Of a DNA stretch of 64,000 nt, positions 1 through 64,000 are shown piece after piece. Source of the DNA: a virus. Below the pieces are notes generated by a model. It saw only the letters and a program-made list of their open reading frames with translations. It did not search any database and had not been told where the DNA came from. Every line of letters begins with the position of its first letter. Position 1 is the first letter of the stretch. A program made the position numbers and the translations under genes. Location: the IMG/VR virus record IMGVR_UViG_3300025012_000003, one strand, 5' to 3'.

Positions 1-456
1 TTCTTTGAAGTTACTTGTATAATTCTTTTGTTTGTTGTCCTCTTCATTTAATTTTATTTTATGTTCCTCGTAGATAGGGGATAAAGTATCTTGTATAGTT
101 TTTAGAAGAGTGTATAGTTCTGAGGCATCTAGTTTAGTATCTTTAATAGATATATAATTTTTATTAGCATAGATATTGAATATCTTTTTATTGTCTTTAT
201 AAACTGTTAGCTCCTCGTATATGTCTTCCCTACTAAAAGGATTCCCTCTTTGAGCATGTACCCTGATTTTATCATAGCCTTCTATATTTAAATCTACATA
301 ATAGTTATTCTTACCATCCCAATAGCCATTTACATTTATATACTTATTAGCACATAAGCAATATACCATGTAGTTGATATCATTTAGCTGTTCATATACT
401 TTCTCTTCAATAGTAACTTCAAGTTGAGTTTCTTTTTTCTTAAATATATTAAACAT
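1..456 (-). CDS. hypothetical protein (3'-truncated at window edge)
   Basis: ATG at 456; frame MFNIFKKKETQLEV... stays open to position 1; abuts the stop of 457..780. Not in the ORF track; translated by hand. Confidence 0.75.
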   Translation of the reverse strand, partial: MFNIFKKKETQLEVTIEEKVYEQLNDINYMVYCLCANKYINVNGYWDGKNNYYVDLNIEGYDKIRVHAQRGNPFSREDIYEELTVYKDNKKIFNIYANKNYISIKDTKLDASELYTLLKTIQDTLSPIYEEHKIKLNEEDNKQKNYTSNFKE

Positions 457-780
457 TTAATGACTCCTATCTATATCTTCTGTAACTCTATTGGTTACAG
501 TTTTATATCCAGTAACTATTCCTAAGAAAGTACAAGGTATCTTACTTTCTTCTAGCTTTAGGAAACCTTTACAGTTGTTATTCTTATTTATATGTATGCA
601 AGTTGTATCCCTTTCAATATCTCTTACAGGTCTTTCTAGGGGACTACCATTTTTAAGATACTCGTTTATCATGATTGCATCAGAGTTAATACAATGATAG
701 TCATCGTTGTTCATGTGGATATAGTTATCGTGTATCCTATAACAGTATGCACACTCTTTACAATAAACTTTATCCACCAT
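457..780 (-). CDS. small Cys-rich hypothetical protein
   Basis: CKECAYC...C...C...C pattern; coupled to neighbours. Confidence 0.75.
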   Translation of the reverse strand: MVDKVYCKECAYCYRIHDNYIHMNNDDYHCINSDAIMINEYLKNGSPLERPVRDIERDTTCIHINKNNNCKGFLKLEESKIPCTFLGIVTGYKTVTNRVTEDIDRSH

Positions 781-1043
781 TAGATACCTGCTTCCCTAAC
801 TATGTAGTAAATACTTCTTACTATTCCAGACTTGTGAGTTCTTAGAACTCTGTCCTTGAAATGGAACCAAGTAGTGTCAAAATCCTGACACTTATCAGCT
901 AAGTATAACATTATCTTTTCGTCTTGGGTAAGATTAGGATACTCATTACCCCAAGAAGAACGTCTCTTCTTCTCGTGTAAATCTTTTCTTATTCTTCTGT
1001 ATCCCCTGTCATTTAACAGTTCATAGATATTGTAGTCTGACAT
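780..1043 (-). CDS. hypothetical protein
   Basis: ORF with overlapping stop/start and GAGG RBS. Confidence 0.7.
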   Translation of the reverse strand: MSDYNIYELLNDRGYRRIRKDLHEKKRRSSWGNEYPNLTQDEKIMLYLADKCQDFDTTWFHFKDRVLRTHKSGIVRSIYYIVREAGI

Positions 1044-1044
1044 G

Positions 1045-1224
1045 TTACCTCTTCTTCCTGTACTCGTCGGGGTAACACACTCCAGCTAAGTAATCGCACT
1101 TAGAACCATATCTTTCAAAATGATAACAGGTTAAACAATCGTGTGAAGTATAATGCTCTACTCTTATTTCTATAGAACTATCCGAGATTTTGTTTACTAT
1201 TATATCCGACTTGTCTCTTGACAT
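1045..1224 (-). CDS. small Cys-rich hypothetical protein (59 aa)
   Basis: Hand-translated MSRDKSDIIV...CLTCYHF...CDYLAGVC; fills the gap between ORFs. Confidence 0.6.
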   Translation of the reverse strand: MSRDKSDIIVNKISDSSIEIRVEHYTSHDCLTCYHFERYGSKCDYLAGVCYPDEYRKKR

Positions 1225-1229
1225 GTTAC

Positions 1230-1439
1230 TTATCCAATCGTACTTAGTTGTGAAATTGATAATACTCTTTTGTTATTTAAAGTATACAGATGATAATCGT
1301 TAGTATACTTAGAGTGTAGTAAATAGAATCTTTCTCCTTTACTATTCTCGATTATCTTTTTGAAGATAACAAACTCATGGTCGACAACTTCACATTCTTC
1401 TATGAATTTATATATCTTTCCTTTTATCTTATACTTCAT
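1230..1439 (-). CDS. hypothetical protein
   Basis: ORF in a tightly packed minus-strand run. Confidence 0.65.
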   Translation of the reverse strand: MKYKIKGKIYKFIEECEVVDHEFVIFKKIIENSKGERFYLLHSKYTNDYHLYTLNNKRVLSISQLSTIG

Positions 1440-1621
1440 TATATTCTCACTTCGTCATAGACATGAGGATTGTTTCTTAAGGTTTCAAGTTCATAGTGAT
1501 AGCTGTGGTATCTTAACCAATCTTTGAAATCCTCTACTGAAGAAGGTTTGTTTTCATTCTTAGCATAGTACTTGAATTGTTCTACTGCTTGGATTAAGTT
1601 TTCGATAACGTATGATTTCAT
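1439..1621 (-). CDS. hypothetical protein
   Basis: ORF overlapping both neighbours by stop/start coupling. Confidence 0.65.
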   Translation of the reverse strand: MKSYVIENLIQAVEQFKYYAKNENKPSSVEDFKDWLRYHSYHYELETLRNNPHVYDEVRI

Positions 1622-1917
1622 AAGCTACCCATCCTTCTAGCTTTAATGGAAGCTACCTGTTCTACTACTTTCTTTTCTACTCTTTCTATGATGAGGTCTA
1701 GTCCTTCACTAGCCATCAGGATAGCTTCTTCAGATTTAACTTCAAGATTTCTTCCGTTGTTAAGTTTAAGAATAGATAATACCAGAAGTCCGTTATCTTT
1801 TATATCCACTACTTTAGATATAATTCTATCTATCTTAGGAGTGGCTGTTCTTATTATATTGAAAACTAAAACGGTATCATTAAGTTTAATTTCTCTTCCG
1901 TATAAATCGTGAGCCAT
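1618..1917 (-). CDS. hypothetical protein
   Basis: AAGGAG RBS; first gene after the promoter at 1949-1977. Confidence 0.75.
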   Translation of the reverse strand: MAHDLYGREIKLNDTVLVFNIIRTATPKIDRIISKVVDIKDNGLLVLSILKLNNGRNLEVKSEEAILMASEGLDLIIERVEKKVVEQVASIKARRMGSL

Positions 1918-1948
1918 ATTCGTCTCCTTGTCTTAACCTTATATAATT

Positions 1949-2001
1949 ATATTACCATACATGGTTAGACAATACAAGTGTTATGTAACTAAACTGTTAC
2001 A
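1949..2001 (-). promoter_or_regulatory. sigma70-type promoter TTGTAT-17-TAATAT (extended -10) with upstream TGTAA-N8-TTACA palindrome
   Basis: -35 at 1972-1977, -10 at 1949-1954, TG at the extended position; palindrome 1984-2001. Confidence 0.7.
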
Positions 2002-2398
2002 AACTTATCCTATATATAATACCGTTGGGTATTACTTCATGCACCAGAAGTTCTATCTTGTATCCTAAGAGCTTAATACAATTCAGACTTTCTTTATCGA
2101 GAGGGAAGTCTAACTTTATTTCAAAGTCGTACTTACCAGACTGGGTAGCTTTGTCTATCTCCCATAGCATGTATCTGAGTTCATTCCTATATAGGTTTGC
2201 ATCTACTACATTCTTAACAGCATCTTGTCTGAATAGTATAGGAGGCATCTTAGCATAACCACTCTCATAGAATTCTTTTCCGTATATACTTTTTAATTCT
2301 TTGGTACACTCGTGGTCTGCGTATAAAGTATTCCATCCATATAGTTCGGGATGTTCATTCATATAGAAGTAAAAACCGTTTCTATATAACTTAGCCAT
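1997..2398 (-). CDS. hypothetical protein
   Basis: Start moved to MAKLYRNG, which follows an AAGGAG RBS. Confidence 0.7.
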   Translation of the reverse strand: MAKLYRNGFYFYMNEHPELYGWNTLYADHECTKELKSIYGKEFYESGYAKMPPILFRQDAVKNVVDANLYRNELRYMLWEIDKATQSGKYDFEIKLDFPLDKESLNCIKLLGYKIELLVHEVIPNGIIYRISL

Positions 2399-2633
2399 TG
2401 TTATCTCCTTGTTTGTGAGTATCGTCATCGTAATGAAAAGACAATTCATCTATATCTGTAAGTTCGAACTTAGCTAAAAATTCTTCTTTCTCCCTAACAA
2501 ATACATAATTAAAATCCCTGTTCTTATAAGCAACCATCACTTGGTCTTCCTGAGCGTTGGTACAATTAACAACACCCATGTTAAGAACTATATAAAGTTT
2601 ACCCGTCTTAATATGTCTATATATTTCCGACAT
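2391..2633 (-). CDS. DUF1653-like small SH3-type protein
   Basis: IYRHIKTGKLY.V...VAY...FVRE..EF resembles the YRHxKG...VVY...WVRP..F pattern; start at MSEIY after AAGGA. Confidence 0.6.
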   Translation of the reverse strand: MSEIYRHIKTGKLYIVLNMGVVNCTNAQEDQVMVAYKNRDFNYVFVREKEEFLAKFELTDIDELSFHYDDDTHKQGDNNG

Positions 2634-2729
2634 GTTTTTCCTTTCGGTTTCTTTAACTCGATTACTTTTCCACATGCTTCACAATGGAAACAATCTTTTA
2701 TTATAGTTGTTCTAGCAACATTACCACAC

Positions 2730-2906
2730 TTACAATTCATCAGTACATTCTCCTGAAGCTATCAAGTCAGTAGCTACTCTTCCGTAATGTCCTTGTAACT
2801 GCCATACTAATTTACTGTCTATTAAATCTTGGAATAGTTCTACTATCTCTTCGTTATCAAGTTCGCCTTGTTCATAAGCCATGATTCTATCTACATAATC
2901 TGCCAT
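2730..2906 (-). CDS. conserved small phage protein (58 aa)
   Basis: Hand-translated MADYVDRIMAYEQGEL...LFQDLID...WQLQGHYGR, a motif set common in phage hypotheticals. Confidence 0.7.
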   Translation of the reverse strand: MADYVDRIMAYEQGELDNEEIVELFQDLIDSKLVWQLQGHYGRVATDLIASGECTDEL

Positions 2907-2920
2907 TATTTACTTAGCTC

Positions 2921-3199
2921 CTATCTATTTCTTTTACTGTGTATATCTAATCTTCTTCCGTCTTCCATACAAGTAGTTCCTTTAAAGGTAGCCCAAGTTC
3001 TTGTTAGTATCTCTGCCATGTAATTATCTATAACTGATTCTTCCACTATGTCCCCTTCATTTACTTCTAAGTAGCTCCAAGAATTATCAGCCTGTCTAAT
3101 CATCTCTTTATATGTTGCACTCTTATTTCTATTTATATAACTTATTCTAACATAGTCAGAAGCTTTGATACTCTTCTTTACTTTTACTAAGTTAGCCAT
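2921..3199 (-). CDS. hypothetical protein
   Basis: AGGAG RBS; first gene after the promoter at 3233-3261. Confidence 0.75.
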   Translation of the reverse strand: MANLVKVKKSIKASDYVRISYINRNKSATYKEMIRQADNSWSYLEVNEGDIVEESVIDNYMAEILTRTWATFKGTTCMEDGRRLDIHSKRNR

Positions 3200-3232
3200 A
3201 ATGTATCTCCTATTGCTTAACCTTATATACTT

Positions 3233-3284
3233 AGGTTATCATATATAAGATATGAATACAAGTGTTTGTAAAGTTATTGTTACA
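3233..3284 (-). promoter_or_regulatory. sigma70-type promoter TTGTAT-17-TAACCT (extended -10) with upstream TGTAA-N8-TTACA palindrome
   Basis: -35 at 3256-3261, -10 at 3233-3238; palindrome 3267-3284. Confidence 0.65.
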
Positions 3285-3287
3285 ATA

Positions 3288-3428
3288 CTACTCGAGTTCT
3301 ATGTAGAAAGATATCCTATCTATAACTTTCTTGATTGCTCTTCTCATATCGTCGTCTTGTCTGTATCCGTATTCATTACTGAACTGAGTCAGGTCTTTCT
3401 TCAAAGCAGTTAAATCTTTATCTAACAC
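3288..3428 (-). CDS. hypothetical protein (46 aa, GTG start)
   Basis: AAGGAG RBS then GTG; hand-translated. Confidence 0.55.
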   Translation of the reverse strand: MLDKDLTALKKDLTQFSNEYGYRQDDDMRRAIKKVIDRISFYIELE

Positions 3429-3441
3429 AACTATCTCCTTA

Positions 3442-3606
3442 TTAATTTACTTTCTTGATTTGTTCTTTTAACTTATTGAAACAGGATTTACATAAGTTGA
3501 AAGTATATTCACCAGTAGGATTAATACTTATAGAATAAGATATAGTGTTCTCACATTCATAAACATTACAGATACATCTAGGATAATCATTACGAGTTAC
3601 TTTCAT
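3442..3606 (-). CDS. small Cys-rich hypothetical protein (54 aa)
   Basis: CIC...C...CKSC; hand-translated. Confidence 0.55.
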   Translation of the reverse strand: MKVTRNDYPRCICNVYECENTISYSISINPTGEYTFNLCKSCFNKLKEQIKKVN

Positions 3607-3610
3607 AATC

Positions 3611-3775
3611 TTATATCAATCCTTGCATCTTTAAAATTAACGGAACCAAACTTGTTGTATCTAATATAATCATTCCAAGTAATACATATAACAAAGAATT
3701 GTCCTGTAGATTCTTAAAAGCAGGAATAGCTATAAACAAATTTGCTAATATCAATAATGCTATTTCGAAATACAT
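3611..3775 (-). CDS. small membrane protein (54 aa)
   Basis: AAGGAG RBS; two hydrophobic segments. Confidence 0.6.
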   Translation of the reverse strand: MYFEIALLILANLFIAIPAFKNLQDNSLLYVLLGMIILDTTSLVPLILKMQGLI

Positions 3776-3824
3776 AATTATCTCCTTTTAAAGTTCGTCA
3801 TTTTTCTTAAGAGCCACAAGGTTC

Positions 3825-4070
3825 TTAACCGAATATTCTCAAAGTTCTGTAATCATTATAGTTATACTTAATATCTTGATAAATAGGTTTACCCTCAGAA
3901 GTTTTTGATTTATGGGTAATAGTTTTAATAGTATCTTCTTTAAGATATATAGCTTCTACTGAAGGACTGACAATTATATTAACTTCTTTATTCTTAAGTT
4001 TAGGAACTATGCCTTCTTGTTTTTCTATTAGGCTTACTACTTGTCTTAATTCTGTTAAACTCAGATACAT
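3825..4070 (-). CDS. hypothetical protein
   Basis: AAGGAG RBS. Confidence 0.7.
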   Translation of the reverse strand: MYLSLTELRQVVSLIEKQEGIVPKLKNKEVNIIVSPSVEAIYLKEDTIKTITHKSKTSEGKPIYQDIKYNYNDYRTLRIFG

Positions 4071-4080
4071 AATTGTCTCC

Positions 4081-4425
4081 TTAATCTACATTTAATACCT
4101 GTAATATTCTGTTGAGTTCTGCTTCAACTCTCTCTTTGAATTCGTTAGCTACTTCAGCACAATCATAATCAAAAGCAGGAATCCAACCTTCTCTTCCATT
4201 TTTCATTCCACGTTTAGTACCTCTATAATCACTTGTAAAACAAGGTAGAGGTTTTATTGGTGATAGTTTATTAACTACTATATTCTGATTACCTATTAAA
4301 GTAACTACAATATTAACACAAGATATTAAATTATAATCCCCATCCTTATAAGTTTCTTTTTCAGTTGTAACAGAAATTACTGCTACTTTATTTATTATAT
4401 TATTAAATATCTTTTCATAATTCAT
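4081..4425 (-). CDS. hypothetical protein
   Basis: GGAG RBS; own promoter at 4462-4490. Confidence 0.75.
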   Translation of the reverse strand: MNYEKIFNNIINKVAVISVTTEKETYKDGDYNLISCVNIVVTLIGNQNIVVNKLSPIKPLPCFTSDYRGTKRGMKNGREGWIPAFDYDCAEVANEFKERVEAELNRILQVLNVD

Positions 4426-4461
4426 ATTGTGTCTCCATAATCTATTTCGGTACTAATAATT

Positions 4462-4490
4462 AATATAGCATGTATGAAATAAGAAGTCAA
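4462..4490 (-). promoter_or_regulatory. sigma70-type promoter TTGACT-17-TATATT (extended -10)
   Basis: Exact 17 nt spacing, TG motif, 36 nt upstream of the ATG at 4425. Confidence 0.7.
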
Positions 4491-4542
4491 CATATTGTTA
4501 AAATTTATTAAGCTAAAGGTTTACTAGCGAATTAAACATATT

Positions 4543-4820
4543 GAATATAAAGAAAAAGCTTGATACCTTGACTATTAGTCAGCGGGTGGCAAGCTTACAA
4601 GAAATAGATTATGGAGATAATTGTAATAAAATGTGGGATTTTGTATCAACACGTCCCTGAAACCCCACGAAAATCGAGCCGTGGAATAGAAAGCTACAAT
4701 CTACCACGCACTGATTCAATCCTTGAACCAGTGGCTAACCTGTTGGTAGTACTCTAAAGTTTTAAGTACCCGCTACCTCGGAGCACTGTACACATATAAT
4801 AGTCAAGCTTTCTTATATTC
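4543..4820 (-). ncRNA. candidate structured non-coding RNA or cis-regulatory element, family unknown
   Basis: ORF-free, GC-richer intergenic block with a long closing stem (4543-4577/4797-4820), nested stem 4581-4587/4768-4774 and at least four internal hairpins; G.U pairs favour the minus strand. Confidence 0.55.
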
Positions 4821-4921
4821 TATTACATGCCGTTATACTATTACTATTGTTTTAAAGAAACTAATAGAACCGATAAACTATTAGAATGAGTGTATAGCAA
4901 TATAGAAGTTGTTATCGGTTT

Positions 4922-5191
4922 TTATTCTTGAGTTATTACTATCTCTTTAGTTATGATACCATCGTTTGACATTACCAGAATAGAATCAATGTCATCTATT
5001 AGTTTATCATTACTTATAGGTATTGCTATCAGTTGTGGCATAGGAGGAATCTGTCTCAACATAGTATGTGTTTTAATTCCTCTAGGTATGAGTTCTTTTA
5101 TCTCCCCTGCTTTTACTAATGTGTTTGCAAGTTTTATTAACTTCATTACTTCTGGTTCATTGTTATTTAAAGTGAGTACTATTCTTTCCAT
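4922..5191 (-). CDS. hypothetical protein
   Basis: AAGGAG RBS. Confidence 0.7.
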   Translation of the reverse strand: MERIVLTLNNNEPEVMKLIKLANTLVKAGEIKELIPRGIKTHTMLRQIPPMPQLIAIPISNDKLIDDIDSILVMSNDGIITKEIVITQE

Positions 5192-5208
5192 CTATTTCTC
5201 CTTATGAT

Positions 5209-5523
5209 TTAATAGGGTTGTCCGTCTGATATATTATCAAACTCTCCGTTGATATCGTATCTTCTTTTCTGATAGTTATCTGAGAGCATCATAGCAAAGT
5301 TAGCTATGTCGGCACACTTTTCTGATAGTTCATCTACTGAGGTATCCCCCATCGGATATATTTGTTTTAATAGTATAAGTCTTTTATCTAACTCATCCAG
5401 TAGGAACTTACGATTGCAGGGTTCCTCTGACCAATGGGTTTTATGCACGTTATCCATTAGTCTTTTAAACATTATGTTAGAGAAGTTATGTATTGATTTA
5501 ATTAAGTTGAGTGGTGTGTTCAT
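5209..5523 (-). CDS. hypothetical protein (possible dUTPase/MazG-like helical fold)
   Basis: LLDELD...ECADIANFAMM resembles the phage ExADxANxAMM helical family. Confidence 0.5.
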   Translation of the reverse strand: MNTPLNLIKSIHNFSNIMFKRLMDNVHKTHWSEEPCNRKFLLDELDKRLILLKQIYPMGDTSVDELSEKCADIANFAMMLSDNYQKRRYDINGEFDNISDGQPY

Positions 5524-5536
5524 CGTTTATCTCTCC

Positions 5537-5704
5537 TTATATTTCTTGACATCTATTACTATAACATTCTTCACATAGAGTTACTTCTATTTGTTCATCG
5601 TTTATCTCTTTGGCATAAGGGCAGTGAGTCTCTATCACAGTCTTGTCTTGGGTACCACAGTCTTGGCATGTTAAATATTCTTCTGGGATATTAATCTCTA
5701 CCAT
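5537..5704 (-). CDS. small Zn-finger-like protein (55 aa)
   Basis: CQDCG...CPY...LCEECY; hand-translated. Confidence 0.65.
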   Translation of the reverse strand: MVEINIPEEYLTCQDCGTQDKTVIETHCPYAKEINDEQIEVTLCEECYSNRCQEI

Positions 5705-6010
5705 TTATTCTTCCTCTAGTCTTATTGATATGTTACAGATGTCAGGTTCCCAATCTACTGAATGTAATTCACATCCATCATCCCATAGGTCTCCTACATG
5801 TTGTTTACATACGTGAGAGTATCTATCATAGATAGCTTTCACTCCGTCGGGAGGATAGACTATAGTATAGTCAGCATCTTTCTTACAGGGAATAAAGCAA
5901 CAATATTTAGTACCAGAAGGATTGTAGCAGATAGACCTATTTCCTGTTAGCCTATCTACCAGTCCACTCCAATAGAAACTTATGTAGGCAAATATATTAT
6001 TTATTTTCAT
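5705..6010 (-). CDS. hypothetical protein
   Basis: ORF directly abutting neighbours. Confidence 0.65.
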   Translation of the reverse strand: MKINNIFAYISFYWSGLVDRLTGNRSICYNPSGTKYCCFIPCKKDADYTIVYPPDGVKAIYDRYSHVCKQHVGDLWDDGCELHSVDWEPDICNISIRLEEE

Positions 6011-6520
6011 TTAGATTATATTAAATTTCTTAAGTATGTTATATAAATTATGAGGATTTACTACACTTGAGTTAGTATCAAATAATACTTTACAATGGAA
6101 TAAAGCATCTGTTACTAACTCAGAACAGAAGAACTTCTTCTCCGATTCTTTTGTTTTAATCTTTGAATTAATTCCATGAAGTCCAGACATCAAAGCTTGG
6201 TAGAAATCGTAAGGTCTACCATTCACATCATTGACAAAAGTTCTCAGGGCATTAGCATCAAACCTTTCTCTAGCACTTAGAGTTAGAGGGAAACATTCTT
6301 TACCTTGAGTTCTGTTTAATGCTTCGGATAGAGGAACTATCCTCACTCCCGCAGTTTGAGCTTCCAACATATTTTCAGAGTCAACTGCTATTCCCGCATG
6401 GGAATACTTAGACCAAGTAAATATACGAATAACTTGTCCCATTAAGTCAGCAGGTTCAAAGAAGATTACATCTCCCGCTTGTAATTTTGGATATTGTTTT
6501 TGTTTCTTACTGAATAACAT
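6011..6520 (-). CDS. permuted papain-like amidase (YaeF/YiiX, NlpC/P60 superfamily)
   Basis: GDVIFF...YSHAGI (His) before GRPYD...FFCSELV (Cys): the circularly permuted catalytic order. Confidence 0.85.
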   Translation of the reverse strand: MLFSKKQKQYPKLQAGDVIFFEPADLMGQVIRIFTWSKYSHAGIAVDSENMLEAQTAGVRIVPLSEALNRTQGKECFPLTLSARERFDANALRTFVNDVNGRPYDFYQALMSGLHGINSKIKTKESEKKFFCSELVTDALFHCKVLFDTNSSVVNPHNLYNILKKFNII

Positions 6521-6549
6521 TTCTATTCTCCTATTGTTTATATGATTTA

Positions 6550-6771
6550 TTATGTAGCATTGACAATAGTTTCATAAGACAACTGAACTTTAGTTGGGTC
6601 TAATGCTTGATAGTTTCCTTTGTCCTCGAAAGCAAATTCAACATTGTTTACTGTATATGTATTCTTTACTCCATGTATATCTGTTATAGATATTAAATCT
6701 CCCGCTCTTGGTAATAGTACTATGGTTAGATTATCAGCTACTACAGTTCCACCTACCACTAATTTCATCAT
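6550..6771 (-). CDS. hypothetical protein
   Basis: AGGAG RBS. Confidence 0.65.
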   Translation of the reverse strand: MMKLVVGGTVVADNLTIVLLPRAGDLISITDIHGVKNTYTVNNVEFAFEDKGNYQALDPTKVQLSYETIVNAT

Positions 6772-6795
6772 ATATCTTTCTCCTTTATTATTGTA

Positions 6796-7029
6796 TTATA
6801 TATCCCAGCTCACTTCTAATACTCTATCCGTCTCTGTTGTTTTTTGTATGGTTACTTTGTATCCTTGCTCTTGATAATGGGATACTATTTCATCAGATAA
6901 TGAAATAGGAATCTCATCTACTTTGATACTAAGTTTACCATAATGTACTCTACCTTCTATCTTATTATCAATGATAGCTATATTAGATTCTAATGTTTCT
7001 TTACGAACTCCTTCAGCAGATTTTGTCAT
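6796..7029 (-). CDS. hypothetical protein
   Basis: GGAGG RBS; abuts the upstream stop. Confidence 0.65.
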   Translation of the reverse strand: MTKSAEGVRKETLESNIAIIDNKIEGRVHYGKLSIKVDEIPISLSDEIVSHYQEQGYKVTIQKTTETDRVLEVSWDI

Positions 7030-7236
7030 CTAATCCTCCTTATAGTTTGATAGCATTACGTCATAGTCGCTGAAAGCGTATGAGAGTTTCACTATCAAAT
7101 CCCACGCTTCGTCAGAAGGAGCTACATCTTTTGACTCAAAGAAGTCTAGTATCTTTAATAGAGCCACTGCTTCTGTATTTGTTTCCAATGTTATGGTTAT
7201 GGGCTGAAATGATAATTCGTCTTGAGTTATTTTCAT
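7030..7236 (-). CDS. hypothetical protein
   Basis: Coupled to neighbours. Confidence 0.65.
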   Translation of the reverse strand: MKITQDELSFQPITITLETNTEAVALLKILDFFESKDVAPSDEAWDLIVKLSYAFSDYDVMLSNYKED

Positions 7237-7571
7237 CTTACCAGTTCCTCCAATACTTCAACAGAAACTTGAGGTAGCTTATAATTGGGGTCTTCCAACT
7301 CCCTAACCATTCTTCCAAAATTAATTATCTCTTTGATTGAATTTCTTATAGAAGATTTTATACTTGTATAAGCGATAGTAAACTCTGGATATAAATCTTG
7401 ATACCCAGTGCAATCGCTGTAAGTAATTCCCCACAAAAAATTAGATATGTCTATGGGTAACTTAGTATTAAGTAAAGTATTTTTAATGACTCTCTGATAC
7501 AGTCTTGGAAAATCATTAGACTTCTTTGAGTCTATTATCTTTTGGAAATCTCTAAGTGTGTAAATTTTCAT
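7233..7571 (-). CDS. hypothetical protein
   Basis: ATGA overlap with neighbours. Confidence 0.65.
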   Translation of the reverse strand: MKIYTLRDFQKIIDSKKSNDFPRLYQRVIKNTLLNTKLPIDISNFLWGITYSDCTGYQDLYPEFTIAYTSIKSSIRNSIKEIINFGRMVRELEDPNYKLPQVSVEVLEELVR

Positions 7572-7861
7572 ACTGGTTTATACTCCTCCACATCTTTATA
7601 AATTACATGTTTAAATCTATCGTATATAATTCTAGGATTGCTTGGTAATTGTTTTAATACCTCTACAGCATCTGGAAAGATACAGGTAGTAGGCATTGCA
7701 ATATTAGTCCCATTTACTATCTGATAACAGTTATCGTCTATTGTTATATGTGAATACCCATTATTAAATTGCACATAAGAGATAGTTTCATAAGAAGCTT
7801 TGTCTTTATGTCTAGCACTTAATGACATAACTTTTATTATAATTGGATTAAAATCTACCAT
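7568..7861 (-). CDS. hypothetical protein
   Basis: ORF in the packed run. Confidence 0.65.
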   Translation of the reverse strand: MVDFNPIIIKVMSLSARHKDKASYETISYVQFNNGYSHITIDDNCYQIVNGTNIAMPTTCIFPDAVEVLKQLPSNPRIIYDRFKHVIYKDVEEYKPV

Positions 7862-8026
7862 TTATTTATCTTTCTTAAAGTATTTTAAATATATTCTTAA
7901 TAATTCTTTTTGGTCATCTTCCATCATATCTCTACTACAACGAGAACAAACCTTATGATGTTTCTCATAAAGTTCAACAACTCTTTTACAATCTATATAG
8001 AAAGAATATAATTTACCTATATCCAT
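7862..8026 (-). CDS. hypothetical protein (54 aa)
   Basis: Hand-translated MDIGKLYSF...HHKVCSRC; fills the gap exactly. Confidence 0.55.
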   Translation of the reverse strand: MDIGKLYSFYIDCKRVVELYEKHHKVCSRCSRDMMEDDQKELLRIYLKYFKKDK

Positions 8027-8031
8027 TATTT

Positions 8032-8211
8032 TTATTTCCTATAGTACTTTGAATTTCCCGAACCACCTTTAGGAGGAATTGGATTATCCGTAGTTCTCCT
8101 ACCTCCCGTATATCCTCTTGGACGGTCTTCCGCAAATAATAAATAGAAGGCTGAGGTACAACTCAATATGAATATAAAAGGATATATACTAATTAATAAA
8201 TTGGCATCCAT
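8032..8211 (-). CDS. small membrane-anchored protein (59 aa)
   Basis: Hydrophobic N-half, Gly/Pro/Arg-rich C-half; hand-translated. Confidence 0.55.
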   Translation of the reverse strand: MDANLLISIYPFIFILSCTSAFYLLFAEDRPRGYTGGRRTTDNPIPPKGGSGNSKYYRK

Positions 8212-8213
8212 AA

Positions 8214-8570
8214 TTATCTTGTCCTAGGAGGTTTTGTATCAGCAGGTATTTCTCCTCTGCCTTCATGACATCTACTTCTTATTAAAGGTTGAACATCTTT
8301 AGAAGGGTCATACTCTTCCTTAACCTTAACAGGCTTCTTAAGCTTATCTGCTAATAAAGCATCAACACATTCAGTAAGAGTTCTAACAGTATTCTCTAAC
8401 TGGGTTATCCTATTTAGCATACCAGTATCTTTATTATCTTTTAAGGGAGAACCTTTACCCATAGTTAAACCCGTAAAAGGTTTAAAATCAGTTACATCTG
8501 GATAAGGACAAGTTCCTAATAGTTGACACCGTACTCCGTTAAAGTTACCACAACCATCACATTTACTCAT
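8214..8570 (-). CDS. Cys-rich, coiled-coil hypothetical protein
   Basis: CDGCG...C...CPY, then a heptad segment. Confidence 0.7.
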   Translation of the reverse strand: MSKCDGCGNFNGVRCQLLGTCPYPDVTDFKPFTGLTMGKGSPLKDNKDTGMLNRITQLENTVRTLTECVDALLADKLKKPVKVKEEYDPSKDVQPLIRSRCHEGRGEIPADTKPPRTR

Positions 8571-8572
8571 TA

Positions 8573-8818
8573 TTAAATTCCTTTTTGTTTCTTCTCCAAC
8601 TTCTTAAGTCTTCTCTCTGCTTTTCTTCTCTCCGTTCTAAATCCTCTGGGGTCTGACTTTCTCCAGCTCTCCATGAAAGCAAAAGTATCTTGAGACATAG
8701 ACTCCTCTTGATTATCCCCAGAGTATTTATTCAACAGAGTATCAAGAACTTGCTCCGCTGTATCTTTATTAATACTTTCCATATTTACTATTATAACCCC
8801 TTCCGTTGGATTTGTCAA
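8573..8818 (-). CDS. hypothetical protein (true start probably 8782)
   Basis: ORF track; basic C-terminus. Confidence 0.6.
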   Translation of the reverse strand: MTNPTEGVIIVNMESINKDTAEQVLDTLLNKYSGDNQEESMSQDTFAFMESWRKSDPRGFRTERRKAERRLKKLEKKQKGI

Positions 8819-8960
8819 CTGCTGTAATAAACATTTCTTTTAACTTAGGGTTATTTGTTTTTCTTATTAAAAGTTCTTTAAAACATACTTCCAATATACT
8901 TCTTCTGCTTTGTTCAAAATTATTCATATTAGTTTCCTTTAATTGTTTTAATAACATCAA
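8769..8960 (-). CDS. hypothetical protein (true start probably 8927)
   Basis: AAAGGA RBS before MNNFEQ. Confidence 0.55.
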   Translation of the reverse strand: MMLLKQLKETNMNNFEQSRRSILEVCFKELLIRKTNNPKLKEMFITAVDKSNGRGYNSKYGKY

Positions 8961-9240
8961 GCCTTTGTTGATAAGCTTTAATCATAGTTTCAATTAGTTC
9001 AATACCTGTATCAAGGTTCTGCTCATCTAAGGTAAGTTGTTTTAACTCATCGGTAGCTACCTTACCAGCTACAGATGTTTTAACCTTAATAGATAGCTCT
9101 TGTAAAGAGTCCATTACATCATCATTACTCTTAGCAGCTTTATTATATAAGTTAATTTTATTTTTAGGAACCTTCCTATCTAATAAATATTTTATCACAG
9201 GAGCTAACAATACAATTATCTTTACTACATCTACTTTCAT
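8929..9240 (-). CDS. hypothetical protein with hydrophobic N-terminus and coiled coil
   Basis: AGGAG RBS directly after the patatin gene. Confidence 0.7.
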   Translation of the reverse strand: MKVDVVKIIVLLAPVIKYLLDRKVPKNKINLYNKAAKSNDDVMDSLQELSIKVKTSVAGKVATDELKQLTLDEQNLDTGIELIETMIKAYQQRLDVIKTIKGN

Positions 9241-9249
9241 ACTATCTCC

Positions 9250-10152
9250 TTAACTATTTAATATCTTAGCTAAATCATCTAGCTCATCGTACCACTCATT
9301 GTTTATATAATTCTTAGTTAAATTTTCTAAGTCTCTTAGATTCAAATAAGATACATTATCCATATCAGAATTACTTTTAGATAGTCTTACTTGAAATCTC
9401 CAATAATCTTTTATGGGTAGCATTTTTCTTAATATATATTCTGTAGTATCTGACTGACCGTCCGATACTAAGTCAAACAAATTAGTAGCCCAGTCTAACA
9501 TATTATACTTCTTAATCTTGTTAGGGTCTACATACTCATACAGTGAACCAGTGCCTAAAGATATTAATACTATCTCTTCATTGGGGTACATCTTCTGTGC
9601 TTCTACGTACGCACATAGAGCGGGATTGTTTGCGAATATTCCTCCGTCCACACATAGCATCTCATTCAATACATAAGATTCAAAGAACGTAGGAGCTGCT
9701 GAAGTAGCTCTAGCTATCTGGGATAATAAGATGTTAGAATATCTTTTATCTTCTTTAGTAAAGAAGACAGCTTGCTTAGAAAGTATGTCGTATGTTGTTA
9801 CTAATAATCCTTTATCTGGTCTGACATCCCCTAGCTTAACCCCTTTAAAAATATCATTAAGCACTCCATCTATATCTGATGAGGGATACTTTACAGCATC
9901 GAGGGGATTAAGTTTTAACTTACCCTTGAATATTTTATGTATGGGTTCTTTGGTATAAAAATTATATATATCATTCATATTCATACCAGTAGATAGAAGT
10001 AAAGAGATAATACCCCCTGTAGACGTTCCAGCAAAGAAATCAAAGCTCTGCTGTATTGGTTTATCTAAAAGATTATTCTCTAAGTATCTTAGCAATACAA
10101 TAGGAATTAGTCCTCTACATCCCCCACCATCTATGGATAATATTTTCTTCAT
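9250..10152 (-). CDS. patatin-like phospholipase
   Basis: DGGGCRG oxyanion loop, GTSTG nucleophile elbow, SAAPTFF, DGG catalytic Asp, LSLGTG-like motif. Confidence 0.95.
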   Translation of the reverse strand: MKKILSIDGGGCRGLIPIVLLRYLENNLLDKPIQQSFDFFAGTSTGGIISLLLSTGMNMNDIYNFYTKEPIHKIFKGKLKLNPLDAVKYPSSDIDGVLNDIFKGVKLGDVRPDKGLLVTTYDILSKQAVFFTKEDKRYSNILLSQIARATSAAPTFFESYVLNEMLCVDGGIFANNPALCAYVEAQKMYPNEEIVLISLGTGSLYEYVDPNKIKKYNMLDWATNLFDLVSDGQSDTTEYILRKMLPIKDYWRFQVRLSKSNSDMDNVSYLNLRDLENLTKNYINNEWYDELDDLAKILNS

Positions 10153-10162
10153 TACATAACTC

Positions 10163-10465
10163 CTAAGTTAATTTAACTACTGATAAGATATCTTTCCATA
10201 TCACATTTAAAACTATATTCTCGTTGGGAGGAGCAACATACACATAATTAAATTCTGCTTCTGTTTTAATAACATAAGTTCCCGCTGTCTCTGAAAAATC
10301 TCCTAATAAAACTCTTCCCCCGCCTAATACATAATCAAACACTTCTTGCTTCATATCTAATAAAGTTTGAATATCCATAGGAACTTCAGTAACAAAATTA
10401 GTTCCCACAAATTCAAAAGTTTTATCGATATCATCATGTATCATTACATTAAAATTAAATATCAT
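10163..10465 (-). CDS. hypothetical protein
   Basis: AGGA RBS; in the operon with XkdW/C1q-like genes. Confidence 0.7.
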   Translation of the reverse strand: MIFNFNVMIHDDIDKTFEFVGTNFVTEVPMDIQTLLDMKQEVFDYVLGGGRVLLGDFSETAGTYVIKTEAEFNYVYVAPPNENIVLNVIWKDILSVVKLT

Positions 10466-10474
10466 ATTATATTC

Positions 10475-11158
10475 CTATGCTGGTTTCTGTAATACAATCC
10501 AACCACTACCGTCTGGATTTGCAAATAGTTCACAAGCTCTTCCTCCCGATACTGAGAGGAGACTAGAATCGTCTATCTTTTGTCCTAAAGTTGGATAAAA
10601 ATAAACTGTCCTACTTCCAATATTTTTAATATAATAAACTCTTTCTGGACAATTACTTGAGTTGGGTAGATAAGCATTAATAGTGTGGTCAACATCAAAA
10701 AGCCAAACAGTAGCGGAAGCATCCATAGTTATATTATCATGACCCGTTACTTTTTTAGATTTAATAGAACCTGTCCCATCTTGACCTATTACTGGTAAAG
10801 AGTTCATTAGCTCATCTAGCCTAGTTGGGGATTGACTGAGAGATGTTATATATGTTTTCCAGTTCTCCCACTCATTGGAAGTTATATCAACAGTATCTGG
10901 GTACCCTATTACTATATCATTAGCCCCATCTATCCTCAATACCTTAAAGTAAGGAGTTACTTTTAACTTAGCATCTATCTCCATAGATGTCTTATTAATA
11001 TTATAGATATCAGTAAGGTCTTGAACAGTAGGTTCTGTTTCTGTTAAATTCCATTCATGTATATAAGTATTACCGTTAGAATCCACTTTAAGAATAACAT
11101 CCTTCTTAAAGTCTAGCTTCCTGCCTAATTTCTTTTCTATACTTGAAGCGAAGTCCAT
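10475..11158 (-). CDS. XkdW-like N-domain plus tail-fibre-type beta domain
   Basis: DVILKVDSNG.TYIHEWNL..EPT..DL (XkdW-like); C-terminal TINAYLP...RVYYIKN...QKID typical of fibre/baseplate beta-sandwiches. Confidence 0.6.
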   Translation of the reverse strand: MDFASSIEKKLGRKLDFKKDVILKVDSNGNTYIHEWNLTETEPTVQDLTDIYNINKTSMEIDAKLKVTPYFKVLRIDGANDIVIGYPDTVDITSNEWENWKTYITSLSQSPTRLDELMNSLPVIGQDGTGSIKSKKVTGHDNITMDASATVWLFDVDHTINAYLPNSSNCPERVYYIKNIGSRTVYFYPTLGQKIDDSSLLSVSGGRACELFANPDGSGWIVLQKPA

Positions 11159-11784
11159 TATAAACCTCTTCCTTCCACAGTTAATATTTCTAGTCTGTAG
11201 TCTGTTAAGTTAAGAGTACTAAGACTACTGTTATAAACCTCTGCTGTAAGAGTATCTCCCTTACTTAACCTTGTTATAACATTACAAGAAGTAAGTAAAT
11301 CCTCAGTAGACAATAATCCAGCCATTGATACGTTACTATCGAAGTCTATTATATTCCCATTCTTTTTAATTGTTACTTCAAACTTATAATTACTTGGAAC
11401 ATTGTTCAAGGTTCCCACAAAATTTACTGCCACAGATTGAATTTTCTTAGACGTAAAAGTATTAGTTACAAATTCCACATCCTTATCTTCTGACTCTGTA
11501 AAATTAACAGAAGTAAAAACTCTGGACTGAATGCTCTGGGAACTTCCCAGAGCAGACACATAAGAGTCTGGGTAGTTAGACCATAAAGTATGGTCAAGGG
11601 TATTCCACAAATCAAGTAATTGTTGATAGGTCGGCTTAGTGGGAGAAACGATATTCCACGCATCTATACATATCCCATCAGGGTCTGCATCTTCACCCCA
11701 ATCTTGACAAAGTATTACTTCCGACGTATAATCTACTTCTCTTCCTACATAAGCTTCTATAGCTTCTTTATAATTAAAGCTCAT
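11158..11784 (-). CDS. XkdW-like N-domain plus C1q-like domain protein
   Basis: EVILCQD...ICIDAWNI..TKPT..QL, then QSIQS...VNF...TNTFT...LSKGDTLTAEVY. Confidence 0.6.
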   Translation of the reverse strand: MSFNYKEAIEAYVGREVDYTSEVILCQDWGEDADPDGICIDAWNIVSPTKPTYQQLLDLWNTLDHTLWSNYPDSYVSALGSSQSIQSRVFTSVNFTESEDKDVEFVTNTFTSKKIQSVAVNFVGTLNNVPSNYKFEVTIKKNGNIIDFDSNVSMAGLLSTEDLLTSCNVITRLSKGDTLTAEVYNSSLSTLNLTDYRLEILTVEGRGL

Positions 11785-11794
11785 TTATATTTTC

Positions 11795-12481
11795 CTATCT
11801 TAATTTAATAATACTAAGTATCTGATTTCCATTTAAATTTCTATTGTTACTACCATCTGTATGATAAGCATATATCTCCAAAGTATCATTTATATTAACA
11901 TCTATTGGAAAAGATAGTTGTACACAAATAAATCCTCCAGTAGCTCCTCCCCCACTATTTTCTATGGAGTGCATAAGCATACTTCCATTTTTATAAATAA
12001 TTAAATAAAGAAGTCTATCGTTACCAAATCCAGTACCTATAAAATTAGAAGATACTAACACAGTTTGATTAGATAAACTTGTAAATGTGCTATTTGAAAA
12101 TTCAGATAAAGTATCTGAAACTTCTGTCGGAAATAGAACTTTAGTATATACTCCTCCTTGGATACTTTGAGTAGCTGTGTTCTTAGATAATATTTTAGTA
12201 GCAGGTAAAGAATCTATACTAGACCAACTAGTGTTAGTCCCATCAGTTGCTAATAATTTTCCAGTTTGACCAGTTTGAGAAGGTAGCACATTGTTCAAAG
12301 AAGTATTTTTATCAGATACATCACTGAGATTGTTACCCCCAAGAAGTATCTTAGAAAAGATACCACCGAAATTCTTACCCTCTAAGATTCCACTATTACT
12401 TTGAAGAGTTACTTTATTACTGGATTTACCCAACGAAAATATACTTCTAAGAGTGCCTTCTATATTTAGAAAGTCGCTCAT
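11795..12481 (-). CDS. tail-fibre-like protein with C1q-like C-terminal domain
   Basis: NNLSDV and LPSQTGQTGKLLATDGTNTSW fibre motifs; QSIQ...KVLF...STFT...NDTLEIYAY. Confidence 0.65.
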   Translation of the reverse strand: MSDFLNIEGTLRSIFSLGKSSNKVTLQSNSGILEGKNFGGIFSKILLGGNNLSDVSDKNTSLNNVLPSQTGQTGKLLATDGTNTSWSSIDSLPATKILSKNTATQSIQGGVYTKVLFPTEVSDTLSEFSNSTFTSLSNQTVLVSSNFIGTGFGNDRLLYLIIYKNGSMLMHSIENSGGGATGGFICVQLSFPIDVNINDTLEIYAYHTDGSNNRNLNGNQILSIIKLR

Positions 12482-12538
12482 GTAATCTCCTTTATATATA
12501 CGTTTATGTCAAAATACTATTTTACTCTTAATGATACC

Positions 12539-12567
12539 ATTGTACCATAAGCAAAAGTATTTGTCAA
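12539..12567 (-). promoter_or_regulatory. sigma70-type promoter TTGACA-17-TACAAT (extended -10)
   Basis: Near-consensus; upstream of 11795..12481. Confidence 0.8.
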
Positions 12568-12571
12568 TACT

Positions 12572-12769
12572 CTAATTAAAAATATCTGTATCATTAATCA
12601 TAGTGTCTATCTCATTGCATAAGTTAAGACCTTCTTCATAGGATTGAGTATCTAATAATCCAACAGTAAACCTAGAAGTATCTTTAAATAATAATTTATA
12701 TCTCCCTGAAAGTTTTGAAGCAATCTTATAAAGTCTTTTTAATTCTAACTCTCTTTTATCCTTTGACAT
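12572..12769 (-). CDS. hypothetical protein
   Basis: AAGGA RBS. Confidence 0.65.
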   Translation of the reverse strand: MSKDKRELELKRLYKIASKLSGRYKLLFKDTSRFTVGLLDTQSYEEGLNLCNEIDTMINDTDIFN

Positions 12770-12792
12770 ATAATTTCCTTTTAGTTATAAAT

Positions 12793-13488
12793 TTAGTATT
12801 CTATTCCTTTTCTTATAGGTACCGTAGCTAAAGTAGCCCCACAATTAGGGCAATAGTTAGACCTGAACTCAAAACTTCTCTTACAAGTTGAGCAAGTCTT
12901 CTCGAAGTAATGCTTAACACATCTTAAATCAGTCATTAGGTCTGCTATATCTTTTATTTTGTCATAGAGAGGTTCACTCCAAATACGTCCCGTTAGAACT
13001 ATCTCTAGGTCAGGTCTCTCTTCTTTCATAGTTCTTATGAATTCAAAGAATGTTCTTTGGGATATAAGAGATAGATTCAAAGCTCCCAGTATCTCGTCTA
13101 GTACTAACATATTATAAGGTTGAACATACTCTTCTATATGGTCTTGTGCTATTACATTCTTCTTAGTCTTCCCAGCATTGATATCGTCTATCATAGAAAG
13201 CCAAGCTTCCCTTACCAATACTTTATCTTCGTCGTCTTTATTATGTTCTAGTATTACTTTATATGGAACAGTATCATGAGATTGTATTATGGTTATATTA
13301 TTCTTAAACATCCTACAGGATTTTAGTTCCCCATAAACTCTATCTACCGAAGAGTCTCCCTTCATGAACTGAGCTATCAATACATTCCAGTCTTGTCCCA
13401 TAGCTCTCATTACTAAACCAAATGCACTTGTAGTTTTTCCTTTACCACTTCCTGTATATACTTGAATCAATCCTGATTTATTTATCAT
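12793..13488 (-). CDS. cobA: cob(I)alamin adenosyltransferase, CobA/BtuR family, with Zn-ribbon insertion
   Basis: GLIQVYTGSGKGKTTSAFG, AQFMKG, LVLDEI, EIVLTGR, ADLMT, C-terminal RKGIEY. Confidence 0.93.
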   Translation of the reverse strand: MINKSGLIQVYTGSGKGKTTSAFGLVMRAMGQDWNVLIAQFMKGDSSVDRVYGELKSCRMFKNNITIIQSHDTVPYKVILEHNKDDEDKVLVREAWLSMIDDINAGKTKKNVIAQDHIEEYVQPYNMLVLDEILGALNLSLISQRTFFEFIRTMKEERPDLEIVLTGRIWSEPLYDKIKDIADLMTDLRCVKHYFEKTCSTCKRSFEFRSNYCPNCGATLATVPIRKGIEY

Positions 13489-13730
13489 TAATCTTTCGAC
13501 TTCTTTCTTTTCTCTAAACTTTTCTGCATGCTTTTAATTCTAGGATTAGCTTCAAACAACTCACAGAAATCCTGAGTTGGAATCTTTTCCCTAATAGGAA
13601 TACAGTACTCTCCCAGTTGGAGTGCGGATATCAAAGGACACTTAGCTAAGTGTTTACAGAATCTACACTTATCTTCCTCTTCAAAGAATACTATATGACC
13701 TCCGTTACCTTCATCGTAGCTTAGGTACAT
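13488..13730 (-). CDS. small Cys-rich protein
   Basis: CRFCKHLAKC...C...FCELF; GGAGG RBS; coupled to cobA. Confidence 0.7.
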   Translation of the reverse strand: MYLSYDEGNGGHIVFFEEEDKCRFCKHLAKCPLISALQLGEYCIPIREKIPTQDFCELFEANPRIKSMQKSLEKRKKSKD

Positions 13731-13759
13731 AGAACCTCCTTTAATATAAAAGGTAAAAT

Positions 13760-13960
13760 TTAAATCTGAAAATCATTCATATCCACGATGACGACCCCGT
13801 GATATACAATCAAAGACTTAGGATTATCTCCTAGAATACCAGCGTAATCCTGTAATCTATCTGTACTAACTTTTCTTAATAACCATATATAAAAACATAA
13901 AGGCATACATAATAGTATGAATGTCTTTAGCTTTAATAAAAAACTCTTTAACCTATTCAT
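13760..13960 (-). CDS. hypothetical membrane protein
   Basis: Hydrophobic segment at residues 10-28. Confidence 0.6.
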   Translation of the reverse strand: MNRLKSFLLKLKTFILLCMPLCFYIWLLRKVSTDRLQDYAGILGDNPKSLIVYHGVVIVDMNDFQI

Positions 13961-14264
13961 ATCTAGTTCTAATCTCCTCTATTAGTTTCTCCAACTTCAC
14001 TCTTGTTAGAGATTCTTTCTTTAACCTTTTAGCTATTCCTTCTATATTTTTAACTATGCTTATAAATAACAACATATTATTATTTATTGGTTTTTTGTTA
14101 CATAGCACATCTAGGAAAGCATCCGTTAAATAATAATGCTTCTTTCCTCCCCTACTTATGAATACCTTATCATAGTCATCTAACTTTAACATATACCCAT
14201 CTGGTAACATTATGTGAGGTATCTCTCCTCGTCTTAAAGCTTTTAAGTCTTTACGATTTATCAC
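13953..14264 (-). CDS. hypothetical protein
   Basis: Coupled ORF. Confidence 0.65.
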   Translation of the reverse strand: MINRKDLKALRRGEIPHIMLPDGYMLKLDDYDKVFISRGGKKHYYLTDAFLDVLCNKKPINNNMLLFISIVKNIEGIAKRLKKESLTRVKLEKLIEEIRTRYE

Positions 14265-14527
14265 TACTCTTCATCCTGCTCTAATTTTAATCTAATAAGA
14301 ATTAATGCTTCTTCTTCATCCACATCCTCGAATGAATTAGCCTTCTTCCAATTGGATTTAAAATAGCAGAGCCAATCTACCTGATGTCTACAAAATATAT
14401 TCCTCTTAGGAATATAGAATAAATGTTCCTCGTAATCCGTTTCTCCCAACAGATTAACATCTTCGTCCAGCAAGTATGATTTACCCGCTTTAATTTCCTC
14501 TAGGATTTCTTCAGGATTTAAAACCAT
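14264..14527 (-). CDS. hypothetical protein
   Basis: GGGAG RBS. Confidence 0.65.
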   Translation of the reverse strand: MVLNPEEILEEIKAGKSYLLDEDVNLLGETDYEEHLFYIPKRNIFCRHQVDWLCYFKSNWKKANSFEDVDEEEALILIRLKLEQDEE

Positions 14528-14560
14528 TCATCTCTCCCACTTAACAAGATATCTTAAAAC

Positions 14561-14875
14561 TTAGTGTTCGCTATATAGCATTTCAAAAAGGTCGTCTACT
14601 TCCTTATCAGATTCTAAACATTTATTAAATAGATTTACGTTATCCATTCTATTTGTCAACAAGTGCATTAAGAAACCTAACCTAGATTCATCTCCAGAAA
14701 AAATTGTTTCCATCTTAAAATTTTCTAAGCTACTGGGTTCTTTTCTAGTAACATGAACCGATGTCCTACTGTGCCATCTTAGCACCTCAAAGTTAATATC
14801 TAACTCCTTACAAAGTTCAATAGCATAATAGTATTCATATTCATCATCTAAACATAAAACTGTTTCTTTTATCAT
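14561..14875 (-). CDS. hypothetical protein
   Basis: First gene after the consensus promoter at 14905-14933. Confidence 0.7.
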   Translation of the reverse strand: MIKETVLCLDDEYEYYYAIELCKELDINFEVLRWHSRTSVHVTRKEPSSLENFKMETIFSGDESRLGFLMHLLTNRMDNVNLFNKCLESDKEVDDLFEMLYSEH

Positions 14876-14904
14876 AGTATCCCTTCAGACAACTTAGTAC
14901 TCTG

Positions 14905-14933
14905 ATTATACCATTTCTCAATATAAATGTCAA
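14905..14933 (-). promoter_or_regulatory. consensus sigma70 promoter TTGACA-17-TATAAT (extended -10)
   Basis: Perfect hexamers, spacing and TG. Confidence 0.9.
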
Positions 14934-14941
14934 TATACTTT

Positions 14942-15823
14942 TTAAAAACGTAGTCCTAATTGTTCATGTATAAGTTTTAAATATTCCATGGAAGCTTCTG
15001 GAGTTTCTAACTCTTGAAGAATCTTAAGAGTACTTATACTTTCAGAAGGATTCCTTTTCTTAAAGTTAGATATTAGATTGTCCAAGTTAGACAAATCACA
15101 AATCTTATTGATAACTCTGTCCATATTATTATAGGCTTCTGGAATGAATACTTCTTTAGCTGGGACTACCTTCAACTGATTTAAAGATACAACTCCTTTA
15201 TCGATAATGGCATAGGTTATGATATCCCTTACTAGATTATAACCATCTGCTGTATTCCTCATGAAAGAACCCATACGATACACATTAGTAGTTTCCGTTA
15301 CTATGGTTGAGTATGGGGAGTGGTCGTGCCCTAAGAAAACATATTGATAGCTTTTTAAATCAGACATAGATAAACTTTCTTTAGGAGCTAAGTTATTATC
15401 CAAATAGAAATGTCCTAATAATATATTTGATTTTTTCTCGGGTAGTTTTAATTCTGGAACTACTGAAGCAACATCGTAAGATACCCCCTCTAGTTCAAAA
15501 GATTCTAAATGTAAATCTATCACATCCGAATTCATAAGAGTTCCCATGTCAGTCTTATCTAGGTTAAGGGTTCTATAGGAAGCATCATGGTTTCCTAATA
15601 TAGAGTGTAGTCTTCCCTTATAGGGTTTAAGTCTTTTAATTAACTTATTACAGTACTCAGTAGACACAGAAGAACTATGAAACAAGTCTCCGAGTATTAT
15701 TACATATTTATATAATTTTAATACAGATTCCAACTTATCTATACAAGTAGTAGGATAATCATCCATTCTACTTTTAGGTTTAGTGTCGGAGGCATGAAGG
15801 TCTCCTATTATAGCTGTTACCAT
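14942..15823 (-). CDS. sbcD: SbcD/Mre11/gp47-like metallophosphoesterase nuclease
   Basis: GDLH, LGDLF, GNHD, GHF, GHDH motifs; adjacent to SbcC halves. Confidence 0.85.
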   Translation of the reverse strand: MVTAIIGDLHASDTKPKSRMDDYPTTCIDKLESVLKLYKYVIILGDLFHSSSVSTEYCNKLIKRLKPYKGRLHSILGNHDASYRTLNLDKTDMGTLMNSDVIDLHLESFELEGVSYDVASVVPELKLPEKKSNILLGHFYLDNNLAPKESLSMSDLKSYQYVFLGHDHSPYSTIVTETTNVYRMGSFMRNTADGYNLVRDIITYAIIDKGVVSLNQLKVVPAKEVFIPEAYNNMDRVINKICDLSNLDNLISNFKKRNPSESISTLKILQELETPEASMEYLKLIHEQLGLRF

Positions 15824-16110
15824 TATTCCTCCATTAAATCTTTTACGCTGTTAGTTATGTCTGTTATCGTTGCTCTAAATAAATATCTTCTCTTCTTATT
15901 CACTTTGTTATAACTGTGTAAGTAATTAAGTTCTATCCATAAAGAGTCTAACAATTCTAAGTTACTTGGGTTAAACAGAAACTTATTACAATATTCAGCT
16001 ATCTCTATTAACTGTTGTTTATCTGCTAAACATAATTCTTCAAAGTATGTTTCATTTAAACTGGATAACTTTTCTTTAATACAAACTATCTTATGTCTGT
16101 AATCAAGCAT
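15823..16110 (-). CDS. hypothetical protein
   Basis: Start moved to MLDYRH, overlapping the stop of the upstream gene. Confidence 0.6.
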   Translation of the reverse strand: MLDYRHKIVCIKEKLSSLNETYFEELCLADKQQLIEIAEYCNKFLFNPSNLELLDSLWIELNYLHSYNKVNKKRRYLFRATITDITNSVKDLMEE

Positions 16111-16726
16111 TAGAAACCTCTTCAACTCGACCATCACTAATTCTATAAATCTTATTTGCGTATTGAAGAAAACGAACATCATGGGTTACTATGGATATTC
16201 TTAATCCTTTCTCCTGACATATCCTATTCAGAAAAGTAAAGAAGTTAGGGAGATACTCTGTAGATATATAAGAGTATTTCTCGTCTACCTCTAAGAACTC
16301 TTTACCTTTATTTACTAAAGCAAAAATATTAAGTATGGCGGAGATAACAGACCTAACACCATTACCGCATCCATTCTTAAGAGATACTTCAAAATCATTA
16401 TCTAAATCTTTAAGTTTAAAAGATAATCCCTTTGTCCCTCTTTTATCTTCTAGTTCTATTGCTATCTCATAGTTCTTATCATAAAATATAAATCTAAGAG
16501 CAGAATTAATAAGTTCCTTCAAGAACCCTATGCTTTTATCATATAAGATATCTTGACTCTTCTTATAATAAATAGCAGATTCTTTAATTGTTTCTAAGTC
16601 TCGAGTCTCTTCTTCTATTTCCTTATTAACCGATAAAATAATATTCTCTATATTACTTACTCTGGCTTTAATAGATTCGTACCTACGAATCCTATAGTCA
16701 AGAGACAAAGATATATTATTATCCAT
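16103..16726 (-). CDS. sbcC: SbcC/Rad50/gp46-like ATPase, C-terminal half
   Basis: Coiled coil, then signature-like CGNG, Walker B FLEVDE, H-loop IVTHD. Confidence 0.8.
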   Translation of the reverse strand: MDNNISLSLDYRIRRYESIKARVSNIENIILSVNKEIEEETRDLETIKESAIYYKKSQDILYDKSIGFLKELINSALRFIFYDKNYEIAIELEDKRGTKGLSFKLKDLDNDFEVSLKNGCGNGVRSVISAILNIFALVNKGKEFLEVDEKYSYISTEYLPNFFTFLNRICQEKGLRISIVTHDVRFLQYANKIYRISDGRVEEVSNA

Positions 16727-16727
16727 A

Positions 16728-16994
16728 TTAAATATTGTCCTCTATCTCTTTAAGTTGAGGTTCCGAGGAAGCCAGATATTCTTGAACTTGGTCTAAGAAA
16801 GATTCCACCTCTGGTTTTTTACTATCCCTAAGAGCTACTACTTTCTTCCAATCTTTTAAATCATCAAAGTTATATTTCTTTACAAGACTACTTGCTTCTT
16901 TAACTTTCATATTCTTTACAGCTTCTACTTTTGATTGTCTCAATTGAAAAGCTTCATAGTTCTTTTTAATTTCTTCTGCTTGTCTGATATCCAT
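16728..16994 (-). CDS. small helical protein between the SbcC halves
   Basis: AAGGAG RBS; abuts both halves. Confidence 0.7.
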   Translation of the reverse strand: MDIRQAEEIKKNYEAFQLRQSKVEAVKNMKVKEASSLVKKYNFDDLKDWKKVVALRDSKKPEVESFLDQVQEYLASSEPQLKEIEDNI

Positions 16995-18110
16995 TTATAT
17001 TTTCTCCTTTATTGTTTGTCCACATAGAGGACAGGTCTCCATTGAATCCAGTTGTTCTTTTAATTCTATTAGGTTCTTTTGAATCTCTTTCTCCTCTTCA
17101 GACATATCTCTTACTTCTTTTAAAATACTTATTAGGTTTTCACAATCCTTATCAAGTTCTTGATATTGTCTAATGATATTGAAATCAAACTTAGGGTCTT
17201 CTGGAATATCTATAGATAAAGATTTAAATAAATCTACTAACTTATTAGTATCTTTATCCAACTCAGTATATTCGCTGACAATACTAAAATCAAATTCTTT
17301 ATAAAGTACTTCTCTATTCACTATCAATATACAATCTTCTAAGAGACTAACATCCTTATCCAATTCAGTATACTTATTGATAATACTAAAATCAAATTCC
17401 TCTCTTTTAATCTTAGATATATCTGATATGATTCTAAGACATGCTAGAATATTATTACAATCATTATCTAGTCCCTGATATTCTTGAAGCATAAATTGTA
17501 GTTTATCTCTCATAGCCGATAAATCCTTTTCACTATAAGAGTTTATGAAAGAGTTTATTTTACTAAGTCTATCTTCGTTTATAATAAGCTTACTATTCAT
17601 GTCGGCTATCTTACGTTTAGTTTCTGACTCATCTTCTTTTATTTTTTTCATTACAGCCGTGGAGTCGTTTTCATTCATAGCAAAAATGTCTTCAAACAAT
17701 TTATATACTTGAGAGTCCGTTCTATCAAAAGGAAATAAAGAAGACCACTCATCTTGTATATTCACTATACTTCCATCCTCATCAAGATAGAAATCATTGT
17801 CTGGGACTAATTCAAATAAATCTGTCCTTCCTACTTTTTGATGAGCTACCCCATCTATTTCATAAGTAGATTCTTTAGGAGTTCTAGTCCACTTAACTTT
17901 CATTCTGTCTGTCTCTATCTCCACCTCAGCTTTATCTTTCCCATGTTTAATAAAAGATTTAGCTTCGGGAGGATTCTTTAGTAAAGAATAGATAGCTCTT
18001 ATAGTAGATGTCTTTCCAGAGTTAGAAGGTCCTATGATAGCAGTGATGCCAATAGGAAATTCTAATTCCGCTTCAGAAATAAGCTGAAAGTTTTTTATTT
18101 TTAATTTCAT
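16995..18110 (-). CDS. sbcC: SbcC/Rad50/gp46-like ATPase, N-terminal half ending in a Zn hook
   Basis: LKIKNFQ, Walker A GPSNSGKT, coiled coil, terminal CPLCGQ. Confidence 0.85.
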   Translation of the reverse strand: MKLKIKNFQLISEAELEFPIGITAIIGPSNSGKTSTIRAIYSLLKNPPEAKSFIKHGKDKAEVEIETDRMKVKWTRTPKESTYEIDGVAHQKVGRTDLFELVPDNDFYLDEDGSIVNIQDEWSSLFPFDRTDSQVYKLFEDIFAMNENDSTAVMKKIKEDESETKRKIADMNSKLIINEDRLSKINSFINSYSEKDLSAMRDKLQFMLQEYQGLDNDCNNILACLRIISDISKIKREEFDFSIINKYTELDKDVSLLEDCILIVNREVLYKEFDFSIVSEYTELDKDTNKLVDLFKSLSIDIPEDPKFDFNIIRQYQELDKDCENLISILKEVRDMSEEEKEIQKNLIELKEQLDSMETCPLCGQTIKEKI

Positions 18111-18160
18111 ATATCTTTCCTAATTACAATAGTATAATTAATATTATATCACATCTTAAT

Positions 18161-18190
18161 AAAAAAAGCTAGAGGTTTTCTCTAGCTTCT
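18161..18190 (-). terminator. intrinsic terminator
   Basis: AAGCTAGAG-loop-CTCTAGCTT followed by a T run on the minus strand; an extended -10 TGATATAAT follows at 18143-18151. Confidence 0.75.
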
Positions 18191-18207
18191 AAAAATTTTA
18201 ATATAAA

Positions 18208-18432
18208 TTATTCTTCGGGTATCTTTATAAATGGAGTTTCTTTAGCAACCTTAAGAATGTAATCCTTAAGTTCCTGTTCGTCTATTCCTCCATTTAAAGC
18301 TTTCTCTATCATGTAAGATACCAGTAAAGCATCGGCTTGGTCATATACCTCAGCTACTATTTCGTCCACTCCGTCTTTTGTTACAACTAATTTGTAGTTC
18401 TTTTTGAATTGTATTATCCTTACTTTACTCAT
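18208..18432 (-). CDS. hypothetical protein
   Basis: Overlaps the recA stop. Confidence 0.7.
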   Translation of the reverse strand: MSKVRIIQFKKNYKLVVTKDGVDEIVAEVYDQADALLVSYMIEKALNGGIDEQELKDYILKVAKETPFIKIPEE

Positions 18433-19546
18433 CTTCTTCTATTATATCCTCCTCTGTTTTCTCATGTACTAATGTATAAGCTCCGTCATTCTTCAGGAAC
18501 TCATCCAACTCTGCAAAATTATCTTTAACCCATTTGTATAAAGACTTTATACCACAGAGACTCCACTCTCCTCCTGCTGGATTAGGTATAATTTCAGTTT
18601 TCCAATAAGACCCTGCTGACTTAATATACCCCTTACTCTTTAATAAATCAACTAAGAAGTATATATTAGATACTCCCTTAGTAAAAATAAGAGGGAATAC
18701 TATTGGAATCTTAGAAAATCCCTTTCTATTCTTATCTGCCTTAGCAGAGATATAACATCCTACAGGAACATCCTTCTCTCCCTCTAGGGTTACTCTCTTC
18801 TCTAGCATGTCAGCTCCGCCATTCCTACCGCTATCCTTCTTTAAAGATATAATAACGTCTGGCTGATAATGTAAAGCTTTACATCCTGCCGATTTAGTTT
18901 TCTTATCATAAGGACCTTTAGCTTCTATGTTAGCTCTCTCTTGGTTTACTAATAAGGTTGTGATACCCGCTTTCCTTAGTAGCACTCTAAACTTCTGTAA
19001 AAAAGATGTCATAGCCTTAGCTTGTCCACACATCATGGGGTCTATTACTGACCTAGTTAATACAGAATCATCTAACACATTAGTAATACTATCTATAATA
19101 ACTACATCGTAAGCAGGGACATCTTGTTTAACTAATCCCTCTAATATCTTCTCGAGATGCCCCACCGTTTGTAACTCGTCCACAAAATTGAATAGTCCTT
19201 TATCTATAAAGGGTAACATGCCCTGAGACTCAATCATGTTAGCTAAACCAGCTTCAACATCTATGAATAAAACTTTTTTACCATATTGTTCCATGAGTCT
19301 TCTAGCCATGTGTAAGACTAAAGTAGTCTTACCTAATCCTTCTGGGGAATATATCATAATCATATCCCCTTCTCTAATGCCCCCAGATAATAATATATCC
19401 ATTGGTATAATACCTGTAGGAATTACTTCATCCTCTCTAGCTTCAGCATTAACGTATTTCTTTAAGAAGTCATCAAAAGATAACTTCATATTTATTCCTG
19501 CTAAGTCAGTGTCTTCTTTTTTCTTGGCTGGTTTCTTTGGTGCCAT
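18425..19546 (-). CDS. recA: RecA/UvsX-like recombinase
   Basis: IPTG...D.LL.GGI, Walker A SPEGLGKT, FIDVE, VIIDSI, LVNQER, GCKALHY. Confidence 0.92.
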   Translation of the reverse strand: MAPKKPAKKKEDTDLAGINMKLSFDDFLKKYVNAEAREDEVIPTGIIPMDILLSGGIREGDMIMIYSPEGLGKTTLVLHMARRLMEQYGKKVLFIDVEAGLANMIESQGMLPFIDKGLFNFVDELQTVGHLEKILEGLVKQDVPAYDVVIIDSITNVLDDSVLTRSVIDPMMCGQAKAMTSFLQKFRVLLRKAGITTLLVNQERANIEAKGPYDKKTKSAGCKALHYQPDVIISLKKDSGRNGGADMLEKRVTLEGEKDVPVGCYISAKADKNRKGFSKIPIVFPLIFTKGVSNIYFLVDLLKSKGYIKSAGSYWKTEIIPNPAGGEWSLCGIKSLYKWVKDNFAELDEFLKNDGAYTLVHEKTEEDIIEEDE

Positions 19547-19566
19547 CTTATATATCCTCCCGTTAG

Positions 19567-20118
19567 TTACGATACACTTGTTGCGAAGTCTATAGCCATC
19601 TGCTTACAATCTTCTAATGTGTTGGCTATCCATTCCCCTCTTCCTCTTTTATAACAAGGACAATTATCTTCATTACATTCTATTCTAGTATCTCTACACA
19701 ATAATCTACTTGTTCCATCATCTATACCATAATCTTCTACTAAATCAGAACAAGCTCCCCAAACACTTCCGTATCTATAATCTTCAAAATTATCTGGTAC
19801 GTAGTGAGCATCACCTTTCTTACAAGTGGAACCTATCCCAAATCCAAAGATAGCCCGATGACTCCAACCGTACCACTTTTGTTCTTTAGTAGAGAAACCA
19901 ATACTACAAACTTTGTTCTCTGGCTTAGATGTTTGAAATTCAGAATCTATAGAATACTTTTCCATCCTAATAGATAACTCTACAGCATCATCTATGTACT
20001 TACCTTCTTTGTTGTAAGCCCATACCATTATAATATCCTTGCATCCTTCTACGGAACATTTAACTAATCGGATATCAAAGTTATCAAATTCTATTATTCT
20101 TATTAATTCTTCTTCCAT
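19567..20118 (-). CDS. conserved phage hypothetical protein
   Basis: CSIGFS...QKWYGWSHRAI.GFGIG motif. Confidence 0.75.
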   Translation of the reverse strand: MEEELIRIIEFDNFDIRLVKCSVEGCKDIIMVWAYNKEGKYIDDAVELSIRMEKYSIDSEFQTSKPENKVCSIGFSTKEQKWYGWSHRAIFGFGIGSTCKKGDAHYVPDNFEDYRYGSVWGACSDLVEDYGIDDGTSRLLCRDTRIECNEDNCPCYKRGRGEWIANTLEDCKQMAIDFATSVS

Positions 20119-20618
20119 ACATATTGTTCCCCATAATGAGCCAGAAGCAATGCTTCTGCCTTACCATCATCTTTTCTAAGTTTAATATACTTGGATGATT
20201 CAGGATATAATTTTAATACGGTATCTATTGATTTATATTTATCGTGGTCTAACACCATCTTTGCTTTCCACACGGAAGAACGAACTTCGTGGTACTCTAT
20301 GTTCAAACTAGAAAGTACCCCTAGGTATGCTCCATAACCTTCTGCATATACGAAGACCGAAGATACCCCCTGTTTTGGCATTGCTTGACTATGCTCTATA
20401 ACACACTTAGCCTTACCACGATACTTCTCAAGAGCCAAGTAGATACCTCTAGGGTCTACTCTAGTCTTTGTCTCTGGAACTCTTTTCATATTAACCACTT
20501 TAGTTTTACCAGTTTTAATCTCCAACAAAGGGCAACTGATAATCTCTACCAGTTTCCCTTTATTAGTGATAGCCATACTTCCAGTAAAGCCTGGGTCGAT
20601 ACCAATAAGATAAGTCAT
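20103..20618 (-). CDS. ruvC: RuvC-like Holliday junction resolvase
   Basis: LIGIDPG, VIE, WK, DGKAEALL. Confidence 0.85.
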   Translation of the reverse strand: MTYLIGIDPGFTGSMAITNKGKLVEIISCPLLEIKTGKTKVVNMKRVPETKTRVDPRGIYLALEKYRGKAKCVIEHSQAMPKQGVSSVFVYAEGYGAYLGVLSSLNIEYHEVRSSVWKAKMVLDHDKYKSIDTVLKLYPESSKYIKLRKDDGKAEALLLAHYGEQYVWKKN

Positions 20619-20624
20619 ATAATC

Positions 20625-21563
20625 CTATTCAGTATAAAAATCATCTACGTCTTGAATAATCTCAGACAAGTCAAGACCCTCTAGCTCAGTAGAGCTAGGT
20701 AATTGTATTGTTTGTACGGGTGCCTGTACTGGAGTAACCACTGGGGCTGGTTGTGGTAGTGGGGCTAGACTTACAGGAGGAACTACTACCTGTTGTGGAG
20801 GTAGGGATAATCCTACAACTCCAGCTACCGTTTGTTGTTGCTGTACTTGAGGTTGAGCCACTGGTTGGGGTAATGCTTCTAGCTGAGGAGATGCTAAAGT
20901 CTCCTGAGACTTAGAAACATTTTGTAAGATAGCATTTTTTAATTTGTCCCCATTTAAATCTTTACCTAAAGAAGGTCTAATTAATTCTCTATAACTAATC
21001 AAAAAGTTCTTAGCCTGTTCTACTAATTGAGGATTCTTTGTTATATCAAATCCTCCTTTAACTTTAATCTTAGGAGAAACTCTTTTAAACCTACCTTCTC
21101 CTTCCGAAGTTCCTTTAATACGAAGTATTTTAGAAGGAATAGTAATTGGGTCTACTTCACTATCTTCAAATTCATCGAGTAATGCTTTGTAATCTTTTTC
21201 TGTTAATTCTAATCTTACAAAAGATACAGGTAACTGAAAGTTATTTTTATCTACTGTGGTAAAAACCATTGCAGGTAACACATACTTACTAGACGGATAA
21301 GACTTTGTGGTTTCTTCACTTAATACTTCTTGACTTATCAAGTCTTCTAACACTTTGCAACAATCTCCCTTGATACGTATTCCATCATCATCGGTTGATG
21401 AAGTACAATGAATAGAGCCAACTCCCTTTACAAAGTGTGTCTTAGGATTCAAAAAGAAATCTTCGTCTACACTAAGTATGTTCACAAATTTAATTTCATC
21501 GTCCACCAAAGTCATCTTCTTAATAATGTTAGATTGTTTTGGTGCTTCTCCAAATTTTACCAT
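20625..21563 (-). CDS. single-stranded DNA-binding protein (gp32-like)
   Basis: H...C...C..C Zn-like N-domain, OB-type core, Pro/Gln linker and acidic tail ending DDFYTE; next to recA and ruvC. Confidence 0.65.
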   Translation of the reverse strand: MVKFGEAPKQSNIIKKMTLVDDEIKFVNILSVDEDFFLNPKTHFVKGVGSIHCTSSTDDDGIRIKGDCCKVLEDLISQEVLSEETTKSYPSSKYVLPAMVFTTVDKNNFQLPVSFVRLELTEKDYKALLDEFEDSEVDPITIPSKILRIKGTSEGEGRFKRVSPKIKVKGGFDITKNPQLVEQAKNFLISYRELIRPSLGKDLNGDKLKNAILQNVSKSQETLASPQLEALPQPVAQPQVQQQQTVAGVVGLSLPPQQVVVPPVSLAPLPQPAPVVTPVQAPVQTIQLPSSTELEGLDLSEIIQDVDDFYTE

Positions 21564-21568
21564 TCTGT

Positions 21569-21892
21569 TTAATCCTCCTCAGAATTTAATAACTCTACTA
21601 TGCTCGGTAAAAATATATCGTTAAATATTTTATTACTGGCTTTGTCTGTCATCCGTAATGATTTACTTTTAGGTATATAGTCATCACAGATATTTATTTC
21701 TATGTTTCCTTTAACTAAAGAAGCACTTATCTTCTTATACTTAGATAAATATAATCTATCTGTACCCTTACAAGCCTTCTTCATATTCTTCAAAATTATG
21801 TACAATAATAAGTGAACGTCTCTTTGATTTAAGTATATTCCTAATTCTGACAAATCTTTACATATACTTTCATGTAAATCTTTAGCTTTCAA
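21569..21892 (-). CDS. hypothetical basic protein (possibly HU-like)
   Basis: Helix-helix-beta pattern; weak resemblance only. Confidence 0.5.
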   Translation of the reverse strand: MKAKDLHESICKDLSELGIYLNQRDVHLLLYIILKNMKKACKGTDRLYLSKYKKISASLVKGNIEINICDDYIPKSKSLRMTDKASNKIFNDIFLPSIVELLNSEED

Positions 21893-21910
21893 GATTAAAA
21901 CCTCTTTTAA

Positions 21911-22312
21911 CTAATGGGGTCTAAAACAATCAGGATTTGCCATTTGTTTTATTTTAAGTAAATCTGCTAAGGTTCTAGCTCTCTGAGAAAAAGTATATAC
22001 ATGATTCTTATATTCCTCTAACATGGAATTAACTTCCTCATAGGCTTTCTTAGATTGAAGTTGTTCAGATACTGTACCTCCCTTTTTTACTTTATCCTTA
22101 ATGAGACTAGATAAGTTATATAGAATAGAAACAATATAACTAGCATTATATTGTAATTCTAAACTAACATTTATCCTACCCTCGTACTCCTTTATGGATA
22201 GATTCAAATTTTCTAAATCCTCTATGTTATCTGCTAACATAGTTTTAAATACATTTATACTATTACCTAGGTCTGTTCTTAACCTAGATATACCTTCCCA
22301 GCTCATTCGCAA
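21911..22312 (-). CDS. helical protein (possible UvsY-like mediator)
   Basis: Size, helicity and position near ssb/recA only. Confidence 0.4.
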   Translation of the reverse strand: MRMSWEGISRLRTDLGNSINVFKTMLADNIEDLENLNLSIKEYEGRINVSLELQYNASYIVSILYNLSSLIKDKVKKGGTVSEQLQSKKAYEEVNSMLEEYKNHVYTFSQRARTLADLLKIKQMANPDCFRPH

Positions 22313-22743
22313 ATCTCCTTCAAAAATTTAACCCTGCTTAAATCTTCTTCTCCTAAACCTTGGTAAGCAAGTATCAAGGAATAATATCTGTTCTTTAACT
22401 CTTTACTTCTAGTAGAAGATATTATAGATAATATAATTCCCACATCCAACTTAGATACGATAAGTAAATTATTTAGATTAAGACACTCCAAGTTATTCAT
22501 TATAAATTCTTTACTAAGACTGCCGTTGGTTGATACCCCATCCCAAGATATCTTATCTCTAAAACAATCTATAAACTTCTCAGGTAAGTTAGGTAAATAA
22601 GATATTTCTAACCAAGAGTGTTCCCCAAATTTATGCTCAACTTCTAGCAAAACATCTTCTTTGGATTGAATACCCAACATATAATTATTTATTAATGAAC
22701 TATACTTATTAGAAATATTTACTATGTTCACAATAAAACCCAT
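22303..22743 (-). CDS. hypothetical protein with Trp-type repeats
   Basis: LPEKFIDCFRDKISWDGVS...LSKEFI pattern. Confidence 0.65.
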   Translation of the reverse strand: MGFIVNIVNISNKYSSLINNYMLGIQSKEDVLLEVEHKFGEHSWLEISYLPNLPEKFIDCFRDKISWDGVSTNGSLSKEFIMNNLECLNLNNLLIVSKLDVGIILSIISSTRSKELKNRYYSLILAYQGLGEEDLSRVKFLKEICE

Positions 22744-22754
22744 CCTTATAATAC

Positions 22755-22783
22755 ATTATATCATTAGTGTAAAGAAATGTCAA
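22755..22783 (-). promoter_or_regulatory. consensus sigma70 promoter TTGACA-17-TATAAT (extended -10)
   Basis: Perfect hexamers and spacing. Confidence 0.88.
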
Positions 22784-22790
22784 GTGTCCT

Positions 22791-24050
22791 CTAAAGTATC
22801 TGGGAATCAATAAATTCTCGAGTAATTATACAGTCGTCAGGTTTCTTGTCAATGCGGAAATTCCAATCAATAGCTCTACAGTGGGACATTCTATTATTCT
22901 TTGAGCTAAAGTCCTGACCCTCACAAGCTAATACTAATCCTAAGTATTCAGGATTTAGTGTGGGATTTCCATCATTATCTAATATTGTCATCTTTCTTCT
23001 TAAAGAATCTGTTATACCAGATATAGTTCCAATCCATTGTTCAGTTAATAATTCATCTTCTTCCTCAACATAACAAGAAACTTTAATGCCCCCTATTAGA
23101 TTCTGTACTGCTAATGCTGAATTCTTTTTAGGAAAGATAGAACCAGAAATAAAACAATCTATATCTTCATTTTTACTTCCTGTTAGGGTTCTCTTCATCT
23201 TAACTTGAACATGTCTCTTACGTGAAGTAGTAGCATAGTATTGTTCATTTAAATTCTTTAATACTAATCCTTCTCCGCCATTAGCTACTATCCTATCAAA
23301 GAACTCTTGTTTATTTATTATAGTACTTTCGGGTAATTCAAAAGGAGTTATCCCGTCAATTTTTTTCATAAAGCTAGTTAATAGTTGTCTGCGTTGTCTG
23401 AGTGTTTTAATCTTTAAGTCTTGATTATCAAACTCCAACATATCAAATACACAAAACTTTAAAGGATTACCATCCATCTGAATTTCTACTGCTCTCTCCG
23501 CATGGGAACCCAATATAGAAACAGTAGCATTAAGCTCTGTAGCAGAGAATGTTCCTCCCCTAGAAGTAGTATCAAGGGTTTTATTAAATACAAGAACTTC
23601 TGCATCCAGTATAAAAGATTGTTTGAACATTCCCCTATAACTCTGGGGAGTTCTAACTCTTCCATCTTTAGTTATTAATAATATCTTTTCCGTATAACAA
23701 TTAGGCAGGAAAGTTATATCTGATATATCCCTAGAGAAAAATTCAAATCCCCAATCTGGATGATAAGTTATGATACATCTTAATCCATCAATCTTGACTT
23801 CTCCTAACCAATCCTCGGATGTCAAGATATTTTTTTGTTCTTCTGGTTTAAGTTCCTTAAAAGAAAAACATAATTGAGGAGTATGTAATTCAAACAATCT
23901 TTTATACATACCCCATGTTTGAACTTTAGGATATTTATTATAATAATCTATTCCCAATATACGTTCTAATTCTTTATTAGTAGTCTTAGGATTAGATGGT
24001 ACGGGTATCCCCCGTACCTTGAAGTGCTGTAGTATTTCCTCCTTTTTCAT
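22791..24050 (-). CDS. lig: ATP-dependent DNA ligase
   Basis: EVKIDGLR (KxDG), LDAEV, FDML, EGLVLK, KMK. Confidence 0.9.
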   Translation of the reverse strand: MKKEEILQHFKVRGIPVPSNPKTTNKELERILGIDYYNKYPKVQTWGMYKRLFELHTPQLCFSFKELKPEEQKNILTSEDWLGEVKIDGLRCIITYHPDWGFEFFSRDISDITFLPNCYTEKILLITKDGRVRTPQSYRGMFKQSFILDAEVLVFNKTLDTTSRGGTFSATELNATVSILGSHAERAVEIQMDGNPLKFCVFDMLEFDNQDLKIKTLRQRRQLLTSFMKKIDGITPFELPESTIINKQEFFDRIVANGGEGLVLKNLNEQYYATTSRKRHVQVKMKRTLTGSKNEDIDCFISGSIFPKKNSALAVQNLIGGIKVSCYVEEEDELLTEQWIGTISGITDSLRRKMTILDNDGNPTLNPEYLGLVLACEGQDFSSKNNRMSHCRAIDWNFRIDKKPDDCIITREFIDSQIL

Positions 24051-24062
24051 AATCCCTCTCCG

Positions 24063-24872
24063 TTAATCTGGAGTATCTTCTTGTGAACTCTCTTCTGGAT
24101 TTATTAACTTATCGAGTTTCTTTTTAATACGTTTGTCTCGCTTAAGTTCTTTCTTTTCTTCTAGTTCCCTTTTTGTTTGTTCTTCTAAAGCTATTCTAGC
24201 TTCTTCTACTAAAGCTTCTTGTTCTCTTTGTTTCTTACTCTTTCTTTTCTTTTTTGGTTTATCTTCTTCTATCTCTTCGTCTTCTAAATCTTTTAAAGAA
24301 TCTGCCGTAACAGCATCCTCGTCGTTGGTCATGATATAAACATCTTCATTTACGGATACAACATATTTACTTGTTTTCTGAATAGCTTTAAGTATCTTTT
24401 CAGCGGGCGATAGTTTAGTATCTTGTAGAGATTCTAGGATAGCTTGAGAATGGTATTCCCCAGAACCTATGCAAACAAAATTATCAGCGGGTTCTAATAT
24501 AGATAGGTCTGCTTGAACCACAAATAACTTATTCTCTATGCCTACAATGAGTTCACTTCCCCCACCCATTACTTCTACACCATTCACATCTATAAGAAAC
24601 TTTTCTTGTCTTAGACAATTAAGAAGAGAATCGTAAAAAGAATTATAAACATACTCATAAATATCTTGGTCAACAAATCTGGGGACTACGGCTAACTTAT
24701 GAGTCAGTATCTGTATCATCCTAAAACTTCCACAGACTCCTATAATGAAATCTCCTACTTGAAAAACCTTTCTTGGATAGTTTATCTTAGTACCAGTAAA
24801 ACTATTAGAACCAAAACTATCAGTTCCTAAATAAACATATTCCTCAGTTTTTATCCCAACTATACAAGTCAT
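24063..24872 (-). CDS. HslV/proteasome-beta-like Ntn threonine protease with charged C-tail
   Basis: N-terminal (M)TCIVG, TDS, RKVF, IGSG. Confidence 0.8.
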   Translation of the reverse strand: MTCIVGIKTEEYVYLGTDSFGSNSFTGTKINYPRKVFQVGDFIIGVCGSFRMIQILTHKLAVVPRFVDQDIYEYVYNSFYDSLLNCLRQEKFLIDVNGVEVMGGGSELIVGIENKLFVVQADLSILEPADNFVCIGSGEYHSQAILESLQDTKLSPAEKILKAIQKTSKYVVSVNEDVYIMTNDEDAVTADSLKDLEDEEIEEDKPKKKRKSKKQREQEALVEEARIALEEQTKRELEEKKELKRDKRIKKKLDKLINPEESSQEDTPD

Positions 24873-25456
24873 GAAAAATCCCCCACTGAACTATTATAAC
24901 CTACAATCTTATTGAAAACATCAAATAGATTTTTAATATTCTCTGTCTTAGATTCTATATCTTTTGAATCATAGTATAACGAAAACTTTTTACATAGGGT
25001 AGCAAACTTATAATCTACATAAGAATCCCTAGTAGAATTCTCTATCAAAGGAGCTATATAAAGTAAATCATACCCTCCAAATTTAATATAGTTATATAAA
25101 TTATACTCTGTATATAGTTTTATAAAATTATTAATAAACTCTAAATCAAATTTAATATTATGTCCCACTACGGTCAATTTATCTTTTCCCTTATTAGTAA
25201 CTTCTTTAAGAGTTGAGATAAAATTATAGCAAGCCTCCTCTGGATTTCCATAACCCCTAAGAGTATCTATGTCTAACCCATTAAAATCTAAAGCTTCCTT
25301 AGCTATAGTGGAAGGAAGTCTTCCCCGTCTAGGTTTAACATGAAATGTATTCTGGTCTACTATAGCATTATTATGTTCTATTCTATAAGATAATTTTATT
25401 ATATCATCATATTCAGGATTTAACCCAGTAGTAGCCGTGGATAAAAACAGATACAT
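24869..25456 (-). CDS. DnaQ-like DEDDh exonuclease fold, probably inactive
   Basis: FLSTATTGL replaces FLDTETTGL; GHNIKFD retained; no ExoIII HxxxxD. Confidence 0.75.
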   Translation of the reverse strand: MYLFLSTATTGLNPEYDDIIKLSYRIEHNNAIVDQNTFHVKPRRGRLPSTIAKEALDFNGLDIDTLRGYGNPEEACYNFISTLKEVTNKGKDKLTVVGHNIKFDLEFINNFIKLYTEYNLYNYIKFGGYDLLYIAPLIENSTRDSYVDYKFATLCKKFSLYYDSKDIESKTENIKNLFDVFNKIVGYNSSVGDFS

Positions 25457-25484
25457 CCCTTCTCCTTTATATCATTCTTAATCC

Positions 25485-25513
25485 ATTATATCACAACATA
25501 GGTGATATGTCAA
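25485..25513 (-). promoter_or_regulatory. consensus sigma70 promoter TTGACA-17-TATAAT (extended -10)
   Basis: Perfect hexamers and spacing. Confidence 0.85.
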
Positions 25514-25519
25514 TCTAAA

Positions 25520-26857
25520 TTATACAACAATTTTAATTATGGTCTTATTAGAACAAAGTTTATCATGGCTCTTAGCATTATAAGCTTCTATCTCTGTAGT
25601 AACATCATAGCCTACAACATCTTCGTAATTTTGCAAGTCCACCTTAATTATATCTCTATTCTTATTCTTATAAAAGATTCCTATATTCTGAGAAGCTCTT
25701 CCCGATAATTGTAACCCCCTGTCAGAATAAGCGTTTTGACCACACATACTAGCTGACCTACTATAATTATCGGATACACAAGCTTCGTGTAAATGTCCAC
25801 TAAGTACATAGTCTATAAAAATTCCATCGTAAGCATACTTGGCTACAGCCTTCTTAATTCCATTAGCTAAGTCTGATTTAAATTGGTGCCCGTGAATTAA
25901 TAGAACGTTATTTCCAGCAACATCTATAACTTGTTCTAGGGGGTCTTCTAAATGGAAAGACACTGAAGAAGAACCCATGAATCTAGCATTTAACATATTG
26001 TACAACATTAAGTCATAGTTGTCTGAAGCTATAATATCTGTCCATGCAATATCTTTAGCCATACGAGTTTCATTACCTGTTACTCCACAAAAAGTAATCT
26101 TAAAATCCTTATTCAAGTCAAGTATGAACTGTGATAATAAACTTGTAGCAAGTAAGCAAGCTTTCATTCTATTAGTAGCATTGTTCAATAGTTTATCAAG
26201 AATATCATCTTTGTTAAGTAAATCCCCAGTAGAACAGATAGCAACACTCTTAATACCGTTTAATTTAAAATAACTAACTGCTCTTTCTGCTAACAACTTC
26301 AATCTCTTAGAAGCAATATGAAAGTCATATTTGTTATTTTTTAAATTAATTAACTCGTTGAAATGCAAATCAGATAGTTGAATGATACCCATACAATCAG
26401 AACTTACATTGGTATGTTTAATAGTTTTCTCAGATAACTTAATACTTTTTAATAACTGTATTAATTCTAAGTTAGATTCCTCTAACGCATTAGTTAATCT
26501 ATCCTCGTGTCTAATCCCCTTACGTTCTATTCTATTAATGTCTTGAAGTTTTTGAACCTTACGTCTTAATTGTATATTAGCAATTAAAACATCTTCATCT
26601 ACTTCCTTCTCTATGTCTTCTTTTAATTCTTGTTGTTTTTTCTTAGATAAATCAGAGGGGTATATTCCAGACTTAGATAATTCTAAAACTAACTTATCTC
26701 TGTATTCAGAACTAAAGAACATGTTAATATCATTAGTCGTATACTCATTAGATATCTCTCTTATCCTTTTTCTCCAGTAACTTCTTCCCCTGTATTTACC
26801 TTCTGAGATACACCCTTGATACAATAACTCAAAAAGATTTTCAAATTTTTCCATCAT
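25520..26857 (-). CDS. calcineurin-like metallophosphoesterase with helical N-region
   Basis: SDLH, TGD, GNE(T), HGH, GHLH. Confidence 0.8.
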   Translation of the reverse strand: MMEKFENLFELLYQGCISEGKYRGRSYWRKRIREISNEYTTNDINMFFSSEYRDKLVLELSKSGIYPSDLSKKKQQELKEDIEKEVDEDVLIANIQLRRKVQKLQDINRIERKGIRHEDRLTNALEESNLELIQLLKSIKLSEKTIKHTNVSSDCMGIIQLSDLHFNELINLKNNKYDFHIASKRLKLLAERAVSYFKLNGIKSVAICSTGDLLNKDDILDKLLNNATNRMKACLLATSLLSQFILDLNKDFKITFCGVTGNETRMAKDIAWTDIIASDNYDLMLYNMLNARFMGSSSVSFHLEDPLEQVIDVAGNNVLLIHGHQFKSDLANGIKKAVAKYAYDGIFIDYVLSGHLHEACVSDNYSRSASMCGQNAYSDRGLQLSGRASQNIGIFYKNKNRDIIKVDLQNYEDVVGYDVTTEIEAYNAKSHDKLCSNKTIIKIVV

Positions 26858-26898
26858 CTTCCCTCTTCTATTTTATCTATATATAATATAACTTAAGA

Positions 26899-29403
26899 TT
26901 AAGAATGTCGTTTAGGAATTAGTCTAGTTCTATTCTCGTCTTCCCATTTAAAAGCAAATAGATGTCCCAGACTATCCCCCACCTCTATAGAACAATCTAT
27001 AGGTATCGGGAAGTTAGGAGGATTGAATATCATTAAATCTTCAATCACTTTAGCCCACTGTGTAAATCTTTTCTTATTAATTCTGTAATTACATTCATCA
27101 TGCACTGAAGATACGTAAGCTACTTCACTTGAGTATTTAGGATTAAGGAATATCTTATTAGCTAAATTTACTAACAACTGTCTCATGATGGAGCTACCAG
27201 AGCCTTGAATCTTGTGAGAAGCTATTGTCCTAACCCCAAAATTATAAGTCCCTCTATCATCAGAAGTTAGATAGTGCTTAACTCTTCTAGGTCTTCCAAA
27301 CATATCAACTACCGTAAAGTTAGTTTCTTTCTCAGCTTTGTTTAGTTCTAAATCTTTCCATATCTTTAAAGTTATGTTAGCATTCCACCATTTGTTATAT
27401 AGTTCTTGAGATTCCTCTTCCGTCATGGGGACTCCCATCTGTTCAGCTACTGCCTTCAGTACTGGGGGAGACCCTCCATACAATAAACCAAAGTTAGCTA
27501 CCTTAGCTGCTTTTCTTTTCTCCTTATCATAGTTTTCTTCCCCAAACAGTTTCTTAGCCATCTCTGTATGAACATCTCTACCTTCTTTGAAGGGTTCCAC
27601 AAAGTTAGGCTCCCCACTGATAACACCAGCTAATTTAAGTTCCTGTGCTGAATAATCCACCGACAGTATCAGTTCTTCGTCGTTCTTGACTCTAATAGCT
27701 TTTCTCACATTTAAGTCTGGGCTTAACCCCTCCACAAAATATTTATTAGGATTCTGGGATACATATTCTTTAACATCGTCTGGTTTACCAACTAACTTAA
27801 ACTCGTATCCTAATATGCCTTGATAATCATTATCTAACTTAATAGCTTCATATATAGCTGGTTTAGGTTTAGTTAGGTTCTGTATATTTAAATTTATAAA
27901 ATAATCGTTATCTTCAGCTTTAGATTTTCCTCCCGTTCCAGAAGCCAATCTCCCAGAAGCAGTATCAAATAACTTATAATTAATTCTGCATATCCCTATA
28001 TTAGGATTATCTGGAAGTGAATCACATTTAGACAACTTATCTATATAGGAATTCAACTGCTTCTCCAAAGAACTCAGTTCTATTAATTCCTTAACTATAG
28101 GATGCTGACTAGCTACCTGTAACAGGGCATCCTTGGCTGTACTCATACAACCAGTTTCAGTCCTAACTCCTGTATCTATCCCCAGAGACATTAAGGCTGC
28201 TGGTAATTCCTTAGTCCTAGAACGAATGTTAAAAGGATACCCCACTGTCTGAAAGATACTCATCTCTAATTCTTCTATCCTTTTTAAGATAGTATCTTTA
28301 TATTCACTCATAACAAGTTTATCTATATACAAAGGATTTTCTACATAGTAATCAGCAAATGCCTTGACAAGTTTATTATCTAAGGATAATATTTTCTCAC
28401 AACCTTCTCTCTTTAAGGTTGGATAGAGAACCTGAAATAACCCAAAGGTATTTCCCGTGTCAGCAGAAGCATAAAAAGCACAAGAAGAGGGGTCAACATC
28501 TTTAAGAGTTTTATTAGTGCCTAATACTTCTTTAAACTTGGTAGCTCGTCTTCCTAAGAAATGTTCAGTTGCTGGTTTCAACCCCATCATGCCTTTAGCA
28601 TTAGTATCAGAATTATAAGTCAATACCATAGTATCGAATATATTTATCTTTGAGGTCTCATAACCTTCTTTCTTCAGCATCGTCATATCAAACGTAGCGT
28701 TGTGGCATAATGTTAATTTAGATTTACACAGGGCATCATAGATTATATCTAAACAATTCTTAGGATTTAGGTTCTTTTCGCTCTCCTGATATTTCTTAAC
28801 TTTAATCTTTTTCATGGAAGGTTCTAATGTATAAAAATTCTCTTGAATAATCTTAAGAGACTCTGGGAAGTGTTCTTCTAAGTCAAGAGGATAGATACAA
28901 GTAGCTTCCTCTATCTTCTCCTTTATTATTTCTATATAGTCTTTGTCAAAAGACTTAGCTTCCATTAAGGATTCTAAAAATATATTAGGATAATCTATTA
29001 CACTATCATCGTCTGGAGAAAATCCTTCAATGCTTTCATTAGCCTTGATTAATTTTTTAAGAATCTTATCCTGAGTAGGTTTCTTAAAATGAATTAATCC
29101 AGTATCTTCATACCTCTTCTCTTCTTTACCTTCTTCGTCCCACGAAAGAACATGTCTAATAGGAATATAATATCCAGACCAAGCATCAAAACTAAAGGAG
29201 AATCCTATCATCTCATTTCTTCTATAGTCTAATCCATCCGTTTCACAGTCATAAGCCATCACTCTTCCAGTACAATCTCCCAACAAATCTTTTAGTTCTT
29301 GTTCTGATTCTATTAACTTATATTTAAATTTGTCTTCCCAATTAAAATCTAATGGCACTGGGTCAAAATAATGTTTATAATCTATCTTATTACTTATTGA
29401 CAT
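26899..29403 (-). CDS. polA: family A DNA polymerase with 3'-5' exonuclease domain
   Basis: YDCET, HNATFD, YASAD exonuclease motifs; TASGRLAS, motif A DYSAQEL, motif B RKAAKVANFGLLYG, motif C VHDE. Confidence 0.95.
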   Translation of the reverse strand: MSISNKIDYKHYFDPVPLDFNWEDKFKYKLIESEQELKDLLGDCTGRVMAYDCETDGLDYRRNEMIGFSFSFDAWSGYYIPIRHVLSWDEEGKEEKRYEDTGLIHFKKPTQDKILKKLIKANESIEGFSPDDDSVIDYPNIFLESLMEAKSFDKDYIEIIKEKIEEATCIYPLDLEEHFPESLKIIQENFYTLEPSMKKIKVKKYQESEKNLNPKNCLDIIYDALCKSKLTLCHNATFDMTMLKKEGYETSKINIFDTMVLTYNSDTNAKGMMGLKPATEHFLGRRATKFKEVLGTNKTLKDVDPSSCAFYASADTGNTFGLFQVLYPTLKREGCEKILSLDNKLVKAFADYYVENPLYIDKLVMSEYKDTILKRIEELEMSIFQTVGYPFNIRSRTKELPAALMSLGIDTGVRTETGCMSTAKDALLQVASQHPIVKELIELSSLEKQLNSYIDKLSKCDSLPDNPNIGICRINYKLFDTASGRLASGTGGKSKAEDNDYFINLNIQNLTKPKPAIYEAIKLDNDYQGILGYEFKLVGKPDDVKEYVSQNPNKYFVEGLSPDLNVRKAIRVKNDEELILSVDYSAQELKLAGVISGEPNFVEPFKEGRDVHTEMAKKLFGEENYDKEKRKAAKVANFGLLYGGSPPVLKAVAEQMGVPMTEEESQELYNKWWNANITLKIWKDLELNKAEKETNFTVVDMFGRPRRVKHYLTSDDRGTYNFGVRTIASHKIQGSGSSIMRQLLVNLANKIFLNPKYSSEVAYVSSVHDECNYRINKKRFTQWAKVIEDLMIFNPPNFPIPIDCSIEVGDSLGHLFAFKWEDENRTRLIPKRHS

Positions 29404-29418
29404 GAATTATATTCCTCC

Positions 29419-29868
29419 TCAATTAACTTCATCTAATTTATAACCATGATATAAATTATCTAAAAATACATCTATCCGTTCAAAACTATCTACCCAAGTA
29501 TTATTTACTTTTAAGACTATCTCCTCATCTCGTAGTCCATTATTTTTTAACAGTCCTAAGTCCTTTATAAGTTTACTATAATCTTTTATCTCCTTATCCG
29601 AAAAATTATCTTTCAAGTATTTACAAGGATTTATATTTAATTTTAACTTTAGATAATCATAGGAAGTAAAAAATCTATGTTCCCCCCAACAATGTAATCT
29701 TATTATACCGTCATCATCAAAATAAAATCTAGCAGATTTAGATTTACTGTATCTAGGGTCTTCGTGAAAAGGACAAAAAACATTTCCATATCCCACATCT
29801 ACCAAAGAATCAAAAGGAACCAACTTCTCTATGAGTACCCTAACCTCTCTCTCACTTAGATTCGTCAT
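29419..29868 (-). CDS. stand-alone primase Zn-binding (CHC2-like) domain protein
   Basis: CPFHED...ARFY...HCWGEH; no TOPRIM domain. Confidence 0.7.
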   Translation of the reverse strand: MTNLSEREVRVLIEKLVPFDSLVDVGYGNVFCPFHEDPRYSKSKSARFYFDDDGIIRLHCWGEHRFFTSYDYLKLKLNINPCKYLKDNFSDKEIKDYSKLIKDLGLLKNNGLRDEEIVLKVNNTWVDSFERIDVFLDNLYHGYKLDEVN

Positions 29869-31444
29869 TAGATTCTCCCATTAAATCATCTAATGTTATA
29901 ATGTCTTCTATGTTTGGAAGAACTACATCCTCAGTCTTAGAGGATTCTTCAGTCTGGGTAACATCTAAAGTAGTATTATCCATATCTATGGCAATATCCT
30001 CTATATCTCCAATAACAAAGTCATCCGCTAAAGAACCTATATCTTGGGTTGAAGTTATAACATTGTTATTGAACGAGGGAGATAGAACAGAACAAGTACT
30101 AAAGTTACTCCCCTGAGTACCAAAGACAAAGAACTCTGGCATAATAGGAGAAGGTATGGGCTTGTCGGGAGATTCAAAATCCCTATTTTTTACTATATGT
30201 ATATTTACTATCTTGGCATTTCTCATGGCGGTGGTACAATGAAATATCATAGCAGTCATCGCAGTTCTTCCTAAAGCGTTGGCTTCAGCAAAGTAGGTAG
30301 AAGATGCTAGTTTAGTGTTAGAGGAAGGAGTTCCACTCTTCTCCGCTTTCTCTACGATAGCCTCCAACTTATCTATAGCCTCTGTTTTTAGCTGGGCTAA
30401 CAGTACTACTATCAAATTATGCTTTACTGCTATCTCTTGTAGAGTATCCACATAATAATTTAAAGCTTGGTACTGGTCTAATTTTAATTTCGGAGGTATC
30501 TTATTCTTAAAAAGATTTAAATAATCTACATAGACTAAATCTAAACCACCCATCTCGTCTCTCATTCTAAGTATGAAAGCTTCTATGTATTCCATAGAGT
30601 ATTCTTCTAAGTCATTAACCCCAGCTATCCTCAAATCCCCTTTACAAGTTTGAAGAAAATTATCTTTTACTTCTTTAAACTTTTCCTTGGAGTCTTCTAA
30701 CAGTAAAGTCTTTTTCAAATCTACTGCTGGTATAGCTCCTTGTTTCCCATACATCTCGTATGAATGTCTTGACACAATATTATATAAAACATTTCTAGGA
30801 ACAACCTCTAGGGTTATAAATAAAACTTTCTTACCTTCTCTATAAGCAGCGGTGTAGGCTGTGGATATAGCAAACGTAGTTTTAAAAGATTGGGGAGGAG
30901 CACCTATTACATTAAGAGTGCCGTAGTCCAGCCCTTTTAAGTAATGGTCCACTTCGGGGATACCTATCATAACTCCTCTTGGCATTAACTCTTGACGTTC
31001 ATATACGTCAAAGATGTCCTCCATACCAAGAAGTTTTGGTTTAGTTACATCCACATCCTGTCTAAGTATATCTCTTACTTTAGATATATCATTCTTATCG
31101 ATAGCGTTTTTTACTTCGCTAATCTGTTTATGTCTTATTAGCTCCTTCTTAAGTTTTATAACAATGTCTAAGCTAAAAGGACAATCCTTCTTATGAACTA
31201 ATATATTATGTAAAGATATGATATAATTTATATCAGGAAATCTTTTATTGTCCGCATAAAACTTTTTACAATCCTGAAGTACCTTAGAGTATAATTTAAT
31301 CCCGTCTGGGCTAAATTCTATTAATTCTATCAATTCATCTATAGATGAGATATCTGTTATCTTATCTAAATGATTTAATAGTATAATAATATAATCGCTT
31401 AGTTCTTCCGAATCCATTGGATTTACTAATTCATTATTAGCCAA
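29852..31444 (-). CDS. dnaB: DnaB-like replicative helicase
   Basis: G...VD..L.GL..G.L.VIGA..KT, FITLEV, VYVDYL, LLAQL, KNR. Confidence 0.88.
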   Translation of the reverse strand: MANNELVNPMDSEELSDYIIILLNHLDKITDISSIDELIELIEFSPDGIKLYSKVLQDCKKFYADNKRFPDINYIISLHNILVHKKDCPFSLDIVIKLKKELIRHKQISEVKNAIDKNDISKVRDILRQDVDVTKPKLLGMEDIFDVYERQELMPRGVMIGIPEVDHYLKGLDYGTLNVIGAPPQSFKTTFAISTAYTAAYREGKKVLFITLEVVPRNVLYNIVSRHSYEMYGKQGAIPAVDLKKTLLLEDSKEKFKEVKDNFLQTCKGDLRIAGVNDLEEYSMEYIEAFILRMRDEMGGLDLVYVDYLNLFKNKIPPKLKLDQYQALNYYVDTLQEIAVKHNLIVVLLAQLKTEAIDKLEAIVEKAEKSGTPSSNTKLASSTYFAEANALGRTAMTAMIFHCTTAMRNAKIVNIHIVKNRDFESPDKPIPSPIMPEFFVFGTQGSNFSTCSVLSPSFNNNVITSTQDIGSLADDFVIGDIEDIAIDMDNTTLDVTQTEESSKTEDVVLPNIEDIITLDDLMGESNDESK

Positions 31445-31456
31445 AACTTTTCCCCT

Positions 31457-32059
31457 TTAAAAATTTTCAGATGTTCCTTTAGATTTAGTTTTAGTGCTAT
31501 CTGACACTTTAACAGTCTTGTCCTGTAATAAGTTGATATCCTTATATATTAAACTTCTATCAGAAGTCATATCAGATATTTTAAGATGTTCTTTTAAATT
31601 TGGATTAGTAGTCAATATTAAATTGATATATCCCTCACTATCCCTAGCTGAAATTATAGGAGATAGGCACTGTACTATCTTATCAAAGCTATACATGTCC
31701 CGTGGAAAATACAACATTAAGATATCATTTTCTTTAGCATTTTCATATTCATAATTCTTTGACATCATATCATCCATAAGCTTTTTATAATGCCTAAAAG
31801 AAAATCCTTTAAAATTGGGATATCCAGTATTCCCGATATAATAAACATTCTTATGTACAATAAAAGAAGCAACTTGCATGAGGGTATCTGTACTGTTAGA
31901 TTTTATGAAATAGTTATTTCCTTTAGATATTAAGCTATCAAGAGTCTCAAACTTTTTAGGATTGGAAGTAACTTTCAAGAAATGCTTCATCAAAAATCCC
32001 ATTCCAGAAATATAAGCATTCCTATATTGTTCGTTAGTAATATCATTATCGAACGGCAT
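31457..32059 (-). CDS. degenerate DnaC/IstB-like helicase loader (tentative)
   Basis: DILML...IISAR...ILTTN resembles the DnaC C-terminus; no Walker A or B; directly upstream of dnaB. Confidence 0.45.
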   Translation of the reverse strand: MPFDNDITNEQYRNAYISGMGFLMKHFLKVTSNPKKFETLDSLISKGNNYFIKSNSTDTLMQVASFIVHKNVYYIGNTGYPNFKGFSFRHYKKLMDDMMSKNYEYENAKENDILMLYFPRDMYSFDKIVQCLSPIISARDSEGYINLILTTNPNLKEHLKISDMTSDRSLIYKDINLLQDKTVKVSDSTKTKSKGTSENF

Positions 32060-32087
32060 AGATAATATTTTCCTCCTCTTGAGATAT

Positions 32088-32116
32088 ATTATACCATAAA
32101 TATCTCTTTTTGTAAA
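32088..32116 (-). promoter_or_regulatory. sigma70-type promoter TTTACA-17-TATAAT (extended -10)
   Basis: Upstream of the loader-helicase-primase-polymerase run. Confidence 0.75.
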
Positions 32117-32120
32117 GTGT

Positions 32121-33536
32121 TCACTTCTTTCTCTTGTAAACCCATAACATGTTTTCTTTTAATTTCATTATTAACTTACGATTAAATGAGGTCAATTCCG
32201 CTTTAGGCACTTCTTTAGCATTGAATACTTTTTCGGTTATTTCTCCATAAGAAGATATAAGTTCATGTTTATACCTATCAACTGTACCAGTTATCTTTCC
32301 TTCTATTTCAACATCAGTTAATATAAAATGAATTTTAAAATTAGTATGTTTACTAAACAATCTTTCTATTCTTCCTTTAGCCTGACTGAATGCTCCAAAA
32401 CCAAAAGGTATATTATAAAAGAACATATTGTTTACGGATTGGAGATTTAGACTCTGAGAACCCGCACTTGAGATTAACAATACCTTTTTAGCTGGGTCTG
32501 AGTTAAACCATTGTTTAATCTCTCTTCTTTCCTTAATACTAACATTTCCACTAATGACTCTATAGTCTATCCCTATCCTATCGAATATGTTAGATAAAGT
32601 ATCTATCGTTTCCCTAAAGTGGCAATAAGTTATAAGACCCTCACTAAGAACGGGCTTAATAGACATAAGATATAATTTAAGTTTATTCTCATCCTTGTCT
32701 ACTACCTGCTGTAAATCTATTAATCGGGTAGCATGTATCTTAGTATCCTTTGTCTTAAACAATCCTTCTGAAGCTTCCATATAAGAGTCTATATCTTTTA
32801 TCTTAATAGAATGTTCTATATATTGTGTATCCTGTTCTGGATAGTATTGAAAACAAACAGGAGCTATTAGTTCCCTTAAAAGTTCTAAATTTTTATATCC
32901 TGTTATCTCTGGATACTGATGACCTGTTTGCCAATTCTTAATCATTTTAATTTCTACGAAGGTATTAGTGAAAACTGTTTTGTTCTTAAAAATATTCTTG
33001 TCTAGTATATGTACAATATAGAATAAGTCCATCAATGAAGTTGTTAGAGGAGTAGCCGTTAGGAAGATAAGATGTTTAAATCCTCTTCTAATTGCAACCA
33101 TACTTCTAGTCAACATAGCTTTTGGTGTTTTAAGTTTATGAGCTTCGTCTGCATAACAAGCAGTCTTAAATTTGGTTAAGAATCTAAATAATTTACTTAA
33201 ATCTATCTTATTAAAGTTTTCATATTGAAGTAAAGCTATCTTAGAATTTCCCCTAAAGAAATCTTCTATATCAATATCTGTTATTAAAATACTAGGTCTA
33301 CAGTTAGTCTTACCATTAAAATCATCTTGGACTTCCAACAATGCCGATTTAGTACACAAGACTAAAACTTTATCACATAAATTATTATTTATTAAATCCA
33401 TAGAAGATTTAATAATAACTAAACTTTTTCCAGTGCCTGTCTTCATGCTCATCAGAGAAGCTGGTCTGGACGTAGAAAAATCCACAGCCTGTACCTGATA
33501 GTCCTTTAAGACTATATCATCGTTTAGTTTTAACAA
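32121..33536 (-). CDS. SNF2-family (SF2) helicase
   Basis: GTGKS, DEAH, TATP, SLNLQ, QAKGRIER. Confidence 0.9.
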   Translation of the reverse strand: MLKLNDDIVLKDYQVQAVDFSTSRPASLMSMKTGTGKSLVIIKSSMDLINNNLCDKVLVLCTKSALLEVQDDFNGKTNCRPSILITDIDIEDFFRGNSKIALLQYENFNKIDLSKLFRFLTKFKTACYADEAHKLKTPKAMLTRSMVAIRRGFKHLIFLTATPLTTSLMDLFYIVHILDKNIFKNKTVFTNTFVEIKMIKNWQTGHQYPEITGYKNLELLRELIAPVCFQYYPEQDTQYIEHSIKIKDIDSYMEASEGLFKTKDTKIHATRLIDLQQVVDKDENKLKLYLMSIKPVLSEGLITYCHFRETIDTLSNIFDRIGIDYRVISGNVSIKERREIKQWFNSDPAKKVLLISSAGSQSLNLQSVNNMFFYNIPFGFGAFSQAKGRIERLFSKHTNFKIHFILTDVEIEGKITGTVDRYKHELISSYGEITEKVFNAKEVPKAELTSFNRKLIMKLKENMLWVYKRKK

Positions 33537-33554
33537 ACCCTATCCCTTTACATA

Positions 33555-33989
33555 TTAATATCCGTTACCACATTGAAACACATACAGTCCCGAGTTCCTA
33601 AAACTCTGAACGCAAGAGCTACGGTCATCTATACAAAATACTATTTCTCCATACTTCTCGGGTATCTTTTTAATTAGATTTACTTTTATATCACAATCTT
33701 CTTCTGTAGCATTATCTGGTTTAAGAATCAAGTCGTCATGGTATATGTTATATTTATCTAACCACTCTTCAGTTTCTTTCCTACTTCTCTCACTTCTAGC
33801 GGAGAGTATCACAATGTTGTGGTCGTTCTTAAATCTTTCTATTATCTCCACAACTGGTTTACTGGGAACATCAGAGAAAGAAGCAGCTATGTAGGCATCC
33901 CAATCTATACTTCTCAAGTGGTCTCTAAAAGTATAATCTGCAATGGTACCATCAAAATCTAAAACGACACACTTGTTCTTTTTACCCAT
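33555..33989 (-). CDS. HAD-family phosphatase (PNK 3'-phosphatase-like)
   Basis: LDFDGT, LSAR, K, IDDR. Confidence 0.85.
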   Translation of the reverse strand: MGKKNKCVVLDFDGTIADYTFRDHLRSIDWDAYIAASFSDVPSKPVVEIIERFKNDHNIVILSARSERSRKETEEWLDKYNIYHDDLILKPDNATEEDCDIKVNLIKKIPEKYGEIVFCIDDRSSCVQSFRNSGLYVFQCGNGY

Positions 33990-34539
33990 AAACTATTCCC
34001 CAATCTTTACATACTATATTCTCTATCTGTTCATGTAAATCTTCTATAGAGCCATCATTCATGATTACATGGTCAAAGGAGTAATCATCTAATTTACCTT
34101 CAGATATACTTTCCACTAAGGGTATCCTAGGATTTATAACTCTTATTATTTTAAATCCTTTTTCTCGTAAATGCTCTGCCTCATTAAGAAGTCGTACATC
34201 TTCACATACGTATCTTAGATTGGGGTCTAAATTTCCCAAAGCTATCTTAATCCACATGTCATCATTAATCATTCCCCGTCCCCATTTACTCCCTAAAGTA
34301 ACAAGTAAAAATCTGGGGGTAACTCCTAGTTCGGGTATAACAAGTTCCTTCAAGTTTCCATAAAGCATCTCATATATCTTGTCTTCTCCATAGCCTAACC
34401 CTTTTAATACTACCCCAATCATATCCTTCATGGGTTCTGCGAAAGTAAGCATATTATACTTATATTCTTTAACAAAATATTTAGCAGTCTCTGATTTACC
34501 CATCCTCATTGCGGAAGAATAAATACCAACATTAAACAT
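33982..34539 (-). CDS. deoxynucleoside monophosphate kinase
   Basis: RMGKS, FAEPMK, PRFLL..LG..WGR, EDVRL.NE, IMNDG. Confidence 0.85.
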   Translation of the reverse strand: MFNVGIYSSAMRMGKSETAKYFVKEYKYNMLTFAEPMKDMIGVVLKGLGYGEDKIYEMLYGNLKELVIPELGVTPRFLLVTLGSKWGRGMINDDMWIKIALGNLDPNLRYVCEDVRLLNEAEHLREKGFKIIRVINPRIPLVESISEGKLDDYSFDHVIMNDGSIEDLHEQIENIVCKDWGIVYG

Positions 34540-35428
34540 TAATACTTGCCCTCTTAACTACATCGTATAAAAAAACTTCAAATTGTCGGAGTTCATAATA
34601 GGAAATCAAATCTCTGTTAGGGGTTCCCCTAAATAATCTATACTCTATTCTATTATCCTTTTTAGAATATTTACATAAATCCATCAACTCTAAATAATTA
34701 TCTATTACGTCTATGACATCTAAGTATTTCTTAGCCGTGGCTTCCCATTTAGTTCCCCCAAAAGAATTAACTGTTTCTAAAAACTTCTCAGGAGTAGTAG
34801 GATTCCATGCTTCAGCAAACAATTTTTTAAACTCTGTTTTTACAAAAGGAACAGGAGCTTTGAGATTGTCAGACTTATCCCCATCTAATATTCTAAAAGC
34901 TAATAAGTTATCAATACCTACACCAAATTTACTAAAGACTAAATTATTATCTACCAATTTAAATCCTTTATCATAATCGTTGGATACTTTAAAATCCCCG
35001 CATAACTGGAAGAAGTCTTTATCTCCTGAATATATTATTATCTCCTCATTACCCTTCTCTTTTAATTCAAAAGCTATACTGGCTATAACATCATCGGCTT
35101 CATGCTCTTCACTCTTAGCAAAAGCCACATGTTCTAAATTAGATAATATGTTTATAATATGGGAGGTATCTATATATACTTTAGTTTTATCCTTATCTCT
35201 ATTAGCTTTGTAGTCTTCATTTATTTCTTTTTTTGCACACTTACCATCCAAAACAAAAATAATTTTATGTTCTGGATATTTTTTATAAAGCCTCTCCACC
35301 AAAAAAGAAAAACCTTTCAAACTTCCTACGAATAAATTTTCTCCGTCTTTTTTAATATAATGGTCCTTGAAGCCAAAATGGAAACGGTTTAAACACCACG
35401 AAAAATCTACTATAATAAACTTCCCCAA
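34532..35428 (-). CDS. 5'-3' exonuclease / RNase H (FEN-like)
   Basis: IVDFS, LDG, YKANR, EADDVIAS, SGDKDF.QL, LDGDKSDN. Confidence 0.92.
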   Translation of the reverse strand: MGKFIIVDFSWCLNRFHFGFKDHYIKKDGENLFVGSLKGFSFLVERLYKKYPEHKIIFVLDGKCAKKEINEDYKANRDKDKTKVYIDTSHIINILSNLEHVAFAKSEEHEADDVIASIAFELKEKGNEEIIIYSGDKDFFQLCGDFKVSNDYDKGFKLVDNNLVFSKFGVGIDNLLAFRILDGDKSDNLKAPVPFVKTEFKKLFAEAWNPTTPEKFLETVNSFGGTKWEATAKKYLDVIDVIDNYLELMDLCKYSKKDNRIEYRLFRGTPNRDLISYYELRQFEVFLYDVVKRASINV

Positions 35429-35449
35429 AATTCCTCCTCTTAAAATAAA

Positions 35450-35782
35450 TTAAATTAAAGTCATAAGCACCTTTGCATTATTAGGATTTATCTGATTGTA
35501 TCCAATTATACCTAATATTAAAAGTTCCTTAGATACAGCACCTGATACTAAATCAGTAAACAAGTGTGATAATATTCTTAAATCAAATTCAATATCAGTT
35601 TTGTCTTTATCCTTAAACATTGGATTATCATAAATTATATCTATCAATCTATCAAATCGATACTCATTTAATTTAAAATAAGTGGTACCACTTTTCTTAT
35701 GGGGATATTCCCCCATAAAAATATCTTCTTCCTTTAAATACTCTATATCCTCTGGTTCAAAAATAAAATCTGGTATTAACAT
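35450..35782 (-). CDS. hypothetical protein
   Basis: First gene after the promoter at 35812-35840. Confidence 0.7.
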   Translation of the reverse strand: MLIPDFIFEPEDIEYLKEEDIFMGEYPHKKSGTTYFKLNEYRFDRLIDIIYDNPMFKDKDKTDIEFDLRILSHLFTDLVSGAVSKELLILGIIGYNQINPNNAKVLMTLI

Positions 35783-35811
35783 AATTCTACCTATTATTAC
35801 TATTTAATACC

Positions 35812-35840
35812 ATTTTACCATAAGAGATTATAAATGTCAA
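35812..35840 (-). promoter_or_regulatory. sigma70-type promoter TTGACA-17-TAAAAT (extended -10)
   Basis: Opens the replication module, right after the late-region terminator. Confidence 0.85.
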
Positions 35841-35850
35841 TACCAACATA

Positions 35851-35884
35851 AAAGAAAAGAGCTATGAAAAAATCACAGCTCATA
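35851..35884 (-). terminator. intrinsic terminator ending the tail/lysis region
   Basis: GAGCT(G/A)TGA stem with TTTTCTTTT on the minus strand. Confidence 0.7.
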
Positions 35885-35909
35885 AAAGGGTTGTCGGAGG
35901 TGGATTCTA

Positions 35910-36398
35910 TTAAATCTTTTTGACATTAGAATATATTGGTTTTCCTTCTTTATTAAAAGTAGCTTTCATTTTTTGTTTTCTGGGAACACCATTACATCTC
36001 CCTATGTGCACCCAAGGATTAGCTGGATTTTCAAATATAACTTGGTCTACTATATCCATCAAAGGTTTTCCGTTAGATTGTTTAATATTCCCTAAAGCTA
36101 TATCATTAAATAATTGTTGTAAGGATATCCCTATCACATGAAAATCAGTAGCATTCCCTCCCATGTGTTTAGAAGGAGGAGTTATAGAACCACCAACTGC
36201 TTTATTAACTTCAGGACTTCTGTATCCAGATGTTATTATCAAAGGTTTATTATAATAAGCTCTTATGATATCCAAGTAATTCTCACATAAGATTATAGCA
36301 TTATTTTTAATAGTACCCACAGGAAGTGAATTATTAACTCCTCTAACTTGAGTTACAGTAAATTCACTTTCAGATATATATTTACTTAACATACTCAT
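35910..36398 (-). CDS. peptidase M15-family endolysin
   Basis: ITSGYRS, SKHMGGNATD, WVHI. Confidence 0.88.
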   Translation of the reverse strand: MSMLSKYISESEFTVTQVRGVNNSLPVGTIKNNAIILCENYLDIIRAYYNKPLIITSGYRSPEVNKAVGGSITPPSKHMGGNATDFHVIGISLQQLFNDIALGNIKQSNGKPLMDIVDQVIFENPANPWVHIGRCNGVPRKQKMKATFNKEGKPIYSNVKKI

Positions 36399-36413
36399 AT
36401 CGTATCTCCTATA

Positions 36414-37487
36414 TTAATGTCCAATTGCAAACCAATAGAATCCGTTTGGATTTCCAGAACCTCCCCCAGAAGGGTGTTGAGCAAATAGAGTGGCTCCCGT
36501 GGTTGACAAGGATACTATTTGTAGAATCATGTCAGCAGTAACATCGGCTATACTGTTACTTAAAGTTCCTGTAATATTTAAACAGGCTGTAGGAAATGCC
36601 TGTGGGAAAGTTATCGGATAAGAACCTTCTGATATAGTACCAGAGTTAAATCCCCATTGCATTATTAAACCATTAGGCAAAGTACAATATCCGTCTGTTG
36701 TGAAAGAACTAGGGAATTGACTTATATTAACTACTTGTTTTCCAGTAGCTCCATCAGAGGCACTAAAAGATTGAGTAGACAATCCTGCTATTCCCGCATA
36801 AGTTCCATCTGCATATCCTTTAGTCATAGCATCTTGAGGATTAGATGGATTATTAATATTTATTATATTGTTATTGTTAAGATTTAAATTTCCTGCCATA
36901 GCTACGGAACCGTCCGTTAGTATAACGGGTTCTGCTAACATATTGGAGGGAAGAAGACCTTGAACTTCCGCTCCAGAGGTTAATAATATTTTAGTAGGAT
37001 TAAGCCCCGAAGCATTGTGTTTATGTATTTGTAAGTCGTCCTGAGTTACATAAACAGTAGAAGCACTTAAATTTATTGTTACCTCTGGTAAATTTACTAT
37101 CTCTATTAATAATTTTTCCCTAAAATCATAAACAGCTCCCTCACTCGGTATATTTTTATATACTTCTGGATGTGCTGCTACACAGAACAATTCATTATTG
37201 TCTGTAAATATCCCTACCTCTCTTATATAAAAACCCCCAACACTGGCTGGAACTATGGTTAAAATCTCTAACCATATAGCCACATTGCTGTTAATATACA
37301 AAGACGTTATACTCTGCCTATATACTTCATTTACTAAGTTCTGTTGAGACTGACTAGGATTTACATTGAATCCTCCTCCATCTCCCCAAGCAAAATATTT
37401 TAAATTAATAGGAGTTCCGTGAGCCAAACTCTCTAAAACCAAGTTCTGCCCTACAGTAGTAAGTATCGGGTTATAAATAGTAACCAT
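36414..37487 (-). CDS. tail fibre protein (P2 gpH-type N-domain, gp53-like/H-lectin-type C-domain)
   Basis: LT..G...GDGGG...EVYR...VGGFYIREVGIF; C-terminal GYCTLPNGLIMQWG...FPQAFP. Confidence 0.88.
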   Translation of the reverse strand: MVTIYNPILTTVGQNLVLESLAHGTPINLKYFAWGDGGGFNVNPSQSQQNLVNEVYRQSITSLYINSNVAIWLEILTIVPASVGGFYIREVGIFTDNNELFCVAAHPEVYKNIPSEGAVYDFREKLLIEIVNLPEVTINLSASTVYVTQDDLQIHKHNASGLNPTKILLTSGAEVQGLLPSNMLAEPVILTDGSVAMAGNLNLNNNNIININNPSNPQDAMTKGYADGTYAGIAGLSTQSFSASDGATGKQVVNISQFPSSFTTDGYCTLPNGLIMQWGFNSGTISEGSYPITFPQAFPTACLNITGTLSNSIADVTADMILQIVSLSTTGATLFAQHPSGGGSGNPNGFYWFAIGH

Positions 37488-37544
37488 AAAATATATCCTC
37501 TATTTGTAAATATTATTTATACTTTAAGTATAAAGAACCATTAA

Positions 37545-38252
37545 TTAAAAATTCCATTTTGATTCATCAAAATTAGAAACATCCCATATCATGAAGTCTA
37601 TCCCAAAATACCACTTCTTCTCATCCCAGTTAAATACGTCCCATATAAGGTATTCAGTGTCTGGGTAGGCAGTGTACATTAATGTACCTTGGCTTGCTAT
37701 ACCTATATAATAAGTAGACTTGTCTAAAGCAAATTCCAAGGTAAGTTTATTTATGATAGGATAAATATAATTTCTAGCAAAATTAACTATCTTATCAACA
37801 ACTTCAAAACCTCTAACTTTAGTAGGACTGAAAGATACTAAATCCAAGGAAACAGTATGGGGTTCTCCTACTGGAGTTTGTTCGTACCAATCCGACAATT
37901 CAAAATCTATATCTAAAAGTTTTAAGGCAAACTCAAAACCTTTCCTACTTCCTTTATTAATATGTATGAAGTTTATAAAAGATAAGAATGTCCTTACGGA
38001 TTCCTCCTCTAGGTAAAGAGTATCAATTATATATCCATAACCAAACTCGTTCACCAAAGAATACACGTCCTCTAATGGTATATCTTTCAAACTTTTATAC
38101 TTACTTTTAACAGAATAAAATCTTTGGGCTAATTTATCAGAATACGGATAATCAACACTAAGAAGCCAATCCACAGAATCTGCAAATTGTTGCATAGTTT
38201 CTTCTTCTCTTCTATTTTCGGGTATCCATTTTCTTATTGAATGATTAAACAT
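37545..38252 (-). CDS. baseplate wedge protein, P2 gpI / gp7-like
   Basis: KGSRKGFEFALKLL...WYE motif; lies between gp6-like and fibre genes. Confidence 0.7.
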   Translation of the reverse strand: MFNHSIRKWIPENRREEETMQQFADSVDWLLSVDYPYSDKLAQRFYSVKSKYKSLKDIPLEDVYSLVNEFGYGYIIDTLYLEEESVRTFLSFINFIHINKGSRKGFEFALKLLDIDFELSDWYEQTPVGEPHTVSLDLVSFSPTKVRGFEVVDKIVNFARNYIYPIINKLTLEFALDKSTYYIGIASQGTLMYTAYPDTEYLIWDVFNWDEKKWYFGIDFMIWDVSNFDESKWNF

Positions 38253-38281
38253 ATCTTTATAAAATCCACCCTACCGAATTC

Positions 38282-38297
38282 CTACCTATAATATAAA
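38282..38297 (-). promoter_or_regulatory. putative late promoter TTTATATTATAnnTAG
   Basis: Exact motif; other exact copies at 40871, 48391, 51733, 53176, 55222. Confidence 0.7.
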
Positions 38298-38328
38298 TAA
38301 AAAACCGTTGATTGAGGGTTCAACGGTT
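38298..38328 (-). terminator. intrinsic terminator
   Basis: AACCGTTG-loop-CAACGGTT plus T run. Confidence 0.8.
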
Positions 38329-38363
38329 AAAACCTTTATACATCCTTTACCCTTGGTAAAGGA

Positions 38364-40475
38364 CTAGACTATGGCTACATTAGTTTTAATTTTTATATAC
38401 TCATTCCAATTATATTGAAATAGTATATTATCCATGTCATAGTACTTCCAAAGTATTCCTCCATCTTTAGTAAGAGTATCTTCCATAACTAAATCTCCTC
38501 CCACGTTACTTGTGGGTATTGGATTAGATACTTGTACTACAGTGTTACCGCTGGATATAGTAGATGAAACAACGTTATAGTATCCGTCATTACCACTAGA
38601 ACTTTGAACTCTTACTACATCGTTAGGTAAAAAATGAGATGTTTTATCTCCAGAAACAGTAAAAGTATATGGGCTAGAATTATTAACGGCTATTATTGAA
38701 TACCTGTCTGTTGTTTTAAATAGAGGTATAGAACTGTTGGAAGAATCCAAAAATCCCACACACTCGTAAGAAAAGTTTCCAGATAATACAGAATTGCCTA
38801 TTTGATAATGATGGTTAGCTTGCCAATTAGGGTCTCCCTCCACTTTAGTCTTACATACCCATATTATATCGTTATCCTCTGAAAAATCCCCTAGAGTAGT
38901 AGTAAACGTGGGAAGAGAAGAACCAGAGTACTTAATTATATCCACAAGTTCAAACATAACATCTATTGATAAAGCGTTTATCAAAGTACCCTGAACTAAA
39001 TCTCCCAGCTTATAATATCTGTTAGGATACCAAGTAGGAATCAACTTACCATATCTTTGTATGCACTTCCAAATCATTCCATTATCTATAATCAAATCCC
39101 CATCTACGTAAGACCAAGCTGGTTCTGTGGCTCCAGACTGTTGTATAAAATCAGAAGCCATATATATTTTTCCATTATCGGGGGATAAGGTTATAAAATC
39201 TCCCAATCTATATTCAATACTATTACCTCTAACTGTAGTATTAACAGTTACCCTAGTTCTTTTTATATAAGAAAAATTATCCATATCATGTTCTAGTTGT
39301 TCTAAATCAAATTGGGTACTCAAGGATTTCTCATAAGCAGACATCAAGGAATCCACATCACTTTCCACATCTGTTATGGCTATTACATTATTAAGATACT
39401 TCCTTAAATTAAAATTCAACTCTAATTTAAAATGCCTTGGGTCAGATATTCTAGGCATAGGAACTCCCATAGCTCTCCTTATGTCTAAAGAATTAAGAAC
39501 ACTAGACTTTTCATCATCTGTCATTATAGTATAATCATTTTTAATATAAGTAAGATTTACTATGGCAGGAGAAAAATCAGTACTATTTGTATCAGCAAAG
39601 TTATACCCTAAATTTCTAAATTCTTTTAAATAGTCATTTCTAGCTCTTATAAGTACCTGTGTCTCGTGATATAACGGTGCATTAACTCTTATACTGTCAT
39701 TGCTCTCTGGGGATATATAAGGGAAAACACTGGTTACTGAAGTTATAGAACCGAAGTCAAATTTAATATCGGATAAAGAGTAAGTTACTGTAGCTAATTC
39801 TATATATTGAAGTGTTAATACATCAGAAGGAGAATATTTATAGTTACCTTCTTGTATATATGAAACATCAACAGCTCCCAAAGGGTTGGACAGGGCTACG
39901 TACATATCGTTAAATAAATCTTTAAGATTACTACTAAGAGGAACTATAGTCCCATTTAACAGTATTCTTACATAATCACTTACATTTTCAGAAATAAATC
40001 TGAAAACTTTTAACTTATCAGTATCTACCATTAAGTCTTCTGTTTTTAAACTACCTATATAAACTTTAATAGTAGAAGCAACATTTTTATTTAACTGAGT
40101 TTTTTCTACTGTTATTATTTCTAAATTTTGTACAGTTCCCACTTGAGTATACTCTGGAATGAATCCAGTAGTGTTAGGTATTATATTTAATTCTATTATT
40201 TCATTCTTACCTCGTATCACTGAATACCCTAAATTCTGAGATATTCCTATCAAAGAAGTTCTATTCTGTGCATAAGTAATATAATTCTCTCGTCTAGCTA
40301 TAGTAACTAGATAAGATATAAACGAAGCAAAAGCGGATAATAGTCTTATTAATAATCTTCCTGTAGAAGATTCATAGAAGTCTTTCCACTTCTGAGATTG
40401 TGCTTGACTATTATAATATTCAGTCAAACTATCAAATATTTGAGAAAAAGATAATGAATCTAATTTAATAACCAT
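38364..40475 (-). CDS. gp6: baseplate wedge subunit gp6 / gpJ-like with C-terminal repeat extension
   Basis: LSF..I..SL...S.G.LLI.LL...AQNR.SL..I...LGY; ES.DSIR.NAP; downstream of gp25. Confidence 0.85.
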   Translation of the reverse strand: MVIKLDSLSFSQIFDSLTEYYNSQAQSQKWKDFYESSTGRLLIRLLSAFASFISYLVTIARRENYITYAQNRTSLIGISQNLGYSVIRGKNEIIELNIIPNTTGFIPEYTQVGTVQNLEIITVEKTQLNKNVASTIKVYIGSLKTEDLMVDTDKLKVFRFISENVSDYVRILLNGTIVPLSSNLKDLFNDMYVALSNPLGAVDVSYIQEGNYKYSPSDVLTLQYIELATVTYSLSDIKFDFGSITSVTSVFPYISPESNDSIRVNAPLYHETQVLIRARNDYLKEFRNLGYNFADTNSTDFSPAIVNLTYIKNDYTIMTDDEKSSVLNSLDIRRAMGVPMPRISDPRHFKLELNFNLRKYLNNVIAITDVESDVDSLMSAYEKSLSTQFDLEQLEHDMDNFSYIKRTRVTVNTTVRGNSIEYRLGDFITLSPDNGKIYMASDFIQQSGATEPAWSYVDGDLIIDNGMIWKCIQRYGKLIPTWYPNRYYKLGDLVQGTLINALSIDVMFELVDIIKYSGSSLPTFTTTLGDFSEDNDIIWVCKTKVEGDPNWQANHHYQIGNSVLSGNFSYECVGFLDSSNSSIPLFKTTDRYSIIAVNNSSPYTFTVSGDKTSHFLPNDVVRVQSSSGNDGYYNVVSSTISSGNTVVQVSNPIPTSNVGGDLVMEDTLTKDGGILWKYYDMDNILFQYNWNEYIKIKTNVAIV

Positions 40476-40484
40476 TTTATATAT

Positions 40485-40847
40485 CTAACCCCTAACTGTT
40501 TCTATAACTGAAAATCTTTCAGTAAACCCTTTTATCTTAAAATAAATAAAAGCTTTATAAGCGTTATTATCTATATCTGTAACAACCTTAGACATGTTCA
40601 TATCTAATAATACTCTATCATCCCAAAAAGTTATATTATTAACTATATCCTGAAAAAGTATTATAGCATTCGTATCATCTATGATATCAAAAAGATAATC
40701 GTCCCTTTCAAATCCAAAATCTGGAAGATATAATACTTCTGTCTTTCTAGTTTTTATTATACTACTAATACTCTGAATTACAGAATCTAGGTCTATAACT
40801 TCAGGTCTTTTATAAGAGTCATTAGTATTTATATCAGAGTATAACAT
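40485..40847 (-). CDS. gp25: baseplate wedge gp25-like sheath initiator
   Basis: YSDIN...D..QSI..II.T.K.E...PDFG; ~120 aa. Confidence 0.88.
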   Translation of the reverse strand: MLYSDINTNDSYKRPEVIDLDSVIQSISSIIKTRKTEVLYLPDFGFERDDYLFDIIDDTNAIILFQDIVNNITFWDDRVLLDMNMSKVVTDIDNNAYKAFIYFKIKGFTERFSVIETVRG

Positions 40848-40870
40848 TTATCTTCTCTTTCATTAAACTT

Positions 40871-40886
40871 CTACATATAATATAAA
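40871..40886 (-). promoter_or_regulatory. putative late promoter
   Basis: Exact TTTATATTATAtgTAG. Confidence 0.7.
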
Positions 40887-40887
40887 T

Positions 40888-41604
40888 CTATAGAGGAGGC
40901 GAAGTTGTACCACCTTGAGGGTCGCTATGCGTATGACTTTTTCCAGATTTACCACTAGAAATATTATCGTTAGCTGTAACAGTACCAACAACATTAACAA
41001 CTCCGCCTATATTAACATCTCCTGATATATTAGTAGTGGTAGCTGTTATATTATATACAGTGGTTATTAAGTCGGTGGTTCCGTCGGGATTCATTCTCAG
41101 GATATTCCCAGAAGCTTGGAAAATATCTATTGTAGTATCTTGATGAATTTTAATATAATTTCCAGAAGGATGTAAAAATTCCCAAGTTTGTTTTTGTTTG
41201 TTGATTCTAAAAGTGGTTCCCGTAGGGTCTACAAATCCATAGGAATGTGGGTAGTCTTCATCAAATGCAGTTGTTCTAGTTTCTAGGGAAGTAACTCCTC
41301 CTTTATAATATCCAAAGTAGGGGTCTGAGGTAGGATACTCTACAGTTACTTTAGTCCCAATATCAGGTACAGAAAACATTCCAGAGTTAGTGCTATTACC
41401 TAAAAATGAAGAAGGTCTTTGATTTATCCAAGGAAGGTCAACATCTGGGATGTACTCAGATGTTCCTACAAATCCATGATACTGAGGAACTCTAACTCTA
41501 ACCCTTCCTAATTTTAAAGGGTCATTGTTATCTGTTATGGTTCCCTCAAAGGAAGATGTCTTCCTATTCTTGTCCCTTAGCCATATCAGTGGTTTAGCTA
41601 ACAT
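40888..41604 (-). CDS. baseplate central spike (gp5 OB fold, gpV-type HxH apex)
   Basis: DPLKLGRVRVRV, LPW, P.IGTKV.V; C-terminal SHTH..QGG.T..P. Confidence 0.85.
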   Translation of the reverse strand: MLAKPLIWLRDKNRKTSSFEGTITDNNDPLKLGRVRVRVPQYHGFVGTSEYIPDVDLPWINQRPSSFLGNSTNSGMFSVPDIGTKVTVEYPTSDPYFGYYKGGVTSLETRTTAFDEDYPHSYGFVDPTGTTFRINKQKQTWEFLHPSGNYIKIHQDTTIDIFQASGNILRMNPDGTTDLITTVYNITATTTNISGDVNIGGVVNVVGTVTANDNISSGKSGKSHTHSDPQGGTTSPPL

Positions 41605-41606
41605 CC

Positions 41607-43661
41607 CTAAATTACCTCCAAAGTAATTTTATTTGAAAATTTAACATTACTACGATATATTATATAGTCATAATACTTATTATTTATTTTTATACTCTTG
41701 TAATTAACTTTAAAACTTTTTTTGTCCACAATATCCTCATCAGGAAGATAAACTTTATAATCTTCCCCGTCGATTCTAACAATTCCTACTTCCATATAAG
41801 ATGGATAAGCTATGTATATATATCCTTTAGGTACAAATATCTTATGTACATATCTTCTTATACTTTCATCACTATACAGTTGTTTTAACTCGTCCTCATT
41901 AATATTAATATCATCGTAGGAACCCCAGTATCTTCTAAATACCGCTGAGTCTTGTTGATTTATTATAGCACCATTTACGAGATAAGCTAATGTTTCTAAT
42001 AAAAGATTATTTAAATCTGTATTGCCTGTCTCTACATTGTCTGTCAATTTATCTTGTACATACCATCCAAATGTACTAGAAGTGTACTCTGTAGCTTTTA
42101 AAGAGGTAGCTCCTATATTAGGTATAACCAAATAACCCATATCAATAAAACTATCATAAGTTCCAGAAGTCAGTTCTGTCATAATAGTACTATCCTCTGA
42201 GAGGTATACAGTTTCTCCCCTAGTAGATAAATACTCAAAGGTAGTTTTAAGTATATCGAATACTAAACTATCGGCAATAGAACTTAGAACGTGCTCTAAC
42301 TTAATCCAAATTCCATTATCATCAAATCCAAATAATGTGGAAGTTATGCTTTCTAGTTCTTGAGCAAGTATTCTTATATTTGGTAAATTTAATTTTAACC
42401 CCTTTAAAGTCAATAAGTTCTTTACTTGATTCATTATATCATTTATTTTAGCTATGGCTTGTGTATAATCATTATTCTCCTGTATTTCTAAAGACACGCT
42501 ATTCACCTCCCTAGTGTAATCAATTAATTCATTAAAAGATTCTCTGGTAAGAACTAAATGAGTTTGAAAATTCTTATTCTCTCCTATAGTTCTAACAACC
42601 TTAGATACCAAATACTTTCCAGAGTACAATCCCTCTGTTACATTAATATTACTTTCAGTACCTTCTAAGTACTCTACTATATCTAAAACATGTAAATCTT
42701 CTATATACTTACCTATAAATGATACTGTTAATCTGGCAGTAGATAAATTAATTAGACTTGATATATTATGTAGATAATTATCCCAATACCCAGAAAAAAC
42801 ATTGTCATTGGAAAAGAAATCATACCCGTCTTTTCTTTCCACATTAAAAGAATCCAAATCTGAGGTCATGGCTATAATAGGAGATTGAGTAAACTTTACT
42901 TCTTGATAACCTCCTTTAATCATATCATAAACTCTATTTATTTTATTTTGAACCATACTATTAACAGCTCCAGCATCGTTAGTTACTTCTGGCTTACCAT
43001 TTATCTGTATGTCATTTGAGTTAGTTGCAGGTCTATTACTTAGTCTATATTTAGGTTTACTCTTTACTTGAGTATCAGAATTAAATAACCTAAAGGCTCC
43101 GTTCTTAGTAATAGCTACAAGAGGAATAGCTTTATTAGATAATCCCATTCTGTACCATATATCAGTTATAAACTCTCTATAACTTTTTCTACAGCATAAC
43201 CATTTTTGTAACCCAGAATCTTCTCCGTCTATATTTGTTTCAAAAGTAAAAAACCTAGACACTACCTGTCTTATAGCTCCAAATCCAGACACTTCCGTAT
43301 TTGAATCAGAAGTAACAGATTCTGTATGACTTCCTTTCATATACCCTAAAGCATCATAGAATCCAGATATCTCTATGTAGAATCTATTTTGTCCATAGTT
43401 TTGTAAATCTTTTTTAAATATTCTAAGAGGTATAGAAACTTTATCCTCATCAGAACTTCCTATAGTTATCCTTATAACATTATTTTCTATTAAATAACTT
43501 CTTAATTCTGGCAGAGAAAAACGAAATTTCAAATCAAAACTAGGAAGAGTATTCCCCGCTTCCTCTATTAAAGTGAATTCTACGAGGTCTCGAGATTCTA
43601 TAAAATCTTTATAGTTTCCTACCTCCATGTCGAAAATATAGGAACCTTCTATTTTTATCAT
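41607..43661 (-). CDS. baseplate hub protein (gp27-like) with C-terminal extension
   Basis: Position between gp53-like and spike genes; GKYLVSKVVRTI motif. Confidence 0.6.
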   Translation of the reverse strand: MIKIEGSYIFDMEVGNYKDFIESRDLVEFTLIEEAGNTLPSFDLKFRFSLPELRSYLIENNVIRITIGSSDEDKVSIPLRIFKKDLQNYGQNRFYIEISGFYDALGYMKGSHTESVTSDSNTEVSGFGAIRQVVSRFFTFETNIDGEDSGLQKWLCCRKSYREFITDIWYRMGLSNKAIPLVAITKNGAFRLFNSDTQVKSKPKYRLSNRPATNSNDIQINGKPEVTNDAGAVNSMVQNKINRVYDMIKGGYQEVKFTQSPIIAMTSDLDSFNVERKDGYDFFSNDNVFSGYWDNYLHNISSLINLSTARLTVSFIGKYIEDLHVLDIVEYLEGTESNINVTEGLYSGKYLVSKVVRTIGENKNFQTHLVLTRESFNELIDYTREVNSVSLEIQENNDYTQAIAKINDIMNQVKNLLTLKGLKLNLPNIRILAQELESITSTLFGFDDNGIWIKLEHVLSSIADSLVFDILKTTFEYLSTRGETVYLSEDSTIMTELTSGTYDSFIDMGYLVIPNIGATSLKATEYTSSTFGWYVQDKLTDNVETGNTDLNNLLLETLAYLVNGAIINQQDSAVFRRYWGSYDDININEDELKQLYSDESIRRYVHKIFVPKGYIYIAYPSYMEVGIVRIDGEDYKVYLPDEDIVDKKSFKVNYKSIKINNKYYDYIIYRSNVKFSNKITLEVI

Positions 43662-43669
43662 AACTTATC

Positions 43670-44002
43670 CTACTGAAGACTTTTTAAACTATAATACAAA
43701 GATTCTAAATCTGATACACTAAAATAATTTAACAATCTTCCTGTTTTTAATTCAGATAAATCTAATATATCATTGTATAACATTATTAAATGGGTGTATA
43801 TAACAGTATCATATATTTTATATGATATTAAATCGGGTCTTTCTTCTTCTACCGTTATAGTAAAAACTCCTTTTACTGAGAGATTCTTAAAATTTTCTAA
43901 AAAATAAGAATCCAATACATCAAAGTTATCTTCTTTCCAAGGAAGAAGTTTCCCCAAATCATATCTTTCTTTACTTATATATTCTGGATTAACAAAAAAC
44001 AT
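43670..44002 (-). CDS. gp53-like LysM baseplate protein
   Basis: EERPDLISYKIYD...LIMLYN.I. Confidence 0.8.
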   Translation of the reverse strand: MFFVNPEYISKERYDLGKLLPWKEDNFDVLDSYFLENFKNLSVKGVFTITVEEERPDLISYKIYDTVIYTHLIMLYNDILDLSELKTGRLLNYFSVSDLESLYYSLKSLQ

Positions 44003-44685
44003 TATTGTATCTCCATATTGGGTGTTTGTAAAAACATAGACTGCATCTCATCATAGTATGGAAGTCTTGTAGGACTTAAAGTAACTGTAATCTTAGTCCA
44101 ATAAGGTTGACCATCTGGAGTAAGGGTAGTGGAGTACTCAGGTCTAAATCCTTTAATTAAAAGATTCATAGCTCTGAACCATTGACCTATAGTTAATATT
44201 ACAGTTCCTTTCATGGGTTTTCTGTTGATACCTATATTATTACCATACTGAGCTAAGTTGACGGGTTGATATCCCCAATGATACTTTACAGCTACTGGTA
44301 CTCCCAACATAGGAGAGTTTTCTGGATAAATAGCTTGATACAATTTATTAACTATCTCAGTTGGTTTAATAGTACTGTTAGTTGCTATGATATAAAAACT
44401 TAGGTTAAATACTGGAATGTTAGCACCCGTCCATTGTTGGGTAGTATCTAAATGGTTTAAAATCTGTATATCACTACCAAGCCTAGCTAACCACTGATTA
44501 GCCTTAGTAGAGTACTCTCTCCCAAATAATTGGTCAGACCAATTAGCCTCATTCTGAAAATCAAAAGGTCCCTCAAGATATCCCAAAATAACATTACCTT
44601 GGTCTGGTTCTCCCCCAGTTTGTTTGGGTAATATTAATTTTACTTTTAACCTATCATCATTTATAACTCTATCAAAAATATTCAT
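44002..44685 (-). CDS. baseplate-tube junction protein (gp48/gp54-like)
   Basis: Tube-like fold pattern and position. Confidence 0.45.
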   Translation of the reverse strand: MNIFDRVINDDRLKVKLILPKQTGGEPDQGNVILGYLEGPFDFQNEANWSDQLFGREYSTKANQWLARLGSDIQILNHLDTTQQWTGANIPVFNLSFYIIATNSTIKPTEIVNKLYQAIYPENSPMLGVPVAVKYHWGYQPVNLAQYGNNIGINRKPMKGTVILTIGQWFRAMNLLIKGFRPEYSTTLTPDGQPYWTKITVTLSPTRLPYYDEMQSMFLQTPNMEIQ

Positions 44686-46859
44686 TATGCTATGTCTCCG
44701 TAATCTATATGATGATTAAGTAATTCGTTATCAGATTTTAATTTTCTATCTGATTTTTCTTTTGATGGCTGAGGGATAGGTATCATTTGAGCTTTATTAT
44801 CTGCAATGTTTCCTACTGGCTGGGACATAGATTTTTGTTCGGGCATAGTAGCCACCTCATTACCTATATTAGAAAACTCAGCGGGATTCTTTACCCACTT
44901 ATTTTGTCCTCCGACATTATAAGTTAGTACATCAGATGCGTTTAAATTTTTCATTTCCCCCGTAGTTTTATCTGAGGCTAGAACTTTATAATTTCCTTCT
45001 TTATCTTGGGTTATATTTTTGATATTATATTTATTTTTAAAGTTATCATAGTTAGTTGTATCCACTACTCCCCCCTTATTTGCTAAGGCTAACTTAGTAG
45101 TATCTACATTACTAGCATCTTTCATGAACTTCTGTTGTTGCTCCCAAATAGAAGGAGTTCCTACAGCAGATATCTTATTACCAACACTTTTATTATATTG
45201 TTCCGTTGCTTTAATTGGGTCTATGATGTTCCCCTTTGTATCTCTAACTTTTCTATGAACAACAGATTGTCCTTGTCCTACTCCTCTAACTCTTCCCGTG
45301 GTTCCAGAACTTCCTAGAACTCCCCCCACGGGAACCACGTCCCCCACTTTTAAATTGGTGCCACTTAAATGTGCTACAGATTCTGTAGTCCCTTTAGGAT
45401 TTTTCACTTTTACAAACTTACCTGATATTCCCTTTCCCAGAGAATCTACAGAAACCACTGTTCCTCCTCCAAGTGCCGACTTTACTGGAGTTCCGTAGGG
45501 TTGAGCTACATCGATAGCACCATGTTTTATGGGTTTACCACTTTTATCATAGCCTCTAATGCTACTAAAAGTATCTGTAAGAGAAGAACCTTTAGGAAAA
45601 ATATTTTTTAAGGATTGAAAAAGACCTTTACCTATTCCAGTATACTCTCCTTCTACTTGTTTTGGGGTCTTCCCTTCTCTTTTAGCCATTGCATCTATGC
45701 CTTTACTAGCACTATTGGTAGCATTTCCTAGAGCTATCCCTCCTCCTACCACTAAGGCTCCTCCTGCTAAATACGGAAGTAAGGGGGCTAAAGCTCCCGC
45801 TGCTGCTGTTAGTTTTGGTAAATCCGAAGCAGGATTGAAATTTTTTACTATATCCCCAACTCCCTTACCCATCATTTCCGAAGCAGAAAAAACAGCAGGA
45901 CTAGCTCCTCTGAGCATAGGATTCTCTGCCATACCCAAAGCAGCGGTCTTTCCTGTCATAACAACTGCAAAATCTGCTAAGTCTGCTGTAGTTTTTTTAA
46001 GTTCCCTAGCTAAATGGGATACGGCTCCGTTTTCGTCGCCCTTACCTTTTCCTTTACCTCCTTGGTCAGATTGGTCTTCTAAGAAACCTTCTATCTTATC
46101 GTTACTTCTTTGATTTTCCGTAAGAAGTTTAACTACTTCTTCTAAAGATACATTAGCTTCCTGAAGTTCATTATCTAATTTCTTATAAGGTGCAAAAGTA
46201 GCAGTCTTGAAATCCTTCTCATTTTCTGCATAATATTCAAGATTCTTATCTAACTCTACTAATATATTAACTATTTTCTCGTCATTAAGTTTACCTGATT
46301 TTAAAGTGTTATCCAATAATTCTTTCAATTGTTTACTTAGTGCTAAGTCTTCATCAGAATAATCTTTTAAGAAACTAAATAAATCCATTTTAAAATCATT
46401 ACTTACTTTCTCATCTTTAACTATTTTCTTAAAATTATTCAATATATCTTTTATAGGAACTCCTATCTGTTCTTGACTATCGGATAAAGCATCCTTCATA
46501 GTTTGTACAAACTTAGCAAGTTCTTTTTTCTCGTCTAATTGTAATCTTTGTCCAGCCACATATCTATCTAAAGTTTTTTTAAAGTTTCCATCAATCTTAG
46601 TCATTAAGTCTATTAATTTTAAAAAACCTTTGTCATCATTTAAACTTTCTTCTCTTCCTTTTTTACTGGAAACTTTATCCTTATTATAAGAATCCTCTAA
46701 AAGTTTATAATAAAGAACCATCTGTTTTACAAGTTTATCCAATTTATCATTAGTAGCTTTTTCCCTTTGCTCCATACCAGAAAACATCTTCTTCATAGAA
46801 GATGTTAAATCCAAAAAAGGATTATTTTTTATTGGTTCTTTTGGGTCATTCGTAGCCAT
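44685..46859 (-). CDS. tape-measure / hub protein with peptidase M23 domain
   Basis: Long helical N-half, Ala/Gly-rich hydrophobic middle, HGAID...AHLS...VGDVV M23 motifs. Confidence 0.75.
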   Translation of the reverse strand: MATNDPKEPIKNNPFLDLTSSMKKMFSGMEQREKATNDKLDKLVKQMVLYYKLLEDSYNKDKVSSKKGREESLNDDKGFLKLIDLMTKIDGNFKKTLDRYVAGQRLQLDEKKELAKFVQTMKDALSDSQEQIGVPIKDILNNFKKIVKDEKVSNDFKMDLFSFLKDYSDEDLALSKQLKELLDNTLKSGKLNDEKIVNILVELDKNLEYYAENEKDFKTATFAPYKKLDNELQEANVSLEEVVKLLTENQRSNDKIEGFLEDQSDQGGKGKGKGDENGAVSHLARELKKTTADLADFAVVMTGKTAALGMAENPMLRGASPAVFSASEMMGKGVGDIVKNFNPASDLPKLTAAAGALAPLLPYLAGGALVVGGGIALGNATNSASKGIDAMAKREGKTPKQVEGEYTGIGKGLFQSLKNIFPKGSSLTDTFSSIRGYDKSGKPIKHGAIDVAQPYGTPVKSALGGGTVVSVDSLGKGISGKFVKVKNPKGTTESVAHLSGTNLKVGDVVPVGGVLGSSGTTGRVRGVGQGQSVVHRKVRDTKGNIIDPIKATEQYNKSVGNKISAVGTPSIWEQQQKFMKDASNVDTTKLALANKGGVVDTTNYDNFKNKYNIKNITQDKEGNYKVLASDKTTGEMKNLNASDVLTYNVGGQNKWVKNPAEFSNIGNEVATMPEQKSMSQPVGNIADNKAQMIPIPQPSKEKSDRKLKSDNELLNHHIDYGDIA

Positions 46860-46865
46860 AATTAT

Positions 46866-46991
46866 TTATTTTTTCTTTTCTTTTACTAAAGATTCCCACA
46901 TGTATAGTATTTCCGAGTAAGGTATATCCATGATATTTACAATATCAGCTACTTCATTTCTAGCCAAATGATATTTCATTTCTAATATCAT
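46866..46991 (-). CDS. small baseplate/tail assembly ORF (41 aa, gp51-like position)
   Basis: Hand-translated MILEMKYHL...IMDIPYSEIL; overlaps the 3' end of the gp26-like gene. Confidence 0.55.
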   Translation of the reverse strand: MILEMKYHLARNEVADIVNIMDIPYSEILYMWESLVKEKKK

Positions 46992-47685
46992 ATTCCTGTC
47001 CACGAAAGGGTCTGGTTATTTCTGCCTCCGCATAATTCGCAGGATTAACAAGATACTCAAAATCACAATCAGAACATTTGAATGGTATCTTTGATAATCC
47101 ATGATAAAGTAATTTATTAATATATTCTACTTTTTCTATGTCGTCTCCAACTAAACTATATATTAAATTGTAAGCTTCCCCAAAAGGTAAATTATCAACA
47201 TGTTTAGCAAAAACATAGATAACATCTTTAACCTTATCCAATTTTAGTATATCTAAATAATCCCTAATAGTTAGAAACTTAAAAGAAACTTCTACTTCTT
47301 TTATTCTAATTCTTATAGGCATCTTGGGTACTTCTGTATCTTCAAAATCCATATCTTTAAGTTCTAGTGTTCTTGAATTTTTCAAATCACAGTTAGGACA
47401 AAAAGCTTGCATCTGAAACAAAGGAGTTCCTAAACTAGCTATCTTCCTTAACCACCCAATATAAACAACATCGTAGAAAGTCAATTCATTTTTATCCATT
47501 CCAGTAGACCTAACACCCTGTAACAGATATTCGTATAATTGTACAGCATCCATATTAGAGTTATTTATCTTTTGTAAATCCCCAAGAGTATAAGGATTAT
47601 AATAAATCCTAGTAGCCTCTGGATAAGATAGTTTCTTAGAAGGGAGATTTTTAATCTCGACCTCTGGTAAAAATTTGTTTTCCAT
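46960..47685 (-). CDS. baseplate hub assembly chaperone (gp26-like)
   Basis: LPSK...PYT, LTFYD, CPNC, CSDC. Confidence 0.7.
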   Translation of the reverse strand: MENKFLPEVEIKNLPSKKLSYPEATRIYYNPYTLGDLQKINNSNMDAVQLYEYLLQGVRSTGMDKNELTFYDVVYIGWLRKIASLGTPLFQMQAFCPNCDLKNSRTLELKDMDFEDTEVPKMPIRIRIKEVEVSFKFLTIRDYLDILKLDKVKDVIYVFAKHVDNLPFGEAYNLIYSLVGDDIEKVEYINKLLYHGLSKIPFKCSDCDFEYLVNPANYAEAEITRPFRGQEYDIRNEISFG

Positions 47686-47701
47686 CCAACAACCTCTCCT
47701 G

Positions 47702-48370
47702 TTATCCTAAGTAATCAATTACTAAAAAATTTACTGTCAGCTCCCTAGCAGATGAATCCCTAGAGGACATTTCTATCTTAACATCCCCTCTAGGAATAAC
47801 TTTGTATTTAGTTTCTAATACAATATTTCGTTCAAAATTTAATTTATATATCGATAAATCTCTGTAAGAATCCTCTAAATAATTACAAGTAACTCCATCG
47901 TGTGTTTCTAAAAACCAAGCACGTAATGATTTTTCTATAATACATTCTTCTGTATCGTATATCGTCATGCTAATTTCTGGTATTCCTTTCTGTGAAGGAA
48001 TCCTGAAATTATTATAATTAGGTAACGCTATATCTTGAGTGGCTATCTCTGGTAGGTTTTCCGTAACGGTACTAGCAGGTATAATATAATTATCTAAGGG
48101 ACTATTTATGCCCCCCTGAAGTCTTACCATAAATAGATATTTCGCACCCCACGTAATATCAAAAACAGTAGACAGGTCGTCCCTTGAAGAATTATTAATA
48201 ACTCCAGAACTGAGAAGTCTTTGAATATCTCCCACTTTATCTGATAAGGCTCCTAGGGAAGATATTTTTCCTAAGCTAGTCTTAGCGTTTTGTATTCCTT
48301 CCCTAGCCACAGAATCTGCTGTTTGTTGTACAGCTCCCGTCAATAGTTTAGGAGTATATTTATCAACCAT
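47702..48370 (-). CDS. tail-tube paralog / tube initiator (gp54-like)
   Basis: ISMTIYDTE...LRAWF, resembling gp19. Confidence 0.55.
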   Translation of the reverse strand: MVDKYTPKLLTGAVQQTADSVAREGIQNAKTSLGKISSLGALSDKVGDIQRLLSSGVINNSSRDDLSTVFDITWGAKYLFMVRLQGGINSPLDNYIIPASTVTENLPEIATQDIALPNYNNFRIPSQKGIPEISMTIYDTEECIIEKSLRAWFLETHDGVTCNYLEDSYRDLSIYKLNFERNIVLETKYKVIPRGDVKIEMSSRDSSARELTVNFLVIDYLG

Positions 48371-48374
48371 AATT

Positions 48375-48425
48375 AAATCCTACCTCATTCCTATTTATAA
48401 TATAAATTATCCGAGGGTAGGATTT
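48375..48425 (-). promoter_or_regulatory. late promoter (48391-48406) inside an RBS-occluding hairpin
   Basis: 10 bp perfect arms 48375-48384 / 48416-48425 pair over the GAGGTAGGA RBS. Confidence 0.7.
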
Positions 48426-48431
48426 TTAAAT

Positions 48432-48806
48432 TTAAACTCTGTATATAGCTAGAATACGTTCTATGGAAGGGTCGCTTTTAGCTAAAGCACTAGCTTCATT
48501 AACACAAGTAGCATAAATGAATTTCTTAGATTGAGCAAAACCTTTAATCTTACAGTCTATTCTATATTGATAATAGTTATCTCCATAAGGATTACTATTA
48601 TTAGATATTTCTTTATTTTCTATAAGGGAGTAAGTTACTGAAGGAGTATTAAACATAACCCAAATAACAAAACCTATCATAGCAAATATTAAAAGGGTAA
48701 CAGGATTCATTATCATAACTAATAAAACACCTATAACAAGAGTTCCTATCAATATGTTAGATAGGAAATTATCTTCTTTAGTTTCATATCTTTCTAAATT
48801 AATCAT
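48432..48806 (-). CDS. membrane protein (early-type gene inserted in the tail module)
   Basis: Two TM segments; own sigma70 promoter. Confidence 0.75.
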   Translation of the reverse strand: MINLERYETKEDNFLSNILIGTLVIGVLLVMIMNPVTLLIFAMIGFVIWVMFNTPSVTYSLIENKEISNNSNPYGDNYYQYRIDCKIKGFAQSKKFIYATCVNEASALAKSDPSIERILAIYRV

Positions 48807-48839
48807 ATTCTTGTTCCTTTATCTTAACCTTATACTATT

Positions 48840-48873
48840 AGTATAATATAAAAGAGGGTTGCTGTCAACCCCC
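48840..48873 (-). promoter_or_regulatory. sigma70 promoter TTGACA-17-TATACT overlapping a terminator
   Basis: -35 at 48863-48868 lies in the hairpin GGGTTG-ACAG-CAACCC followed by TCTTTT. Confidence 0.75.
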
Positions 48874-48903
48874 TTTAAACGTATTATGAATTTTTGTAAC
48901 GAA

Positions 48904-49440
48904 TTATACTTTCTGACCGTCTGCTAAGAAATAATCGAACCTCAAAGTAATCTCTGGATTTATTGTTTGGTTAGCATCTCCCGCAGGACTACCTATTGTA
49001 TGAGATTGCATCCAACAATTTTTAAGAGTGTATTCAAATATTTTAGCATTCTCACTAGCTAAAGGTCTAAGTACTATAGTGGGACAAACATACTCAGGTT
49101 TTCTTTTTTGAGTACCAGCCCCTGGTTTCCAAAGTAACTCTCCCCAATCCCTAATGAATCTTTCAATAATACCATTATCACTTTCTACGAATGTTAAAGT
49201 GATTGGGTCATAAGTTCTTAACCCAGCTTGGTATACTTTGTGCCCATGAATACCCACTTCTATTTCTTCGTTAGAAAATTTAGGATATTCTGAGGAAAGA
49301 GCACGAGCGTTTAAAGAATCGCTATTGTAGTTTCCAGCATTAGCTATAGCTGATGGAAGAGTAGGAATAATTACCTCCCAACGATAAAGGACAGCAAAAT
49401 CCTGATTGTTTATAATTTGAATTATGTCTGGTCTAGTCAT
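48904..49440 (-). CDS. gp19: tail tube protein
   Basis: YRWEV.I, ITLTFVES, W...; directly follows the sheath gene. Confidence 0.85.
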   Translation of the reverse strand: MTRPDIIQIINNQDFAVLYRWEVIIPTLPSAIANAGNYNSDSLNARALSSEYPKFSNEEIEVGIHGHKVYQAGLRTYDPITLTFVESDNGIIERFIRDWGELLWKPGAGTQKRKPEYVCPTIVLRPLASENAKIFEYTLKNCWMQSHTIGSPAGDANQTINPEITLRFDYFLADGQKV

Positions 49441-49460
49441 CTAAAAGACTCCTATCTATA

Positions 49461-51518
49461 TTATCCTAGTAAGTTCTGAGCTAAATTTAAATCGAATCCA
49501 GTTCTTGTAATAACAACTGAAAGAGTAATAAACTCTGCGGTTTTAGTTGGTTGTACAAATAACCACACATTCATTATATTGTTATCTATATCGACTGGAG
49601 TGTTGTTTGTCTCATCACAAACAACTTTATAATCGTAGACACCTTTTCTGGATTTTATGTTATCCATGTAAGATTCCATACCAGTTCTTATTAACAATCT
49701 TGTAAAATCATCGTTAAATTCAAATAGATAATCTTCTAAGAAAGCTGCTAAAGCTGGTTCTATAGTAATTAAAAGTAATCTTACATTTAACCTGTCTAAT
49801 GCGGAAGGTCTAGCAGATAAAGTTTTCTGACCCCAGATAGCTATCCCTTTTCCAACAGAAAATTTAATAGGGTTAATTCCTGAATCATAAAGTAAATCCA
49901 GTTCCCCTTCAGTAAATCTTCTTTTAGTATCAAGTACGTTAATCATACCTCTTTTAAAACCTGCTGGAGCAAACCATATTTCATAATTAGAAGAAGTATC
50001 TGAAATAGCTGCTGCTGCATACCCATCAGGTGCTACAAATATATCCCTGTCATTAAACCTATCTCTTATTTTAACGTGAGGTGTATATAGAGCAGAGTAT
50101 GAGGAATTAAGATTAAGAGTAGTTTTTCTATAAGCTACTATATCTGTCATATAACTACTTGAATCTTCAGTATAGTATGGAGTAGATAGGATACCGACAC
50201 AATCTTTTCTACTTTGGCACAGGCTATCTATGGCTTGTTGATATGCTATTGTAGCCCATCCCCCATCCATTATTACTGTTAAAGGTATTTCTGCTTTATT
50301 GTTTAATGTGTTAAGAGCATTAATCATATTAGTATCGGTAACTGATAATCCATCTAATGCTCCCGCTAATGTTAAAAAGGTAGTTTGTTCTTTTATTGTT
50401 TCTGTACTAGCATGAGAAGTATTATCTATTGCTCTAATGTAACTGGAACCTAATAAAACGTCTTCTATGTAAATGTTTTTACCATATCCATCTTTAGCAT
50501 TTACATCTCTTGAACAAGTAAACACTTCCAGTGTTTCACCAGTAGATTGTTTATAAACTTGAATCTGAAACGCATTTGGTTCTTTTACTACGTCTGGACT
50601 ATTGACATAAGTAAATAATTTAACTTCAATATCATTAGCCCAAGAACCTTGATTAGCCCCTGTTATAAGGAATAAGTCATCAGATTGGAATTCGTAAGTT
50701 TGTGGATTTACTAAACTGTTTCTAAATATAGTACCATCTGCTATGTTACTAGCCAATGTTTCAGATACTATTACTTCAGTATTTCCCGATACTAGAGTAG
50801 CACTAACTACAGTATAAACTCCATCGTTACCAGTAGAACCTTGAACTCTTACTTTATCTCCTACATGGCAAAAGGCTGTTAAATCTCCAGCTAGTGTGAA
50901 TTTTTTATTTGGTTGGTCTACCGCTGTAATAGCTCCTATTTCTACTGAAGTTAATTGGATATTGGTATTAACAGTAGATACTTCTTTATAAATACTACCA
51001 TCTACTGTAGCATCTGGAACAACTTCAGATACTATTACTTCAGTATTTCCCGATACTAGAGTAGCACTAACTACAGTATAAACTCCATCGTTACCAGTAG
51101 AACCTTGGATATTTATAGAAGTAACACCTGTGAAAGAAGCTGTTAAATCTCCAGCTAGTGTGAATTTTTTATTTGGTTGGTCTACCGCTGTGATAGCTCC
51201 TATTAAAGTATTTACCAATATAGGAGTTTTTCTTACAACTAAACCACCATAAGTAGAACCATTATCGGCTCTGACAACCCACAATCTGTTAGCTTTAGAT
51301 AAATAAGCTAAAGCTGAGTAAAAAGCCATGTTATAACCAACTTCTACTTTCTGATTAGGTGTAAAATAATTTAATAAATCAGTATCAGAAGTTACAAATA
51401 TAGGCTTATTAATATCACCCTTTGGTGCTGGTATAGTTATAGCTGCATAGGTTCCTAAAGAACTTGGAACCCTTGTAGAGATATCAATCTCTTTTACATT
51501 TATGCGAGGTGCTGTCAT
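49461..51518 (-). CDS. gp18: tail sheath protein with duplicated inserted domain
   Basis: PRINVKEID.S, KG....P..V.S, LWVVR, G.WAN, WFAPAG..RG, INP, IWGQKT, RLNVRLL, FEFND. Confidence 0.96.
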   Translation of the reverse strand: MTAPRINVKEIDISTRVPSSLGTYAAITIPAPKGDINKPIFVTSDTDLLNYFTPNQKVEVGYNMAFYSALAYLSKANRLWVVRADNGSTYGGLVVRKTPILVNTLIGAITAVDQPNKKFTLAGDLTASFTGVTSINIQGSTGNDGVYTVVSATLVSGNTEVIVSEVVPDATVDGSIYKEVSTVNTNIQLTSVEIGAITAVDQPNKKFTLAGDLTAFCHVGDKVRVQGSTGNDGVYTVVSATLVSGNTEVIVSETLASNIADGTIFRNSLVNPQTYEFQSDDLFLITGANQGSWANDIEVKLFTYVNSPDVVKEPNAFQIQVYKQSTGETLEVFTCSRDVNAKDGYGKNIYIEDVLLGSSYIRAIDNTSHASTETIKEQTTFLTLAGALDGLSVTDTNMINALNTLNNKAEIPLTVIMDGGWATIAYQQAIDSLCQSRKDCVGILSTPYYTEDSSSYMTDIVAYRKTTLNLNSSYSALYTPHVKIRDRFNDRDIFVAPDGYAAAAISDTSSNYEIWFAPAGFKRGMINVLDTKRRFTEGELDLLYDSGINPIKFSVGKGIAIWGQKTLSARPSALDRLNVRLLLITIEPALAAFLEDYLFEFNDDFTRLLIRTGMESYMDNIKSRKGVYDYKVVCDETNNTPVDIDNNIMNVWLFVQPTKTAEFITLSVVITRTGFDLNLAQNLLG
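50760..51204. repeat. 264 nt period direct repeat inside the sheath gene
   Basis: 50760-50843 = 51024-51107 (84 nt identical); 50875-50940 = 51139-51204 (66 nt, 1 mismatch). Confidence 0.95.
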
Positions 51519-51539
51519 TATTAATTCTCCCGTATCAAA

Positions 51540-51701
51540 TTATATTAATTTTTGTACTTTTAATAAAGGATTAAGAGTCCCTTCTATATCGGAGATTTTC
51601 TCAACAAAGAAACTTTCTCTAGGAGATACTACTTTAGGTTCTCCCTTAAGAACTATATTTATAGGGTAATCTGCTCTGGAAACGATTTTTGCTTCAAACA
51701 T
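51540..51701 (-). CDS. small late protein (53 aa)
   Basis: AGGAG RBS after the late motif at 51733; hand-translated MFEAKIVSRADYP... Confidence 0.7.
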   Translation of the reverse strand: MFEAKIVSRADYPINIVLKGEPKVVSPRESFFVEKISDIEGTLNPLLKVQKLI

Positions 51702-51732
51702 TTTATTATAACTCCTAATTCATACTTCAATC

Positions 51733-51748
51733 CTATTTATAATATAAA
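51733..51748 (-). promoter_or_regulatory. putative late promoter
   Basis: Exact motif upstream of the sheath-tube operon. Confidence 0.7.
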
Positions 51749-51751
51749 CTA

Positions 51752-52684
51752 TCAACCATCTATATTTATTTCCTCGTAGGGTTGGTTCATAATTAAATTT
51801 CCCATATCTGGAACATTCTTTATTTTTAATGATATATGCTTTATTAATTTCGAACTCGCAATTCCAGAAGGACCTCCAGAAGCATTTTCTTTCTTTATAA
51901 CAGGATATTCTAAATTAAATGAATTAACTAAGAAAGTTATTTCTCCCCTTGACTGGTCGTTATAATTTTCAAATGAATTTGATTCTATGTCTTTTAGAAA
52001 TATAGTAGCTGGAACTTCCATTATGGTATTCTGTTTAATCATTAATCCATCTGCTATAGAGGAATTTATAGACTCATTAACTATAATCTCAGTAGTTCCA
52101 GAAACTATAATGGAACTTACCACAGTATAAGAACCGTTATTTCCAGTAGAATTTATAAGAAGAAGGGAGTTTTGAGGTTCTAAAGTAACTTCTGAATTTA
52201 AAATAAACTTTTTAAGTCCTTGATTTACTGATATTACTGTATCTAAATCTAAATAATCTGTGGGTATCTGATAAATAGTTTGATAATGTTTAGTCCTATC
52301 ATAAGCCATTAAAAAGTATTCTTCAAATTCCATTAAGTACGTAGGGTCATTGGATATCCAACAAATATTTGTTTGAGCCTGTACATTTTTAACAGTATAT
52401 AAATCCGCTGATAAAGCTCCTACATTTCTATGAGAAGCTTTAAGTTGTCTAGGTTGCGTGGGAACTGCATTTAATACTCCCCTATTATACATAGCAAATA
52501 TAAAAGGCTGTTCTCTATCTTCGTATACAAACTGAGAAAGTCTCTTATATACTTTATCCTCAAAGCTAAAATTCATATTATAAAAATGAGATTTATTACC
52601 TATATCTGGAAACTCCAAAAAGTTAAAGCCAGAGTGTGCTTTAATATCTATAAAAAATCTTTGTATAGCGAAATGGTAAAACAT
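51752..52684 (-). CDS. tail terminator / sheath stabiliser (gp15-like) with inserted beta domain
   Basis: Position before the sheath gene; contains an STGNNGSYTVVS module. Confidence 0.5.
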   Translation of the reverse strand: MFYHFAIQRFFIDIKAHSGFNFLEFPDIGNKSHFYNMNFSFEDKVYKRLSQFVYEDREQPFIFAMYNRGVLNAVPTQPRQLKASHRNVGALSADLYTVKNVQAQTNICWISNDPTYLMEFEEYFLMAYDRTKHYQTIYQIPTDYLDLDTVISVNQGLKKFILNSEVTLEPQNSLLLINSTGNNGSYTVVSSIIVSGTTEIIVNESINSSIADGLMIKQNTIMEVPATIFLKDIESNSFENYNDQSRGEITFLVNSFNLEYPVIKKENASGGPSGIASSKLIKHISLKIKNVPDMGNLIMNQPYEEINIDG

Positions 52685-52693
52685 ATTTTCCCT

Positions 52694-53158
52694 CTAAGTA
52701 AGTGGACGTAAGTATTGTTTAATCATGATAGTACTGTGGTCTCCCGTAATAATTCCTGTATCTGGGTCAGTAGCCAAAGCACCTGTAACTACTCTATCTA
52801 TTTCTGTTTGGAAAGACATCTTAGCTCCTCCCAAAAAAGCATCTATCCTAGCTCTTGGTGGTATTCTTTTCTGTTCGTGGGTTATTATGTAAGGTCTTTC
52901 ATCCCCAAAAAAACTTTCAAACTGAGTTAAATTACCTCTCATGGCATCAGGCTTAATAAAATTAACTATAAGTATCTTTCTGTTAGTATATTCTGGAGTA
53001 GCCTTGTATCTCACTTTACCAAAATCATCAAACATGTCATCTAGCTTATCTGCTAAATACACATTACATGGAAGCCCAAACAAATCTTCATATATATCTA
53101 AGATATCGGGAGTCAAATCTGTAAAAATTTGAAGTAAATCTGTAAGAATTGATGACAT
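52694..53158 (-). CDS. head closure / neck protein (gp14-like)
   Basis: I..DLFG.PCNVYL...D..FDDFG pattern and position. Confidence 0.45.
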   Translation of the reverse strand: MSSILTDLLQIFTDLTPDILDIYEDLFGLPCNVYLADKLDDMFDDFGKVRYKATPEYTNRKILIVNFIKPDAMRGNLTQFESFFGDERPYIITHEQKRIPPRARIDAFLGGAKMSFQTEIDRVVTGALATDPDTGIITGDHSTIMIKQYLRPLT

Positions 53159-53175
53159 ATTATTCCCCTCTCAAT

Positions 53176-53241
53176 CTAAATATAATATAAAACAAAAATG
53201 GGATAGACCTTTCGGTTATCCCTTAGTAATTATAATATAAA
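53176..53241 (-). promoter_or_regulatory. two late motifs flanking a terminator
   Basis: Exact copy 53176-53191, 1-mismatch copy 53226-53241, hairpin GGGATA-ACC-GAAA-GGT-C-TATCCC plus T run between them. Confidence 0.6.
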
Positions 53242-53247
53242 AATGAA

Positions 53248-53826
53248 TTATTCTCGTTCTTTAATAAGACTATCTAAATTTTTATTAAAATGTGAAAGAA
53301 CTTCTCTCTTATCTGATTCAGTAGCATGATGATAATCTTGTATTTTTTTCTTAATCTCCTCCTTATCTAAGTCTTTCCACCTATTAGCTATATTATGTTC
53401 TATATTTTTTATAGTTCCCCTATAGCTTGTATCGGGTCCTCCTCCGAAGTCCCCAATACCCTCATGTTTCTTTTTCTTCTTAGAAGATTTCATTTTCTTA
53501 GAAGCCCCAGCACCCGCTAGATTATAATTTTGACCTCTAGCATCGACAACACTTAAAGGGAGTTTAGGGAGTGCTCCCAAGTCAGCGACAGTTCCATCTT
53601 CTTGTATTTTATTCCTTCCTATATTAAGAGCCTCTATTAAATGTTCTTTTACTTGCTTGGCTCTTTCCACTATATCGTCAGATGCTCCATAAGACATGCC
53701 CTCATCTTTTATAATGCTATCTAACGTTTCAAGAGAGTTGTGTATATCGTCAAGAGTACTTTGTAGAGTATCCTCATATATATCATAGTTCTCATCTATA
53801 ACTTTTTTTATTCTCTTAAAAGACAT
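53248..53826 (-). CDS. putative capsid-internal protein
   Basis: Start moved to MSFKRIKKVIDE, abutting the upstream stop. Confidence 0.65.
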   Translation of the reverse strand: MSFKRIKKVIDENYDIYEDTLQSTLDDIHNSLETLDSIIKDEGMSYGASDDIVERAKQVKEHLIEALNIGRNKIQEDGTVADLGALPKLPLSVVDARGQNYNLAGAGASKKMKSSKKKKKHEGIGDFGGGPDTSYRGTIKNIEHNIANRWKDLDKEEIKKKIQDYHHATESDKREVLSHFNKNLDSLIKERE

Positions 53827-53827
53827 T

Positions 53828-54064
53828 TTATAACCATCCATCTTCTTCATTGTCATAATCGTCATAGCTGTTCTCTTCAGACTGTTCAAAATGGATACAA
53901 CCAAAATTCATACCAACCATGTGTTCTCCTTCTTCGAGATAAACACCAGCTCCATCTACGTTTAATTCATTATACTCATTGACATCTTCACTGGTACATT
54001 CTCCCATTAATCTGGAAGATTCATTCTCTTTATAAAATTTACACTCGTGGCAATATCCAGTCAT
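53828..54064 (-). CDS. small Cys-rich protein
   Basis: CHECKFY...C...FGCIHF. Confidence 0.7.
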   Translation of the reverse strand: MTGYCHECKFYKENESSRLMGECTSEDVNEYNELNVDGAGVYLEEGEHMVGMNFGCIHFEQSEENSYDDYDNEEDGWL

Positions 54065-55197
54065 TACTCTTCCTCTTCCCCAGAAAGTCTTTTATGTAAT
54101 TGTACGTAATGGTCATAGTTATCTAAATCTGCTTTAGACACAGAACCTACTCCCATACGTTTTCCTTCTTTTTGAGCTTGCATAGCTTTTACTTTAGCTA
54201 TAAATTTAGCTTTCTCTATTTGTTCTGGGGTACCCGCTCCCACGGCTCCGCCCTTTCCTCCTTGAATATCCATAGCATGAAGTTTAGGAATATTAGCGTG
54301 TATGTTATCCATGAAACCTTCACTCTTTTCGGGTCTAAATTTTTCTTTTAACTTATCCATAAGAGCATCCGCTTTATTTCCTATTTCGGGTTCTTCAGAT
54401 TTATGCCAAACTTTAATATTGTTTAAAGCTCTAATAACTTTAGCATAACCTTTTTTCTCTACTAAATCTACGTAGTGTTTAAAAGGAATTTGCCAGAAAT
54501 TTTTGTCCTCTGGAATTTCTAATAAATCACTATGTTTAACTTTAATTTTAACTTTGGCTTTTTCGTCGAGTTTTAAGGAATCAATCAATTGATTTATTCT
54601 TCCAAAATTATTACTCTCCATCTTATTTTCTCCGTTATCTTCATTATCTGTTTTATTTTTAATATCCTCTTCTCCGCCTCTATCCTCTCCAGATAATTGA
54701 TTCCATTTCTTATTTACATATTCATCATCGAAAAAGGGTATCACGAATTTCACTCCTTTATAAGAAGAATAGTTTTCTTCAGCTTTATCCCTAAAAACAA
54801 AAGTTCTTCTTACTTGAGTACTATTATAATTTCCATCGTCATCTACTTCCATATAATGGAATACCATATTATCATCAATACCGTTACCATATATGAAAGA
54901 AAGCTGTCCAAATTCTTTAGCTAATTCCTCTAACTCATCCAAAGATAGCCCAGTAACAAGATAGGAATTTTCTAAAACCCCTTCAAAGTTTCCCTGTAAA
55001 GGAAAAACTCTAGTATTAGGATGAGTTTTAAATTTCTTTAAAAGGGTATAATTTCTTTTATTATTAATAGAATCAGGTAATCTTTTACCCATACTATTTT
55101 CCGCAGTGATAATACCGATACTTAAATTCTTTCCAGACTTTCCTCTTAGTACCTTTTCCACATCAGAAAAAATAGTTCTTTGCTCTGGGGTTAGCAT
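54064..55197 (-). CDS. DUF3293-like domain protein with charged C-terminal domain
   Basis: ITAEN...N.KRN..L...G...ENSYLV.G...LAKEFGQ.S. Confidence 0.6.
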   Translation of the reverse strand: MLTPEQRTIFSDVEKVLRGKSGKNLSIGIITAENSMGKRLPDSINNKRNYTLLKKFKTHPNTRVFPLQGNFEGVLENSYLVTGLSLDELEELAKEFGQLSFIYGNGIDDNMVFHYMEVDDDGNYNSTQVRRTFVFRDKAEENYSSYKGVKFVIPFFDDEYVNKKWNQLSGEDRGGEEDIKNKTDNEDNGENKMESNNFGRINQLIDSLKLDEKAKVKIKVKHSDLLEIPEDKNFWQIPFKHYVDLVEKKGYAKVIRALNNIKVWHKSEEPEIGNKADALMDKLKEKFRPEKSEGFMDNIHANIPKLHAMDIQGGKGGAVGAGTPEQIEKAKFIAKVKAMQAQKEGKRMGVGSVSKADLDNYDHYVQLHKRLSGEEEE

Positions 55198-55221
55198 CTT
55201 TAATCTCCGAATTTAGTTTTC

Positions 55222-55237
55222 CTAAATATAATATAAA
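55222..55237 (-). promoter_or_regulatory. putative late promoter
   Basis: Exact motif. Confidence 0.7.
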
Positions 55238-55239
55238 TA

Positions 55240-55410
55240 TTACAACCTTGTTTTTCTAAACTCAAATTTCTTATCATTTATTAATCCATATATTATAATG
55301 GATTCCTCACTACAATCACAAGAAGTTTCCTTACCTCCTAACTCTAAATCGTTAGATACTAATTTTATGTTTCCACAAGAATGACATTCTAAGATAGAAT
55401 ATGTATTCAT
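55240..55410 (-). CDS. small Zn-ribbon protein (56 aa)
   Basis: CHSC...CDC; AGGAG RBS; hand-translated. Confidence 0.65.
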   Translation of the reverse strand: MNTYSILECHSCGNIKLVSNDLELGGKETSCDCSEESIIIYGLINDKKFEFRKTRL

Positions 55411-55412
55411 AA

Positions 55413-55622
55413 TTAAACTCCTAACTCATTCCACACTTGCAACACCGTATCATAGCAAACATACTCTCTTCCTATCTTATTTCCATCCTTAGTTAAATTC
55501 ATAACATCTATTAAGATAGAAAAGGGCAATTGTTTTATTTGAACTTTATAAGAGAGTTGTTTTAATAATCTTATTTTATCTTTTTTATTTAAACTTATTG
55601 ACCCGTCTTTTAATATTCTCAT
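55413..55622 (-). CDS. hypothetical protein
   Basis: AAAGGAG RBS before MRILKD; sigma70 promoter TTGAAA-17-TATCAT at 55649-55677. Confidence 0.65.
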   Translation of the reverse strand: MRILKDGSISLNKKDKIRLLKQLSYKVQIKQLPFSILIDVMNLTKDGNKIGREYVCYDTVLQVWNELGV

Positions 55623-55713
55623 AGTATCTCCTTTAGTTTTATAATTAAATGATAACAAAAAGAAGACTATATTTCAAGTCTTCTTCTATTACTTTGTTAC
55701 AATTATTTACAGA

Positions 55714-55923
55714 CTATTTTTCCTCTGTTCTCATAAATTCACAAACTTCCCAAGACATATCTTCGATACTACAAGGAGTTTTAGTTTTACTACAATTTCC
55801 ATTAGTCTGTTTCTGGGGACAATGTAAAATAGTTCCTAAACTGAAACCACAAGAATCACAAACATCTTCTTTTATATCCACTTTTCCACAACTAGGACAA
55901 AAAGCTTTTTCACAATCTGGCAT
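55714..55923 (-). CDS. Cys-rich double Zn-ribbon protein
   Basis: CPSCG...CDSCG...CP...C...C...C; GGAGGG RBS. Confidence 0.7.
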   Translation of the reverse strand: MPDCEKAFCPSCGKVDIKEDVCDSCGFSLGTILHCPQKQTNGNCSKTKTPCSIEDMSWEVCEFMRTEEK

Positions 55924-55924
55924 A

Positions 55925-56578
55925 CTACCCTCCCATCAATACTCTATCTAAAAAATTTATTAAAGCTCTGTTCATATTACTTATAGGTATTCTAGCACCA
56001 TACTTTATCTTATTTAAGCTTAACTTACCTATTTGATAAATTATATAGTCGGTTTCTAAATCCACTACTTCTATCCAAAAATTACCTTTATGTTCGGGGC
56101 ATTTTATTATAAATTGAAAATGACTGTCTTCAAAAAGTAATAATCCTTTAACTCTCATAACAGGGTATACATAACAATTAGTTAAATCTATATTCTTAAG
56201 ATTTAAATTAAAAGTATAAACAACATTCGAAAAAGAATCTGGTTTTCTTTTGATATCTAAAAATTCTATTCCTTTAACAACTACGTTTCTCGGTTCTATT
56301 ATTACTGGGGCGGGTTTAGCCTCATAAGTATCTTTTTTGTATACTTGAGTGTATATATTTCTACTATTTATTATATTTACTAATGACCTATCATATAGCA
56401 TTCTCAGAGTATCGTCATAGAGATTATCGTATGCTATCTTTATCTTCTTAAAGACATCTGAGGCTTCTGGAGATTTATTAATATCTGGATGAAATTCCAC
56501 AGCCTTCTTACGATATGCTTTCTTAATATCGTTTTTAGAAGCCCTACTGTCTATCCCCAGAAGTTGATAATAGTTCAT
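55925..56578 (-). CDS. J-domain (DnaJ-type) protein
   Basis: NYYQLLGI...IKKAYRKKA..FHPD...F..I..AY..L.D...R..YD. Confidence 0.92.
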   Translation of the reverse strand: MNYYQLLGIDSRASKNDIKKAYRKKAVEFHPDINKSPEASDVFKKIKIAYDNLYDDTLRMLYDRSLVNIINSRNIYTQVYKKDTYEAKPAPVIIEPRNVVVKGIEFLDIKRKPDSFSNVVYTFNLNLKNIDLTNCYVYPVMRVKGLLLFEDSHFQFIIKCPEHKGNFWIEVVDLETDYIIYQIGKLSLNKIKYGARIPISNMNRALINFLDRVLMGG

Positions 56579-56581
56579 ATA

Positions 56582-57226
56582 CTATAAGGATAATCCATTA
56601 TTTTGTAACATAGATGCGAATTGTGCCAAATGTTTGCAAAGTCCCCAATATTTTCTTGGGTCTGGATTCCTTGGTGCGTGGGTCTTAGTCTTTCTAACAT
56701 AAGGCTTAAACCTACCCCCAAACTGAATTTGATTAATTAAATTAGACCAACTCCAAGTAAAATAGTAATCACTACAAGAACAACGTACAAGTACAGGTTG
56801 TCTTTTCATATCAAATTTCTTTATCCGATAGAATTTATTTTGGTACTGTATTCTAAAATGAGTATTGGGGTCATAAGAAGGATTAACGTTAGTATTAACT
56901 ATTGGTTTTCTATTAGGTATCTTTGGTTTTTCGGAATCAATAATAGTGGGTTCTTGAGTCTCCTCTGGTTCCTGTACGGGCTCTTCTATTTCTTCTATTA
57001 TCTCACAACCCATAAATAAAATATTAGATAAGTGAACAGATTTCTCAGTTAAGCCCCAGAATGAAGCAGATATTAAAACTGTCTTTGTTCCGAGAAAAGG
57101 AACTATTTGATTTATTTGTCTCTTAGGAGACTGGGAATAATTACGTCTCCACACAGCGGGGTTTCCCTTAGCATCTGGGAGAGTAGTCGCATTTATCCAT
57201 ATTTGTTCCAAAGTAAGTCTAGCCAT
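56582..57226 (-). CDS. SWIM-like Zn-finger protein
   Basis: VRCSCSDYYF...GLCKHL. Confidence 0.75.
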   Translation of the reverse strand: MARLTLEQIWINATTLPDAKGNPAVWRRNYSQSPKRQINQIVPFLGTKTVLISASFWGLTEKSVHLSNILFMGCEIIEEIEEPVQEPEETQEPTIIDSEKPKIPNRKPIVNTNVNPSYDPNTHFRIQYQNKFYRIKKFDMKRQPVLVRCSCSDYYFTWSWSNLINQIQFGGRFKPYVRKTKTHAPRNPDPRKYWGLCKHLAQFASMLQNNGLSL

Positions 57227-57257
57227 TTAATTTTCTCCGACAACTGTAATTATTAAT

Positions 57258-57286
57258 ATTATACCATGAATTTAATTAAATATCAA
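57258..57286 (-). promoter_or_regulatory. sigma70-type promoter TTGATA-17-TATAAT (extended -10)
   Basis: Drives the SWIM, J-domain and Zn-ribbon genes. Confidence 0.8.
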
Positions 57287-57570
57287 TAGTCTTCTCGACT
57301 ACGTATTAAATTTATAATATCTACGTTATTATTTAATAAATCCTTTTTATCTATTGAAATAGAATTTATTCTTTCTTTATTTTTAAATACATCTAATAAA
57401 AACTTATAGGGGTATTCTTTAACAATCCTTATATCATAGCCTTTACTTTTAGCTAACTCAATCTCTCTGTCCAATTCATAATTTGGGGTAGGTTTAGAAT
57501 ATGTATTTAATATATCCATTTCTTCAGGACTTAAGACACTCTCTACTAATTTTAATATCTTTTTCATCAT
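57283..57570 (-). CDS. putative capsid-internal protein
   Basis: MMKKILKLVE leader. Confidence 0.6.
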   Translation of the reverse strand: MMKKILKLVESVLSPEEMDILNTYSKPTPNYELDREIELAKSKGYDIRIVKEYPYKFLLDVFKNKERINSISIDKKDLLNNNVDIINLIRSREDY

Positions 57571-58148
57571 TGTTTTAATTCCCACAACTCACTTAAATAT
57601 TCTACAACAAAACTAGCCTCGTCTTCTGTATCCATATTTTCTAACCATGCAACAGGAATAGGAAACACTCTAGGGTTTCTTTTAGTATCTAGTATAGGCT
57701 TCCTGTTGGGTAATATAAATAATTGAGCTAAATAAAAACTAGGACTTCTAAGTTTACCGTTGACTTGAACCAAGTATCCTTTTTTATTAAAAGCAGGTAA
57801 TAACAATTTATTAACCTTATCAACTACATCGTAAGTAATAGGTAATCTAGGTAACTCTCTATAATATAATTTATTTCCATAGTACCAGTTTTTTATCTCG
57901 GTTCTATCTCTTTCGTGTATCTTCTCTATGAAGGATTTAGATATTGTTTTTCCTATCATATCAGAAAAAGCACTTACCAGAGGAATAGGAACAGCTCTTA
58001 AAAATCCAGTAGCCAAACCTCCCAGAACATCAGCTAATTCATTTCCTATAGTAGATAAAGCACTCTTACCTATATCCCCCAACAGGGAAAGAGCAGGGTT
58101 TTGTTCGTTTATTATATTACTTAATCGTATTATTTTATTTAACTTCAT
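57567..58148 (-). CDS. putative capsid-internal protein with amphipathic Gly-rich helices
   Basis: MKLNKIIRLSNIINE leader; ALSLLGDIGK...VLGGLATGFL. Confidence 0.6.
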   Translation of the reverse strand: MKLNKIIRLSNIINEQNPALSLLGDIGKSALSTIGNELADVLGGLATGFLRAVPIPLVSAFSDMIGKTISKSFIEKIHERDRTEIKNWYYGNKLYYRELPRLPITYDVVDKVNKLLLPAFNKKGYLVQVNGKLRSPSFYLAQLFILPNRKPILDTKRNPRVFPIPVAWLENMDTEDEASFVVEYLSELWELKQ

Positions 58149-60219
58149 TACCGCTAACCTTACTATTATTAATAAATTCATTAAAAATATCGAATAAAGG
58201 GACTTTCCTGTCCCCCAATTCCAAAACTCTAGTTCTGAAATATTCTCCCAAAGTTATTTCTTTATATCCCTCATTAATGATAGTATCCTCATTAAACATC
58301 TTCTCAAGCAATTTTCTAAATTGCTCTATCTGAGGTTCATTAAAAGATACTCTTTCCTGCAAGTATTTATCATAATGATATTTATCATCACTAGCCATTT
58401 TTATACCATTTAAAGTTTCCGTAAATAATTGATTACTATAGGGCTTTTCTTCGGTAGCAAAATGAACTCTAATAAACAATAAATAGAGTAAGAACAGAGT
58501 AGGTTTATCGTTAGTAGGGGTAAAAGAAAATCCATAATGTACACATAAATCAATAATTGATTTTAATTGTGTTTCAAACCACTGTACTAATTGGTTTATT
58601 CTAGTTTCACTTCTAGCTACTTCTTCTTTATTTAGATAAGATTGTTGGTTCTCTGGTCTAAAGTCTGGGTTATTAGGAGACGTATCCCAATCCATAGCTA
58701 TTTGTCTAGCTATCTCCTCAAAAGTAGTTTCCTTAGAAAAGGTAGTAGTTAAAAATATCTTCTCTGCATATATTATAATCTTAGGTTTATGGTAATCAGA
58801 CCACTTATTTTCTTTATGTGTCTTTTCTCCCCAAGATTTATTTTGATAATAACTATCGTCTACATCAAACTTAATAGCTATCCTTCTACCTTTATTAGTC
58901 CAGTACACACTATATCCATTTTGATTAGTTCTTAAAGCTTCTTGAGATAATAATTTATCTCCATCTATTCTATCGAGTATCAAGGAAGCTAATTTTCTGG
59001 ACAACCTTTCTTCATCTTGAGAAGACATACTTCCAGCTATATAATCCTTTTCTCCTCCTCTAAGTTCATAAATATCTATAATTTTAAATGAATCCCTAGT
59101 TAAAAATATAGTTTGTTGAGGTTCTCTAGGATTAATAACCGCACTCTTTTGATTCTTAGCGTTGTCTATTATACAATCAAAACCTGCTTTTAAGAACAAA
59201 GATGTCTGTTCTTTTCCAGAACGCATCTCCAATTTTACTTTTTCATCACTACTCCAAAAAGGTTTCTTTCCAGATAATTCATTTACATTTTTTATTTGAA
59301 CTACGGACATAAACGATTTTCTCATAGCGTTAGAGCCAGTATATCCAAAATATTTCTTAGCTCTCTTCAATAAATCTTCAACTTGGGAAGGTTTAAATCC
59401 CATGTCATTTAAAATTATTTCTATCTGCCTATCTGTCATCTCTGTTATATATAAAGGATTTTTAGAAGTGTCTTGTATAACTCTAAGATACTTAGCATTT
59501 CTACCATACCATATATCAGCAGGGTAATCTATCACATATTTTAACGGATATCCATAGACACCTACGGGGTCTGAGTGGTTCGGGTCATCGTAAGGATTCT
59601 TATCTACAGTATTGTCGTTAAAATTTGAAAAATTAACATATATCCTATAGTCGTCTTTCTTTTTAGTATAGTCTTTTCTAAATTTAATAAAGTCCTTTGG
59701 ATATAAATCAGTCCAAGATATCTCATTTATAATATCTTTTATATTTTTTAAACATTTATTTTCGTTTTTAGGAAAAGTTCCAAATAAATCTATAGAAGAT
59801 AAATCTAGTACTACCACTTCCATAATATGGTTGTCTTCATCCTTAGTTATTACAGAGTTGTATCCCTGCCTCATAATTCTTTTAGCCAGTATCTTCCCAT
59901 TAGTAGTCTTATACTTTTCATGAAGGTAGTCTTTCCAAAATTTACCATCAATGTAGAATCCTAATTCTAAAGGTTTAGCTTTATGGTTAAACTTAGCATA
60001 TACAGTAGCAGTGTTGCCTAACCCTTTCCAAGATAAATTTTCTTCATCATAAGGCTCTGTGGTTGTAGAAAAACTTATACCATATAAATCTTTTTTATAA
60101 TTCATTCCCCAAACTTTGGAGGTTTCCCCAAATCTATTTAAATGAAAGCCACTTCCTATTATATTAGTTTTGGCTTCCTTAGTAGTGTTATGTGCAAGTA
60201 TCATATTATTATAGTTCAT
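58135..60219 (-). CDS. multi-domain protein with two ADP-ribosyltransferase-like domains (possibly two genes fused)
   Basis: AHNT...GF...YGISFST...GYNSVI...EVVVLD; second domain NP...PVGVYGYP...GFDCIID...EPQQTIFL. Confidence 0.55.
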   Translation of the reverse strand: MNYNNMILAHNTTKEAKTNIIGSGFHLNRFGETSKVWGMNYKKDLYGISFSTTTEPYDEENLSWKGLGNTATVYAKFNHKAKPLELGFYIDGKFWKDYLHEKYKTTNGKILAKRIMRQGYNSVITKDEDNHIMEVVVLDLSSIDLFGTFPKNENKCLKNIKDIINEISWTDLYPKDFIKFRKDYTKKKDDYRIYVNFSNFNDNTVDKNPYDDPNHSDPVGVYGYPLKYVIDYPADIWYGRNAKYLRVIQDTSKNPLYITEMTDRQIEIILNDMGFKPSQVEDLLKRAKKYFGYTGSNAMRKSFMSVVQIKNVNELSGKKPFWSSDEKVKLEMRSGKEQTSLFLKAGFDCIIDNAKNQKSAVINPREPQQTIFLTRDSFKIIDIYELRGGEKDYIAGSMSSQDEERLSRKLASLILDRIDGDKLLSQEALRTNQNGYSVYWTNKGRRIAIKFDVDDSYYQNKSWGEKTHKENKWSDYHKPKIIIYAEKIFLTTTFSKETTFEEIARQIAMDWDTSPNNPDFRPENQQSYLNKEEVARSETRINQLVQWFETQLKSIIDLCVHYGFSFTPTNDKPTLFLLYLLFIRVHFATEEKPYSNQLFTETLNGIKMASDDKYHYDKYLQERVSFNEPQIEQFRKLLEKMFNEDTIINEGYKEITLGEYFRTRVLELGDRKVPLFDIFNEFINNSKVSGNEVK

Positions 60220-60839
60220 TATTTGATAACCTCATATCTAATGTGGTTATCGTTTAGATATTTCATAAAAGCTTCATAAAATTGATTAGCTATTTGAATA
60301 TTAGGAGCATCGAGTTCCCCATTCTCAATATTTAAACCAAGCTCATCCCTTAAGTCTCTTCTTTCAGACCTAAGCATTCCCCCCACTCTCATCTCTTGAA
60401 GAAATTTATCTTTGTACACTATGATATCTGTTACATAGTTCAAAAAATTAGGTATCTCCATACCTTCTACAGCATAAATACCCTTACCTACCACTCTTTC
60501 CTCAGCTTCTACTCGTTCTGGGTTACTTTTACTAGCATAATTATAATAATTAAAGGGTTCTATTTTAAATCTATTAGATAATTTATCTCCATCTACTATA
60601 AAAACTATTGCTGTTCCAGATATGCTTCCTCGTGGTATCTTATTGAAATTCTTATCCCTAGTAAAAGATATATAACCATAACCGCCATAGCCATTATCTG
60701 GTTGTCTCCTACTAGATTTTAGAGAATTATCTTTAAGAATATGTATAAATTTATCGGCATTAGTAAAATGGTAAAGAGTTCCTACCTGTTTACCCTCATC
60801 CAGTTCCTCTATTATCTTTTTAATTCTCTTAATGGACAT
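60219..60839 (-). CDS. putative capsid-internal ADP-ribosyltransferase-like protein
   Basis: KRIKKIIEELDE leader; LYHFT, ISFTR, EAEERV. Confidence 0.55.
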   Translation of the reverse strand: MSIKRIKKIIEELDEGKQVGTLYHFTNADKFIHILKDNSLKSSRRQPDNGYGGYGYISFTRDKNFNKIPRGSISGTAIVFIVDGDKLSNRFKIEPFNYYNYASKSNPERVEAEERVVGKGIYAVEGMEIPNFLNYVTDIIVYKDKFLQEMRVGGMLRSERRDLRDELGLNIENGELDAPNIQIANQFYEAFMKYLNDNHIRYEVIK

Positions 60840-60846
60840 AATCCAC

Positions 60847-61278
60847 CTAATATACTAACTTACCTATAGGAACTCCATGAATTAATTTTTGCCTCAATAA
60901 GTTATCGTGGAAATCCTTATCTAAAACATTCATTATTTTACTACTCTCTACTTCAGGGTAAACTCTCTCTGGAGTTTTAACTTTGAAAAATTCAATATAA
61001 TCAGGATTATAATAAACACCTTTAACTTTATAGTTCTTTTTAAGTTGATTAGCTACTTCTTCGTGTTCAGCATCATCAAAAGCCCATACATAAAAATCAC
61101 CATTAAGTGCTATAAAAAATCTAACAGGAGTTTTACCTCCCCTAGTCATTTTTAATATTTCTCCCTTACTGGGATTAACAAAAACATCTATAAGAGCATC
61201 TTTCTTCCAACTGGTTTTTACAGAGCCAGCCCATTCTTCCCTAACATTATTGCATAATTTTAATATCTTTTTAAACAT
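60847..61278 (-). CDS. putative capsid-internal protein
   Basis: MFKKILKLCNNVREE leader; FVNPS..E...RFF...YVW...H motif. Confidence 0.6.
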   Translation of the reverse strand: MFKKILKLCNNVREEWAGSVKTSWKKDALIDVFVNPSKGEILKMTRGGKTPVRFFIALNGDFYVWAFDDAEHEEVANQLKKNYKVKGVYYNPDYIEFFKVKTPERVYPEVESSKIMNVLDKDFHDNLLRQKLIHGVPIGKLVY

Positions 61279-61304
61279 ATTTCTTAATACCAAAAATGTA
61301 TTTT

Positions 61305-62177
61305 CTAATACCCGAATTCATACCATTTATCATTGTTGTTAAGCATTGTTTGTAATTGGTCTTCTAATACTCTAGCACGGTCTAGCATTGTATCCGCCTG
61401 TAGACTGAATGGTAGCCCAGCAGATGGGTCTAAAGTTGCCTGATATTTAAGAGAACCAAAAGACCTTAGTACAGCTACAGTAAAAGCTAACATAAAAGGT
61501 CTGTTACTTATATCAAAATCTCTTATAGCTTTTCTTTTATTGTACATAGTAACAGTTATATTACCAGCACTTGTATCAGTAAGAACCATATTTACTTTTA
61601 GAGTACTTAAATCTATAGTTCCAGAACCAAGAGTACCCCCCAATGTAACAATATTACCACTACGTGATACTTCTATGGCAGTATGTTTAACGTTATGTAT
61701 ATCTGTCTTAGATATCTCTAAACTACCTTGTTTATAATTACATCTTAAAAAGAAATCTATTGCAGATTCCCCCTCAATAGTATAGGTAGGAGTATCACTT
61801 ATCTGAAAATTACCTATAGTAAACTCTCGGAGATACACTACGTTGAAAGTAGACGAAAAAATACACTTCAATATCCTACTGGCTGGGTCAAACCACCATA
61901 AATTACGAGCAATAGGAGCACTATTTCTATCTAAATTAGGATATAGGGGGTATTTTAAAGCTAAAACAGACAAAGCATTGGGTATATGAACACCGTTTTG
62001 ATTGACATTTACATTCAAAATATCCCTGACAGGTCTCTTATTCTGTAGTTGTTTAGCTGTGTATATGAACAATTGTTCTAAATTATCATCGTCAAGCCTT
62101 AAAGCCTGTAAAGGTATTAGAAGTTGTCCTTCACTTATCTTAACTTGCTTTATAGCTTCTTCAAAAGTCAAAACCAT
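61305..62177 (-). CDS. neck protein (gp13-like head adaptor)
   Basis: C-terminal FG.LKY...GLP.SL....L..A..LE..L resembles T4 gp13; position after the capsid gene. Confidence 0.6.
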   Translation of the reverse strand: MVLTFEEAIKQVKISEGQLLIPLQALRLDDDNLEQLFIYTAKQLQNKRPVRDILNVNVNQNGVHIPNALSVLALKYPLYPNLDRNSAPIARNLWWFDPASRILKCIFSSTFNVVYLREFTIGNFQISDTPTYTIEGESAIDFFLRCNYKQGSLEISKTDIHNVKHTAIEVSRSGNIVTLGGTLGSGTIDLSTLKVNMVLTDTSAGNITVTMYNKRKAIRDFDISNRPFMLAFTVAVLRSFGSLKYQATLDPSAGLPFSLQADTMLDRARVLEDQLQTMLNNNDKWYEFGY

Positions 62178-62187
62178 ATAAATACTC

Positions 62188-62228
62188 CAAAGATAGTTTT
62201 ATCCTACTTAAAATATAAACTATCTTTG
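62188..62228 (-). promoter_or_regulatory. late motif (62204-62219, 1 mismatch) enclosed by a 12 bp inverted repeat abutting the RBS
   Basis: CAAAGATAGTTT / AAACTATCTTTG. Confidence 0.65.
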
Positions 62229-62237
62229 TTAAAAATG

Positions 62238-62990
62238 TTATGGTTTAGGAGTATTCTTCTTAGAACCTTTTTTCTTAGCGGGAATAGTTTTATCAACTTC
62301 TATATCCTCTAAGTTAGGGTCTACTGTAATATCTCCTACTAACTCTTCGTCCTCTGGATAATTAGTTTCTGATAATTCATCTGCATCTAATATAGAAACA
62401 TCATCATGATTAAAATCTTTAAGTTTATCCAAAAGTTCTATATTCTTCCTACTGAATTCTAATTCAGTATATATGCTATCAACTATAGATAGATTAGGTT
62501 CATTGTCTTCAAAATTAAATCTGCCTTTTAAATCATCTAGTAGTTCTTCTTTAGATAAAGATAATAACTCTGATTTATCCTCGTTCTTAATAATATCCGT
62601 TTTCAGAGAAACATACAATTCGTTTAATCCTTCGTCTACATTTTTATTTATATTTATTTCAGTATCTCCTACTTTTATTTCAGTAATAGGTATTATATCT
62701 CCCTCATCGGTAACTTTATTAAACAAAGAAATTTCTTCTCCGCTATAAAATTCAGGTTGAAGTTCTTGAGATAGTCTAGTATGTTCGTCAAGTAAATCCT
62801 TTTGAGATAATTCTTCTAAAACTACATCCCCTTTAAAAATTTTTATAGTTTCAGTAAGGTGGTTAATATAATAATTATCTAACAATATCTCTTCACCCTC
62901 TGGAGGAATATTAAATACTTGCTCCATACCAGCTACACTAACACCAATAACTCTATTAGATTTATTTATTAATTTATATTTCTTATCCAT
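62238..62990 (-). CDS. acidic hypothetical protein with basic tail
   Basis: AAGGAG RBS; own sigma70 promoter TTGACT-17-TATAAT at 63019-63047. Confidence 0.75.
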   Translation of the reverse strand: MDKKYKLINKSNRVIGVSVAGMEQVFNIPPEGEEILLDNYYINHLTETIKIFKGDVVLEELSQKDLLDEHTRLSQELQPEFYSGEEISLFNKVTDEGDIIPITEIKVGDTEININKNVDEGLNELYVSLKTDIIKNEDKSELLSLSKEELLDDLKGRFNFEDNEPNLSIVDSIYTELEFSRKNIELLDKLKDFNHDDVSILDADELSETNYPEDEELVGDITVDPNLEDIEVDKTIPAKKKGSKKNTPKP

Positions 62991-63050
62991 AAAAAACTCC
63001 TTATTAATCTACTAATTTATTATAGCATAGATGTTTTAAAAAGTCAATAT

Positions 63051-63082
63051 AAAAAATAGAGATGGTTTAAACCATCTCTATT
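63051..63082 (-). terminator. intrinsic terminator after the major capsid gene
   Basis: 12 bp stem AATAGAGATGGT / ACCATCTCTATT plus T run. Confidence 0.85.
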
Positions 63083-63107
63083 ATTGAGTATTGAATTATC
63101 TCTAAGA

Positions 63108-64000
63108 TTATATTAAGTTTTGAACATCAATCTTAGTGATGAATCTGTTTACAATGACTTTCATTGCTGACCAGACCAACGCATACCCTTGGGTTTTCAA
63201 TACGTTGTTTAATACTGGTAAACTTCCGTTTACAACTAAAGGCATATATGGACAGTAAACAGCAGGAGCATCGAAGTTGCCTGTACCTTTGTAGATACAA
63301 TATACAGCACTGTCGTCTATTACGTCTATAGCTCTGATTACTGGAATATTTTTGTTATACATACCGTATAATGTAGGTCCTGAAGAAGCAAATCCAGTTC
63401 TTTCGAATAATGTTCCTAATTGGTCAAACAAAGCTGCTGCTTTAACACCACAGATAATAGCTGTTACTTCACCACGACCTGCGTTTTGAGCGATGTGGGA
63501 TGAAGCTTCTGCGATTCTGTTTCTAAAAGCAAGTTTGTGTTCAACTTCTGAGGTTCCTGCTGGAGCTGCTGAATCCCATACGATAGGGGTTCCGAAAGAG
63601 GCATTAGCTATTCTGCTAATAAGTGTATTTCCTAACTCAGCGTTTATTTCCATTGTAAGGTCATTAATCATTTCTGTTTCTGCATCCTTACCGAAAGTTT
63701 GTTTTAATTCAAACGCTTTTAAACTACCCATTTCACTTCTTAATGCGAACACTTCGGCTCTAACATCAGCGGAATCGAAACTTGATTGAATTGTAGGAAG
63801 GTTTCCGTTTTCTTCGTATTCTGTACCGAACTCAGCTCTAGCAACTTCAACACCTGTAATAGGAGTAATGAAATCGATAGTTACTAAACCTGTTGAATAG
63901 TTGATAGTACCTGTACCTAATGCTCCACCAACTGGAACAATATTTCCATTACCATCGTCTATTAAGGTTTGAGTTGTTGTTGAAAGACTGATTGTTAATT
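63108..64000 (-). CDS. gp23: major capsid protein, T4 gp23-like (5'-truncated by window edge)
   Basis: FELKQTFGKDAE.EM...L..EI.AE...APAVYCPYMPL; the frame stays open upstream of the track start to 64000. Confidence 0.92.
   Translation of the reverse strand, partial: LTISLSTTTQTLIDDGNGNIVPVGGALGTGTINYSTGLVTIDFITPITGVEVARAEFGTEYEENGNLPTIQSSFDSADVRAEVFALRSEMGSLKAFELKQTFGKDAETEMINDLTMEINAELGNTLISRIANASFGTPIVWDSAAPAGTSEVEHKLAFRNRIAEASSHIAQNAGRGEVTAIICGVKAAALFDQLGTLFERTGFASSGPTLYGMYNKNIPVIRAIDVIDDSAVYCIYKGTGNFDAPAVYCPYMPLVVNGSLPVLNNVLKTQGYALVWSAMKVIVNRFITKIDVQNLI

Follow-up and report, generated by a model that had tools for sequence, protein, structure and literature searches.

The locus described here lies in a 64,000-nt stretch of viral DNA (hereafter the window). 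Its source is a complete IMG/VR virus record of 190,151 bp, with 31% GC and direct terminal repeats, in which the window takes up bases 95994-159993. The long ORFs of the window are all on the minus strand, and because a PolA, a DnaB-type helicase, a ligase and a tail sheath are encoded among them, we assign the phage to the large myoviruses. The phage is uncultured, and the sequencing runs with the same DNA are groundwater metagenomes from several studies. We found no integrase in its genome and no sign of a temperate lifestyle, and it encodes no Hfq. The inverted-repeat locus itself occupies a 496-nt gap (4426-4921) bordered by small ORFs without known family (searches of the ORFs neighbouring the locus gave no Pfam or PHROG family), and comparison of the locus with the phage GenBank collection returned no match, nor did ARAGORN find anything in it. 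Beyond the window, some 29 kb upstream of the locus in genome coordinates, ARAGORN reports 15 tRNA genes followed by a tmRNA with the tag GNNTVSLDFGRKMALVA (genome positions 70060-71527), and together with a separate tRNA-Trp at 32.5 kb of the genome this makes 16 tRNAs in all. Table 1 lists the features of the gap in the order in which the minus strand reads them.

Table 1. Features of the gap between genes 4922-5191 and 4081-4425 in minus-strand order, followed by the sites of the leader motif shared with other genes (window coordinates throughout).
Feature	Position	Strand	Sequence
Stop codon of gene 4922-5191	4924-4922	-	
Hairpin directly after this stop codon	4920-4868	-	AACCGAUAA pairs with UUAUCGGUU
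GC-enriched scaffold	~4831-4635	-	
Variable single-stranded linker	~4634-4618	-	
17-mer, candidate seed	4617-4601	-	RNA reads UCUCCAUAAUCUAUUUC
Intrinsic terminator	4596-4544	-	
AT-rich stretch and promoter-like site	4490-4462	-	TTGACT, 17-nt spacer, TG-n-TATATT
Leader of ~30 nt with the target 17-mer	4448-4432	-	
ATG of gene 4081-4425	4425	-	
Leader motif sites in the window	4444, 4088, 44707	coding	TAGATTA-N1-2-GGAG
Leader motif sites upstream of the window	-75802, -94344	coding	TAGATTA-N1-2-GGAG

A first-pass annotation of this DNA had reported that 4601-4617 is the exact reverse complement of 4432-4448, and our repeat search returns precisely this pair, with 17/17 nt (100%) complementary and 152 nt between the arms. 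The downstream arm is, as was also stated then, the leader and ribosome-binding site (RBS) of gene 4081-4425, for it holds GGAGA ahead of the ATG. No further copy of the 17-mer was found in the window at up to two mismatches. In the whole genome we count two perfect inverted repeats of at least 17 nt with a spacing of 40-600 nt, where 0.025 are expected per genome from Markov-1 (dinucleotide) resamples of the 190-kb sequence; the 17-nt repeat is real and non-random. Its edges are sharp, and similarity beyond the arms is absent. The genome's sole other perfect spaced repeat of at least 17 nt is a 19-nt one (GTATAAAAGATTGTTTGAA and its complement, window 23609-23627 and 23890-23908, with ~260 nt between the arms) that lies wholly within the ATP-dependent DNA ligase ORF 22791-24050, and a perfect 16-nt inverted repeat (window 7133-7148 and 7518-7533) is found inside the adjacent small ORFs 7030-7236 and 7233-7571.

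For comparison we recovered five related contigs and one read-derived variant. Two of the contigs, L017 (the same contig as L002 and L023, ~97-99% identity) and L016 (~93%), cover the whole module and the leader; L015 (the same contig as L020, ~93%) covers the module as far as ~4495, L018 is of the L016 type and ends 6 nt into the 17-mer, and L025 (~92%) ends within the scaffold at 4666. The sixth, from wastewater, covers 4480-4641 and 4658-4831; it derives from two 'RNA-Seq cDNA' runs that possibly contain DNA, and it is used here as sequence variants only. Searches for distant relatives by way of the flanking proteins, with a scaffold 17-mer in IMG/VR and with a 19-mer in the JGI metagenomes returned only sequences of ~92% identity or more, and three further candidates (L021, L022 and L024) were set aside as chance matches in bacterial coding DNA. 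Four independently assembled contigs, namely L015, L018 (at 4612), L019 (at ~4552) and L025, end inside the ~400-nt module, likely because co-occurring strains share identical stretches.

The gene behind the downstream arm is on the minus strand and encodes a 114-aa orphan protein (AlphaFold2 mean pLDDT 48), for which we found no Pfam or PHROG family, no Atlas match and homologues only in its own lineage. Between the arms lies a sigma-70-like promoter site for the downstream operon, scoring 10/12, which is identical in L016, L017 and L019 (coverage by the wastewater contig ends at 4480, and L015 ends just short of the site). Because this predicted promoter is located between the arms, an mRNA begun there would be without the upstream arm, in agreement with the first-pass view that the gene's own promoter yields mRNA lacking the segment, and the Shine-Dalgarno (SD) sequence of such an mRNA is predicted to be largely open. 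The leader carries a motif, TAGATTA-N1-2-GGAG, of which the coding strand holds five copies against 0.5 expected, all of them real RBS leaders and one of them serving a 724-aa M23-peptidase protein (44685-46859), while the sole plus-strand copy is the seed arm. The stretch between terminator and promoter also contains a minus-strand direct repeat, CAATATGTT(G/T)A(C/A)TTC, at 4483-4497 and 4529-4543 (46 nt apart), with the -35 box inside one copy, and positions 4480-4559 are identical in all relatives that cover them, the wastewater variant included.

On the minus strand an intrinsic terminator starts 4 nt past the 17-mer. Its hairpin, AAGCUUG...CAAGCUU (4596-4556), has a folding energy of -15.0 kcal/mol and is followed by the run UUUCUUUAUAUU; a consensus terminator scan did not flag the 4596-4544 element. 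In the wastewater variant this hairpin has been rewritten by seven substitutions and 11 deleted nt, with the pair 4590-4562 going from G-C to A-U, and what results is a stem of 13 continuous base pairs capped by a tetraloop (-15.9 kcal/mol), with the same U-tract at its end, so that a stable hairpin and U-tract of unchanged shape have been kept on the minus strand through the rewriting. The wastewater hairpin reaches only -7.1 kcal/mol on the plus strand, because four of its pairs are G.U. Additional support comes through one-sided changes at 4712, 4643 and 4623 in the relatives, each of which gives a G.U pair on the minus strand and an A.C mismatch on the plus strand. Considering that both the rewritten hairpin and the G.U changes fit only the minus strand, we conclude that the element probably specifies a minus-strand RNA ending at an intrinsic terminator, whose transcription we infer from these patterns of variation. 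The same terminator and one-sided changes give computational support to the earlier proposal that the segment is part of a structured minus-strand RNA. With a terminator placed between the segment and its target, the relevant modes of action would be in trans, or in cis only on a read-through RNA.

The scaffold preceding the seed has a GC content of 0.44-0.49 against 0.31 in the genome and folding z-scores of -2.4 to -4.4, and homology with the wastewater relative stops at 4831, its upstream edge. It exists in one copy in the genome, its inner 111 nt likewise being single-copy, and no Rfam family matched in window 3000-7000 at E<=1 or in 4530-4850 at E<=10. The scaffold is non-coding, since L015, L016 and L018 carry a 1-nt indel in it, and the same indel rules out the overlapping ORFs 4611-4757 (plus) and 4609-4719 (minus). 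Within an 18-pair helix we found one compensatory pair (4811-4690, A-U to G-C); the single-sequence minimum free energy (MFE) fold and the RNAalifold consensus disagree on the fold of the scaffold as a whole. Two other elements of predicted structure were rejected, namely the outermost helix (4828-4818/4630-4620), which breaks in the relatives, and the long-range closing stems (4567-4577/4797-4807 and 4581-4587/4768-4774), which are destroyed in the wastewater variant without compensation. A promoter scan found no sigma-70-like promoter upstream of the scaffold, and a promoter-like site at 4649-4620, which would start the RNA at the seed, was rejected because its -10 element is not conserved in the relatives. 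In L016 the hairpin that precedes the scaffold has gained a mismatch, and one of its C-G pairs has become U-A; as an A-run precedes this hairpin and a U-rich run trails it, it could terminate transcription either way, and it is possibly the terminator of the upstream operon or a 5' boundary element. The wastewater cDNA run X20 yielded a contig of 157 nt and depth 13 that spans only the scaffold core (4658-4812), with nothing over 4500-4654 where the seed and terminator lie; this is perhaps a sign of a stable processed core RNA, perhaps an accident of assembly. The other piece from this run (38 nt at 4391-4428, five mismatches) looks unrelated.

The 17-mer is predicted to be exposed. In a 291-nt model of the minus-strand RNA (4831-4541) it is unpaired in the MFE structure, its bases are open with a mean probability of 0.79, freeing it costs 0.7 kcal/mol, and it is single-stranded in every fold model, the RNAalifold consensus included, so that prediction upholds the earlier impression of an unpaired segment. 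In a duplex scan limited to initiation regions, we scored it on the coding strand against 236 SD-bearing start regions, among which the leader of the neighbouring gene ranks best at -24.0 kcal/mol, ~6 SD from the mean (mean -8.0, SD 2.7) and ahead of a runner-up at -18.0. As a group, the eight downstream-operon starts outscore the remainder (Mann-Whitney p = 7e-4), an advantage that is due in part to the shared leader motif. The first-pass annotation had extended the match to the RBS of gene 3611-3775; a 10-nt match does exist there, but its -7.7 kcal/mol is at background level and the extension is not conserved in L016. We also scanned the genome for upstream anti-RBS segments and found that upstream regions (-12.4) and controls (-12.6) score alike, this locus being the single outlier, and the layout is therefore not a general design of the phage. 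In longer RNAs of 496 and 423 nt the long-range 17-bp stem between the two arms is part of the MFE structure with P = 1.0, and the predicted probability that the SD is paired with the segment is 1.0 as well, which supports the earlier suggestion that the segment is able to block this RBS in cis upon read-through.

Across the relatives the two arms have behaved differently. The upstream 17-mer is invariant in all four relatives with full coverage of it (L017, L016, L015 and the wastewater contig), and the 6 nt of it reached by L018 are also unchanged, although all relatives are at least ~92% identical and this invariance is consequently weak evidence. In the flanking linker 7/20 positions vary, versus 0 in the 17-mer, a contrast of about p = 0.008 if sites are independent, with the caveat that the clustered linker changes may be one event. 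On the target side, neither L016 nor L017 has gene 4081-4425, and their leader, GAAATAGAT-AAGGAGA, stands ahead of the homologue of gene 3825-4070. This target arm has one deletion and one substitution with no compensation in the seed, so that 9 bp and 5 bp remain, separated by a small internal loop. In trans, the predicted duplex reaches -25.2 kcal/mol with the window leader and -16.2 kcal/mol with the L016/L017 leader, and the cis probability of SD pairing is predicted to be 0.73 in L017 and 0.26 in L016. The window-type leader is also present in L019 and in a 517-nt contig of run X5 that includes both arms and matches the window throughout, and the perfectly matched gene 4081-4425 is confined to the window-type lineage. 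A co-variation of the segment with its target RBS, or its exchange in related phages, had been raised at first pass, and neither is seen, as the target arm changed to 9+5 bp while the seed stayed constant. Genes 4922-5704 are in turn absent from L015, L016 and L018, so the module persists amid exchange of its flanking genes on either side, and it recurs in a wastewater habitat. The first cassette junction falls at near-identical RBS leaders, TAGATTA(A/T)GGAGACA, and the arrangement of the contigs suggests that accessory cassettes (4065-4448 and 4922-5704) may be exchanged by recombination at RBS micro-homology.

Taken together, we favor a reading in which a locally encoded RNA carries out functional anti-RBS pairing, in trans as its main mode and additionally in cis on read-through transcripts, and we would give this reading about even chances. 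The minus-strand RNA would consist of scaffold, linker, exposed seed and intrinsic terminator, and it may be made independently, with a 5' end of its own, or as the 3' end of the transcript of the upstream operon. Its seed would pair with the leader and SD of gene 4081-4425 and thereby block binding of the 30S subunit, the terminated RNA acting intermolecularly on mRNA begun at 4490-4462. An intermolecular main mode is proposed since both the terminator and the target gene's own promoter separate seed and target. In a transcript that reads through the terminator, the two arms could fold into the 17-bp stem and hide the same RBS, which would serve as a fail-safe, and weaker pairing with a few other TAGATTA-N-GGAGA leaders may occur. 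In favor of this reading count the rarity of such a repeat by chance, the exposure and top target rank of the 17-mer, its constancy beside a variable linker, and the persistence of the module amid gene exchange and in a second habitat. Several findings speak against it: the promoter scan gave no sigma-70-like promoter upstream of the scaffold and no conserved one inside it, the target arm changed in L016 and L017 without compensation, the perfectly matched gene is limited to the window-type lineage, no reason is apparent for a scaffold of ~190 nt on a pairing RNA, and the repeat is as sharp-edged as would be expected if a common RBS leader had recently been copied in inverted orientation.

The last of these findings leads to a historical by-product, an explanation we regard as unlikely but as deserving most attention after the anti-RBS reading. 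Here the upstream arm would be an inverted copy of the common RBS leader left behind by cassette shuffling, a frequent event at these RBS micro-homologies, without any regulatory role, and the structured RNA would have some other job. A perfect repeat with no similarity outside its arms is what such a copy would look like, and the surroundings provide the means for it, in that the indel of gene 4081-4425 is bounded by near-identical leaders, genes 4922-5704 form another indel, and the leader motif is present at 5 genes. Moreover, the relatives manage with 9+5 bp, and the anti-RBS design is found nowhere else in the genome. Yet the arm has remained invariant though the adjacent linker varies, and it is placed exactly in an accessible stretch beside a terminator. 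A neutral relic should also have decayed or been lost in the wastewater relative, whose neighbouring hairpin has been rewritten.

Slightly less probable than the by-product, in our estimation, is an insulation in cis alone, of the type known from T4 gene e, in which the arm would matter only when the terminator is read through and translation would proceed only from mRNA of the gene's own promoter. The stem predicted with P = 1.0 in the MFE structures of both longer RNAs and the promoter inside its loop fit this well, and there is precedent for it in the T4 genes e, soc, 49 and I-TevI (PMC3014915). The stem is marginal in the relatives, however, where P drops to 0.26-0.73, and few long transcripts are to be expected at all, because a conserved strong terminator separates the arms. 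The anti-RBS reading with a trans main mode retains this cis effect as its secondary part.

Two further explanations give the scaffold the leading role. In the first, which we consider improbable, the ~190-nt scaffold would bring a protein of phage or host origin (nuclease, chaperone or ribosome-associated factor) to UAGAUUA-N-GGAGA mRNAs and so shut off a five-gene regulon. T4 RegB cleaves early mRNAs within GGAG, and if true, scaffold recruitment would be an RNA counterpart of RegB that addresses a regulon instead of a single neighbour. In the second, to which we attach still less credence, the element is riboswitch-like or a protein-dependent attenuator, the scaffold sensing a ligand or protein and controlling the terminator, with the 17-mer as part of the expression platform. 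A conserved scaffold followed by a terminator of variable sequence and conserved shape is typical of such devices, and the groundwater variants would allow portions of the terminator to pair with the scaffold through the long-range closing stems (-16.0 and -14.2 kcal/mol). These alternative pairings fall, uncompensated, to -8.2 and -4.4 kcal/mol in the wastewater variant; in addition a good promoter separates the terminator from the gene, the downstream gene differs among relatives, and no Rfam riboswitch matches.

Turning from RNA to DNA, it is very unlikely that the arms are a pair of protein-binding operators (looping over ~169 bp) or that they mark a miniature mobile element's two ends, bracketing the promoter. 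Identical inverted sites do flank a promoter, and a weak promoter-like site on the plus strand (4594-4621) overlaps with the upstream arm (4601-4617), but the sequence lacks palindromic symmetry, the relatives have one arm in degenerate form, and there is neither a further copy in the genome nor a target-site duplication in the flanks, as a miniature inverted-repeat element would lead one to expect. The least credible explanation is the invertible promoter proposed as an alternative at first pass, in which the arms would be recombination sites and 4449-4600 would flip to switch gene 4081-4425: 17-bp inverted repeats do bracket a promoter-bearing segment of 152 bp and several related contigs break within the module, but these breaks fit co-occurring strains, the arms are imperfect in L016 and L017, every assembly including the independent 517-nt contig across both arms has one and the same orientation with the inverted form of 4449-4600 seen in none, strand-switch joints were absent from four runs (kept as contigs, hence of limited power), and the lack of a recombinase noted in the window extends to the complete 190-kb genome, where neither serine nor tyrosine recombinases (PF00239, PF00589) were found with models that do score in control genomes, although a host enzyme might act in their place.

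Among known systems, one of the closest is the c4 RNA of phages P1 and P7 (immI operon), which is described in PMC8198154, citing Citron & Schuster 1990, as an antisense RNA encoded upstream on the same strand and directed against the RBS of the next gene. As far as that description goes, both the geometry and the predicted duplex are alike here, in that an RNA encoded upstream on the strand of its target would pair over the RBS of the next gene, and in both cases the complementarity appears as an inverted repeat in the DNA because antisense RNA and target share a strand. Our element nevertheless falls outside the c4 family, since it matches neither the Rfam C4 model nor any other. c4 has two short complementary segments, whereas we find one segment of 17 nt together with a scaffold of ~190 nt, a terminator of its own and a separate target promoter, and this phage, being without integrase, gives no sign of a temperate lifestyle.

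The second precedent is T4, where the RBSs of genes e, soc, 49 and I-TevI are hidden in long transcripts and each gene's own promoter lies inside the structure (PMC3014915). Similar to gene e, the SD at our locus is predicted to be held in a helix in upstream-initiated transcripts (P 1.0 in the window, with the lower values given above for L017 and L016), and a predicted promoter of its own (10/12 plus TG) lies downstream of the 5' strand of that helix. The helix differs from that of gene e in being long-range, with a 152-nt loop that contains an intrinsic terminator, and in that its upstream strand belongs to a conserved structured RNA.

In its general build the predicted RNA also resembles base-pairing small RNAs. 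These, including the ones derived from 3' UTRs, have a single-stranded seed beside a Rho-independent terminator, and the likeness extends to a structured 5' part, an accessible conserved seed, a terminator hairpin with U-tail and a target in the SD region. What sets our element apart from them is the perfect complementarity over 17 nt, an adjacent target on the same strand, an unusually long scaffold and the absence of a phage-encoded Hfq. A conserved scaffold followed by a short target-complementary segment is likewise found in the guide RNAs of TnpB, IscB, TldR and CRISPR systems, and the first-pass annotation had likened the element to a scaffold-plus-guide RNA. A programmable RNA of this kind is unsupported, given the single scaffold copy and the lack of an RNA-guided protein; an effector was found neither nearby nor in the genome, where the search gave only a sub-threshold 14-bit zinc-ribbon match in a 106-aa ORF away from the locus, and the invariant segment does not track its changed target.

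We regard the RNA as previously undescribed and restricted to its lineage, with an anti-RBS function as the plausible reading and the more exotic readings as not supported. To our knowledge regulatory RNAs in large lytic phages are scarcely charted, and the locus offers an unusually clean case, with one perfect seed-target pair, a defined predicted terminator and a defined predicted target promoter, set in an accessory region with gene exchange at RBS micro-homologies. If functional, it would let the phage keep one regulator while swapping the gene under its control, and it would add a lineage-specific RNA family absent from Rfam though no new principle. It is a new example of a known regulatory principle and not a new kind of system, one that combines the logic of c4, an antisense RNA encoded upstream of its target on the same strand, with that of T4 gene e, in which the RBS is hidden in long transcripts and a promoter lies within the structure.

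Follow-up and report, generated by a model that had tools for sequence, protein, structure and literature searches.

A plausible phage RNA with a stretch complementary to the ribosome-binding site of the neighbouring gene

What is the role of a GC-rich stretch devoid of genes in the accessory region of a large phage genome? The stretch in question (positions 4543-4820) belongs to a 64,000-nt window, the whole piece of DNA analysed here, which corresponds to bases 95,994-159,993 of an IMG/VR phage record that is 190,151 bp long and has direct terminal repeats. The source phage is of the myovirus type, with genes for tail sheath, family-A DNA polymerase, DnaB-like helicase and ligase. The element is housed in a gap of 496 nt between two minus-strand genes, 4922-5191 (89 aa) and 4081-4425 (114 aa), and family searches with both proteins returned no known family. 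The initial annotation had described the block as ORF-free and GC-enriched, and both properties were borne out. The longest ORFs are 48, 39 and 36 aa, and single-base indels among relatives disrupt all frames. GC content is 0.41-0.46 at 4575-4799 (0.46 at 4650-4799) compared to 0.21-0.29 just beside the block, about 0.27-0.31 in its broader surroundings and a mean of 31% for the 190-kb genome (sd 0.05 in 150-nt windows). A protein-coding remnant is ruled out by the frame-breaking indels together with start codons that are not conserved. A small plus-strand ORF behind an inverted copy of the downstream gene leader was also considered and rejected, its ATG being missing in one of the relatives (L017).

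The block does not belong to a known RNA family, in agreement with the earlier remark that it could not be matched by eye to tRNA, tmRNA, RNase P, SRP or a riboswitch. A search of the whole window against Rfam 15 (4227 families) at the gathering threshold produced no match. At E≤10 over positions 4300-5000 there was likewise nothing in the element, and the two matches outside it are chance ones (Ref84, 23.7 bits vs a cutoff of 52; mcrA, 12.5 vs 57.6). ARAGORN detected no tRNA or tmRNA in the window. Using blastn with 11-nt words, we found no match to the element in 50,697 deposited phage genomes. Exact 17-19-mers from four of its conserved parts, searched in viral, metagenome and prokaryote collections, led beyond the seed only to the same phage clade. 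Homologue searches with three neighbouring proteins also retrieved only near relatives, whose contigs yielded the variants L018, L118 and L116, and a search for relatives with the DNA polymerase produced four contigs at 96-100% identity, one of which was searched in its entirety. The related contigs originate from groundwater and sediment metagenomes. Altogether, only five sequence variants of the element are available, all from groundwater or sediment phage contigs and 92-99% identical: the window type (also in L116 and L119), L118, L017/L002/L120, L016/L015 and L018/L019.

The initial annotation argued for an RNA encoded on the minus strand, and this reading is reasonable. The terminator described below is canonical on the minus strand only, the consensus fold includes nine G.U pairs, four one-sided changes among the variants preserve pairs only on the minus strand (via G.U), and 339 of the 360 crude ORFs of the genome have the same orientation. 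Folding energy is less informative. The block does fold better than dinucleotide shuffles, though only moderately, and there is no strand preference (z of -2.77 for the minus and -2.71 for the plus strand).

To obtain a consensus fold, RNAalifold was applied to four variants, giving ten helices, of which H3, H5, H6 and the terminator are robust (pair probabilities of 0.8-0.95). This fold differs in part from the one put forward at first, a multibranch domain closed by two nested stems. The inverted repeat thought to join the ends of the block (4567-4577 / 4797-4807) exists and is perfect over 11 nt, but the end-to-end closure appears in the single-sequence minimum free energy structure of only two of the four variants. 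This long-range stem competes with two other pairings that use AGCTT-type motifs. Since such motifs recur in the element, several mutually exclusive long-range pairings are possible. The 7-nt inverted repeat proposed as the second stem (4581-4587 / 4768-4774) is likewise present in the sequence, but suffers two uncompensated changes in L018 and is missing from the consensus fold. The nested multibranch model is unsupported by the five variants. As for the individual hairpins, 4709-4733 is present, whereas 4633-4668 is a possible alternative to the consensus helices H6 and H7, the changes in L017 fitting either arrangement. Covariation, suggested earlier as a check, is not significant: a single pair out of 67 is compensatory, and the covariation score obtained from five variants at least 92% identical to each other is equalled or exceeded in 97 of 500 shuffles. 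The sole compensatory change, from A-U to G-C in L016 and L018, falls in helix H1 (4806-4813 with 4688-4695). Variable sites are depleted in paired columns (p 0.004) of the fitted consensus only, and not in independent single-sequence folds.

Judging from the sequence signals, the block is plausibly a minus-strand non-coding RNA of ~265 nt, which would run from 4813 to 4549 and end at an intrinsic terminator. Its predicted 5′ structured domain (4688-4813) is closed by H1 (pair probability of 0.79) and would hold hairpins H3 (4765-4787; 0.7-0.8) and H5 (4709-4733; 0.9) together with a small hairpin at 4735-4749. Taken by itself, this domain has a folding z of -2.7. It is followed by two GC-rich hairpins in the predicted fold, H6 (4662-4687; probability 0.90) and H7 (4635-4657; 0.75), although the segment comprising them (4635-4687) has a z of only -1.5. 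Next comes an AU-rich linker (4597-4634), mostly unpaired in the consensus fold. The terminator consists of a hairpin at 4556-4596 (7 + 3 + 4-5 bp) and a U-rich run at 4549-4555. It has a folding energy of -15 kcal/mol (z -3.25), which none of 200 shuffles equals, and is invariant in the variants except for two loop positions. Seventy bases past the terminator lies a sigma-70-type early promoter with an extended -10 (4462-4490, minus strand; TTGACT, 17 nt, TATATT, with TG before the -10), which is conserved in all relatives as a part of the same module. The pattern TTGACN, 16-18 nt, TANNNT occurs at 44 sites in the genome, many of them with TG just before the -10. This promoter would drive gene 4081-4425, the candidate regulated gene on the minus strand, whose leader with a GGAG ribosome-binding site occupies 4426-4455 and whose start codon is at 4425.

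Where would the RNA start? Upstream of it on the minus strand neither the early (TTGACA..TGnTATAAT) nor the late (TTATATTATAWWTAG) promoter motif was found. Of the features used to recognize small-RNA genes, the element thus has the 3′ Rho-independent terminator and lacks its own promoter directly upstream. In L018 the upstream gene has its stop codon directly adjoining the element, so there the block appears to be transcribed together with that gene. Based on this arrangement and on the absence of a canonical promoter, the RNA is probably the tail of the upstream early operon. At the end of gene 4922-5191 there is a weak AU-rich minus-strand hairpin with a short U run (4854-4884; 7 bp, 4861-4867 / 4878-4884; -4.6 kcal/mol, z -2.6), conserved in L016 and L017 and absent in L018, which would be a leaky terminator at best. 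Homology with all relatives begins at 4812-4831 (minus strand), and this boundary is possibly a processing site or the 5′ end of the RNA. Inside the RNA, a promoter-like site on the minus strand (4620-4649; TTGATA, 18 nt, TACAAT; 10 of 12 matches) has its -10 in the variable stretch of the linker, and this -10 exists only in the window-type linker. If used, it would speculatively give a ~65-nt transcript running from the complementary stretch described below to the terminator. The idea that this internal site is tied to the presence of gene 4081-4425 is weakened by L118, which has the linker and not the gene.

Two further types of upstream sequence were noted in the window. The late-promoter-like motif TTATATTATAWWTAG is strongly conserved 30-45 nt before the start codons of the structural region on the minus strand, for example upstream of genes ending at 26857, 40847, 48370, 53158, 55197 and 62177, and is distinct from the early sites. 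A repeated cassette of ~90-100 nt, found on the minus strand at 3200-3290 and 1915-2014, and also near 55,700 and at several places outside the window, contains TGTAACAATAACTT.., an ACTTG box and a shared leader TATAAGGTTAAGACAAGGAGA. It precedes several unrelated small genes and may represent a third promoter class or a shuffling unit.

The only handle on the function of the element is provided by the AU-rich linker. On the minus strand, 17 nt of it (4601-4617) are perfectly complementary, in inverse orientation, to the leader and Shine-Dalgarno sequence of gene 4081-4425 (4432-4448). The first description of the block, whose reading as an unknown and probably minus-strand RNA holds up, had overlooked this complementarity as well as the terminator and the downstream promoter. 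None of the five variants has a change in the anti-leader stretch, although the adjoining parts of the linker vary, every variable site lying outside an invariant 20 nt. In the predicted minus-strand RNA its mean unpaired probability is 0.66. The duplex between the anti-leader and the leader (-25.2 kcal/mol) is the best among 359 start regions (mean -11.4, sd 3.8), and gene 4081-4425 is the one outlier among 28 early-promoter leaders tested for complementarity to their own upstream 300 nt (z -4.0). The 27 other early leaders have no such complementarity, ruling out a general habit of the phage to hide ribosome-binding sites. Nor is the 17-mer a leader motif common to many target genes, since no other site in the genome comes within two edits of it. 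For a transcript reading through the terminator, the Shine-Dalgarno sequence is predicted to pair with the anti-leader with a probability of 1.00, compared to a paired probability of 0.34 in the promoter-proximal mRNA.

The target side of this pairing is not conserved. Relatives without gene 4081-4425 have a changed leader with no compensation: in L016 and L017 a deletion and a substitution reduce the pairing to 8+5 bp (-16.6 kcal/mol), and the leader of L018 is far more divergent (-8.0 kcal/mol). For these relatives, pairing between the Shine-Dalgarno sequence and the anti-leader is predicted at ~0, and the former is predicted to pair instead with the transcribed -35 region. The invariance of the anti-leader may also reflect too little time rather than selection, as all copies are near-identical.

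Taken as a whole, the element is a plausible new regulatory RNA of the phage, its function being read from predicted pairing. The reading we favour, with a confidence somewhat short of even, is that of an operon-tail RNA with an exposed arm able to cover the ribosome-binding site of the neighbouring gene. According to this model, transcripts of the upstream early operon would end in this RNA, which would then either stay attached as a 3′ UTR or be released by cleavage as a stable small RNA. It would comprise a folded 5′ domain rich in GC, a single-stranded linker rich in AU and a Rho-independent terminator. The invariant stretch of the linker would pair with the leader and Shine-Dalgarno sequence of the downstream gene and thereby exert antisense regulation. 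Messengers started at promoter 4462-4490 would have a free ribosome-binding site, because the promoter sits between the two complementary stretches. Conversely, the terminated RNA acting in trans, or a transcript reading through the terminator and acting in cis, would mask the site and block translation. If the pairing acts at all, action in trans would be favoured over action in cis, because an efficient terminator separates the anti-leader from its target. Transcription of the block, the position of its 5′ end, the fold of the 5′ domain and a pairing that represses translation are all inferred. The large folded domain may give stability to the RNA or bind a protein.

A close known counterpart of such an arrangement is found in phage T4, where the ribosome-binding sites of genes e, soc, 49 and I-TevI are sequestered, and the genes thereby silenced, in long early transcripts, whereas transcripts begun at the proximal promoter are translated. 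The sequestering structure is a local hairpin with the late promoter located between its strands (PMC3014915). Here, the anti-Shine-Dalgarno stretch (4601-4617), the promoter (4462-4490) and the Shine-Dalgarno leader (4432-4448) follow in the same order. However, the two strands are separated by ~150 nt that include a terminator, the proximal promoter is of the sigma-70 early type, and the anti-Shine-Dalgarno strand is embedded in a 265-nt structured RNA. In addition, the pairing is perfect only in variants carrying gene 4081-4425 and is not conserved among relatives.

Base-pairing RNAs derived from 3′ UTRs and sharing the terminator of their mRNA are known in bacteria (CpxQ, SroC and DapZ), and RNAs of Firmicutes such as RNAIII and RsaE target Shine-Dalgarno sequences. 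With these RNAs the element shares the lack of its own promoter, an origin at the operon end, a Rho-independent terminator and a single-stranded pyrimidine-rich seed complementary to the Shine-Dalgarno sequence. It differs from them in being phage-encoded, and has no sequence or Rfam relationship to any of them. Compared to typical 3′-UTR-derived small RNAs, it is also much larger, and no strong target other than the adjacent gene is predicted for it. Among phage RNAs, P1 c4, P4 CI, P22 sar and lambda OOP have regulatory roles, and several such RNAs pair with a nearby ribosome-binding site or leader. Stable RNAs C and D are known from T4 (mentioned in PMC3014915). The element resembles all of these as a phage-encoded structured non-coding RNA, but is not homologous to them. 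They are shorter and come from defined promoters or from tRNA-cluster processing, whereas the element sits in an accessory early region.

Comparison of the relatives revealed that the element belongs to a conserved module set among exchanged genes. Between the window and L018, identity over 4456-4835 is 92.4% vs 79-84% for the flanking genes, and the 383 nt of the module contain 29 differences, whereas a divergence like that of the flanks would give ~65. In the comparison with L016, the module is 93% and the flanking genes 85-89% identical. Flanking genes have been exchanged on both sides with the module retained, and the breaks in homology fall at the module edges. For example, the upstream neighbour is a 99-aa cysteine-rich gene in L016 and the 56-aa gene mentioned above for its stop codon in L018. 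Downstream, gene 4081-4425 is present in the window, L116, L105 and L106 and absent in L016, L017, L018 and L118. In relatives lacking the gene, the same promoter and a hybrid leader are placed directly on the homologue of gene 3825-4070. In the window, near-identical leader/ribosome-binding site sequences (4071-4095 and 4426-4450) bracket gene 4081-4425, which fits gain or loss of the gene by leader-leader recombination. Two independent short ENA metagenome contigs with gene 4081-4425, L105 and L106, break off at the 3′ end of the RNA, which suggests a branch in the assembly graph, with strain variants having the RNA in common and differing in its flanks.

These observations also agree with an alternative explanation, according to which the locus is primarily a cassette boundary. 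The conserved terminator and early promoter would then insulate early genes and serve as a crossover point for swaps, the folded 5′ part would stabilise the 3′ end of the upstream mRNA, and the 17-nt complementarity would stem from duplicated leaders. Units of this kind are on record in T4-type phages, where small promoter-early/stem-loop (PeSL) units recur in variable genome regions (PMC2839356, PMC4122927). The element is like them in that a conserved intergenic terminator and early promoter are surrounded by variable accessory genes and indels stop at the edges of the unit, and the exchange of genes on both sides, the bracketing leaders and the ends of contigs L105 and L106 are all as expected for such a boundary. 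However, PeSLs are small and recurring, whereas the unit described here is ~400 nt long, single-copy by nhmmer and contains an additional 200-nt GC-rich folded domain, which a boundary leaves unexplained. It likewise does not account for the invariance of the 17-mer amid varying neighbours or for its perfect inverted match, because duplication of a leader by recombination gives the other orientation. We regard the cassette boundary as a sufficient explanation to be possible but rather improbable.

According to another explanation, also doubtful, the structured RNA has a main job other than pairing, being a protein scaffold or decoy (a host RNA-binding protein, a nuclease or a defence sensor are suggested targets) or a ribozyme, with the leader complementarity secondary. 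The folded domain indeed far exceeds the needs of an antisense regulator. In GC content and conservation it surpasses the rest of the element, with long stretches invariant across the variants, and the RNA stays intact in relatives that lost the target-side pairing. Moreover, the apical loop of H5 displays GGA in a CAAGGAU context, which we take to resemble CsrA-type binding sites (SELEX consensus). However, this is the only good GGA loop, whereas known CsrA sponges have many GGA sites. None of the 4227 Rfam families matches even at E≤10, covariation defines no conserved three-dimensional core, and there is no linked gene for a partner protein, the neighbouring genes being without family and variable among relatives.

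In a more far-reaching reading, the block would be the first representative of a new class of large regulatory RNAs of phages made from the end of an early operon, in which a folded domain binds a host or phage factor, an exposed anti-Shine-Dalgarno arm silences an accessory early gene, and the RNA travels with the terminator and promoter that define the cassette. We consider this full reading unlikely at present.

It is very improbable that the block acts at the DNA level, either as a mobile element of the miniature inverted-repeat type (intact or as a remnant), or as a site for a replication or recombination protein, with the AGCTT-type motifs and terminal inverted repeats serving as protein-binding or transposition signals. 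The terminal inverted repeats do span ~24-35 nt with one indel, and three full AAGCTT sites occur in 260 nt vs ~0.09 expected from base composition (the genome has 90 in 190 kb). The location among swapped accessory genes would also suit such an element. However, miniature inverted-repeat elements are recognized by multiple dispersed copies with target-site duplications, and here no target-site duplications were found at the element. Neither BLAST nor nhmmer detected a paralogue in the 190-kb genome, the 158-kb relative has a single copy as well, and every genome having the element carries one copy at the same locus. In addition, no copies were found outside the clade in the viral, metagenome and prokaryote collections, and the strand-specific terminator and G.U pairs indicate an RNA. 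The weakest explanation, a functionless remnant that derives from a gene or from foreign DNA, is decaying, folds by chance and was kept through recent divergence, would suit the folding z of only -2.7, the insignificant covariation and the identity of at least 92% among all copies, but is hardly compatible with a module clearly better conserved than the adjacent protein-coding genes, with the well-formed terminator at its end and with a complementarity to the adjacent ribosome-binding site that is perfect over 17 nt and an outlier in the genome. Thus, given the single-copy fixed locus, the strand-specific terminator and the conservation above the coding level, both a mobile DNA element and a functionless remnant are unlikely.

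If the proposed regulatory RNA is real, a large uncultured phage from groundwater has a regulator that belongs to no known RNA family. The RNA would also extend T4-style hiding of the ribosome-binding site from long transcripts to an unrelated phage, acting over a long distance and from within a stable RNA, and would tie the shuffling of gene cassettes to a conserved RNA-terminator-promoter unit. Practical value is limited, as the regulated protein is without known function and the family consists of a few near-identical phages.

In some relatives the RNA is followed, ~0.5 kb further downstream, by the gene of a 175-aa protein containing a sigma-70 region-4 domain (L016:3944-4471; also in L117, L118 and L120), which is not at the corresponding place in the window.

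The element is among six non-coding GC islands of the genome, the others being a cluster of tRNAs with a permuted tmRNA, a small-RNA candidate with promoter and terminator, and three islands at the left end. The tRNA cluster (genome ~70,060-71,555, locus L104, outside the window) contains 16 Rfam tRNA matches, one of them just below the gathering score, and also encodes a permuted two-piece tmRNA (98 bits on Rfam RF04321 vs a cutoff of 47). At the left genome end (1-1,692, locus L099), ~1 kb of ORF-free sequence downstream of an early promoter holds the three GC-rich islands, which have no Rfam match. The remaining island, on the minus strand at genome 40,537-40,771 (L101:338-572), ~55.3 kb before the window start, is a second and clearer small-RNA candidate of ~235 nt. 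It has no Rfam match and folds with a z of -3.95. Its own sigma-70 promoter with an extended -10 is followed by two terminator hairpins and then by the promoter of the next gene, and the candidate is 97% conserved in the 158-kb relative.
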